64,000 bases of DNA, from the NCBI RefSeq assembly GCF_009914755.1, contig NC_060941.1; one strand, given 5' to 3'. Below the pieces are notes generated by a model, which saw only the letters and a program-made list of their open reading frames with translations, was not told the origin of the DNA and made no database searches. Below, in pieces: positions 1 to 64,000 of the stretch. A program made the translations under genes and the position numbers. The stretch comes from the human T2T-CHM13v2.0 reference genome, Homo sapiens. Each line of letters opens with the position of its first letter. The stretch's first letter is position 1.

Positions 1-349
1 AATGAAAATTCAAGGAGTGGAGATACAGACTTTGCTTTTAGTGAAAGGAAGCAGTAAAGTCACATTACCAAGATGCATGCAGACAGGAATGGGAGGAATT
101 GGTGGCCATTTTGCAAACGTAAAACATACCTTTAACAAGGCATATTAAAAAAAATCTTGCTGTTATTCTAGTCTTCACTGTGTGCCCTCATTCCCTCTAT
201 AAAAAGTTGTTTTTATTCTTGGTCCTTTTGTAGTGCTTCTTTTTGGTTAAGCCAATGCATATATATAAAAATAAATATACACATATGTATGTACACATGA
301 TAATTATATATATTTGGATTCCACTCCCCAGAATATTCTTAAGTAAAAG

Positions 350-890
350 GTGTCATGTATACTGTTTTGACCTTGGCTTTTTGTTTTAATGTATATCCTG
401 GTGATCCCTTCATATCAGTTTATAAAAATCTTCCTTGTTTTTTGTTATAACTTGTTTTTGTTATATTCCTTGTTTTTGTTATAACTGCATAATATTCTAT
501 TGTGTGGATGTACCATGGTTTATTCAGCCACTATATTATGGATGGGCAAACAATACATTTGCAATTTCTGGTGAATACAAATTATGCCAAAATGAATAAC
601 CTAGCATATAAGTCATTTTCTATTTTTTGCCAGAGTATCTTTGGGATAGATTCCTAGAAATGGAATTGCTGGATCAGAGGGTCTTTTTTTGTTAGAGGTT
701 ACCAATTTATCTCTTTAGAAGTTGTACCATTTTGCATTCCCACCAGCAGTGTGCAAAAATGCCTCTTTTCCCATAGCTTTTTCATCAGAGTATGTTGTTG
801 AAGTTCTAAATTTTTATTGGTCTGGTAGGTGAGTAGTAGTATCTCTGCAGTTTTAACTTGTAATTCTCTTATTATGAGTAAAGTTGAGCA
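350..890 (-). mobile_element. Old L1M 3' fragment
   Basis: Typical antisense L1M motifs (ggaattgctggatca, cattcccaccagcagtgtg); boundaries approximate. Confidence 0.7.
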
Positions 891-1420
891 GAACTATTTT
901 TAATACTTAATAGGAAAAAAGAGTATATAATCTAAAATTTTAATAAGAGTTTTAAAATAAGGTCCTAGTCATGTATGTAAATTTTATGCTGCTATGAACA
1001 TATAAATTTATGTTTAAGAAGAACTTTCAACAACATAGACATTGCTTATAATAATTCTGGGTAAGAAGAAAAACAAGATCTAAAATGGTTTAAGTAGTAT
1101 GATAGCAATTCAGAAAATATATGGATATTAATTCAGAAAATATATGGATAGATTTATAGAGAAAACGTATTAGCAGCAATAAACTGCTGTGTTAATAATA
1201 CTTTGTTGGGATTAGAAAAGTAAGATCCTATACTGAAACAATAATATATGCTGGAGATTGTTTGTGCCCCCAGTGAAGGACATTCACATTTGGAGGGTTT
1301 AAGAGTTAGTGGAGAGATCTAATAAGGTAGCTTACTTCCCTTTCTTACCTTATCTTTCATTTCTAGGCTTTACTCGTTTATGTTTTTGCAATCTACCATC
1401 CTGTAAAGAAGGGGTTTATT

Positions 1421-1716
1421 GGCCAGGGGCGGTGCCTCATGCCTGTAATCTCAGCACTTTGGGAGGCCGAGGCAGGTGGATCACTTGAGGTCAGGAGTTC
1501 GAGACCAGCCTGGCCAACATGGTGAAACCCTGTCTCTACCAAAAATACTCAAAATTAGCTGGGTGTGGTAGCACGCACCTGTAATCCCAGCTATTCAGGA
1601 GGCTGAGGTGGGAAAGTCGCTTAACCTGGGAGGCAGAGGTTGCAGTAAGCTGAGATCACGCCACTGCACTCCAGCCAGGACAGAGCAAGACCCCGTCTCA
1701 AAAAAAGAAAAAAAAG
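1421..1716 (+). mobile_element. Alu (AluS-like)
   Basis: Dimeric Alu consensus with an A tail. Confidence 0.93.
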
Positions 1717-2043
1717 AATGAATTTAGGGTGCATTTTGGACCCTTGGACCCTGTCCTCTCTGCCTTTTTTCTAGCTGATTGACTATTGCCCTAGAAACCA
1801 GATAGGCCTTCCCAAATTAGAGCTGAATTCAGTATACCTGTGATACAGCTCTAAATGATGTTATATATGGAGAGCAAAATAGTCAAAAACGGAGTTCTAT
1901 GTGCTTTTTAAAAAAATTTCTTCTTTTTAGAAATTATTTTTTTGAATGCAACAGTTTTCTTAAAGATATTCTTAGAATTTCTACGGCAGAAGCTAAGAAA
2001 GCTTTTTCTAAAAACTATAATCATGTAAGATATGAAGTAACTC

Positions 2044-2323
<280 letters not shown>

Positions 2324-3158
2324 AGAAGTATTTCTTTTTTTAATAGTAGTTTCAGTTATTCAATGTATTTGAAGATAGCTGGAAGTCCTATATTCAACAA
2401 TGGCTCTAACACAACAACAAAGTAGATTACATATCACATTTTGCCTCTGAAGTAAGACTGACTGGGCTCACACTTGGGCCATCAAGTTAACCTATCTGAA
2501 TTTTGGGTCTTTTAAAAAAATAAGGGTAAGAATCTTAAGGATTTTATAAATATTAAATTAAATGTCATTATTTAGGTGTTGTTTAGCACAGTACCCAGTA
2601 TTAGTAAACAGGCAGCCCTAAATCTTATTTCAAACTTAATTCAAGTTTTGTTTGACCAGTAAAAGTCTCTGGTCTGACCCAGGTATTCAGAAATGCAACT
2701 TGGATATCCCTTTTGCAGGATGTTTTGTACAGTCCCTTCTTTTCAAATGGCATTGCTTTTATGTCTGACAGAAATTACAGTTGAAACAAGTACTTTTTAC
2801 CAAGAAAATATTCTTTCTAAATTAAAAAGATAAAATTTGAGATTCAAATGGAAGTCATATTTACTTTGCTTTAAATGGCCACAGACATGTCTTTTAAAGC
2901 TACTTAAAATATTTAGTTTTGGAATTCTTCAAGTAGTCTAATAACCAGGTAAAAGCAAATCTTTTCCGTCGCCTTTAATACATTTTTGTCCTACTCCAAA
3001 GAAATAAGCATTATCATTGTAAATTCTTTTGTGTTTTGGATGTTTTGTAGGGAAAATTAAAAGTATATGCAAGCAAACTCATTTAATTGTTGTTATGTCA
3101 CCATACTTTTTAAAAATGTCACTGCTAGTAAGTACTAAGTATTTTGGGTTGTCTAGAT

Positions 3159-3656
3159 CAGAGGTCCCTAATCCCTGGGCCACAGACTGGTAGTGGTCCG
3201 TAGTCTGTTAGGAATCAGGCGACACAGCAGGAGGTGAGTCTAGGGCAAGTAAGCATTACTGCCTGAGCTCTGCCTCCTGTCAGATCAATGGCGGCATTCA
3301 ATGCTCATAGGAGCATGAACCCTATTGTGAACTGTGCATGTGAGGGATCTAGCTTGCGTGCTCCTTTTGAGAATCTAGTGGCTGGTGATCTGTCACTGTC
3401 TCCCCTCACCCCCAGATGGGACTGTCTAGTTGCAGGAAAACAAGCTCAGGGCTCCCCCTGATTCTACATTATTGTGAATTGTATAATTATTTTATTATAT
3501 ATTACAATGTAATAATAAAGTGCACAAGAAATGTAGTGCATTTGAATCATCCCGAAACCATCACCCCTCTGCAACCCCATTCCCTCTCCCCCCACCTTGG
3601 AAAAATTGTCTTCCATGAAACAAGTCCCTGGTACCAAAAAAGGTGAGGGGTTGCTG
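3159..3656. mobile_element. MER1A-like hAT-Charlie DNA transposon
   Basis: CAG...CTG termini, 8-bp TSD gtctagat/ctctagat (the NTCTAGAN Charlie target), and MER1 internal sequence. Confidence 0.85.
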
Positions 3657-3753
3657 CTCTAGATCTCAGATTTTGATTTAATAAGTAGTTTAAAGAAAAA
3701 AATAGGTGCAGATCTCTAGACTAACCTGTGTGTGCTAATTTACTTTATCTTAG

Positions 3754-3886
3754 GGATCCTGCCTTTCAGATGATTACAATTGCCAAGGAAACAGGCCTTG
3801 GCCTGAAGGTACTAGGAGGAATTAACCGGAATGAAGGCCCATTGGTATATATTCAGGAAATTATTCCTGGAGGAGACTGTTATAAG
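3754..3886 (+). CDS. STXBP4: STXBP4 coding exon (probably exon 4), N-terminal part of the PDZ domain
   Basis: Acceptor tttatcttAG|G and donor AAG|GTAAAA; 133 nt. Translates (K)DPAFQMITIAKETGLGLKVLGGINRNEGPLVYIQEIIPGGDCYK, with a GLGL PDZ carboxylate loop, and matches the recalled STXBP4 protein. Confidence 0.96.
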
Positions 3887-4587
3887 GTAAAAATATGTCC
3901 CATGCCCACCAAAAATACAAACAAAAAGACCCACCAGTGGTAAAGTTTATTTTTTCTTCTTTATTAGTGAATTTATATCCACTGTGACCATACCTCAGTG
4001 AAAAATACAAAGGAATTAGAAGATAAGACTATTGCCCTCAAGGAGCTTTAAACTAAGAAATAAATAGGTTCTTCTTCTATGAAAATAATAGATATTTCTG
4101 ACTGTAAGATAAGGTTATTATTTTTAAATTACATGCTGTTCAACTTTTATCCTGTATCTGATTGAGAGAAATTATATTTGATGACTTGTTATCTTTCTAC
4201 TACTTTGAGTTTTTATTAAGTTGGATCAGTAGAACTTTAATTACATTCATTTAGCCTCTACTAAATGCAAAACAAAACAGAAACAGCAAACAAAATCTAA
4301 TTTCTGAATTCGCAGTTCTTGTAGCTTGAGCTAATGAGTTTTATCACTCATTAAAACCAGAAAATGTCTTTTTTTAGGAATTAGAAAGTCTTACTCTCCT
4401 CTTCAGTGTAAGAAATATATAATGAGCTCCCTTTCACTTTGGTTGGTAGGAAGCTCAGACCCAAATTTGAAGGACAACCCCAGCAGTTTAACAAACTAGT
4501 TACTATATTTAAATTCTCATTCTTCTTGGATTTCATTTGCTGTTTCTGTTTTACTAAAGTGATTATGTGTCATTTTTTGAAAATTGC

Positions 4588-4770
4588 CTCCATTTGATTT
4601 TGGAGAGATATCAGATATAAAGAATTTAATAAAATTATATTAATAATTAAGAATTAATAAAATTAATAAAATATTCTCCATTTGATTGACTCCATTTGAT
4701 TTTGGAGAGATATCAAATGTAAATAATTTAATAAAATTATATTAATAATTAAGAATTAATAAAATATTCT
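4588..4770. repeat. Local tandem duplication (~75-bp unit, ~100-bp period)
   Basis: ctccatttgattttggagagatatca...aagaattaataaaat occurs at 4588 and again at 4690. Confidence 0.88.
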
Positions 4771-5061
4771 ATTAATATCAAGCTATATAGCATGAGAAAG
4801 GATCTTCTTATTTTGTTCTTGTTGTTTGGTTAAATAAACAGTCCTACTACTTTTACCCACCGCCCATATCCCTCCCCCACCACTGCAAACACTTGTTTAC
4901 TAAGCAGTTTATCTTTTCAGCTGGATTTTTTTGTCTTGTTAGGGAAAAATTCCGTTTTACCAATAACTTCCAAAATAGTTGTAGTACTTTCAATTGTTTT
5001 ATGCTTGTTCAGATAATAAGGCATCTTTTAAATATACTTTCCGAGTTCTAAGTGTTATAGA

Positions 5062-5358
5062 GGCCAGGCATGGTGGCTAATGCCTGTAATCCTAGCTTTG
5101 GGGAGGCAGAAGCAGGAAGATTGCTTGAGCTCAGGAGTTTGAGACCAGCCTGGGCAACGTAGAGAGACTTGAATTCTATTAAAAATTAAAAAAAAAATCA
5201 GCCCGGCATGGTGTTGCATGCCAGTAGTCCCAGGTACTTGGAGGCTGAGGTGGGAGTATTGCTTGAGCCCCGAAGATCAAGAGCAGTGAGGCATGATCGT
5301 GCCACTGCACTCCAGCCTGGATGACAGAACAAGACCCTGTCTCAAAAAAAAAAAAAAA
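5062..5358 (+). mobile_element. Alu (AluJ-like)
   Basis: Dimeric Alu with an A tail. Confidence 0.9.
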
Positions 5359-5587
5359 GTATTATTTAATAAGTTTAATGGCATAAATTTTTGGCTATTA
5401 AATTTAAATTATTAAATAAATATTTAAAAGCTAAATTTAAACAAATTCAAAAAAACAAAAAAATGAATTTTTTCTTCCAAGAATTGAGGTGTTACTTTAG
5501 TGTTAAAGCTGAGAGGTGTGTGTGAGTGTGTGTCTGTGTGTGTGTGTTCAATATAGTAAGGCATTTCTTAAACTACACTTGATATAA

Positions 5588-5942
<355 letters not shown>

Positions 5943-6262
5943 TAAGAATTTGCTTTTAAGACAAGCATCAATTTGTGCTTGTTTGTTACGATGAAAACTA
6001 TTTGGAGTTAGAGTAATAAGTTGATAGCGGTGGTGCTGAATGACTCTTTATCTTCTGTCAGTGATAGCAGATTAAGAAATTATTCTTATGATATCTACTT
6101 TTTCTTGTTAGAATTTTACTGAAGTATTAAAAGGCAAAATTTTCTCATTGACTATATTCTCTACTTAGCACTAGAGGGCAGCACAGAGCTATTAATGTTC
6201 TTCCTACCTGGTCATATCTGACCAAGGAAAACAGGCAAGATAGAAAAAGGTGTAGGAGAAGA

Positions 6263-6418
6263 GGACCAGGGGTGATGGCTCATGCCTCTAATTCCAGCAC
6301 TTTTGGAGGCCCAGGCAGGAGGATCCCTTGGGCCCAGGAGTTCCAGGTTGCAGTGAGCTATGATTGCATCACTACACTCCAGCCTGGGCAACAGAGCATT
6401 TCTAAAAAATAAAAAAAT
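6263..6418 (+). mobile_element. Free Alu monomer (FRAM/FAM-like)
   Basis: Single ~150-bp monomer with an A tail. Confidence 0.8.
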
Positions 6419-7199
6419 GTATAGAAGAAGTAATTTTCTAGTGCTTACATTATTTTTAAATATTTTCTCAAGATGGAGAGCTCTATGCATATGCATATTC
6501 TTCAAATACAAAATTGATATAACTTTATTTTACAACAATGTATTAATACATTTACTATATTCTAAATACTGTTTTAACATGTTAATAAATTTCTAGTCTG
6601 CACAAAATTTCTACATAGTAGAATCTGTGGAATAGGAAACACAAACTCATAAGGTTATCTTAATGAAGTTGCTGAACTGAGTAACTGTTAATATTTTTTA
6701 AATGCATATGAATGCTTTAACTTTCTGTAATTTTGTTTTAACATTATAATGTTTCATAATTAACAGTATAGGCTATCTCAAGCTTATAGCTAGATTATAT
6801 TTCATTTATATTTTCAAATCTTCCAAACTGTAAGGGAGTTATTGGAACGCAGAAGAAATTTTCTTTAATTATTCATGGTTTGCCACCACCCACCCCAAAA
6901 GTTTTCCTCCTGGAAAATATGAGAATAAAATACTGGTTTAGTAGAAGCAAAATAGTATGTTTCTTTGAAAAACATATCCAGAGTTCAAATATGGGATATT
7001 ATGAATACATCTTTTCAGTTCAAGCAGAACCAAGATTCCCTCAGCTCTAAGAGCTAGAGGCACCCTATAAATTGAGAACTACTGTATTAATTGCTAAAGT
7101 TAAGGAAATAAGAGAGCTCCAAGGCCCTTTCACTGTGTCAGCTAGTCCCATATCTATCTGGGGTCAATCCTAGACCCTTTTTCTGGCCAAGACACTCCT

Positions 7200-8115
7200 T
7201 TAAGCTTCATACCCATATTCAGTTCCCTGATCAACATTTTTACTTGGACCTCTTAAAGGTATCTCAAACTCAGCATTTCTGAAGCAGAACTCATGACATT
7301 TACATCACACCATATTCTGCTCAACTCTTCCCAAACAGAGTCTCTTCCAGTTTACCTAGTCTTGGTGAATGACAGCTTCTAGCTACACAAAGTCAGAAAA
7401 TTTAACAGCTTCCTATTTCAACTCCCATAACACTGTTCGATTCATTAACACATACCATTGACTTTTTTACTCTCGAAATATCTCTTGAACCCATCAGTCT
7501 TCTTGATCTTTATTCTTATCACTGGAGCTTAAACTGTCATCAGTTTTGAATCAGCCCTTTCAGTAGCATCGTTTGTTCTTATGCACCATACCTATTTCCC
7601 TCCCAACCTACATATCTTACTAATATTTGGTTGCCTGCAAGGTTCCATATAGTGTGGCTTCTGCCCTGTCCTTCTCTGCCTCTCCATCACTATGCTTCCA
7701 GAGTAGCATTTTCTCAGTTCCTGGAAGGGGCGAATTTCTCTTTTTTTTTTTTCTTTTCCATCTCATATGCTGTTCCCTTAGGAAACAGCACTCCATTTCC
7801 TTTCCCCCATTATTTCCAGTTATCAATTCAAAGACTGCTGCCTAAGGGTTGTGTTGCCTGCTTTCCCCCAGTCTAGGCTAGGTTTTATTTTTTTCTACAT
7901 ATGCTCCTAAATCCCATTCCTTTCCTTTGTGTCACCTACCTCAGTTTGCAATGATATATTTATATTTATGATTGTTTAATCATCTCTGCCTGAACCACAA
8001 GACAGTATGTTTCTTAAGGGCAAGGATGCTATCTGATTTTATTCACAGTAATATTGTTAGTCCCCACTGTGGTGCCTGACACATACATACTTGCTCAATT
8101 TAAATTTATGAATGA
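7200..8115. mobile_element. L2 fragments
   Basis: L2 motifs (tctcaaactcagcatttc, gtgcctgacaca...atgaatgaa); boundaries approximate. Confidence 0.6.
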
Positions 8116-8819
8116 ACGGTCCCGTAGTCATTTTCTCACATTTCTGAGGATTACTGATCTGCTTATTTACCCTTCCACTGGCACCATTTGGGCTCCACAC
8201 CAAGGTACTTCCTCCTTGGGCCTTTGTGTCAGATTTCCGACAACACTTTAAAGTTCTCAAATGTTCATTTTTATTTCTTTCTTTTGTTGCTGGTAACATA
8301 GGGAAAGCAGACAGAAATCAAAATCCTCTCTTCAAATCTGATAGTATATTTCATATTTTCTTCAGTTGGTTCTAAGATATACATTAAAACATATACATAT
8401 AAGCTATGCATGCACACACACATATATATAACATGCATATATCGGTATGTAATATACTTATGAGTGTGTGTATGTACGTATTTTTTCCTCTTCTATCTCT
8501 GAAATTATAGGTCTCACAGTCAGTGTCATCATGTAATTTGTGGCATTGAAGTAGGACATATTTACCTTTCAGAGGAAATCTGTTTTCATGCGGAGCATAG
8601 CACTGGAACCAGGGCTAAGGCTTTTAGATAAATATCAGGATCAGGCCTCTGGATGGCAAACTATGAAGAAACCAGTCCCACTGGTGGGAGCTGAAGAAGT
8701 AGCAGCCAAGATGGTTCGCTTTGCAGTGTCACTCTCTTTATTCCTTTGCCATTATTATTTTTGTCATAGCTACCTTAATTTCCTCAGACTGTTTCTTGGC
8801 CCCCTTTAACCTATTGTGG

Positions 8820-9630
8820 ACTTACTGTGTACCTAGCACTGTACCAGGGAAATAACCATGAAAAGGACAGAGTTCTAGTTATGCCTAATGAAAGAATTGG
8901 TGATTCTGGCCCACTAAAAGAATCATTGCCCCTAGACTGGGAGTTGCTGATTTAGTATATTCTAATGTGAGGGCAGGGAAAAGCAGATATGTAAACATAA
9001 GGACCATACAGAGTAAGTGCAATCCTTTAGGTAAGTAAAAGTGCTTTTTGAGCAAAAAGACACAACGATTAAGTAAATCCTGGGCAACTAGAGAAAACTT
9101 CCAGCAGAGATAGTGTTTGAATTGGGCTGTGAAGTTTAAGTCAGAGTTTATTGCAGAGAAGTGGCAGGGTGGATGGTGGCATTCTAGATGGGAATTCATA
9201 TGTGTGAAAACATTGAGGTTCAAAAGACCATGGCTGGTTTGAGGCACATTCTCTGAGAGTAGAATGAAGAATATGCTGGTGTGGAAGGTGGATGATGAAG
9301 CTAGAAAAAGTAAGTTGCAGTAAATTTGTTGTGCTGGGTTTGGGATGTTGAGGAGTTTCAACTTTTCCTACCAGTTGGCAGCCATCAAAGGTTCTCAATC
9401 TAATGAGTAATATAATTAAATTTGCTATCAGTATGAAAATTGTCCACAACAGATATGGAAGTCTCATTCACTTCATCTTATTTAACACGTATAATGTGCT
9501 ATAATTTACATATGTTACTTAATTCTTATAGCAACCTTGTGTTACATATATTTATCCCCATTCTACAGCTAAGAAAATAGAGGTTCATAAAAGCTGAACA
9601 ACTTGCCTCAGTTCACAGTAATAACTGGAG
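8820..9630. mobile_element. L2 plus MIR fragments
   Basis: An L2-like purine-rich segment followed by the MIR core ccccattctacagctaagaaaatagagg. Confidence 0.55.
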
Positions 9631-10454
9631 TTAAAAGAAGGTCACCATCAGTCTACATCTTGTAAAAGTACAGGAAAGGAATCTTAAGGCTTACAGAAGG
9701 ACTATTCCTTAGTATTAGGTATAATGAGTTAGTTAAGTCAGAATTAGGCTGTATAGATGGTTTCTCATAATATTGAAATGTATTATTTAGAAAACTATAT
9801 ACCAAAGTCAATATAGAAATGAATAGTACTGGTCGTTTTTAACAGAAGTGTTTATGTGGTCAGGAATATATTATTATTTCAACATCTACATGAATGTCAA
9901 TGTGAAAGAATTCAGATCTGAAGTTCAGCATATGAAAGTGCTTGGCACATTGCCTCCCATGTCAGGTAGTTGCTCTGTAACTGCTGAATTGGAATCTAGA
10001 CTGTGTGGAAGAGGTCTCAACATATCTCTGAAGTTAGTATCTTCACATATACATTAATCCATCTGGGGCAGAATGCACTCGAATGCCAGACTTACAAAAA
10101 TAGCTTTGTTTTCATTTGCAGGTTCTGACTTTTAAACAGGTTCAGAAATTCACATGATCAGCTAAGATCTTATTCTAGGAGGCAAAGAAAAAAACTAACT
10201 GCTATGAATACTTTTTAGAAAGAAAAAATATGTAAACACCAGAAGTCATAGTCAGAAGGCATTCTTCTTCTTCTCTTTTCTGACTCCCTTCCTGCCAGAA
10301 AATGCAGCTTCTATACATCAGTGTACTTTAATACAAGATGGGCTAAATTGCCTTCATGTGAACTTTTTTTCTGTACTAACACTGCATGTTATGTTGTCTG
10401 ACTTTGCTAACTATGTTTAATCACATATTTACATAAAATCAAAAATTTTTTTTA

Positions 10455-10818
10455 AATTATATATATAACATAAATATATATAATATAAATATATATATTA
10501 TATAATATAAATATATATATATTTTATATATTTTATATATATATATATTTTTTTTGAGACAGATTTTTGCTTCATTGCCCAGGCTGGAGAGCAGTGGCGT
10601 AGTCATGACCTTGACCTCCTGGGCTCAAGTGATCCTCCCACTTTAGCCTCCTGAGTAACTGAGACTACAGACATGTGCCAGCTATTTTTTTTTTTTTTTT
10701 TTGAAAGATGGGGTCTAACTATGTTGCCCAGGCTGGTCTTGAACTCCTGGGCTCAAGCAATCTTTCTGCCTCAGCCTCTCAAAGTGTTGGGTGTACAGAT
10801 GTGAGCCACCGTGCCTGG
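10455..10818 (-). mobile_element. AluJ-like element with a (TA)-rich expanded tail
   Basis: Antisense Alu at 10549-10818; AT microsatellite at 10455-10548. Confidence 0.88.
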
Positions 10819-11636
10819 CTTATATATTTTTAAAAATTAAGTTGACTCTTTTGGCTTAAGTATTTTAAATAATGTTTACATTTCAGTAGGATAGGGTCAT
10901 TATGCATCTAGATTATATAATCTTTTACACACTATTTGAGATATGTTTCTATAAAATCCTTTCATGAATGTTTTATGTCAATTTTGTTGTTTTCCTATGT
11001 ATTCTTTAGTCAGTGAAAGAGATAGTACTTCATGTCTTTTTAAAAAATAATAATACCTGTTGTTATTTAGGAGTAAAATAACTGTGAATCACCATTATTA
11101 CAAATAATACAGCTTAGATCAAAGATCAGTATCCAAGGGATATATTTTAGTAGATAAGACTTTAAAGAAAGATGTTTTCTTGAATTTGTGGAAGTTACTT
11201 AAGTACCATCAAGGTGAAAATCTCCCTTTTTAACCATATAAGCTTTTTCTGTAGTTATAAAAATAATGGTTTCTACCACTGTACTAATTAATGATAAATA
11301 GGGAAATACCTTAGGAACTGTAAAAGAAGAAAGCTTATTTTTATTTTCTAGTTTGAATGAAAAGAAAAGACAAAAACTGGGAAACTTATCTAACATATCT
11401 AACAACCACATTAACTCTTGTTCCTGATATGCTCTGTCTTACTCAGTTAGGCTAGCTGTGAGCAAGCCAGGCCTTAGCAAAGGCAACACCAGGCAGCCAG
11501 TTAGAATTGTCATTATTAGCAGGATATGGCTAACAATATATGCACAGCCAACTAGGCCTTAATCATAGGGGGATAGCAGGTATAGTAAAAAAGATTATGC
11601 TGAAATATGGGTAGGATCAATATAATTAAAATCCTT

Positions 11637-11762
11637 GGCCAGGCGCAGTGGCTCACACCTGTAATCCGAGCACTTTGGGAGGCCAAGGTGGGAAGATTGC
11701 TTGAGCCCAGGAGTTTGAGACCAGCCTGGGCAATGTAATGAGACCTCATCTCTACAAAAAAT
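11637..11762 (+). mobile_element. FLAM / left Alu monomer
   Basis: Single monomer; flanks aaaatccttg and aaaacccttg resemble a TSD. Confidence 0.85.
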
Positions 11763-12279
11763 TTTGAAAATTTAATTTTTTTTTTTTTAAAAACCCTTGA
11801 CTAAAGTTTTAAAAATCTCAATGTGGGATAAATCCACACACACATTGAACAGTTTGGTGGGAGGACATATGTAGGAATGCAGAGAAAATAAAATAAATGA
11901 GTTTTGTATTGTGAAATATCCCACAGTTATTTGGCCCACTTTATCACAGAGTCAGAGCTTTATCAGCCCCATAGTGCTCAGTTTTTAAAACAGGTCCCTT
12001 TTCCTGGTATACTGGCCTATGGTCCTACCTACCATATTAAGAATTCTTTACCACGTAAATTTATTCATGCAATACATGAACCATTCCATTTTACTCATAA
12101 TATATGTTACCAAACCAGACTTTAATCAAGAGATTTTGCTACTGAGGTTGTCTAAGATTTTACTTTTTACTCTTTTTGAAGGCATTCTTCACGAAAACTT
12201 TTCATTGCTTTAATTACATCAATTAATTTTTTTTTAAATACCTCATTAGTTCCTTTATAAATGTTACTGTTTTTGTTAG

Positions 12280-12386
12280 GATGGTCGTTTGAAGCCAGGA
12301 GATCAACTTGTCTCAGTCAACAAGGAATCTATGATTGGTGTATCATTTGAAGAAGCAAAAAGCATAATTACCAGAGCCAAGTTGAG
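12280..12386 (+). CDS. STXBP4: STXBP4 coding exon (probably exon 5), C-terminal part of the PDZ domain
   Basis: Acceptor ttttgttAG|GAT and donor AG|GTAACT; 107 nt. Translates [35 protein letters not shown](R), in frame with the previous exon. Confidence 0.96.
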
Positions 12387-12566
12387 GTAACTATACTATC
12401 CATGAGATAGAATGAGTCATTTAGAATGTCTCCTTGAAAGCAGTAATTTAAGATGTATTAAGTACTTTATAATAAGTATTTTTTAATAACATCTGAAACA
12501 TTATCTTGGATTTCAGTTGTACTATATTCATAGCATATCCATAAAGTGATTTCTTTTTAATACTAG

Positions 12567-12777
12567 GTTAGAATCTGCTTGGGAGATAGCATTCATAAGA
12601 CAAAAATCCGACAACATTCAGCCAGAAAATCTGTCATGTACATCACTTATAGAAGCTTCAGGAGAATATGGACCTCAAGCCTCAACATTAAGTCTTTTTT
12701 CTTCTCCTCCTGAAATACTAATCCCAAAGACCTCATCCACTCCCAAAACAAATAATGACATTTTATCTTCTTGTGAG
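12567..12777 (+). CDS. STXBP4: STXBP4 coding exon (probably exon 6)
   Basis: Acceptor aatactAG|G and donor GAG|GTAAGT; 211 nt. Translates LESAWEIAFIRQKSDNIQPENLSCTSLIEASGEYGPQ...NNDILSSCE and follows a 180-nt intron. Confidence 0.95.
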
Positions 12778-13742
12778 GTAAGTCAGGTAATCTTAAATTT
12801 CTCTATATATGCACTCCATAAATTCCCTATACATTTTTACATTGGTTATGTACATATAGAATTATTTCAGTAAAATTGTTAACAAATTAATATTTCTTTG
12901 AAAGATTTTTTTCTATTTAAAATTTTTATGCTGTGTTTTCAATAAACATATTTTAAGTCAGCATGTCCTGTGTCCAGGAGCATGATTGGTTAGAAAATAC
13001 CAGCATGACAAAATGGTTCCACAAAGATATGCCTAGATATCACTCAAAACTATGTTAAGAATGTCATATTTGGTTTCAGTTGGTTTAGTTATTTGCCATT
13101 TCTGTTCTCTGCTTGACTGAAGTGAGGCCATCTTCCTTTTTGTTCCTTAGCTTCTTTCCCACACAGTGAGGCTAATCCCAGGCATCCAATCTAAGAAGGT
13201 ATTGCTCCTTCATGTGTGCATGCTATAGTTCACCCAAGTAGAATCACACAAAATGGGGAATTTCTATATCAGAATTAACATACTCAATTACTAACTGCTA
13301 TATTATCTGAACAAATTACAGTTACAGAATAAAGTGTGTATTATTTATATCTGTGTTAGCTGTAAAATAGGAAACTTAAGCTTTTAGTCAGTAGAATAAA
13401 ATTCATCAAAGGTAACTTCAGTCTCTGGTACATGCTGAACAGAGACAGAGTATAAGATTTTCTGTCAGCCCCTTATACTTTGTCACTTGGAGCTATAATA
13501 CTTTTAAAAGACAAGATGAGTGGCCTTATATTTTGTTATCCTTGGATGTGGTAGAGCTGAAAGCAATTGTTACCTTTAATTCTGAATTGCTTTGTTTGAA
13601 GATGCATATACCAAAATTTTAGAGGTTTCATATTTGAGGGATAATTACTTTAATCTCTTTAACCATTCTTTTTATGTTAACATGGGCTTCAAGTGACCTA
13701 CTTTAGTAAATGACATTGCATGTTCCTCATTTTCTTTCACAG

Positions 13743-13818
13743 ATAAAAACTGGATACAACAAAACAGTACAGATTCCAATTACTTCAGAAAACAGTACTG
13801 TGGGTTTGTCTAATACAG
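13743..13818 (+). CDS. STXBP4: STXBP4 coding exon (probably exon 7)
   Basis: Acceptor tttctttcacAG|ATA and donor CAG|GTAAAT; 76 nt. Translates IKTGYNKTVQIPITSENSTVGLSNT. Confidence 0.94.
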
Positions 13819-14616
13819 GTAAATACACATTTAATTTCTATTTCCTGTTTTTTATTTCAATTCTCTCTCAATGAGGAGTGTGTAATGTGACTTAAGACTT
13901 TGAAGAAGGGTGAATTATGTCTTTGTTCCTTCAGTGAACGAAAAAGTAAAAATAATGTCTTTCCGTTGGGCCCTGTTAAAGTATGACTTTTATTAGATAT
14001 TTCCCTGAACAAAGAGTTGAAGTTTCAAAAGATGCATTGTCATAACAGTGTTTATGAAGCTGTAATAATTAATGAATTGTTTAAATCAAATAATGGAAAG
14101 TCTTCTATAAAGATCAAGATTAGGTTGCCATGTCCTTTTAGTGCAATACTGATGAGGCATATTAAATACACCTTTCGGAAAACACATTATAGAAGGGAGC
14201 ATACCTTAAGAAAAGAAATGTATCTTGTTTTTTTGGAAGAAATCATATGGATATCAATTATAAAGGGTGTCAGTATTGTTAATTCATTATTATTGATTCT
14301 TAATTACCATAAAATGATTTACTGACTTTTTAAAACAATAAAGCGTTAATTATCTAAGCCAAATGTAAAATAAAGATTTTTATGTGGCTATAAGGTGCTT
14401 ACAGGATCAATACGAAGAAAAAAAGCCCCCTGAAATTATCTCCAAAAGTTAAACACAACAATGATAAAAAGACTAAACATAACTGAAAAACTAATTATAT
14501 ATGCCTAATTATAAGGTAAATTTTTACCTGTATATTTTAATTTTGTTTTAATAGCATTATTTATATAAGAACTGAAAAATAAGGAAGCATTAATTTAAAT
14601 TAAATAGCTACCAATC

Positions 14617-14871
14617 TTTTTTTTGAGATGGATTCTTGCTCTGTCGAAGTTCCGCCTCCTGGGTTCACGCCATTCTCCTGCCTCAGCCTCCCAAGTAGCT
14701 GGGATTACAGGCGCCTGCCACCATGCCCGGCTAATTTTTTGTACTTTTAGTAGAGATGGCGTTTCACCATGTTAGCCAGGATGGTCTCGATCTCCTGACC
14801 TCGTGATCTGCCTGCCTTGGCCTCCCAAAGTGCTGGGATGACAGGCGTGAGCCACCGCTGGTGCCTGGCTC
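14617..14871 (-). mobile_element. AluY-like element with a ~40-bp internal deletion
   Basis: 17-bp TSD aatagctaccaatcttt; the right arm lacks cccaggctggagtgcagtgg...cactgc. Confidence 0.9.
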
Positions 14872-16712
14872 AATAGCTACCAATCTTTACAGGAGTTTAT
14901 ACTATATTCCACAGTAGTTTCCTCCGATTTGGGGTGGTATTTACCAGTGGGTTAATAGCAATCTTAAGCCATGAGTTATATTACCTTTTACTTAGATTTA
15001 TTGACCAACTTTATAGCATTATTCCTCTTACATAATTAATTTCCAGTCTCTGCATGTACTGTATTTATTTTAAACTGGGAACCCTTATGAGAAGAAAAAG
15101 ACAAATGAAACAGTCATGAGATGAGCATCAAAATTGCTAGATGATGGAAGTCAGAACCCTTTATTCCTTGATATTATAAAATATTAATAATTATATAACA
15201 TGTTTTTAACTTTTAAAGTAATTGAACTATTCAATGCCTATTTTAACCTTTTATTCAGTAAGGTTTTACTATGTTATATGTGTAGAATACAGTACAACGG
15301 GAATTATGAAGAAATTAGGATATTTTCTGTGAGATACTTAATAGTATATTGTGAAATAAAACATGGGGCTAAAAATTATAATTATTGAAATTAGGAAACA
15401 TTCTAATTTATATGCATGTATTTGTTTATAGATGTGTGTGTATGTTTATTTTATCAAGCAGCTACTATTTGCAGTTTTTTGTGTTAATCAGAGCAGGATA
15501 TGGGTGGTTTTGTTACTCTAAAAAGCATTCTGTCTTGTGGATGAATAACACATTTACACAAATTATGTAAAGACATGAACAAAGAGGCCTAAGGAAGGAA
15601 GTAGTGAGTGCTATGAGTATGGTATAAGGAAGGCACAGTGGTTACCACCAGGCTCTGAATACAGACTCAGTGTTCAGGTTCTTGCTTTCATCTTATTAGC
15701 TCTGTAACCTTGAAATAGTTACAAGTTACAAGGAGTTGTTATGAGGATTAAACAAGATCTTGCATGTCAAGCACTTATATTGTAATTAGTGCATAGTATA
15801 TGCTTACTAAATTTTCCTGTTACTAATAATATGGAACCTATAGCTTAGAGTGTAGCTCAGATAATATTCTAGGTCATGTTTATAGAGCAGAAGGAAAGCT
15901 TCCAATTCTTGATTCAATTTTATGTCCTCCCCTTGACCCCAAAAACTAGTATATAATAAGGAATCTGTCACAATATGCAGAAATTAAGAAAAATTTCTTG
16001 GCAAAAGTCAGACATTATCCAAATCTTGAAAAAAGTGGTAAACATCAATTGATAACTGAACACAGGAGATCGTTTCAAGTTAAGGAAGCACCACAAATAA
16101 AAGCATAGAACTAAGGATGAGCTAGATGTCAGATGATTCTAAGAGTCAGGTGTGATTAGAGCAGAGATCTTGTTAACAATGAATAAACTCAGGTAAATTT
16201 ATACCAGTCGCTATAAGAATAGTGGTAGATTTTGTAATAGAAAAATAGGTTAGTGAAAAATATATTTAAGTAAGTTATAGGTAAATATTAAAATACAATT
16301 AAGACGGAACATTTTTCTAGAGTAGAAAGTGCATCAACTCAGTCTCATTTTCTTCTACATAAATGTAGTAGGCAAGATATTTCTGGGGAGTGGAAAAAAG
16401 GCAAAATCACCTCTAAATTATCTCTAGATAACTTATATACATTGTGATTTGCATATTATAAGTACCTAATTATAGATTGTTACAAATCAGAAATTAACCA
16501 TCACTTCTAGATTTCTTCAGTTACCTGATGCTAATACAAAAAATATAAACAAATTTTAATGTTAACCTCAACAAAAGTAAATGTAATTAGATAGTTCTAT
16601 TTCTGTTCTTATCTAAAAATCATCCCAAAGTGTAAAATAGGTTAGAATTTTTAAAATCCACATAATATTTAAATGTTTTAAAAATGATGCTATTATACAG
16701 AAATTTATTTCA

Positions 16713-17130
<418 letters not shown>

Positions 17131-17323
17131 GAATTGTTGCATGAAGAAATACAGTCATTATTTTAACTTTACTAATAGCGCGTAAAGCCTTAATTCCTTT
17201 AGACCAAGTCTTTTGAAACTGAAGCAAAATAGTTATGGGGAAAAATATCCATTCAGAGTTCATGGTATTAAGCAAATTGTATTGATCCTTTCCTTACAAA
17301 ACATTCCTTTTCTTCTGCTGCTA

Positions 17324-17785
<462 letters not shown>

Positions 17786-18139
17786 TTAGAAAAACTCACT
17801 CCCCCAGAAAGGAGCAAATAAAGAGCTTGGAGCTGGGATAGAGAGATGTCATTGGCAGATGAGGAAAACTTCTATGAGGGGCTTTCAGGTAAAGTTACTC
17901 TGAATTGACAAAGTGTGCTGGAGTTATACACAGACCCTCTTAAGGTTTTAACTCAAAAGTAAAGGTCTAAGTTGTCTGGAAAAAACAAGATTTTGTTAAG
18001 CCCTGATTGCATATTGTTAAATGAAGGTTAGTGTAATTTTACATTAAATCTCCTTATAATACAGTGTCTCTGTGTTGATATTAACAATACTGCATAAGTT
18101 TTCACAGTAGTTTTCTATGATATTGTTGATCTTCTAACT

Positions 18140-18420
18140 CCTATGAGGCAGTCTGGTTTATTCCCTCTACTTTATAGATGAGCAAACTGATTATGAAAGA
18201 TGTTGAACACACTTAAGAACATTGGTCTGGAGTCACAAGAGATTAGACTCGTGACATTATAATGTACTAGCTGTGTAACCTAGGCTAATTTCTTTACCTT
18301 TTCCTGCCTTGGTCTTTCATCTTTGGGATGGGAATAATAACACCTATGGTCACTGTGGTCATTTTGAAGATTAATGAGCTTATATAGGTACATAGTTTAC
18401 TGTTTAGATAGAAGTAAGCA
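18140..18420. mobile_element. MIR fragments
   Basis: MIR core motifs ttatagatgagcaaactga and ctagctgtgtaacctaggc. Confidence 0.6.
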
Positions 18421-18859
18421 TAAATAGGAGCTTCTGTTCTTTTCACTGTTAGAGATAGCAAATTTTTATGCTTAGATGTAGGAAAACGTAAGTGAGAACA
18501 CATTCCTCAGTGTGTCAGTGTTGTAGGTGTTCCTGTCTCACCTTCTCTCATTCTCCTCTCTCCCCCTTGCTCTCCCCTCTGCAACTCTTCCAATCACTTA
18601 ACACTTGAAATGAATAATTCAAGCCCAGGTTTAGTCTTTGAGACCATAATCAGGTTCACTTGGGTCCACCTAGTGTTAATGTGCCTTAATTGCAGGCCAA
18701 ACACCAAGCTGGAAGTCATTGACAAGCTTCACATATCCAAACCTTAAAGGATGAAAAATAAAGTTATCTGCTGGTTGGTCTTCCATATCATTCCACTCCA
18801 TGCTATCTTTATACTACACTTTAGGTTTGGCACAGGATTTCTCTTAAGAGAGGAAAAAA

Positions 18860-18985
18860 ATTATATGTATGTATATAAAAAAATTATATGTGTATGTGTG
18901 TATATATATGCATACCCATATATGTATATGTGTATATATGTATATATGTATATGTGTGTGTATATATATACACTATGTATATATT
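18860..18985. repeat. (TA/TG) microsatellite
   Basis: tatatgtgtatatatg repeats. Confidence 0.85.
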
Positions 18986-19991
18986 ATTTTTAATTTCATA
19001 GCCAACAATTAGGTATCATGATTACAAAGGAGATTCACTTACTTTTATCAGAATTGTAAAAATTCTATTTAATACTAAAATCAGTCTTTTTCAAAGTTTA
19101 ATTCCATTTGAAGCTAAAAGTCAGCATCCATTTTTTTATGATCTTGACACCTATAAGCTATATTAAAGATTTTACATAGAATGTTAAGGATGTGTTAAAG
19201 GTTTAGAGGAAGACTATTTATTTTCATATGCACTTCTTATGTTCTTAAGAGAATGCAAATCATTTTGTACTTAGAGACAGATGCTCTGAGAAATTTTAAA
19301 AAATTAAAACACTGCATAAAGATGTGACATTTTCCAAAGATTTTTCTTCTTCCTCTTGTTTCTATGTAGAACTAGTAAAATATCATTTAAAAGTGTATTT
19401 AGAATAGTGGCAATTTAGATAGTAAGATCAATATGAATTACAGGAATTTGTTTTACAAACTTTGGCATATTAAAACGTACAGTATTTCAAGTTCTGGTCT
19501 TTTGTAGCATCTTTTTTATTCATGCACTAAGGACAAAGGCTCATTTAAATAATCAGGGTATATTGAGAAGATGTAGAAAAATGGGTAAGAAGTGTATGAC
19601 TTTTAGCTCTTGCAAATTCATTTATGCTACTTGAAATGTAACCTGTCTTTAAAATAAGAGATAAGATTTTTAGCTCAAAGTACAGAATCTGTATTATACT
19701 TTATGTGCAAACTTGAAATGACTTGCATTTATGGTTTTTTCCAGAGTACTTCCAGAATACACATCACAAAACACTTTTGCCAGTCGAAAAAATACCAACA
19801 TCTTTGAACAAAAAGACTTTTTATCTTTTTAAGGCATTGTGGTGATGTAGTAGTGGTGGGATGTATGTTTGTCTTTTAAGTTAATATATCTGTGGGACTT
19901 CACAATGCATAATTGCCTACTCTTATATCTTAGGACTTAAGTAAAGCCAACTTATATAAAAAATTTAGACTTAAAAAAATTATGAAAACTT

Positions 19992-20300
19992 GCCGGGTGT
20001 GGTGGCTCACTCCTGTAATCCTGGCAGTTTGGGAGGCTGAGGCAGGCAGATCACCTGAGGTCAGGAGTTCAAGACCAGCCTGGCCAACATAGTGAAACCC
20101 TGTCTCTAACTAAATATACAAAAATTAGCCAGGCATGGTGGCATGCACCTGTAGTCCCAGCTACTTGGGAGGCTGAGGCAGGAGAATCACTTGAACCCGG
20201 GAGGCAGACATTGAGCCAAGATCGTGCTACTGCACTCCAGCCTGGGCAACAGAGTGAGACTCTGTCCCCCCTCCAAAAAAAAAAAAGAAAAGAAAAAAAA
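19992..20300 (+). mobile_element. Alu (AluS-like)
   Basis: Dimeric Alu with an A tail; flanking repeat aaaaaattatg. Confidence 0.93.
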
Positions 20301-20440
20301 ATTATGCAAACAAAACTAAAAGCTGCTAACTGATTAGCTAGAATTATTTTTGAACAGCAGGAACTCAGAACATATCCTGTCAAATAAAAATTTCGATTCC
20401 AATTAAGTTCCCAATTAATGTGCACCCTGTTGTCTCTTAG

Positions 20441-20532
20441 ATGTTGCTTCTGCCTGGACTGAAAATTATGGGCTACAAGAAAAGATCTCCCTAAATCCCT
20501 CTGTTCGCTTTAAGGCAGAGAAACTGGAAATG
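20441..20532 (+). CDS. STXBP4: STXBP4 coding exon (probably exon 8)
   Basis: Acceptor tgtctcttAG|AT and donor ATG|GTAAAA; 92 nt. Translates (D)[30 protein letters not shown]. Confidence 0.94.
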
Positions 20533-21369
20533 GTAAAACCTTTAAATTTTCATTTTTCTTCCATAAGACAAAAACAGGAAAGAAGTATTCTCCTTCTTTG
20601 AGAGGATAAAGTACTGGAGTCATTAGTTTCTTGAAGTTACTTATTTACAATTAAATGAATGGCAGTTTGGATTTAAATTATTTAATTCACATTTGAATTT
20701 GGTAGTTCATGGTGGTTCACTAGTACAAAATAGAAATAAAATCTTTCATAACTAAATTGGCATTTGGATCAAATAGTTTTCTCCTCGGAGAATAAGACAA
20801 ATGTGATTTTTACAGTCTAGAATAAATGGAAAGATGTAACAAATTATGGCAAAGTAGACGAGGCTTCATAATGGCAATAAACACAATCAAGTAATAGTCC
20901 ATTATTCAATTTTTTTTAAGTAAAGGGAAACAAAATTTTAAAGAACAAAATAGTCAGATGTCCACTAAATATAGAAAGATGGTGGCAGTATACTAAAGCA
21001 CTGAAAAGTAGTCCTGGGGAAAGTGGAACATTGAGACTCTCATGTAAAAGAAACTTAAGATGATTAAAAAAGAAAAATTAAAGGCAGAAAAGCACTCGAA
21101 AGCATTTATCAGGTTACCAGGGATCTGAAGGGAAAAATAAGCCCCTTTTTTTTTTTTGATGTAAAATGGATATACTGCTGAAAGACCACAAACTCTACCT
21201 TCCAGTCAGTTTTTGAGGATAAAGCATTCTTACATTTTAGGAAGAGTATAAAAATGCATAGCTAAAATAAAGCACACAATCTGTTTATTCCCATATCCAC
21301 ACCTTTGCTTGGTCCTATGATAGTCCTTTCTCATTGCCAATTTGAATCTTATCTAAATTCTAACTCACA

Positions 21370-21860
21370 TAGGGGAGAAAAGTTTTCTCACCCATCGGTA
21401 GATTCATGGCTAAGACACCTATAACAAAAGACAGATTAACGAGAAAATAGCATGCAGATTTATTTAATGTATGTTTTACCTGACATGAGAACCTTCAGAA
21501 ATGAAAACCCAAAGAAACAGGGAAAACTGTATTTTTATGAACAGTCATACAGAAGTGTAATTGGAGCACAAAAGGGTGTAATCTGATGGTAATAAACTGG
21601 GGGGAGCATAGCAAGGCCTGTTTGTTCAGATTCTTAACATCTCTGTGTCTTCAGAGTTGAAGATATTTCCTTTCCTCTAGGTATAGGGAGGTCCTCTCTG
21701 GAATGAGGGTCTTTTAATCTACTTTTAGGGGAGGATCAGCTGGGTTTTATGGCCCACCTCAGGGGAGAAAAGGTGAGAGAAGGTAAGAAAGACCTTCCGG
21801 CTTCTGCTGTTTTCTTGCACACCAAAGTGCCATACTTTGAGGCAGCATGTCCTGGATTTT
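21370..21860 (-). mobile_element. Old ERV1-class (MER4-group-like) solo LTR
   Basis: Motifs ataacaaaagacagattaac and ccaaagtgccatactttg...; subfamily not determined. Confidence 0.55.
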
Positions 21861-24469
21861 GTCATTCAGTTCCATCTCCTTCATTCAGACTTTGCTAACT
21901 ATTATAGTTCGGACCAACATTGCCTTCTTTTGCACGTTAGTAGCACTTACCTTCACTTTTTGGTGCCCTATAATCTTTTCTATATCTTGTTTTATCAATG
22001 AAATTATAAGTGTCTTCACCGCAGACCCTGTAGCACCTATTAGTGTTTAAATAGCTGCTTCGTGCTCCATAAAATTTTCCAATTAATTAGATACTTGAGA
22101 TGTCTCCTTTATACTTTCAAAATCCTGAGTATCTTTTGTAACGTGTGTTTATGTTTGTGGCTAAAATGTAAGTTCTGGCTAACGCTTGGTCTGCAATCAG
22201 TTAATAGTAATATTTTCAAAAATAGAGTGTTTGAAGTTTAAAAGCATGACAATTACATATCTAAAAATGAATAATTATTCAATGATATTGATTTAGTATA
22301 CATTTCTGAACATCCAAGATTTAATACCATTCTTCTGGATAAGGAGAAATTTATCCAGCTAACTGCTTTACCTGACAGACTTTGTTATTTTACTTAGTTT
22401 AAATTTTTCTAGCACATGATATTATTTTTAATCTGATTAATATTCTTTGAGGTATGAAAATCGAAATTTGTATTGATTCTGAGAAATATGAGTTGCTTGG
22501 CCATTAAATCCGAATTCCAGTTTTGGTTCCCCTTTAAGCCTTAACAAATTATTTTTGTGGAAAAGTAAAATGCCAGTTTTACATCAAAGAAACCCACATT
22601 TGATATAAATTCAGCCTCTGCTCTTAATCAAGATAGACTTGTTAATTTTATTTAGTAGAGCATTCTTTTTTTTCAGTTTGAAACTATATTTCTCTTAATA
22701 ACTTTATTCGTGAAATCTACATTAGCATCTATCCACCCAAATTATTTCTTGAGCTACTCTTCTTGTTTTGCATTACTGATGCAATACAACACAAGTAAAA
22801 GCTATTACTTGTTTTGCACATACTGATATTAATGTCATAATATCAGTATCATCTCAGCTTGAAATAGGTCCTTCTCTTTTGGTTGCTACTTTGTAGACAG
22901 ATTCAACTTTGTTGTCCATTACGTTTTAACACATTCCTATTCAGTAATAAATAAGGCCAATGTGATCAGGTATTTAAAATAAAATAAAATAAAATAGTAT
23001 ATTTTTTAATCTTCTATAAACATTACACGTGGCAGCTCGAAAATTGGTGTTTTAATAAAATTTCACAAGGAAAGGATGTTTACTAATTATGAATTTATTA
23101 AGTAATTAGCCTACCCAGTACAATTTTTAAGGAAAGCAGAGAGGTTAGAATTTGATTAAGGAAATTACCTGTCAAGACAATGTCATATATATATATATAC
23201 ACACATACAAACATATATATGTTCAGACATATGTATATATACATGTGGCATTGTCATGAATTCTTTTATATTTTATTGGTTTAAGTAGAGAAATTTATAA
23301 CACTGAACTAGTTATTTCTTAATTCCTTGTCTGTAAAATGGATTTACATTTGCCTCTTTCTGTGAATACTCTGAGAATGATTTAATATACAGATATTTTA
23401 ATGTTATTTCAGCATAGTTATTTGTAGTGATATATTTCTTCAAAGTATGAATAGTATATGTCTCATTTGATCCTAATATTAAACTTATAAATATGCATTA
23501 TAAACTTAGCAAATAGGGATACAATTTATTGCTTGGCTTGAAATCAAAATATCGTACCTCTGCATTATCTGTATATTTATACCTATGGAAGATGCTTTGG
23601 GATATGGATGCCATTTCGCTGATATTTACTTTTACCTCTTGCCATTTCTGTAACGTTTCAAGAAAACTGTAGAGAGCAATGGCATACCCAATGTCTCATT
23701 ATAGTTAATGAAATATTCTTTGTATTAGGCTGAAAGGTGTGTGACTAATATTGTAACAAAGTAATTTTTAAAATTCATCATTCAGACATCAGAAAAACTT
23801 CAGCACATTTATTTGTCTAATTAACAAACTTTTATTTTTGCTTCAGATTAAAAGATGACCTTAGTCATTTAATAAATTATTGGAACCAACTTTTTGTTTT
23901 ACTTTTTTCCCCATACATATTCTGCTTACATATGAGACCTACTTTTTGATAAAACATGTTACTTCCAACTTAAATTTAAGAGCTTACCTAACATGACATG
24001 TGGTATTCTTCTAGTGTGAATTTTACTTTCAACAAAACTGTCATTTATTACTAAGCTTAGCTCTATATCAAAGTACACTGAGTTAATTGCATTGTGTAAT
24101 TTTATTACTTAATGTAAGAATTACCATATATTGAGCACCTTCTGTGATAGACACTTTATTTGCATTATTTTTTTTAATTTTTTTTAAATTTCTTTATATT
24201 AAAATATTAATCATGTACAAGAATGTATGTATTATACACATACAGTTTAAAGAATAATAAAACACACATTTACCCATCACCCAACTTAAGAATCAGAACC
24301 TTTGACATTGCTAATGTATTTCTTCTTGATCATATGTACCTCTCCCCAAAAGAGGGGAAATTTTGAGTTCGTCATTTCTGTATTTTTCAAAAATTTTCAG
24401 TTAATTTAAGTATTGTGGGATCAAAGAGTTTATTTTCTTTTTCTTTTTTTTTTTTTTTTTTTTTTTTTT

Positions 24470-24784
24470 GCAGTTGCAAGATTTAATAGAGCTCCCATAA
24501 CAAAGGGAGGGGACCCAAAGAGGGTAGCCATTGGTGGCTCGAATGCATGAGTTTATATCCCGATCATTGTCCTTCCCGCTGTACTCTCAGGCAATAAATT
24601 ATTGGCTATTTCTTTACCTCCTGTTTTTGCCTAATTAGCATTTTAGTGAGCCCTCTTTACTACCTGATTCGTCGGGTGTGAGATAAGTTGCAAGCCCTGT
24701 GTTTAAAAGTGAATGCGGTCACCTTCCCAGCTAGGCTTAGGGATTCTTAGTCGGCCTAGGAAATCCAGCTAGTCCTGTCTCTCA
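24470..24784 (-). promoter_or_regulatory. 3' LTR17 (U3-R, lacking U5)
   Basis: The minus strand starts TGAGAGACAGGACTAGCTGGATTTCCTAGGCCGACTAAGAATCCC, the LTR17 5' end. It has CCAAT (24601-24605), TATAAA (24552-24557) and an ATTAAA polyA signal (24482-24487), and is preceded by the polypurine tract GAGGGGGGAC (24785-24794). Confidence 0.92.
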
Positions 24785-24842
24785 GTCCCCCCTCTCAACA
24801 GGAAAACCCAAGTGCCATTGAGGAGGTTGGCCGACGACCGCT

Positions 24843-25080
24843 CTAACTGCTTCCTGCTGAACTGGGGTGTAGTAGGGTTTGTGCAGTTGAGATTTCCTCA
24901 GGAGGGGTGCCTTCGATGTCATTAACATCAGAGCATGGGCTAGCAGGCCGGTCCAGGGGTCCGCGGTAGATCTTAGTCATGGACTGCATCAGGTGCTCCA
25001 TTTGAAGAACTATTTATGGTTTTACAGCTTCGATTCTGGAAGAGACAAGCTTAACAAGGAGGTTAAAGATACAGGGATTG
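24843..25080 (-). pseudogene. HERV-W env remnant (TM cytoplasmic tail only)
   Basis: Translates to PCIFNLLVKLVSSRIEAVKP*IVLQMEHLMQSMTKIYRGPLDRPASPCSDVNDIEGTPPEEISTAQTLLHPSSAGSS*, homologous to the syncytin-1/HERV-W Env C-terminus. SU and the ectodomain are deleted. Confidence 0.88.
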
Positions 25081-25099
25081 AAATGTATAGCCTGCAGTG

Positions 25100-27590
25100 C
25101 AGGGGATTATTTCTTTGGCACACTTCACAGTGCACCATTGGTTACCTTTCCATTGGTTAGCTGCAGGCAAAAGTATTTTTCCTTCTTCGGTGGCTAGCCA
25201 TCCTGAGGGGAGGAAACTGTGTCCTCATGAGGTTCCCCATTCTATTTCTTCTTCTGAGTACTGGGGCTTCGTTTCCCGGAGGGCATTACCCCATAGTAGG
25301 GTTCCTTCTATAAGCATTTCTAATGGAGGGTCCTGCCTTGCAGCTCTTTTTGCTTCAATATCTGCTTGGCAGTTCCCTTCTATTTCCCTTTTCTTTCCTT
25401 TCTGATGACCCCAGCAGTGTAAGACTTCCACCTCTTTAGGTTTCTATACTGCCAGTAATAATCTCCTAATGGCTTCCTGATGTGTGATAGGTGTTCCCTC
25501 GGAAGTTAGGAATTCCCTTTCTCTGCATATTGCCTCATGGGCATGGAGGACTAGGTGAGCATACTCAGAGTCTGTATATATATTTACCCTTTTCCTTCTC
25601 CTAATTCTAGTGCCCCAATGAGGGCTATTAGTTCTGCCAGCTAAGCACTAGTTCCTGGAGTGAGGGGATTACTTTCAAATATTCCATTATCACTGACCAC
25701 TGCATACCCCGCTTTTTGAGGTCCTTTTTCTACAAAGGAACTTCCATCAGTATACAAGTTGAGGTCAGGATCAGTCAAGGGAACCTCTAGAAGGTCCCCT
25801 CGAGTGGCATAGGTTTGAGAAATTATTTGTTGACAGTTATATTCTATCTTCATTGTCTGGAAGAAATGTGACTGGGTTAAGAGTTGCACAAGTGCACAGT
25901 TGCAGCACTGGCCTTTCAAGTAATAGAGCCTGATATTTAAGTAAACGGTTGTCTGACAGCCACAAGTCTCCTTTAGCAGTGAGTATGCTGTTCACCTCAT
26001 GAGATGTCCACACAGTAAGATCTCTCCCTGTATTATTTTAACTGCTTCAGATACTACAACTGCTACTGCCACCACTACCCATAAACAATGAGGCCAACCC
26101 TTTGCCACTACATCAGTTTCCTTACTCAGGTATGCCATGGGTTGCAAGCTTGTCCCTTGGACCTGTGTAAGGACTCCCAGAGCTGTTTCTGTTTTTTTCT
26201 GTGATGTATAAAGAAAAGTCTTGCCCCGTTGGCAAGCTTAACACTGGGACTTGGGTTAAGGCCTTCTTTAGGGCCTGGAAAGCCACTTTTGCTTCAGGTA
26301 TCCATCTTACTAAATGGGTATTGGCTTTCTGAGTTTCCTTAATTACTGTATATAATGGCCTGGCTATTTTGCCATACCTGGGAATCCATATTCGGCAGAA
26401 GCCTGTTATGCCAAGGAACTCTCTTAGTTGCTTTAGGGTTTTGAGATGAGGATAAGCCAGTATAGGCTGGATACATTCCTCACTGAGGGCCTTGGTGCCT
26501 TTGGATAATTTTAGTCCTAAGTATTTAACCTGCTGTGAGCAGAGCTGAGCCTTCTCTTTGGAAACCTTGTAGCCACAGGTGGCGAGGAAATTTAAGAGTG
26601 CTTGGGTGGCTTGATGGCACAAGGTTTCTGAACAGGCAGCTAAAAGTAAATCATCCACATACTGAAGGACAAGAGTGTCCAGGTATGATAACTGACTCAA
26701 GTCTTGGGCTAATGCCTGGCCAAATAGATGGGGGCTATCCCTGAACCCTTGGGGTAAAACAGTCCAGGTGAGTTGAGACATTGGGTTCAAAGGATCTTCA
26801 AAGGCAAACAAGAATTGAGAGTCAGGATGTACAGGGATGCAGAAAAAGGCATCCTTAAGGTCCAGGACTGTAAACCACTCTGCTTCCTCTGGTATTTGGG
26901 AAAGCAGAGTATAAGGGTTAGGTACAGCTGGGTATAGAGGGACAACGGCCTCATTGATAATCCTGAGATCTTGCACTAACCTCCACTGTCCACTGGGTTT
27001 CTGTGCTCCTAAAATTGGAGTATTGCAGGGCTGTTGCATGGTTTTACTAGACCTTGGGCTTTTAGGTCCTTAACAATTTTTTTGAGTCCTTGTTGGGCCT
27101 TGGTTCTAAGTGGGTACTGCCTTTAGGGGGAGGGAGGCAGAATCCTTTAGTTTAATTTGAACAGGATGGGCATTCTTTCCTTGTCCATATTGTCCTCCTG
27201 TTGCCCAGACTTCAGGATTAATTCCTTCCTCAAGCACGGGACAACAAACGGGTGTTCCTTCTCCTATGTTCAGGTGTGTAATGGCCCCTGCTTTTGCTAG
27301 AATGTCTCTCCCTAACAAGGGAGTGGGGCTTTCAGGCATAATTAGAAAAGCATGTGAAAAGAGTAAAATTCCCTAGTTACAACTTAGTGGCTGGGAGAAG
27401 TATCTAGTGACTGGCTGTCCTAGGACCCCTCGGATAGTGACAGATCTGGAGGACAGTTGTCCGGGACAGGAGAGTAAGACTGAGAAGGCCACACCAGTGT
27501 CCAGGAGACAGTTAACCTCCTGGCCCTTAATGGTCAAGCATACCCGGGGCTCTGTGAAGGTGATGGCATGGGCTGGCACTTCCCTGGGCA
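25100..27590 (-). pseudogene. HERV-W pro-pol, frameshifted (protease, RT, RNase H, integrase N-terminal remnant)
   Basis: Protease motif LLDTG (ORF 27373-27615). RT motifs LDLKDAFF, LPQGFRDSP and YVDD (ORF 26122-27039). RNase H motif LYTDGSSF (ORF 25641-25919). Integrase remnant CEVCQRNNP near 25105-25130. Confidence 0.93.
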
Positions 27591-29025
27591 CCTTCAGTCC
27601 TGCTGCTGGATCCATCTGGTTAGTGGCTTCTGACTCAGAGGACCTTCATCCCCTGGGGCAATTGGCCTTCCAGTGATTCCCTTGACATAAGGGGTATGGA
27701 CAAGGGGGCAGCTTATTTCTACTTGGACAATCTTTTTTAAAGTGTCCTCGTAGGCCACACTGGAAGCAAGCCCTATTAGGCATTCAATTTGCCCAGCTTT
27801 TCCCTTTTCCAGAGTCTCCAAAGTCCGCTTGCCTGAGGGCCATGACTAAAGTGGTGGCCTTTTTTTTTTGTCCCGTTTGTCCCGTTCTGCCTGCTCCTCC
27901 TGATTTCTATTATAAAAAAACCGAAGTTGCCAAGTTCAATAGGGTTTCTAAGTTTTGCTCTGGGCGTAAGGCAGACTTTGAAGTTTTTTCTAATGTCTGC
28001 AGCTGACTGAGTGATAAACTTATCCTTTAAGATTAGTTGGCCTTCAATAGAGTCAGGTGACAGAGAGGTATGCTTTCTCAATGCCTCCCTTAGTCTCTCC
28101 AGAAAGGCGGTAGGATTTTCTTCCTTTCCCTGTGTTATAGTGGACATCAGTGAATAATTCATAGGCTTCTTCCTAGTTTTCCTTAGTCCTTCTAGCACGC
28201 AAGTTAGCAAATGTCTGTGGCACCAATCTCCATGTTCTGATTCTGTGTCCCAATGAGGGTCTACACTGGGAACTGCCTGCTGGCCTGTGGGGAATTGTTC
28301 TCTTTCCTCTGTTGTCATCCTATCATTGACCTAACTGAAATACCAGAGATTGCCAAACTCTTGGGCTGCAGTTATGGCAGCACTTCTCTCATTTGGGGTT
28401 AGTGTCTGATTTAGCAGTAACATTATATCTCTCCATATCAGATCAAAGGATTGTCCTAACCCTTGTAAAGCATCAGTATAGCCATCAGGGTTATATGAGA
28501 ATTTACCTAGGTCTATTAAGTCTGAGAGAGAAAAAGGTACATGCACTCTGGCTGGACCAAATTCTCCTCCTCCCACTGCTTGGAGTGGGCATAATCGGGG
28601 AATATTGGCACTCTTTGGTTTGTTGTTTACCCCTTTGTCTATCTCCTTTTGTACCGTTTGGGTTGAAAGGGGGTCCTTATTAGTTGGGGAAGGAGTCGGG
28701 GGGACGCTGGGGTAGGGAGGTAGACTCTGAGGGCTTCCTGTAGGGCATAAATCACACTTTTTACATAATTGCGAGTTGTCTCTTAATGAAAAGAAAGTTT
28801 GTACATATGGCACTTCACTCAATTTGCCTTCTTTTCTACAAAAGAGATCTAGCTGTAAGATGGTGTTATAATTTATACTTCCCTCAGGAGGCCAGGTTTC
28901 TCCCCCTTGAAGAGGATATCATGGCCAGGCAGTACTGCAGAAGAATATAAGTCATAGCGTCTGAGGGTCAAATTGGTCCCAGTTCTCCAGAATACATCTT
29001 AAGGGCATTTTTGCCTTGGAGAGAA
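27590..29025 (-). pseudogene. HERV-W gag, disrupted
   Basis: ORFs 28331-28822 and 27776-28318 contain the major homology region QGKEENPTAFLERLREAL. The NC zinc knuckle CFQCGLRGHFKKDC lies near 27725-27770. The start codon appears mutated and several frameshifts are present. Confidence 0.9.
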
Positions 29026-30119
29026 CATTTCTCTTCTGGAAAAAGAACAGGGATGCCAGCACCCCTACTCATTTTCCAATGAGCATTAGTCCTAGAGCGT
29101 CCTTTATGGTCCTAATGCTTATTCCTTTCCAGGGTGCGTCACCACCCATGGACCTCTGTTTATCGGTTTAGTTACACTCACCGATGTAGCAGTCCTGCAC
29201 CTGTTTTCTCACCTTTCTTGACCACAAAGAAAGGGGTCCAGAGTGCTGGATTCTAGTCCTTTACCAGTGTGCCCAACGTTGCCTTTGTGCTCAGGGGTGA
29301 GTCCTAGAGCTGGGCTGGGTTCCTGAGTATTTCATAACAACCCAGCTGCCCCATCAAGATGCATTCCCATAAATAGTTCTTATGCAAATTCGTTTCAGAG
29401 AGGGTGTAGGTAACCTTTAGAGTCAGGATTGAGATAGTCTTTTTGATTCTGTAAGTACTTTAAGGCTTGGCTGAGTGCAAACAGCTCTCACGTTTGAGGA
29501 GACCAATTATTAGGCAATTTTTCTAACTCTGCTTCCACAAGATCCTCCCTATCAATTACTGAATACCCATTGTGGCTTTTTCCTCAATCACCTGGAAGGA
29601 ACCTTCTATTGTCCTGAAGGGAGTTCCTCCTAGGTCTGGTTGGTCCTTTGTATGGTAATTAAGATTTAAATCCCCTGTAAGGAAATCTGCTGGGTTAAGT
29701 GAACCATCAGTGGTGTTAAATTACCTTTTTCTAACAGAATAGCCCCATACTTTAAGATTTTTGAGTTAGTAAGCTACCTTTTTGCTTTTTTGACTTAGAA
29801 TAATTCTGAACTGGTGAGGTGTGCTCACAATGAGGTTTCCTCTAAAAGTTACTTTCCTACTTCTGTTAGCAAAGCAGTTGCCACTACAGGCTGAATGCCT
29901 CTGGGCCGTCCGTGGGTTACTGGGTTAAGGATTTTTGATAGGAAGGCTAAGGGTTGTCAGTGGTCTCAGTATTTTTAGGCTACACCCTTGTTTGCACTGA
30001 CAACAAGGTAGTATTGGAGTGTTATAGGGTCACGGAGAAGACCTTCAATTATCAATTATAGGTTTTAAATTTACCCTGGCTTTTAAAGGAATAGGGCACA
30101 CTGGTTTTTTACTATTTCT

Positions 30120-30230
30120 ATCTTTCTCTTTCTCTCTTCGACTCTCTTTTTCTCCTCTGTCTCTTTCGCCTCTCTGCCTGTTTCTCTCCTCTCTGCCTCT
30201 GTCTCTCTCCTCTCTGTCTCTTTTCTCTTA
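30120..30230. repeat. CT/AG-rich low-complexity tract in the HERV-W pre-gag leader
   Basis: Run of ctct/ctgtct units, typical of the HERV-W leader. Confidence 0.8.
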
Positions 30231-30918
30231 GCCATTTACAAACTTGGGGCCCTGGCAAGGGTGATGGGGAACGGATCCTACATAACTGCCCATGTCGAGA
30301 GCTGTATGCCTAAATTGGGAGGGACAAGACACCAGGAACAAGACTCCCTGGGTTTATAGCCTAGATGCCTAAGGACGCAGCAGCGTAGAGCTTCCTTAGA
30401 TCCCTTTGGAGATACAACTTGCTAGAGGAAATGAAAGTCTGAATCATTAGTACCTAGGAGGCAGGGATCAGAGGAAGTAGATTCAGAGGTAAGAAGAATT
30501 TGGGGGCTACACTTTCAAGAAAGTCGTGGTCGGGACCCAGGAGGTATGGGTTAGAAGGAAAGGTAGGGGTGCACGCATGGGCGACTGTTGAATAGAGACT
30601 TCTGGCTGTGCCATGATCTCAACTGGCTGAAGCCGGGAGTTCGCGACGACAGCTTTCTTACTCTAGTCGGCCCTTGGCTTCCCCAAGAAAATTGAAAGCG
30701 GAAGCTGGTTCTAGGCAGACGAATGCTCCCAACCCAGAAGGGTTGGGAGTTGTTAGAAAGCCCTTTCCCAGACAGCCTCACACCTGAGTCTTAAGTCTGG
30801 CAGCCATGCTAATCATTTTTAACTGGCCGACAGGTGCCCAGTATTTTCCTCCAATTCTAAGGAAAGATAGGACAGAATAGCAAGCAAAAGTGGTCCAATA
30901 TTACTCACTGCTTTGGAG

Positions 30919-30936
30919 GTCCCTTCGTGGTCGCCA
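30919..30936 (-). promoter_or_regulatory. Primer-binding site of tRNA-Arg type (TGGCGACCACGAAGGGAC)
   Basis: Lies 3 nt after the U5 terminal CA. It is complementary to GTCCCTTCGTGGTCGCCA, the recalled 3' end of a human tRNA-Arg(TCG). A major splice donor GCA|GTGAGT follows at 30903-30908. Confidence 0.8.
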
Positions 30937-30939
30937 AAA

Positions 30940-31440
30940 TGTTACTGGAGGTCCTTGCTCCCAGGGCTCCCAGGATGGTGGTGGGCCGCTTCCAAGATGG
31001 TGGCAAGCCTCGTGTTCTCTGACCTTGGGTTCTTGGCCTCATGGATTCCAAGGAATGGAATCTTGAGCCATGTGGTGAGTGTTAGAGCTCTATTAGAAGC
31101 CGTGGGTCACGGAAGAGAACCCACAGAACCCAGTGACTAGTATTGAGCTCGATTAGGACGCACCCGGGCGCTTAGCCGTGCAGGAACAATGGCAAGCCTT
31201 TAGCCCGATCAGGAACGGCAATGGGCAACTTGCTGGATCAGGAGCACAGCGGACACTCTGCCGGATTGAGAGGGATGGAAGTCAGCAGCGGGTCTGCGAT
31301 GGCAGCAAACAGCAGTGGTGGACAGCGAGCGAAAACTCAGCTCCAGCCATAACAAACACAGACCAGAAGAGTACAGTTGCAAGATTTAATAGAGTGAAAA
31401 CAGAGCTCCCATAGAAAGGGAGGGGACCCAAAGAGGGTAG
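30940..31440 (-). mobile_element. 5' LTR17 (R-U5 only)
   Basis: Begins CTACCCTCTTTGGGTCCCCTCCC, the same R sequence as in the 3' LTR, and ends ...CCAGTAACA before the PBS. Confidence 0.9.
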
Positions 31441-31474
31441 TCCGAGTTTGTTTATTTTCAATTTACATGAGGTG

Positions 31475-31903
31475 TGTTTCATGCATCCGTGTGAAGAGAC
31501 CACCAAAGAGGCTTTGTTTAAGCAACAAGGCTGTTTATTTCACCTGGGTGCAAACAGGCTGAGTCCAAAAAAGGAGTCAGCAAAGGGTGGTGGGATTATC
31601 ATTGGTTCTTACAGGTTTTGGGATAGGCGGTGGAGTTAAGAGCAATGTTTTGGGGGCAGGGGGTGGATCTCACAAAATACATTCTCAAGGATGGGGAGAA
31701 TTACAAAGAAACTTCTTAAGGGTGGGGGAGATTATAAAGAACATTGATCAGTTAGGGTGGGGCAGAAACAAATCACAATGGTGGAATGTCATCAGTTAAG
31801 CTATTTTCACTTTTGTGGATCTTCAGTTGCTTCAGGCCATCTGGATGTATACGTGCAGGTCACTGGGGATATGATGGCTTAGCTTAGGCTCAGAGCCCTG
31901 ACA
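31475..31903 (-). mobile_element. Solo HERV-H LTR7 (probably LTR7B-like), complete
   Basis: The minus strand reads TGTCAGGGCTCTGAGCCTAAGCTAAGCCATCATATCCCC...CACACGGATGCATGAAACA, with TG...CA ends. A perfect 5-bp TSD AGGTG is at 31470-31474 and 31904-31908. AATAAA is at 31534-31539. Confidence 0.92.
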
Positions 31904-31909
31904 AGGTGT

Positions 31910-34100
<2,191 letters not shown>

Positions 34101-34181
34101 ATCCTCCTCCCTGCATTAGGCCCTAGGTGCTTTCCTCTTGCTTGCAGGTTTTAAGCCATCAAGAATTAGCAGATTCTTGGG

Positions 34182-34465
<284 letters not shown>

Positions 34466-35369
34466 CATAATCATAATTTTTTTATAAAAGGAATTAGCAC
34501 CCATTGTCTTTATGCTCACTTACCTCTGCGTATTGTTGTTTCTTCATAAATTTTGGTATCACTCCCTCTCCTAAGCCGACCCAAGCATTTAAGGTGTTTG
34601 TGGATGTTATTGTTTATTATTATCTAGTAGTTTTTAAAAACTTTACTGGCAGGATTCCTCCAGGATCTTTTCTGTACTATCAGAAATAGTTACATTTTAA
34701 CTTTCACATAAATTATAAAATGTTACTATGTTATTTTTTAGAAAAAAATGAGGATTTCTTAAAAATTTATCAAACGAAAATGACTCAAGAATAGTTTCAC
34801 AATATGTATCAAAATTTGAATTTTGCCTATGATTTTCAGGCAATAATTCCTCATTTAAGAAATTTTCCTAAGTAAATAATTGGACAGGGGCACAAAGATG
34901 TATGTGGAAGGCTGTTCACAGTGGCATTGTTTATATTAGTGAAAAATTCATGGCAATCAATAGGAGCTTGATTTAATAACACATGATATATTTAAGAGCT
35001 GTGTTCATTGACATGGAATGCCTTTTTTTTTTTTCAGTTCTGTCCCTTCTGTAGGAGTGCCTTTTTAAAATAGTTTTGTTCATCAATAAAATTCTGAAAG
35101 CTTTATATACCAAAATATTAATAGTGGTTGTTGCTTGCTAGTGAACTTTTAGATGTTATTCACTTCTTTCTAGATTATTTGAATTTCTCTAATCATGAAA
35201 ACATAAAATATGCAGTATCAAGGCATATATACTTTCTGTTATTTTTTTTTTTTATTCTACCCTACTCCTTTCCTTCATTCTCATGGCAATGAAGGAGGTT
35301 GTCAGAAGAGGTTGTAAGTGAATCCAATTCAGCCATCTTAGATTACCAAAGATTACAAAGTTATTTATT

Positions 35370-35890
35370 TTTACTCAACAAATATTTATTGTTTACTTCC
35401 TCTGGTTGAGGCATTTTAGTGTTTTGGCACTGTAAAATTGGTGGTATACAAGACAAAAAGTTGTTTCCTGGTATTTATAATTCATTGTAGTGGGGGAAGT
35501 AGAAAATTCAAAAAACAAGTGAATAACAAGAGTACATGTCAGACAATAAGACATGGTAGATTATTTCAGATTGATAGTCACGGAAGAGCTGTCTGAGAAG
35601 GTGAAATTTAAACTGAGACATGAAGCGTGAGAATTATGGTGCTAGGGAAAAACTTCTGAGATATAAGGGAACAATTAATGCAAAAGTACTAAGACAGGAT
35701 GGAGCCTGGACTATTTTAAGAAAAAAAGAAATGTGTTCCTGGCATCATGTGATCAAGGGAAGGAGTGGTACTAACGACGTAAGTCAGGGAGATAATCAGA
35801 TTATTTCTTTATAGGCCAAGGTGAGGTCTCTGGATTTTATTCTGAGTTCAGTAAAAAGCCATTGAGCCATTTTTAATAGGAAAGTGACCA
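35370..35890. mobile_element. L2 fragment
   Basis: Begins with the L2 tail motif caacaaatatttattg. Confidence 0.6.
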
Positions 35891-36213
35891 ATGTGTGTGT
35901 ATATATGTTGGTGAGTGTACATTTTTTGACTCTTCATTGTGGAAAATTTCAAATGTATATCTGGAAAATGATTTTTGCCTAGTAACAACTAAATGGCATA
36001 ACTTACAGCCATAAATGTTTAACTTGGAGTTTATGAGCCCCAGAAATTCTAGATTAAAATTTGCATACATGGCTATATTCTGGGAGCGGGTCCGTAGTTC
36101 TTAATGGACTTTCAAAAGTATCTATGTAATCCTTGAACAGTTAGGAACAGAACTTCTAATTCTGGCAACATTGTATAATCCAGGAAATCCAGAAGCCACT
36201 CCTGCCATGAATA

Positions 36214-36568
36214 TAGGGTTGAGTCTCCCTTATCCAAAATGGTGGGAACCAGAAGTGTTTGAAACTTTTGATATTTTCAGATTTTGGAATATTTGCATGT
36301 ATATGTAATGAGATATCATGGGAATGGGACCTAAGTCTAAACAGGAAAATTTACGCCTGAGAAACATAGCCTGAAAGTAATTTTATATAATGTTTTAAAA
36401 TAGTTTTATCTATAAAACAAAGTTCATTATACACTGCACCATCAGAAAGCAAAGGTGTGGACTCAGCCACCCGTGTGGACAATTTGTGGTGTTGTTTTGG
36501 CACTCAAAAAGTTTTGGATTTGGGAGCATTTTCGATTTCGGATTTTTGGATTAGAGATGCTAAACCTG
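36214..36568. mobile_element. Tigger4/MER46-like DNA transposon
   Basis: Inverted termini ggttgagtctcccttatccaaaat and tttggattagagatgctaaacctg, with TA flanks. Confidence 0.8.
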
Positions 36569-37269
36569 TATATAGAAACAATGAATAAAATAAAGAAGTT
36601 TTTAAAATTTATAGTCAAGCTAGGAAGGAAGAAAAAAAAGAAGAATGGGTGAGAGGAGAGGAGGGATGGAAATCTCACAACAGAAGTGTGTGAGCACTTG
36701 TGTGAGTACTGACATCATATGGCTCAAGGAATGACTCAGACTTAGATATTGGGGCTCAGTTTTAACATGGCCTCAAGCCATTTTCAGTTGGAATTCTAGA
36801 ACTGGTATCTTTACTTAGAGAAACACAAGATTCTGCAAGGGCTGGTGGCCCTTTTCCAAAAAAAAAAAAAAAAAAAAAAAAGAAAACACTAGAGAAATGC
36901 TCCAACCCAAGGAAAATACAGATAACCCCAAAGAAAGATGATTGGTACAAATGAATGGACTATTTACAAAAGTAAAAAAACTGATGGCAGTTAAATATAT
37001 GAAAAGATGCCCTCTGCGAAAATGAAAATAAAGCAGCAGTGAGGTACAATTGCCTACTCATTAAGTGGACAAACATGGAGTAATTCTTCACAAAGATATA
37101 GAGAAATAGCTGGGAACTCTCATGTGATACTCACGGGATTGTAACTTTAGAGAACAATTTGGCAAAACTGAACCTGCTCACATCGTTTAACCTCACAATT
37201 CTACTTCTGGACATATACACTAGAGAAATTCTAGTGCCACCACATAAGGAGATATGTACAATGCAGTAG

Positions 37270-37590
37270 TAGTCAGAGCTTTTCAGCTATATCAGGTTCT
37301 CTTCCTTGTCAGCCGGTGATAGAATTGTACTTTCCCATGTTCTTTAATAAAGAGCCAGCGTGCAATTCATCATATTTCTTTCCTCTCTGCTATAGCAGGC
37401 AGCAAAACTTCTGATGGTGGAGGCTTTGACAGCTGGGGTTCCTAAGTGAAAAATACAGAGAAAGAGAAACCAGCTGACTCACATTGGATATGTAACATTA
37501 GCAAGGAGAAAATGAACCTTTGTCATTTCTAGGTTACTAAGACTTTGGGGTTAGAGAAACAATGGTGTAACTAGACCATCCTGACCAATA
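37270..37590. mobile_element. MLT1-type MaLR LTR fragment
   Basis: MLT1-like terminus ...ctagaccatcctgaccaata. Confidence 0.55.
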
Positions 37591-37796
37591 GATACAAGAA
37601 TATATCAGCATTATTTCAAAGAATAAATGATAGGAGACAGCCTAAATGTTCATCAATAAAAGAACTGATAAATCCATGGTAGCATGATTATTATCATCAT
37701 TATATGAGGAATACTATATGGTAAGGAAAATGAAGGAACAAGAGCCTCCTGCATCAGCCCAAATTTCACAATGTCATGTTTTAGTAAGTTATAGAT

Positions 37797-38112
<316 letters not shown>

Positions 38113-38139
38113 AGTAAGTTATAGATATTACTGTTGTCC

Positions 38140-39279
38140 TTATGAAATAAAACAAAATTATAGGAGAATACTATGAATAATTATATGCCATCAATTAGGT
38201 AAACTAGATTAAATGGAGAAATTCCTAGAAAGATGCAAACTACCAAGACTAACTCAAGAAGACATAGAAAAACTAAACAGACTATAACAAGTAAAAACAT
38301 TGAATTAGTAATCAAAAAAACTTTGTACAAATAGTTCCGGCCCATCTATTTATTTCAGGAATGCAAAATTGGTTTAATATAAGAAAATCAATATAATACC
38401 ATGTTAATAAAATAAAGGACAAAACCACATAATAGTCTTTTTTTATTAAAAGCAGATACTTGATTTTTTAATTCTTTTACGTGATGGTCTCAATAGACAC
38501 AAGAAAAATATCTGAGAAAACCTAACACCCTTGCATGATAAAAAATACCCAATAAACTAACAATAGAAAGGAATCTCCTAAACCTCAAAAAGAACATTTA
38601 TGTAAGCCTACTGCTAACATCATGCTTAATGGGAGAAAATTGGATGGTTCCTTCCTAACATCAGGAATAAGACAAGGATGTCTGCTTTACCACTTCTATT
38701 TTATGTTGCGTTGGAGGTTCTAGCCAGGATAATTAGACAAGAAAAAGAAATAAAAGGCATCCAGATTGCAGGAAGAATTAAAACTATCTCTATTCCCAGA
38801 TGATGTGATCTTGTATATAAGAAATCCTAAGGAATCCACCACAATATTATTAGACCTAAAAATGAGTTCAGCAAGTTTACAGTATACAAGATCATATATA
38901 AGAAGCAATTGTATTTCTATACACTAACAATGCACAGTGGACAATCTTTTACAATAGCATCTAAAAGAATAAAATATTTAGGAATAAATTTAAAAAAAGA
39001 AGTGCAAGACATATATACTTAAAACTACAAACCATCATTGAAAGAAATTGAAGAAGACCTAAATAAATGGAAAGACGTGTTGTGCTGATGAATCTATGAG
39101 CTTAATTATTAAGATAGCAATACTCCCCACGTCGGTATACAGATTTAATGCAATCTTTATCAAAATATCAGTTGGCTATTTTTCAGAAATGGATAAGGTG
39201 ACCCTAAAAGAAGGATCCATTTGTATGGAAATGCAAAAGACCCAAAATAGCTGAAACAGTCATGAAAAAGAAAAAAGTT
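38140..39279 (+). mobile_element. Old L1M ORF2 fragment
   Basis: Degenerate RT-region motifs (ggaataagacaaggatgtctg, gatgatgtgatcttgtatata); the element resumes after 40525. Confidence 0.85.
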
Positions 39280-40510
39280 TTTTTTTCCCCCCAAGATGGT
39301 AGATTAGAGCGGTATTAGCATGCCTGTCCTCCTTGGAAAGACAAAATAGTGTATAGATATTCACACTGTGAACCTTTTCCCAAGAAGCAACATAGGAACT
39401 TAACAGGAAAATGGAATAAAACCCCGAAACCCTTTGAAAGAAGCAGGAGGCTGCAGCCTACACTATGAGCCAGCCAAAAAACTAAGTCCCAAGAGTGTAA
39501 GATGGGTAGAGATACACACCCCAACTGGGGAACCTGGCAGTGTAGCTCACAGGGGAAGGCATTAACCCTACCCAGCACTGGAACTCATATAGGGGGCAGT
39601 GGGAAGAGCATAGCATGCATTTGCAGTCTATGGACCGAAGGAAGCTATTACTGATTCTATATTACAGGGGACTTTGTGGAAGTTGGCCAACTAACCCAGG
39701 CAGTGGTTGCAGGTTGAGAGAAGCTCCCAACTGAAATTCACAATATAATCTCAAATGCAGATGAACTCTCTTGTCGAGAACCAGGGGGCAAATGGGAAGT
39801 ATGCTGCGGCCTCAGGCAGAGGAGCTTGGGCACCCTGGCTTTGCAAGTAGACTGGAAAGGGTGTGGCCTGAAAGCCTAGGGTTCCCATCTCTATGTGAAA
39901 GTCTTATGACCTGGGGCAGTTTTGATTTTAGCTAGCTGAAATTTAGCTAGCTGCTGCTAGCCAATACCGCAAGTGAGAGACCTGCATTGCCAAGTGCATG
40001 GGAGCTAGATGAGGCTTACTGCCACCTGCTACTCCCTACTCCCTGTGTGAACTCTTCTGTGCAGCAGAGGCACCTATGCTTCTACCTAGAACAGTACTGC
40101 CCGTGGCCAGAGAACCACTCTCCAAACCCCACAGGGGCCACTGCTTGTCCTTCAGGTGGAGTCAGAGCACGGACTTGCCTGACCTAGCTCCCCCTGACTT
40201 TGCCCCTCCACCCACTCTGGTAGCTTAACACAAGGGACAGAAACTTGTGGGAACCCTATGGCCCTTCCTATCGCCCAAGATACTAGAGTACGTCCCTTGA
40301 GTATCATAAGGCAAGCACAAAGGAAGTGAAATAATGGACTTTGGAGACTCAGAAGGGGGATGGTGTGTGGGGCAAGGGATAAAAAACTACATATTGAGTA
40401 CAGTGAACACTACTCGGGTAAACAGGTAAACTAAAATCTCAGACTTCACCATTAATACAATTCATCTATGTAATCAAAAACTACTTGTATCCCAAAAGCT
40501 ATTGAAATAA
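39280..40510 (+). mobile_element. Internally deleted L1PB-like element (5'UTR fused to the 3' terminus)
   Basis: 5' caagatgg L1 start and 5'UTR to ~40318, then the L1PB 3' end to aataaa; 15-bp TSD aaaaagaaaaaagtt (39265-39279 and 40511-40525). Confidence 0.78.
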
Positions 40511-41469
40511 AAAAAGAAAAAAGTTGAACTCACACTTTCTGATTTGAAATATGTAGTAAGCCTTACTGTAGAGTGAAAAAAGCAAGTTTTAGAAAACTAT
40601 CTGTAGCATTTTTATGAAGCTAAAAAACCAGTAAAACAAAGTAACATGTTAGGAATACATATGTATGTGATAAAACCATTTTAAAATAAACAGATCAAGA
40701 ATGATAAAGAAGAAATCAATAGTTCAGAATTCATTAGTATGGTTACCTCTGGTGAAATACCATATCCATATTGTGATATGAATCCAACAGTATTCACAGT
40801 TTTATGCTGCTTAAGTGGATTCATAGGTGTTTTATTGTCCTACTTTAAAACTCATGTTTTTTTACATATATGCTTTTAGTATATACCAAATATTATATAA
40901 TAAAAAATTCATGGGAATAGTAAATCAAATATATGATAAGTCTTACCTCTGGGAATAAGTTCAAAAGGGGTTTTTATATGTTTTGGTTACATTCAAAAAC
41001 TGAAGTAAATATAGTTGACTGCTAAGCTTTAATGAAGCAAGATAGTAGATATCTATTACTTTATTATAGTATGTCCTATAACTTCTGTATTAATATTTTA
41101 TAATTTTTTAAAAAATCCAGATAATTCTTACAGCTGCTGAAGTCATTGGCATAAAGCAAAGAGCACTAGCACTTTGTAGCATTGTGTTCCATAGTGAAAA
41201 ATTGTGTATAATCTAAATGATTATCAGAAGGAGAATGCTTTAAAAAAAGTTCACTTCAGACAGTGTACAAACATAACAATTTTAAAAAGCATGCAATATT
41301 TGTAAAATGTACAGAATAGAAAGGAGTAATATATTGATAATTATTAACACTATAGTGTGACAATTTTTGCAAAAAATCCACAATTTATATAAATTTATAG
41401 GTACTATATTCATAGAAAAAAACCTGAAAAATTAGACACCAATTGTTAATATGGCAATTGTCTTCAGAG

Positions 41470-41555
41470 CAGTGGTTCTCAAGGGCAGGGCTGCAGTTTT
41501 TCTTCTTGGGACATTTGGCAGTGTCTGGAGACATTTTTGGTTGTCACAGCTGGAA
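41470..41555. mobile_element. MER20 fragment
   Basis: cagtggttctcaa...ggacatttggcagtgtctggagacatttttggttgtcac. Confidence 0.8.
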
Positions 41556-43009
41556 GATAGAGACCAAATTCAAAATCAGTAAAGATACTTCTTAAAACCT
41601 CATGTATGAAAATTTAAAACATATTTTAAATAATTTGTGAGTCAAAAACATTGCTAATAAACATGTAAATGATGTTTAATTGCACTTGTAATTAGGGGAA
41701 TTCAAATTAACAAACAGCATACTATTTCAAATACAACATTGACAAAATAAGAGTGGAAACAGCAGATGCTGTTAAATCTCAAAAAGGAAAAAAAAGAATG
41801 TAGAAAAATAGAAATGCTTATTCACTACTGGTGTGCATAAATTAATGAAGCCAGTTTGGAGAACAATTCAACAATATCTAATAAAATTGACCATATGTCC
41901 CCTATGGCTTAGCACTTCCTTTTCTAGGGATATAATGTAGAGAAATTTTCACACATTTTTACAAAGAGACATGTATAATGTTCTGTAATTTAAAAAAAAA
42001 AGCAGATTGGAGTAGTTATAAAAGCCTGTTAATCAGGGAATGGATAATAAATTACAATAAATTCATACAACGGATTACTGTTCACAGTTAAAATAAGTGA
42101 ACTAGTTTTGCAGACAATATTGAGCAATTATGAAATCATAAAATTGAGGTAAAAATAAAAATAATTTGTAGAGTTACTCTTTAAGATTATGCTTTTGAGG
42201 TAAAAGCTTAAATGCACAAAATAAGAGTACATATTATTAGGGGATACTTGCTTATGTAGTAAATGTCATTAAATTAAGACCAGGAAGAATACTTAGGATA
42301 GTAGTTCCTGCTGAGGAATAATTTATAAAAACTTTTAACCGAATATATAGTTTTATTTATTGAAAATATATACATAAATTTTAAGTACATATCAATGAGT
42401 AATTGATGATAGTGAGTATATAGGTGTTCTTTGTATTATTATTTTTTGTGTTTATATTTGAAACATTTTTATAACTGAAGAGAAAAAAATACAGAAGCTA
42501 AAAATCATTATGCCATGTTATACAATGCAAATACTTGACTACTATACGAGATAAGCAGATGATGCTAGACTAAGCTTAAGAATCATTTTTGAAAGAATCT
42601 TTCCTGATATTCTTTCTCCATTCTTCTTTCATTGTTCCCAAATTGCTCACTTACAGATTAACCAGTTGCTTTGTGTATTAATATACCCTATACATACTTC
42701 TATTAAATTATGTGTTTTACTTATTTCTTTACAGTTGTTCTCACCCTTGAGACCGTAAACTCTTTGGGGTGAGAGACTATATTTCATTTATCTATCACCT
42801 ATGCATAGTTTAGTGGCTGACAAATAGTAGGCACCAAATAAATTATTTGATGAATGAATTACTAAATGATTGAACGAGATTCTAAAGGAGGAAGAAATAT
42901 GTAAGAGATAATTACCAATACTAAACTTTGCCTACATTTTAGTTTTGATGTGATCGACACTATATATGCTCTTGCCATATCCAATAATAGGACATCCAAT
43001 TAGTCCCTT

Positions 43010-43540
43010 TGCGTTAGTTAAGATTAGATTTTGCTATATATAACTGGCGAACTCAAAATAACAGTAGTTTCCTTTAGAAATTTCTTTCACACCAAAAAGA
43101 AGCCTGAAAGAAGGTAATCCAGGGCTGCCGTGGAGGTTTCAGAGTATCAGGGACCATGTTCCAATTATCTTTCTGTTCCACCATCTTTACTGCGGTACCA
43201 CATGAACCAAAAGAACTGCTCAAATTCCATCAGTTCCTCTTTCTTTCCTTCCTTCCTTTCATCTTTTTTCTTCCTCTTTCTTTCCCCTTACTAATCCGCA
43301 TGGACAAGAAGTGCTTACCCCGACTTTTGAAAGGAGACTTCCTAATAGTACTCTATGGCACTTCCCCTTGTATCTCATTGGCTAGTACCTAGTTAGTTAC
43401 ATGGCCGCATGGAGATGTACAAGGGGCTGGGAAATGTCTTTTAGCTGCATGGCAGTGTTTTCAGCCGAAAATTGTGGTTGGTTCGGTTACTAAGGAGCAA
43501 GGAGAGAATGGACATTGGAATACAATTAACAGTCTCTGAA
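43010..43540. mobile_element. MLT1-type MaLR LTR
   Basis: Typical antisense MLT1 motifs (ctcattggctagtacctag, ggctgggaaatgt). Confidence 0.6.
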
Positions 43541-44108
43541 TTTTTAATCACTAATGGATACCAAAACGAGAAAGAACTTTTCCCTTAAGGGGAAGAGCCT
43601 GATGAAAGAGAGAAGTAAGTGGCAGAGAAAGCTTTTTAGTTTACTATTTGTGTAAGCCTGCCCCTAACAAGCCAAAAATTAGAAGATTTTATGTTGAACC
43701 TAATTCCTATCAACTTCAGTTCTGCTCTCAAAGGCAAGATGTTAACCAAATATAATTCATGTTTTAGAGTGTCACTTGTAAATCTGATGTAGTAGGATTC
43801 TTTTGCCATTTTACATGTGCCAAATCATATAAACTAAGAAATAGTTTGATTTTTGGTTCTAGGACAATGTCATAAATTTGGTATTAGCTAAAGTGCTAGT
43901 CTTGGGGAAAAAATGAGGTAGTAGTAAAATCAGGAAGCTAATCTTCAATAGGCACTTAATCCATAAAGAGCTGACTTCCCTTGGGTGTTTAATCCTGGTC
44001 GACTGTTTCTGGTATTGATTATTTTCCCTGGGTTGTAAAGTTTGTAATGAAAAGTTTTATTCTTTGGAGATTTGAAAAATTGCTTTTCATGAGTCCTTTA
44101 TCTTCCAG

Positions 44109-44205
44109 GCTCTAAATTATCTTGGTATTCAGCCCACAAAGGAACAACACCAAGCCCTGAGACAGCAAGTACAAGCAGACTCAAAAGGGACAGTGTCTTT
44201 TGGAG
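44109..44205 (+). CDS. STXBP4: STXBP4 coding exon (probably exon 9), EF-hand-like region
   Basis: Acceptor tcttccAG|GCT and donor GAG|GTAATA; 97 nt. Translates ALNYLGIQPTKEQHQALRQQVQADSKGTVSFG. Confidence 0.94.
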
Positions 44206-44602
44206 GTAATATTAGGTTTATTGTGTTGTATTATCACTGAATCATCATTCAAGAGTTATGGTGACACATTTTCATTAAGAGTGTTTGTTCTTTAGAAGGA
44301 GAGAATGAAAAGTAAAACTACATCCATTTCAAGGTCCTTAATCAGTACCCAAAGAACTCAGCTAGAATTACTGACCTGGCAGGGTCAGCAGAAAGAAGAA
44401 TTTCATTAGGACCTTTCAGCTCTAAAATATCATCATTCTGTCATATTCTTTTTATTTTTTATTTATTGCATAAACATTGCTTTAGTAATAACAAAAGAAA
44501 CAGTACAAAATATGGAAGTTCTAATTTCACTACTGTGAGATTAATTCGAATCCTTTTTCAGCTAATATAATATAGTAAATATTTTTATGATGCTACCTAA
44601 TT

Positions 44603-44840
44603 AGAGTCATCCCTTGGTATGGGAGGGGAATTGTTTCCCGGACCCCTGCATATACCCAAATCCAGCCATACTCAATCTCATAGACAGCCTTGCAGAACCC
44701 ACATATAGTAAAAGTTTACCCTCCACATATGTGGCTTTTCCAACCTGCAAATACTGTATTTTTTATGCATTTGGTTGAAAAAACTTGATGTATAAGTGAA
44801 CCTGTGTAGTTCAAGCCTATGTTGTTCAGGGGTCAACTCT
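44603..44840. mobile_element. MER8-like (Tigger) DNA transposon
   Basis: Termini gtcatcccttggtat and gttgttcaggggtcaact; ~240 bp. Confidence 0.75.
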
Positions 44841-46032
44841 ATTCTTATTAAAGATACCATAATGTACCACTTAGTTATTGTACTATAATATTAAGCCTTT
44901 CTACTATTGTGAATTTTGATAGTTTCTCAGTAGCTGATATTACAAATCTGTATTTATCAACATTATGAATGTAGCTGTTTTTCTTTCTTAAGCCAAATCC
45001 TCACAAATGATTTGGACTTTTGATACATATTGGTAAATTGTTTTTCAGAGATATTTTGCACATATATTCGTTCCACCACCAGTAATGTTTGAATATAACA
45101 CTTTTTGTCTTCTTGTCACTATTAAGTAATTTTTTTCTTGTATAATAGATGTAACATTGTATTATTTATAAAGCATCTGTATTGCTGAAAAAAAATTGAC
45201 CTTTTGGTTTTTAAGTGATGAAAAAAAGATATTTTTCATCCCATCTCCACTTGAAAATCATCCCAAAATAATAATGAAAACAAGAAACAGAAAAACACAT
45301 ACAAGTAAAATCACAATATCTAAGGACAGAAAAATGGGTGAGGAAAGTAAATTTGTGAGCAGAGGCAGGTAAAGCCCAAGTGTGTGAAGATAGAGGAAAA
45401 TCACAATGAGGAACAAGTTGATTTGACCCTAAAATGATTTAAGAATTGAAGACATCAAGTACTTCTGGAGACTGAGTTTTTAGGCAGGATATTAAAACAG
45501 GATTGTTGGAAATCTTTATAAGGAGAATTATGCATGCTCTTCTCTGCTCTTTCTCAAGTAGTCCGGCATCTCCCACCGTACACCTCCAGGAGAAAAGAAG
45601 TATATTCCTTTGAGAAATTAAACCAGAGATCGTGGACCTATAGTTGCCAGCTGCAAGGGAGTTTGTGGAGTATATAGTGAGTCATCACTCGTAATATGCA
45701 CCCAGATTGCTCAGGGAACTTTGCTGCCATGTTTATTACTATAGGCAGAAGACTATGGTATTCTCTCTGAAGAAGCTGAACAGAAATGTCAGCTGGCCAC
45801 CAGATTGCCCTGTAGTGAAAGCTGCCAGTTGACAAAGCAAGTTACACACACAAAATTTCCAACCAACTTTTTTAGTGCCCGATTCTTAAATATGAACTCA
45901 TAGTCAAGAGTCACCAGAGATTTGGAGAAATCCTCCAACATAAAATATAGAACCCAAAACTATCAGACAAACAGAAAAAAGGAACTCAGAAAAAAAGAAA
46001 TAAAGAAGCACAGAAGAGAATTTCAGGTAGGA

Positions 46033-46750
<718 letters not shown>

Positions 46751-47108
46751 TAATTGCTATCAAACCTCAGGTTCTTCCAGCTAGAAAAGCCATAAATCAT
46801 AATATTGTCAAATGTTTCAGAAAAAGTTCTACTCATAATACAAGGGTTGAAAAACTATAGGTCCATGATATATATTTGCTTTATTATTATCTTAGCTGAA
46901 TTATTAATTTTAGCAAAGTTAACTGAAGTAAGTTCAGACCAATTTGTCTCTTCTTATTTGAACTTACATTTACCTATCACTTCAGTCAATACTATTTTAA
47001 GATAATTTATGTGGGTTAAATTTGAAACCTTAGCAACTTCATATAGAATAAAGTAAGATTTAGAAGGGGTTAAATGCCATGTTCTTACTTAAATGTGTTC
47101 CATTTTAG

Positions 47109-47200
47109 ATTTTGTCCAGGTTGCCAGAAACTTGTTTTGCTTGCAGTTGGATGAAGTAAATGTTGGTGCACATGAAATTTCCAATATATTAGATTCACAG
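47109..47200 (+). CDS. STXBP4: STXBP4 coding exon (probably exon 10)
   Basis: Acceptor cattttAG|AT and donor CAG|GTAGAG; 92 nt. Translates (D)FVQVARNLFCLQLDEVNVGAHEISNILDSQ. Confidence 0.94.
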
Positions 47201-48819
47201 GTAGAGTATGCCCTATAGAATTGCTTTGACATGTATAAGTCACAAGTCTTGAATGTTATATGTCATATGTGTAGGCTTTTTTCACTTAAAAATAGAAATA
47301 ATACATGTTTCTTGGATAAATATATAAATACAAATCAATTTAAAATCAAAAGTAAAAGTTCATCCTGATATTCATTCTCCTCTCTCGCTAGCCTCTTGTG
47401 CTACTATCACACCTAAGTTTACCAGTATTGACAATTTGATATGTGGAGGATACGTGCTATAACTAGCTAGCTAGACAAACTGACAGATACCATGTGTGCA
47501 TGTGTCCATTCTAATCTGTTTTATCTCTCTATAATATACACATAGAAAAGCACCTATATAATGTATATATACTATGAAATTTTATAGCCTAAACCATCCT
47601 TATTTAATTAGCATCCAGATCAAGAAACATAATATTAAATAAATACATTACCAGATGCTCTCCTGCCCCCAGGTTCCTTTTTGATTGCTAGTAACACCCC
47701 TGTACCCCCACAAAAAATTGGGTAACTACTCTTTCACCTTCTAACAATGTAGATTGGTTTTGCCTCTTTTTGTGCTTTATGTAAAATGGGATTGTGAAGT
47801 CTATTAGCTTCAATCATGTGTTCTATAGAAGTTTGACATTTATATTATTGAATATTTTAGTCCTTTTCATTGTGGATTTTTGGTAGTTTTATCCTCTTAA
47901 GGACCTCCTTCTTAATTTATGTTCTATATAATTTGTATATTTAATTAAAAAATTCATTCATTATGCATGGCAAACCACCTGTTTTTGTTCCACCATCATT
48001 TATTTAAAAACCCATCTTCATTTTTGCCATTGATTTGAAATGCAAACTTTATCATATACTAAATTTCTATCTAGATACACAGATCTGTTTTTCTATCTAC
48101 CATTTGAATGTTTCTTACCTTAAAATCGACTTAGTCTCATGATATAGTTATAACAACTTTTCATTGGTTGATTTTTTTTTGGTTTCCAGTGATTAAAATA
48201 ATTGGATATATAAATACATATATTTTTAAAAGAAACCTGTTATTATACAATTCTTTTAAATGTTACCAGTAGAATATAAATACTACAGTATTTTATACCC
48301 ATAACCATCTATTTCAAAGAAAATTCATGCATTATCCTTTTATGCTCAAAATTTTATCTTTTCTTTTTCTCTGTTAGCTCTTATTTCTGTTCCATATAGA
48401 CCTGGAATCTTATCCTGATAACACATAATTGTATGCTTGCGAAATGATCACCCTATCATTTTGCTGCAAAAAAACTTTAAATGAATTAAAATGATTTGTT
48501 TTATTTTCCTATGTTTATAAGGCTTTACAAATTAAAATTTTCTTCCATATTGAATTATAATTATACTTATTATTGGTACATAATTAATAAAATTAGAAAT
48601 CTGACATAACTTTTGATCAATCATTTTTATGAACATATTAAAAATATAAATCTGTATTTTAATGGGATGAAAGAATTCTTTTCATGCCAGCTCTGTCCCT
48701 TATGAAATTACCATATTTACCTGGGAATTTCTGGACTCTTTATTCTGGTGGCTTCTTGGCTTCATAAGTCTTGATATCTAATAAGATGTTCTCGTATCTT
48801 ATTTGTGTTTATCTTATTT

Positions 48820-49110
48820 ACTTTTAATTGACAAATAATAATTTTATATATTTATTGTGTACAATATGACTTAGAATGTGTATACATTGTGGAATGGCTC
48901 AATTGAGCTAATTAACATATGCTTTACCTCAAATAATTTATCTTTTTTTATAGTGAGAACACTTAAAATCTGCTCTCTTAGCAATTTTCAAAATGCAATA
49001 CATCGTTATTAACTGTAGTCGCCATGTTGTACAATATATCTCTTGAACTTTTTTCTGCTGTCTTATGGAAATGTTATGTCCTTTGACATCACTTCAAACT
49101 GCCCCCCAGA
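48820..49110 (-). mobile_element. L1MA/MB 3' end fragment
   Basis: gtgagaacacttaaaatctgctctcttagcaattttcaa motif. Confidence 0.75.
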
Positions 49111-51979
49111 CCTCCTGCCATTCTTTTAAAATATTGCTTTGGCTAATCTTCAGTCTTATCTTGTCCATATGAGTTCCATGAAAAATTTTGCTCTGTTGAA
49201 TTTATAGATTATCTTGGGAAGAATCAACGTCTTTATAAATTTAAGTTTCTGTGAACATGTTATGGCTTCTCATGTATTTATATCTTCTTTGATGTCAATA
49301 TATCTTATATATTTTTAATTAATTATATTTTAATAATCTAGTCACCTTAGACGCTTTTTGTTGCCATTAAAATTAATGGTATCTTTTAAAAATTTGTTTC
49401 ATTTTAAATTTATTTGGTTTTACATAAAATTAATTTTTATATTTACCTTATATCTTACAACCTTGTTATACCCATTTGCTTTTTATTTTCCAGAAAGTCT
49501 TCAACATTTTTTGTTCTAATGACACCCTTTCTGAGTTGCTAATAGTCTTATTAACTTATATATTTCTTTATTTTTGTTTCTGTTTTCAGATATACTTTTA
49601 AATAAATGATATGGTCAGTCAGGTTCTTTGAATGCTGCTAGAAACCCTAAATTCAAGCAGGAGAATAGATATGTTACATATTTTTAATAACTTTTTCTTT
49701 TAGTTCAAGTTTAAAAACAAAAATTGCACTTTTATTTCATGGTTATATTTAGAGCTCTACTGTTTTCAAGTGATATGCTTTACTGACAGGAAGTTTGAAT
49801 AGTGTTTATTATTAATTACATGATTTCAAATTCCAGAAACACAGAGTATATAAATATATAATTAATTTATTGAACAAATAAGTCTGACCACTCATTTAAA
49901 AAATGATGCATGTCACTTTTTTTAATGTTTCAAATCACTTTGTTCTCTTTTGTAAGCAATCTCTTTTACTGCTAAGCATGTTGCCCATTGCAATCACCCA
50001 CAGATCTGGTTGTTCTGTAACCCTCAGGAGAGTGCCCAGTTCTCCCAGAATGAAGCACTGATTTATCAGAACTAATTTTGTCGCATTTATTCAAAGAGAA
50101 CTAAAGCTGTATTCAAGGCGCACAGTTTTCATTCTGCTGATTCAGGTGTTGTGTATTAATCTACCTAATGTTGATGTCAGGGAGCATTGTTTTTTACTGC
50201 CAAACAGTTCTCAGAGCTGCCATGCTCATTTTTGATGAGGAAGGCAAAGATGGTTGGGTAGTTTACAACAAGCCAATGAAATAGGCAATTCAGAGTATTT
50301 TGTATGAGCAAGCAAATCTTTTTTAGCAGCTGCAGATGGATGGTCATGCTCCAGGTTAGCAATTTATTTCCTCCTTACCAATATAATTTTAGGGCAGATA
50401 AGAATGTGTTTATAGTTTGGAAGTTGTTGGGATTAAAAAAAAAATATGTTCAACCTGTGAGACTTTGACAGCAAAAGCAAAGCGCTAATGGCAATTGTGC
50501 AAGAGTCACTAATTCCAGACATGTCAATAATTCTGACATGTCAATGATTTCCAATTTGTGGCTTCAGATCAAAATGTCGTGCAATAGAATTATATTAATT
50601 TTTTATTATATTTTTTCACTTGAGTACAGAATAAGAAAACATATTTTACACCATACTCACGTATATAACTGAAACAAAAGCCTGTCAAAGCATTAGTTAC
50701 CTTTTCTATGTACATTGCATTCTTATTTAATATTCACTTGTATTTCATTAAAACTTTGGTTTCACGATTCGCTAATGGGTGATGTAACAGTCTGAAGAAA
50801 CATTATAAAAATCACAATTTTAGTCATGTGGCTCACCAAAAGCAAATAAAAAATAACTGATTGTTTTGCAGTGTAATTCCCTACTTTTTTGAGTTCAAAA
50901 GCAGTTTAGTCCCCCATCTGAAGTATGCCAATCAGTCTGTAGTTACAGATGCTGACTGTCTGTGAGGGTGGGGAATTCCACTATGGTTACCCTGTCAACC
51001 ATCTCAGTTTCACAAACAACAGGCCTGGGTCATTCTGTTAGGCATGTATGTCTTTTATTCATGTTTTCTTTTTTTGGCTGATAATGATGGCTTGTCTTTC
51101 TTAATTTATTTTTTTAAATATTATTACTGAAATCTAATATATACAGAATAAAGTACAAAAAGTGTACAATTTGATGAATTTTTATTATGTGTCTCACATG
51201 GAATCACCACTCAAAAGGCTCCCTCAGGCCACCTTCCCAGTCAGCCGCCACTCCCACCTTTACATTGGAACCAGTATTTTGACTTATAACAACATAGATT
51301 ATTTTTGCCCCTTATTGAATTTCATAATAAATAGAATTATAGAATATGTACTCTTTTGTAACTTGCTGCTTTTCCTCATTATTTTGTCTGACTCATAAGA
51401 TCTCTTGAGATGCTATCTTTTAAGTAGGAATTGCTGAGTCAGTATAAAGTCAGTCCTACTTTTGTTTGTTTGACAACTTTTGGGTTTGGAAGAATATGAC
51501 ATTTAGAACCAAAAATATAATTATCTTACTGTGAGTCTAATCATCATTGCTACATTAGAAAATTCACACAGTGCTACACCTGCTGCTGGCACAAGGTTAT
51601 ATGCAGAAAGGGCAAGGCTGGAGCCCACATTTAGCACTACTCTAAACCTAGCAATAGCAGAATATAGTCCATCATAGTATGATTTTACCAGACTAATCAA
51701 GTACTGTATCATTAATGGATTATCTTAAAATTATAGAGAGAACACTAAATTCCCTAAAATAGATTTTTCACAGTTTGGGCTCTTGTTAAGTCAATTTAGT
51801 GGGCTGCGACTACCATTTTAAACAAGTGAAATAGAACAAAATGGAAAATACCAAAGGGAACTGTATATGATAAAACTGAGTAATGTTTCACTTATACAGG
51901 ATCATAGTATGTATCATATTTCTCACCACGTATAGCAGTAAATACTTTATAGCCACTTCCCTAACGAAAACACGAAATA

Positions 51980-53300
51980 TATATTGAACAACTGCAGTGT
52001 GCATGTTTTGTTATGTGCACATGTTATTAAGATAGGTAAAACTTGGCCTACATATTTTAAGGAAAAGTCATGTGCCCAAATAATTATAGTAAGAAAAGCT
52101 ACATAGTGTGGCAAGGCCATAAGAGTAATAAAGCTTAGAACATTCAGAAAAGATTCATAACAGTTGGCATTTGAGTAAATTTTGAGGGATAAATAGGATT
52201 TTATGTGCTCAAGAGGTGAGTAGGGAGTGATAAAAGTATTAGCATAAACAAAAAAATTAGAACGTAATGCACACAGAGAGTAGTCTACTTAAAAAAAAAA
52301 AAGATAATTGGGTTCATTCAGATGACAGAGTTATGCCTCAAAGGGTAAATGTTAAGTTTAGAAGTCTGTACTTTACTCAGTAGTCAGTGAGGAGCCATTA
52401 AGGAAAACAGTTAAATGACAAAAGTGATATTTTAGAAAGAGGAATCATATGTGTTGGTTATCTAGGAAGGGAGTGAAAGTGGTGGTAGGTAGTCTAGATA
52501 GAGGACTATAGAAATAATCCAGATAAAGATAGTAAAGAACTAAAGTATAGTGAAGGTGGGGAAAATAGAAAGGAAAGAAGTTATAGATCTAGATTACTTA
52601 CCAAAAACAACAACTACAACAAGTATGTCATCAGTAGGACTTGCTGACCCTTTGGACATGAGAACTAAGGAAGAAGAATGAATAAAAAAAAAAACTCAAA
52701 AGTTTTGTCTAGGATAACTAAGAATATGATGGTACAGGTAGCATTTATAGAAATAGGGAAATAAGGAGAAAGCCTTTTTCAAAGTAGAGACCATGACAGA
52801 TTGTGTTTTAGAGAGATTTAAGAAGCTGGCAAGTACAAATAACCAAAGGCCACTGGAAATTAGGAACTAGACACTGGGAAGGAATTTGGGAATATTTTGG
52901 AGAGTGATAGTTGAGGCATAATAGTGAATGTGCTCACTCAAACTTGTAGGGAAAAAAGAGAAAAGGGACAAACTTTGGGGAACCTCCCAAACCCCCTTTC
53001 TCCATTTAAGGAGTAGACATGAAAGTAACTCATTGGGAATAGCCTAAATGTGCAGAAGGGTAGGTGAGATATTAGAATATCACAATCTAAAGAAGATAAA
53101 ATTTCAAGGAAAAAAAGCCTTCAACAATGTTATATATAACAAAGAAGAAAGTTGGTGGGGGCCATTTTCTTTGTCAAGTAGCAGTTTTATTGGTGAAATT
53201 GAAAGTAATCATTTTAGAAATATGGGAGTGAGAGGAAAGATGTATAAGCCAGATAATAAGAAGTGAAAGGAATGAGCAGGGAAATGGAAAGAGAAAAGAA
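51980..53300. mobile_element. L2 fragment
   Basis: Purine-rich L2-like segment (gtgaggagccatta, gactatagaaataatccag); boundaries approximate. Confidence 0.55.
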
Positions 53301-54172
53301 GATACCCAGAAATTTTTAGGTGAATAGGATGGTAAAGTCACACACAATTTTATAAGGAAAGAAGGTAATTGAATAGGTCTCTAATGGAAGGCCTTATCAA
53401 TAAAATTAGACTGACACTGAAGTTAACTGTTTTGTAACTGTTTCTGTTTAAAATGAATTGAGATTAGGGAATATGGCCAATGGAATAGTAGTTATCCAGA
53501 ATTGATACAAGTCAAGTAACTTAAAATATGTTGGAGCAGCAACAGTGAAGGGAGAGGTGAAGTCAGACCTAATCAGCACAGTCCAATGACCTATAGTATG
53601 TATTTCTTGACATCTCCAGAAGGAGACTCTAGAAAGCAGAGTAGAAATGATTTACAATGTTATTTACCAGCTGTTGCAAAGTTCGGGAGATCCAAGGATC
53701 ACAAATGATATTGCGAGAACCAGACAGGAAACAGATGTGGAAGGTTAAGGAATATAAATTTCAGTAGTTACTGATAGATTTTGAAAACACGCATCTGTCT
53801 GGAATTGTTGCTGTTAAATAACAACAATTCATTTGCCGCTTCCTTAGCTGAAGTATATTTGAATGGAACTATACAAAAAAGTCATTGAGCACAAAGGGGC
53901 TTTTCAAAGAATTCACAAGGAACATCCACAGCCAATTCTCTGGCTGCAAGTTTTTGCTGCACAATCCAAAATAGCAGTGGGATTATAAAACGTTTTTTTA
54001 AGTCATGGTTCTGTGACTATTTTGCCTCTCAAAATAGTACCATAGATTCTTTTACGCATGCTTTACCTACATGGTGTTAAGTTCAAAAGTTTATTGTCAC
54101 ATCCCTAAAATCCCAATCCTAGTTTCTCTTAATAAATTATTTTAGCTCTGGTATCTAAAATTTTATTTAAAC

Positions 54173-54461
54173 TTTTTTTTTTTTTTTTTTTTTGAGACAT
54201 GGTCTCACCCTGCCATCAGGCTGGAGTGCAGTGGTGCAATCTCGGCTCACTGCAGCCTTGACCTCCCCACCCATCTCAGTTTCCTGAATAGCTGGAACTA
54301 CAGGAGTACCCCGCCATGTCTGGCTAATTTTGTTTATTTTTTGTAGAGACATGGTCTCATTATGTTGCCCAGGCTGATCTCAACCTCCTGGACTCAAGCA
54401 ATCCTCCAGCCTCGGCCTCCCAATGTGCTGGCATTACAGACCTGGGTCACTGCACCTGGCC
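54173..54461 (-). mobile_element. Alu (AluJ-like)
   Basis: Poly-T head; TSD ttatttaaactt. Confidence 0.92.
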
Positions 54462-55149
54462 TTATTTAAACTTCTGAATCCTGCTTATTTCACTTCTTAG
54501 GATGAGAAGATAGAGTAGGCCATATGAATGTTGAGTAGCAACATTGAGTTTCCCAGATTGTGTTTTGTTTACTTTAGTTCCATGAGCTAGTTCAAAAATC
54601 AATAAATGAAGGCAGCAGGGTAAGGAGGTTGGGGGTTTGTAGTATGGTGAAATTACTGAGGAAACATCACAAGTTATTATACTTTTTTTTTGGCAGTTCA
54701 AATGTTCTTTAGCATATTAAGGCTGTTGGAAGCCATACAGGAAATAAGGTTAATTTTTTCTAAATCATATACCACTACCACCATCACTACCACTCAATTT
54801 TGCTTTTACACAAAGCCTGTTAATATCCTTTGGAACACACTCTGGGAAATATTATTACATTTTAAAATGTGTTCAAAATTAACAATACAGAAATGAATTC
54901 TTATGAGTGTTTGTGTTGAGTACTTCTGAGAGAGCAGAGTAACAGAGACATAAAGAATGTAGATCATGTAAATTATGGGCAATGTCCATAGATACCCAAA
55001 AGCTAATGTGACAGACCAAAAAGAACCAGTGATCTTCAGGGAAATAAGTTCTCCCCAAATATGAAGAATAATTCCTACTTCTGTTATTCTGGAGTTTGGA
55101 AAGCAAATATGAGTTTATTATATCCATTCCACCACGTTTTTTGTTGAAT

Positions 55150-55345
55150 CTTTAATAAAAATCAGAGACTATGATTTGTGGGACTCTTGGAATGGCCATT
55201 TGTTAGCTGTGAAACCTTAGGCAAGTTATTAACATTTCTGAGCTTGTTTCTTCATCTGTAAAATGGAGACAAGGTGATTGATATTGAATATATACAGTCT
55301 TTAGCAATGCATCTGCACATATAAGTTTCCAATAAGTGGTTGATA
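55150..55345. mobile_element. MIR
   Basis: tttcttcatctgtaaaatggag core. Confidence 0.75.
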
Positions 55346-56179
55346 TTATTAATTGTTTTTATTATTTTTTTTCTACTCCACATTTGCCTTACCTATCTAA
55401 AGGGCCCTGCTTTAAGCCCATGCTTACATAACAACCACTTTCTCCACTTAGTCCTTTAAATTATATTTTCTTTAGTTGTTATAGCTTCCACATAGGAGAT
55501 GGCTGTAGTTAAACTTGGATTTTTATGTCTGATTAGACTATCATTGTTTTTACATTGTAATTGACGGTCAGAGACATCATGCTAGATGTACGAGATATGG
55601 TCATCTCTGCATTTTTTGTTATTGTTATTCACTTGTGCATAAATTATTAATATTATCTTCAATCTACAATTTCTGTGCAGGAATCTTTTTAAGCTGCTTG
55701 TCTGTTGCATTACATTTCATTTAGTTAAAACCAGATACATAATCGATAAATATACTTTACTAGGCTCATGTAAACCATCTGATTTATAATGTACAGCATT
55801 TTGTTAGCCTTAGATACCATGCTATTAGAATGAATGTCTTTAGGGAATAGTTTATGTTGGTAATTCCTGAAGTCTTTTTGACATTATAAACACAGTCTTC
55901 GAATTTGGAATTTTAAGGAAAATTATATTGTTAAAATAATGATAAAGGTGACAACAAAATCAAAATTCTATTATAAGTGACAACAATGTAAGGTTAAAAT
56001 GAATGAAATTGCTTTAATACTTTAATATCCCCTTTATCTAATCAAATGACTCCAACATAAGAAACTGAATTTTGTTATTAGAATACAGAAGCCTAAGATT
56101 AGTCAAAAATGATTTTTATGTTACCTCTCATAATTAGCATCTAATGCACAACTTTTCTCTTATATTTTAATGTTGATAG

Positions 56180-56269
56180 CTTCTTCCTTGTGATTCTTCA
56201 GAAGCAGATGAAATGGAAAGGCTCAAGTGTGAAAGAGATGATGCCTTGAAAGAAGTAAATACACTTAAG
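56180..56269 (+). CDS. STXBP4: STXBP4 coding exon (probably exon 11), start of the coiled coil
   Basis: Acceptor gttgatAG|CTT and donor AAG|GTAACC; 90 nt, phase 0-0. Translates LLPCDSSEADEMERLKCERDDALKEVNTLK. Confidence 0.94.
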
Positions 56270-56748
56270 GTAACCTCTAATTTAGTTTCCTTATGTTTTC
56301 TTCAGAAAAAAAAGAAAAAGAAAAAAATCCTATATTGGATTCTGAAGCATTGGGGCTTAATTTTATTTTTAATGGAAAAATATTAATATCAAATAGTAAA
56401 AATCAGATTCTTTATTCAGTTGGCCTTTAGAGAATTAATTTTTGGTCTACATATTTATATTTCACAATATCTGTGCAACATTTAGTGTGAACAATGGTTT
56501 TTGCTCATGTCTTCTGTTGAGGTTTCTTCTTATCCTTTTTATTCTCTCTCATTAGTGGCCAGGGCAGAATTAGATGAAGAGCCAATAAAGCAAGTCGTGG
56601 CAATTTTGGATCCTGTGAGTTCTTTGGGAAATACATTTTTTTTCATGTGCAGGGCTATTCTTAAGGGACATCATGTTTTGCTAACGTAATTTGGAATTAA
56701 TATTATTTTAGAGAGGAAAAAAACACACATATCCCAAATATACTGTAA

Positions 56749-57101
<353 letters not shown>

Positions 57102-57460
57102 TGATTCTCTTTATGTGGTTTCATTCTGTTTTTAGAAGAATATTACATTTAAATTATATCCTAATTTTTATAGAAAGCTATATTTTCCAAATCTTTAGGA
57201 AAAGCAACATAACTACTTGATTTACCACTAATTCGTCATAGGCACATATTTTTAAAATTATTTTATTAAATAAGGTATAGTATATTGATAATTATTTAAT
57301 TTTTATTAAATAGAAAATATTTACACCAAAAGGAAAGAAAATTTGTTTTGCTCCCTTAGTTTTTATAATCTCAACCTCTAGAGGAAGCCATTGTTGCAAA
57401 TATATTATTTATCTTTTCATAGATTTTTCTCTACACAGAAAATTATATTTTTTAAAAATA

Positions 57461-57605
57461 GGCAGGGCATGATGGCTGACACCTTTAATCGCAGTACTTT
57501 GGGAGGCTGAGGCAAGAGGATTACTTGAGCTCAGGAGTTTAACATCAGCCTGGGCAACATAGCAGGACCCCATCTCTACTATTTAAAACATAAAAACAAA
57601 AATAA
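57461..57605 (+). mobile_element. FLAM / Alu monomer
   Basis: Single left monomer with an A-rich tail. Confidence 0.8.
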
Positions 57606-58643
57606 ATAAATATATGTATATGTGGGGACAGGGAGTATGTGAGAAATTTCTGTACTTTCCCTTCAATTTTGCTATGAATCCAAAACTGCTTCAAAAAATA
57701 ATAAAGCCTTAAAAAATTTTTTTCCAGTATGTGTGTATTTTCACTTCTATGTAAGTCACTTCATCCACACTTTTTTTTTTACAACTTGCCTTCTTTTTTT
57801 TTCTCTCTCTCTCTCTTTATAAGAATTATATCTCAGGCAGCTTTTCAGGTTAATATACACAGATCTACCAAATTCTTTTCAATAACTGTCCTATACATTA
57901 AATAGTTATTTGGCCAGTTCCCTATTGATGGACATTAGACTATTTCCAGTTTTTAAAAATAATTTCATCTTCAGCAGCTTTGTAGATGTATCTTTGGGCA
58001 TTTGTACAGTATATACACAGAATGAATGTCTGAAAATATAATTGCTTTATTAAAAGATATAGACACTTAAAATTTTGCATATGTTACCATATTCCCTTTG
58101 AAAAGGTTTTGCCAATTCACATTCCTTCCTAAAGTATATGAGCATTTCACTACTATAAGAGTATTTTATATATTTCTTTTCTTACCTTTGAAACCGCTAT
58201 CTTTCCACATTTTTTAGTGCAACAATTGTTTTGATGGAAAATAAAAATTTAGTTTTAAAAATACATTGACAATGATTTCCTTATATTCTCTTAGAAAACT
58301 TCCCCAGTGTTGGTTACCTTAATAAGATAACTTTTTATGTATTCTTTTATCGCTACCTAAACCATTAGACTTGTGGTTTATCAGAATTTTCAGAGGCTCT
58401 CAGATCTTTTTCATTTCCTTATAGTTTATCATTGTTAACTTTAGTGATATATTTGATTTTATTTTAATATCAACAGTAATTATTAGAATGTTAATTTGAA
58501 AGTGTATATGTCATGTTAATTTAACATTTCAATAAGACTTCCCTGAGGAGTCATTCAATAAATCAGGATTTACCTTTAAAGTTCATGAAATGTAACTGAA
58601 TATACCCTGATATGACAAAACCTAAACTCCCAGATAAGCCGGC

Positions 58644-58676
58644 AACCAGCTAGCTCAGTTGGTTAGAATATGGTAC
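58644..58676 (+). pseudogene. tRNA-Ile(AAT) 5'-half retropseudogene (tailless)
   Basis: aaccagctagctcagttggttagaatatggtac matches the recalled tRNA-Ile 5' half GGCCGGTTAGCTCAGTTGGTTAGAGCGTGGTGC at 25/33, and all mismatches are transitions. It is flanked by a 12/14 direct repeat. Confidence 0.65.
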
Positions 58677-60032
58677 AAAAATTCCAGATAAAACAAATTT
58701 TACATGTTATAATTACCTTTACCTCAAAACCTACCTATTGGCTGGCCAGTTAAAGAAGCCATATAAAGTAGTGTACAAAGCAATAAATATTTCGTTAAAG
58801 GTAATGTTTTTGTTTTCAGTTTTTCTACTTGTATTATACACTCATAAAAAGCAGAGGTTGTTAAATGAAGTTCATAAAGCATTTAGGTGGTGTCTCATCA
58901 CTTTTCATTATCCTGTGACATCTCTATTCTTCATGTCTAATATGAGGTACAAATAAAAATGAAACCAAGATAATTTTATGTCAATAGCTAATTTTTATCT
59001 TGCAAGAATAATTTTTAAAAGTGCTGTGGGCTTTATTTAAGGAAGGCTTTCTGCAGAATTCACATTGCTACTGCTTTGCAAAGGTGAATGGAAAATAGAT
59101 ATATTTTCCATTTACAGATACAAAAAAACTAGGGCACAAAGAGTGAAGGTGACTTGCCAGAACATAAAATCACAGGAGCCAGCAGTCTCTTGGCTCCTGT
59201 GGCATAGTCATTAGATTGCCATATTATATTCATTTTCATATACCTTCATTTCACCTCTTAGACAAGAATAAGCTGAAATATACCAGAAAGGATATTGCCT
59301 TTTTTAAACATTGTAATATTGCCATGAATCTTTACCACTCAATTTAATGTTCGAGCAATTCCTCTGTTCAGGTTTGTATTTAATGGCTCTTAAATTACTC
59401 TTAGTATTTCTGATTTGACCAATAAAATGTGAATTTATTTAAGATATAATTAATAAAAATGGACATCGTAGGGTATATGCTTGACTTAATTTCAAATCCA
59501 AAGATATTTTATGTGTATGTATAATATTAATCTTAATAACTATTATTTTATGTTTTGTTTACATTAGTCATATATGCCTTTTCATGGATAATCTTCCAAG
59601 AATAAGCTAAAATTAAATTAGGAAATTAAGAGGTGAGCCAGTCTCATATGCCCTCTTTTGTATGGTCGAAGACCTTTAATTCTAATTTGTAATAATAATG
59701 CTCTTCAATTTGGTATCTCTTTGGCAATGATAGCTTAACCAAAATTGTGTTAATATTTACACATTTGTATTCTTAACTGGCTTCTGTTAGAGCTTATATT
59801 TTGAGATTTTGCAAAATTAAGGTAATAAAAAGTATATTTACATCACAATTTACTGTAAATAACTAATTACTTTTAAGTGCCTCATGTAAAGCCAGAAAAA
59901 TGACTAGGAGCAATATTTTCAGATTGTAGCAATTTGATATTTGGGAATATAGGCCTTGAAACAAGGGACTAAGAAGTCACACTTGTTAATACTTTCATAA
60001 CAAGTTGTTAATTTGGTGGTTTTTAAATATAG

Positions 60033-60098
60033 GAAAAATTATTGGAATCAGATAAGCAAAGGAAACAATTGACAGAAGAGCTCCAGAATGTGAAACAA
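60033..60098 (+). CDS. STXBP4: STXBP4 coding exon (probably exon 12), coiled coil
   Basis: Acceptor aaatatAG|GAA and donor CAA|GTAAGT; 66 nt, phase 0-0. Translates EKLLESDKQRKQLTEELQNVKQ. Confidence 0.94.
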
Positions 60099-60126
60099 GT
60101 AAGTATATGTATTGTGTATATATGTG

Positions 60127-60130
<4 letters not shown>

Positions 60131-60162
<32 letters not shown>
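60131..60162 (+). repeat. (TG)16 microsatellite
   Basis: Perfect TG run 33 nt after the exon donor. Confidence 0.95.
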
Positions 60163-60164
<2 letters not shown>

Positions 60165-60649
60165 CATATGAGGTATAATTATAAAGCAGTGGTTCTTTAC
60201 AATATCCCAGAGCTTCCTGATACATATTACATAATACAAAATAGCACAGAGCTTAAAAGCAATCACTTTTGGAGGCTGTACCTATGCTAAAGTCTTGCTA
60301 CTATTGCTCAAAACAATGTTAAAACCTCTTTGAAATTTCTTTGAAAAAAACATATCCATAGACCAAAATAACCAATCTCATTACTTCTCCATTGTTTTTT
60401 CTTTTCTTTCATTTCCCCTTTTTTCTTTTTCTTTTTTATTTTGTTACTCATACTTCATTTTACTAAAGAACAAAAAAGTCATCAAGGCAGAGCATTTTTT
60501 ACATTTATTTGTTAATAATAAAAAGCAAATATTTATTTTCACTTTGCATTATTCTTCAAAGAATTTGAGGTAGCTCACTATAAAACAAATATATGACAAT
60601 ATCATAAAATGAAAACCCAAATGACAAAATATAAATAAGAGAACATTGT

Positions 60650-63400
60650 TAGAGATCAACAGTGATCACCTGATTTTGAATCTCCCTCACACAGTCCCCC
60701 TAGAAAACATAAAATCAACAAAGAAAGCAGATAGAACCATACAGGACCCATATTTTGAATATGACTATGTGACAAAAAAACACCACAGCCTTTAAAGTAC
60801 ATATAAATACAACAAGAAAAATAATAATTCCAACAAAACTTCTGAAGCTTGCCTTTACTGAAACCTGGAATACAGAGAACAGAGGAGGCAAGGCTTGAAA
60901 AATTCTGAAATAAAGAGTAGAGAGAAACTATGAATTAGATGAAGAACAAACAAAATCACCCCCAGAAAGAGAAAAGGTAAACATAAATGCCAAAATACTG
61001 GCCGTATGTCAAGACTTGGTGGTTCTTAGCACTAGCTACAAAAAAAGAGACTTCAAGGTATGAATGCAATCAAAAATGGCAGCCTTGAAGAATCATTGTT
61101 TCTGAGGAAGAACCAGATCAATAGAGAATGGATAGAATTCCTTGGAGACTTCGCAATGATAGGAAAGAAGGAAATAAGAAGGGAAAATTAAGGAGCTTAT
61201 AGAAATGAAAGCAGAACACAACTTATTAATCCACCCACCCTACCCTATGACCATCAAAACAAGATCCATAGAAGAAACTGCACAGAAGAGAGTGCTCTTG
61301 AACTAAGAACTTTTTCTGTGAAATAAAAAAGTATAGAACAAAAATTCTATCTCCATCATTATAAAACGACTGAAAAAGTCAGATGATATCAATGAAAGCT
61401 TTCCTCCTGATGAAAACTTTCCAAAACAATTTAACCACAAAACTTAAGAAAAATGTAACGTCACACTCCATACTCAAGGGAATTTCCTCAAATAAGCATT
61501 TGGGCTATGAAAAACACATCTCAAATGAGAAACTTAAAAAATAGTAATAATAGATATTGATCACCCCCAAAAAAATCAGGAAAAAGTGAAATGAGAGTTG
61601 ATAAAACTTAGGAAAGAAGGAAGAGACAAAATCCTATCAGAAATGAAAACTAAATTACAAGTTGCTCCAGGAAGAATATAATCAAGTGAAAAGGCAATGA
61701 AGAAAACAAGAAAAGCAACTAGGAAAGTGAAAATATAATCAAGAAGTAAAAGAGTTTCTTAAAGAAATCAATCAAAATAACTGAACAGCCTAATACTTAG
61801 AACTATAATCCAAGAAAACTTTCTATAATTAAAACAAGACCTGAATCTAATATAGGTACTGGGGAAATCTGACCTGGAAAGATTACTGTACAATATATTC
61901 TAGTAAAATTATTAGACTTTAGAGGAAAATAAATGCACACTGCCTCCAAGTAAAAAGATTAAGCAACTTATGAAGGCAATAGAATTAGACCAGCATTGGG
62001 TTTCTCAAAACAACATGCAAAGTAAGGCAATAGTGGAACAACATTTTCAGGACATGAAAGGAAAGAAAGAAAGTATACAAAAATGTTTTATATAGCCAAC
62101 CTGACTTTAAAATATCAAGGCCATAGAAAACAGTTTGTGATATACCAGTACTAAGGGAATATTTCACACATGATATTCCTGAAGACCTTCAGATAGGATG
62201 AGTTTTATCCAACTAAAAAATGCCTAAAATAACTTTGGAAAATGTTCCCAAATGGTGAGAACTTCATATATTTTATTGTACAGGTGAGACTAAAATGAGT
62301 CAGTGCATGGATGAAAAAAATAGCATGAACATTACATGTGTTAACAAAAGTCAAAAGATGCAAATTTTTTAATGGGAGGATAAGAAAGAAAAAAGAGGAA
62401 AACAGAATACATCATTTTGTTATATAAGCAAAGCGTAGCAGTCAATAAATATTTAAAACTGATATCAGATAAAAATTAGGTAAAAATAGAGGAGATAGCA
62501 AGCACTTAAAAAGTAATAATGGAAAGGTAACCTATAGAATGAAAATACAAACCTTCATAAACACCAAAAAGAATTTTTTAAGTAAAAAGGACACACAAAG
62601 AAATGAGTAAATATACACAATAATTTCAACATAAGAAAATTTTATAGAACTGCAACCAAACATAATGGTTATCTTAATTAACATGAATAAGATCAACTCA
62701 CCTATTTTTTAAAAAGTTTTTCAAAAAATATAGTTTGCCAAAACTGACCGGAGTAAAGATAGAAAGCCTAAAAGGCCATTTTCTGTAGAAGAGATAAAGT
62801 AAGTTATCAAGAAACTATTCTAGATAAAAGGACCAGGGAAGATGGTTTCACAGAGAAATTTAACCAAACCTTTGACAGTCTCAAAACTATATAAATTGTT
62901 TCAGGGTATAAAAAATGAAAGAAATTTTCCAAATTCTTTTCATGAAGCAAGTATAGCGTTGATGTATAAACTTAATAAAAATGGCACAAAAAAGAAGATA
63001 CAGTTAGACTAGAAAAGCAATTAGAGGCATATGACTTGGAAAAGAAAAAATAAAACTGTCTTTTTTTGCAGATGATATGGTAGTAATCTGGAATACCCTA
63101 GAGAGTGATAAAAGTAACTCAGTAAGTTGATAAGCTAGCAAGATATAAAATTAAGATGCAAAACTAAATTGCATCCATATACACAAATAATAACCAGTTA
63201 GAAGTTTTAATAGTTAAAGAGAAACCAAAATTATATAGAAAAATAGGCAAAAGACCTGAACAGATAATTCATCAAAAAAGCTATAAAAATGTCCATTAAA
63301 CAAATGAAAAGATACTCAATCTCTTTCTCTCATAATAAAAGAAATGCCAGTTAAATCTATACTACCATAGAACTTCTAGCTTCTAAAATCATTAAGTCAA
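60650..63400 (+). mobile_element. Old L1M fragments (5' region, ORF1 and ORF2)
   Basis: A-rich degenerate L1 motifs (ttttgcagatgatatg, gatggtttcacagagaaattt); boundaries approximate. Confidence 0.7.
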
Positions 63401-63611
63401 ACCGTCTAAAGAATGATGACATTCATTGGGGGATGACGGAGGACATCCCCCAATAAAAAATAACTCCAGAACCTAAACATTTAATAATAAGCAACTACCA
63501 AAGGAATTGGAGAATGAACATCATCAGACAAATTGCTCCTCCTGGAAGAGAAGCAGAATATTAACATGTACCTAGAAGTAAGAAGTAAAAATTACATGAA
63601 ATGGTATTCTT

Positions 63612-63910
<299 letters not shown>

Positions 63911-64000
63911 TGAAATGGTATTCTTAGAGAGGTGTCACTCCTTTCTGTATCTTTTATGAACAAGGAAAATTGAAAATACACCTGCCTATTTTTGTAAAAG

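What the first reader, a model, noticed from the sequence alone, without database searches (positions are those of the whole stretch)
24438..31908. Solo LTR7 (HERV-H) ~30 bp upstream of a promoterless HERV-W retrocopy: candidate captured-promoter unit antisense to STXBP4
Seen in sequence: the HERV-W copy lacks its 5' U3 and so has no promoter of its own. An independently inserted, complete LTR7 (own AGGTG TSD, 31475-31903) lies in the same orientation about 32 bp upstream of its R start. The LTR7 carries KLF-type GGGTGGGG motifs (31720-31727, 31755-31762). Downstream, the HERV-W splice donor (30903-30908) and the 3' polyA signal (24482-24487) are retained. Established: LTR7 family members act as promoters and enhancers in preimplantation embryos and pluripotent cells. 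Inference: LTR7 may stand in for the missing U3 and produce a HERV-H/HERV-W hybrid RNA antisense to STXBP4, able to interfere with STXBP4 or form dsRNA. Caveats: the LTR7 TATA-like box reads TGTAAG here, and its own AATAAA (31534-31539) could terminate upstream read-through.
Basis: partly seen in the sequence, partly recalled or inferred. Interest (0 to 1): 0.8.

Follow-up and report, generated by a model that had tools for sequence, protein, structure and literature searches.

The report
Solo LTR7B beside HERV-W retrocopy
Two already catalogued retroviral fossils sit 25 bases apart, head to tail, inside an intron of STXBP4, and nothing available here shows that the upstream one drives the downstream one, so the finding is most likely ordinary.

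Summary
The sequence observation holds. A 429-bp solo HERV-H LTR (31475-31903, minus strand) has a perfect 5-bp duplication, CACCT. It lies 25 bp upstream of, and in the same orientation as, a U3-less HERV-W processed pseudogene (24438-31449). That retrocopy has a perfect 10-bp L1-type duplication and a poly(A) tail.

Corrections:
- The LTR belongs to subfamily LTR7B, as listed in Carter 2022. [quoted passage not shown]
- TGTAAG is a common family variant, seen in 12 of 30 copies, not a lesion of this locus.
- Three poly(A) hexamers, not one, lie between the presumed start site and the splice donor.
- The donor has A at position -1.

The retrocopy is the published locus HERV-W 17q22. It has a rhesus orthologue and is more diverged than the LTR, so the LTR7B probably arrived later.

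No minus-strand RefSeq model exists here, and no paper links STXBP4 with LTR7. Published RNA signals at 17q22 come from a microarray and from ribo-depleted total RNA, whose reads could be STXBP4 pre-mRNA. A hybrid RNA ending at 24470 would overlap no STXBP4 exon.

The promoter-capture idea is possible but untested. Interest is low.

The parts
31904..31908 (-). Upstream copy of the 5-bp target-site duplication (CACCT) of the HERV-H integration
31475..31903 (-). Solo LTR7B (HERV-H LTR), 429 bp, TG...CA. It is 91-94% identical over its full length to at least 39 other genomic copies.
   Evidence: listed as solo LTR7B in Carter 2022 supplement 2
31755..31762 (-). CACCC-type (KLF/Sp-like) box CCCCACCC. 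The surrounding 12-mer is kept in 21 of 29 relatives.
31720..31727 (-). Second CCCCACCC box. The surrounding 12-mer is kept in 20 of 29 relatives.
31608..31613 (-). TATA-like box reading TGTAAG. G at the second position occurs in 12 of 30 copies, including 3 of 7 clear proviral 5' LTRs.
31534..31539 (-). LTR7B poly(A) signal AATAAA, invariant in 29 of 29 relatives
31470..31474 (-). Downstream copy of the 5-bp duplication (CACCT)
31450..31459 (-). Upstream copy of the 10-bp L1-type duplication GAAAATAAAC. It is preceded by TT, which resembles an L1 endonuclease site, and it contains AATAAA at 31451-31456.
31372..31449 (-). HERV-W 5' R with no U3 upstream; holds ATTAAA at 31385-31390
30940..31371 (-). 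HERV-W U5, GU-rich just after R, followed by the primer-binding-site region at about 30919-30936
   Evidence: The boundary and the name of the primer-binding site come from position and recall, not from a test.
30903..30908 (-). HERV-W leader 5' splice site GTGAGT, with A at position -1 here
27779..28330 (-). gag fragment (Gag_p30, E 2.2e-16); frame broken on both sides
27376..27645 (-). Protease fragment (RVP, E 0.0016, below the curated cut-off)
26125..27069 (-). Reverse transcriptase fragment (RVT_1, E 7e-29); at 315 aa the longest open frame in the element
25447..26237 (-). RNase H fragments spread over three frames (weak hits)
24851..25130 (-). Junction that lacks integrase and most of env. 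The junction is shared with most HERV-W copies and leaves only the 3' end of env.
   Evidence: the whole segment at query 771-1000 is adjacent to pol in 31 other copies; six more match it only in part; recurrent deletions described in Grandi 2016
24528..24850 (-). HERV-W 3' U3 with TATAAA at 24552-24557, pointing out of the element
   Evidence: The upper boundary is approximate.
24471..24527 (-). HERV-W 3' R with ATTAAA at 24482-24487; 11 nt shorter than the 5' R
24438..24469 (-). Poly(A) tail of the retrocopy
24428..24437 (-). Downstream copy of the 10-bp duplication GAAAATAAAC

Best explanation
Two independent, fixed retroelement insertions lie antisense in the STXBP4 intron between the exons at 20441-20532 and 44109-44205.

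Step 1, shown: an L1-mobilised HERV-W transcript was inserted as a processed pseudogene with the layout R-U5-gag-pro-pol-(deletion)-env tail-U3-R-A(n). This is the published locus HERV-W 17q22, which is shared with rhesus.

Step 2, inferred order: a HERV-H provirus with LTR7B ends later integrated 25 bp upstream and collapsed to a solo LTR by LTR-LTR recombination.

Step 3, inferred function: the pair is not a dedicated transcription unit. In somatic tissues both elements are silent passengers, and the RNA signals reported for 17q22 are mostly STXBP4 pre-mRNA. At embryonic genome activation, or in naive-like or hypomethylated germ-cell-tumour states, the LTR7B may open like other family members, more probably as a KLF-bound enhancer than as a productive promoter. 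Any RNA it starts must pass three poly(A) hexamers within about 200 nt before it reaches the HERV-W donor.
For: Structure:
- The ends, both duplications, the poly(A) tail and the absence of a 5' U3 are shown.
- The internal genes were identified with Pfam.

Identity in print:
- The HERV-W locus is 17q22, a processed pseudogene in STXBP4 intron 8 on the opposite strand.
- The LTR is listed as solo LTR7B at hg38 chr17:55018532-55018958.

Insertion order:
- The 17q22 locus has a rhesus orthologue (supplement).
- Only 22% of 7b copies lift over to rhesus, and most inserted 10-20 Mya (whole section read).
- The terminal branch is 0.11 for the HERV-W R-U5 (family median 0.093) and 0.041 for the LTR7B (family median 0.035).
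- With every CpG-containing column removed, mean pairwise distance to 29 relatives is 0.072 against 0.056.

Function:
- The 7up 8-bp motif is absent from the LTR.
- Hundreds of LTR7Y/B loci in naive hESC carry H3K27ac without a linked transcript.
- Transcripts over intronic HERV-W pseudoelements track the host gene and were read as pre-mRNA.
- The PBMC data for 17q22 come from ribo-depleted total RNA, and the passages I saw do not mention strand.
- Poly(A) hexamers lie at 31539, 31456 and 31390.
- The hub's RefSeq table has no minus-strand gene in the window.
- No paper holds both STXBP4 and LTR7, and none holds HERVW_17q22.
Against: - A review table lists 17q22 among HERV-W loci hyperexpressed in testis tumours by microarray, with no LTR function scored. 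It was also detected in 6 of 7 young and 6 of 7 old PBMC samples.
- Germ-cell tumours and early embryos are settings where LTR7B could fire.
- The promoter-side motifs of the LTR are intact. Both CCCCACCC boxes and the CACCC box just 3' of the TATA-like box match most relatives.
- TGTAAG is carried by 3 of 7 clear proviral 5' LTRs, so it need not disable the promoter.
- KLF4 and KLF17 activate hundreds of solo LTR7B/Y.
- Retroviral 5' LTRs routinely read through their own poly(A) signal. This point is from my own knowledge.
- The insertion order is not proven, because 22% of 7b copies are as old as the rhesus split.
Confidence: 0.65

Rival explanations
1. The solo LTR7B acts as a stand-in promoter. 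RNA starts about 25-30 nt downstream of TGTAAG, reads through the LTR's own poly(A) site and the two further hexamers, enters the HERV-W R-U5, and either splices from 30908 or runs unspliced for about 7.1 kb to the 3' R ATTAAA. The result is a HERV-H/HERV-W hybrid RNA antisense to the STXBP4 intron in early embryos, naive cells or germ-cell tumours.
For: - Same orientation with a 25-bp gap.
- Family motifs and AATAAA are intact.
- The TGTAAG variant is present in proviral 5' LTRs.
- KLF4 and KLF17 activate solo LTR7B/Y.
- 17q22 was reported hyperexpressed in testis tumour although it has no promoter of its own.
- The donor GTGAGT and the 3' ATTAAA are retained.
Against: - I could reach no transcript evidence, and the hub's RefSeq table has no minus-strand model.
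- Three poly(A) hexamers lie between the presumed start site and the donor. One of them is the complete HERV-W R/U5 site that formed the 3' end of the source transcript.
- The donor has lost its -1 G.
- Most active solo LTR7B/Y lack linked transcripts.
- Co-opted HERVH roles were found for LTR-flanked copies rather than solo LTRs.
- The RNA would overlap no STXBP4 exon, so an effect on STXBP4 is a further unsupported step.
Confidence: 0.15
2. The LTR7B works only as a stage-specific enhancer, bound by KLF4/KLF17 at genome activation and in naive cells. It acts on STXBP4, COX11 or TOM1L1, and the HERV-W copy is irrelevant.
For: - Hundreds of LTR7Y/B loci carry H3K27ac without linked transcripts and were interpreted as enhancers.
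- Two CCCCACCC boxes are conserved.
Against: - No locus-specific chromatin data were seen. The supplements of Pontis 2019 could not be opened.
- Only a subset of family members is active.
- RefSeq's only annotated enhancer in the window is at 51005-51084 (hub table).
Confidence: 0.2
3. HERV-W 17q22 RNA is real and minus-stranded but starts inside the retrocopy. It would come from residual promoter activity of the truncated R-U5, or from general derepression in hypomethylated tumours, independent of the LTR7B.
For: [quoted passage not shown]
- Six processed pseudogenes are listed as upregulated in tumours. None of the 16 other U3-less copies fetched here has an LTR7B within 1.5 kb; whether these include the six listed loci was not checked.
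Against: - The primary paper is not held, so 17q22 itself was not checked.
- Intronic pseudoelements behave like host pre-mRNA in normal tissues.
Confidence: 0.1

Closest known systems
HERV-W processed pseudogenes made by L1 (Pavlicek 2002 and Costas 2002 as cited; Grandi 2016, locus 17q22)
   Same: It has the R-U5...U3-R-poly(A) layout and a 10-bp duplication at a TT|GAAAA site. It carries the recurrent integrase and env deletions and lies antisense in an intron. It is this very locus in the published catalogue.
   Different: Nothing essential. Private features are an 11-nt shorter 3' R and about 100 bp less than other copies between pol and the retained segment.
Solo LTR7B of HERV-H (RepeatMasker; Carter 2022)
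   Same: It has TG...CA ends and a 5-bp duplication. It is 91-94% identical over its full length to copies attached to HERV-H internal sequence. The CACCC boxes and AATAAA are conserved, and the copy is listed as solo LTR7B.
   Different: It has eight private substitutions. It lacks the 7up/7u1 8-bp SOX2/3 motif, as expected for a 7b copy.
LTR7/HERVH-driven lncRNAs and chimeric transcripts (ESRG and similar, as named in the reviews read)
   Same: The proposed logic is the same: an LTR supplies the start site, and downstream sequence supplies the donor and the poly(A) site.
   Different: The known cases mostly use LTR7up attached to HERVH internal sequence with its own donor, and they are documented by RNA data. 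Here the LTR is a solo 7b, the downstream body is a foreign HERV-W retrocopy, and no transcript is documented.

Membership tests
HERV-H LTR, subfamily LTR7B | Full-length similarity to genomic LTR7B copies, including ones joined to HERV-H internal sequence | tested here: met
   All 39 other scored copies are 91-94% identical. Among the 29 fetched relatives, seven are followed by the same proviral leader and six are preceded by a polypurine-like GACAGGAA.
HERV-H LTR, subfamily LTR7B | TG...CA termini and a 5-bp target-site duplication | tested here: met
   The flanks read CACCT on both sides. Ten of 29 relatives have perfect 5-bp duplications and none has 4 or 6 bp.
HERV-H LTR, subfamily LTR7B | Curated subfamily call | tested here: met
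   Carter 2022 supplement 2 gives chr17 55018532-55018958, strand C, solo, LTR7B. I did not run RepeatMasker or Dfam myself.
LTR7up (ESC-active HERVH promoter) | 8-bp AAAAGAAG insertion with a SOX2/3 site in block 2b | tested here: not met
   None of the 16 window matches lies inside 31475-31903. The motif is taken from the paper.
HERV-W processed pseudogene | 5' end at R with no U3, and 3' end at R plus poly(A) with no U5 | tested here: met
   Thirteen of 29 other copies show U3 with TATAAAC upstream. This copy and 16 others do not.
HERV-W processed pseudogene | Long duplication at an L1 endonuclease-like site | tested here: met
   The 10-bp GAAAATAAAC occurs on both sides and is preceded by TT. 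The L1 site preference is recalled, not tested.
HERV-W processed pseudogene | Colinear retroviral genes | tested here: met
   Gag_p30, RVP (weak), RVT_1 and RNase H (weak) occur in order on the minus strand. No integrase or env surface domain was found.
LTR-promoted chimeric transcription unit | Transcription start inside the LTR with RNA continuing into the downstream body | not testable with these tools
   No RNA-seq, CAGE or chromatin data are available. The hub's RefSeq table shows no minus-strand model.
LTR-promoted chimeric transcription unit | Bypass of the LTR's own poly(A) site | not testable with these tools
   AATAAA is intact (29 of 29 relatives also keep it), and two further hexamers lie downstream.

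The most novel reading that the evidence does not exclude
At embryonic genome activation, and in naive-like or germ-cell-tumour cells, the later-arriving solo LTR7B gives the 25-30-My-old promoterless HERV-W 17q22 retrocopy a start site. The result would be a stage-specific HERV-H/HERV-W hybrid lncRNA. This RNA would account for part of the 'HERV-W' or MSRV-like pol signal assigned to 17q22, and it would form long duplexes with the STXBP4 intron.
Probability: 0.1. Interest if true: 0.35.

Novelty: already known. Interest (0 to 1): 0.15.

Why it matters
If the hybrid RNA existed, it would be one more LTR-driven lncRNA among the many already described. It would also be a neat case of one retrovirus family re-arming a dead copy of another. 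Its practical relevance would be to studies that assign HERV-W or MSRV-like RNA to specific loci.

As things stand, the value of this check is in the corrections. The LTR is LTR7B, so primed ESC data are the wrong place to look. Unstranded signals at 17q22 cannot be read as transcription of the element.

Tried and rejected
- Rfam scan of 24000-32500 found nothing.
- Literature searches: STXBP4 with LTR7 gave 0 papers. HERVW_17q22 gave 0 papers. In a wider five-term search, none of the 25 listed papers out of 1,126 hits held STXBP4.
- Schmitt 2013 (PMC3838257), the paper most likely to report transcription and promoter tests for 17q22, is not held.
- The main text of Perot 2012 does not name the locus. 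I did not open its supplements.
- The two held supplements of Grandi 2016 do not mention 17q22.
I did not use that tool again.
- I tested whether TGTAAG marks a sub-lineage. On a star-like tree the G/A label needs 8 changes, and 102-104 of 500 shuffles do as well. It is therefore not clustered, and I rejected it both as a lineage marker and as a private lesion.
- I considered that the pol-env deletion might be private to this copy or a splice product. I rejected this because the same junction is in most copies and is described as recurrent.
- No primate genomes are available here, so the orthologous site could not be examined for insertion order.
Full report
**What is in the sequence**

I read 24300-25300 and 30800-32100 on the minus strand and checked positions by script. 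A 429-bp LTR spans 31475-31903. It runs TG...CA and is flanked on both sides by CACCT (31904-31908 and 31470-31474).

Ten base pairs further on (31460-31469) comes GAAAATAAAC (31450-31459), and then a HERV-W R region starting at 31449. The same 10-mer recurs at 24428-24437, directly after a poly(A) tail (24438-24469) that follows the 3' R (24471-24527).

Aligning the 5' end with the 3' end shows that only R is shared: 31440-31374 against 24527-24471, 55 of 68 positions, with the 3' R 11 nt shorter. There is no U3 upstream of the 5' R.

Of 29 other HERV-W 5' ends fetched from the same genome, 13 have U3 with its TATAAAC upstream. The gap between the elements is 25 bp rather than about 30.

**The LTR**

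The LTR matches at least 39 other places in the assembly at 91-94% identity over its full length, out of 2,677 first-look candidates of which 40 were scored.

Among the 29 closest copies:
- Seven are followed by the same proviral leader, so they are 5' LTRs.
- Six are preceded by a polypurine-like GACAGGAA, so they are 3' LTRs.
- Ten are solo LTRs with perfect 5-bp duplications. None has 4 or 6 bp.

Supplement 2 of Carter et al. 2022 lists hg38 chr17:55018532-55018958, complement strand, as a solo LTR7B. The same copy is in their alignment file. It is therefore LTR7B, not LTR7 in the strict sense.

Passages and one whole section of that paper state the following:
- Only 7up is robustly transcribed in ESC and iPSC.
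- KLF4 peaks overlap 91% of 7up loci.
- Only 22% of 7b copies lift over to rhesus, with most insertions 10-20 Mya.

The 8-bp AAAAGAAG motif needed for 7up activity is absent from the LTR. None of its 16 window matches falls in 31475-31903.

**Promoter-side details**

- The two CCCCACCC boxes are family features. The surrounding 12-mers are identical in 21 and 20 of 29 relatives.
- The CACCC box just 3' of the TATA-like box is kept in 20 of 29 relatives.
- AATAAA is kept in 29 of 29 relatives.

G at that position is present in 12 of 30 copies, this one included, and in 3 of 7 clear proviral 5' LTRs. On a star-like tree it is not clustered: 8 changes are needed, and 102-104 of 500 shuffles do as well. 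It is a common variant, not a lesion of this locus. The copy has eight private substitutions.

I recall, without a call to support it, that HERV-H promoter activity depends on an Sp1-type GC/GT box just 3' of the TATA box. If so, that box is intact here.

**The HERV-W copy**

Pfam finds the following in order on the minus strand, spread over several frames:
- Gag_p30 at 27779-28330.
- A weak protease hit at 27376-27645.
- RVT_1 at 26125-27069, which at 315 aa is the longest open frame.
- Weak RNase H fragments at 25447-26237.

No integrase or env surface domain is found. A search with 24900-25900 shows pol joined, at about 25130-25099, to a 3' segment. The whole segment is adjacent to pol in 31 other copies, and six more match it only in part. 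Grandi 2016 describes exactly these recurrent deletions: integrase lost in 84% of copies and env in 85%, leaving the cytoplasmic tail of TM.

The locus is their HERV-W 17q22:
- It lies at hg19 chr17:53088886-53095859 on the minus strand.
- It is classed as a processed pseudogene.
- It sits in STXBP4 intron 8 in opposite orientation to the gene.

**Order of insertion**

The supplement of Grandi 2018 gives orthologues of 17q22 in chimpanzee, gorilla, orangutan, gibbon and rhesus, so the retrocopy predates the split between Old World monkeys and hominoids.

The retrocopy is also more diverged from its relatives than the LTR is from its own:

| Measure | HERV-W R-U5 | LTR7B |
|---|---|---|
| Terminal branch of this copy | 0.11 | 0.041 |
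| Median terminal branch of the copies in the tree | 0.093 | 0.035 |
| Mean pairwise distance to 29 relatives | 0.132 | 0.071 |
| Same, with every CpG-containing column removed | 0.072 | 0.056 |

Together with the family-level dating of 7b, this makes it likely, though not proven, that a HERV-H provirus integrated beside an already resident retrocopy and later collapsed to a solo LTR.

**Could the LTR drive the retrocopy?**

The layout permits it. However, a transcript starting about 25-30 nt after TGTAAG, near 31583, would meet three poly(A) hexamers before the donor:
- AATAAA at 31539, about 44 nt from the presumed start.
- A second AATAAA at 31456, inside the L1 duplication, about 127 nt from the start.
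- The HERV-W ATTAAA at 31390, about 193 nt from the start. It is followed by the GU-rich U5, so it is the complete site that formed the 3' end of the source transcript.

The donor at 30908 lies about 675 nt from the start. It has A at position -1 here. Five of the 29 other copies have G there and four share the A.

A product ending at the 3' R would be about 7.1 kb long. It would be complementary only to intron sequence, because the nearest STXBP4 exons are at 20441-20532 and 44109-44205 (hub table).

**Published expression**

- A review table lists 17q22 among HERV-W loci hyperexpressed in testis tumour by microarray, with no LTR function scored. The main text of the source paper, Perot 2012, does not name the locus.
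- PBMC RNA-seq detected 17q22 in 6 of 7 young and 6 of 7 old donors. The libraries were ribo-depleted total RNA, and the passages I saw do not mention strand.
- Li 2011 found that transcripts over intronic HERV-W pseudoelements track the host gene, and read them as pre-mRNA or leaky transcription.
- A 118-bp MSRV pol clone is 98.2% similar to 17q22.
- Pontis 2019 reports that KLF4 and KLF17 open hundreds of solo LTR7B/Y at genome activation and in naive hESC. Most such loci carry H3K27ac without a linked transcript and were read as enhancers.
- A 2025 review notes that co-opted HERVH roles were found for LTR-flanked copies rather than solo LTRs.
- No paper holds both STXBP4 and LTR7, and none holds HERVW_17q22.
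- The hub's RefSeq table has no minus-strand gene in the window.

**Verdict**

Both elements are already catalogued. Their adjacency is rare: none of 29 other HERV-W 5' ends has LTR7B within 1.5 kb. It is nevertheless a single coincidence noticed after the fact.

The promoter-capture reading remains an untested possibility. I put it at about 10-15% for any detectable hybrid RNA, and far lower for an effect on STXBP4.

The right tissues to test are 8-cell embryos, morula, naive cells and germ-cell tumours, not primed ESC. Supplements that I could not open (Pontis 2019, after paper reading closed) and a paper that is not held (Schmitt 2013) may bear directly on the question.

Noticed in passing
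window 24552-24557 (minus strand): The retrocopy carries an apparently intact HERV-W U3 TATAAA at its 3' end. It points out of the element toward the STXBP4 exon at 20441-20532. So the only HERV-W promoter sequence at this locus faces the downstream flank, not the element itself.
   Followed up: no
window 31451-31456 (minus strand): The L1-type target-site duplication GAAAATAAAC itself contains a canonical AATAAA. This adds a poly(A) hexamer between the LTR7B and the HERV-W R.
   Followed up: partly
window 24471-24527 against 31374-31440: The 3' R is 11 nt shorter than the 5' R of the same retrocopy; the missing stretch lies just upstream of ATTAAA.
   Followed up: no
window about 25130-25147: Between the end of the pol match and the retained 3' segment this copy has 16 nt, where other copies have about 116 nt. 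This is an extra deletion of about 100 bp private to this locus or shared with few others.
   Followed up: no
L017 (G000:C9:136341129-136342114): Two full-length LTR7B copies lie in tandem about 120 bp apart on the same strand.
   Followed up: no
window 24860-24530 (3' UTR/U3 region of the retrocopy): A review mentions a post-transcriptional regulatory element (SPRE) in the syncytin-1 3' UTR that is present in about 40 HERV-W loci. I did not check whether this copy keeps it.
   Followed up: no
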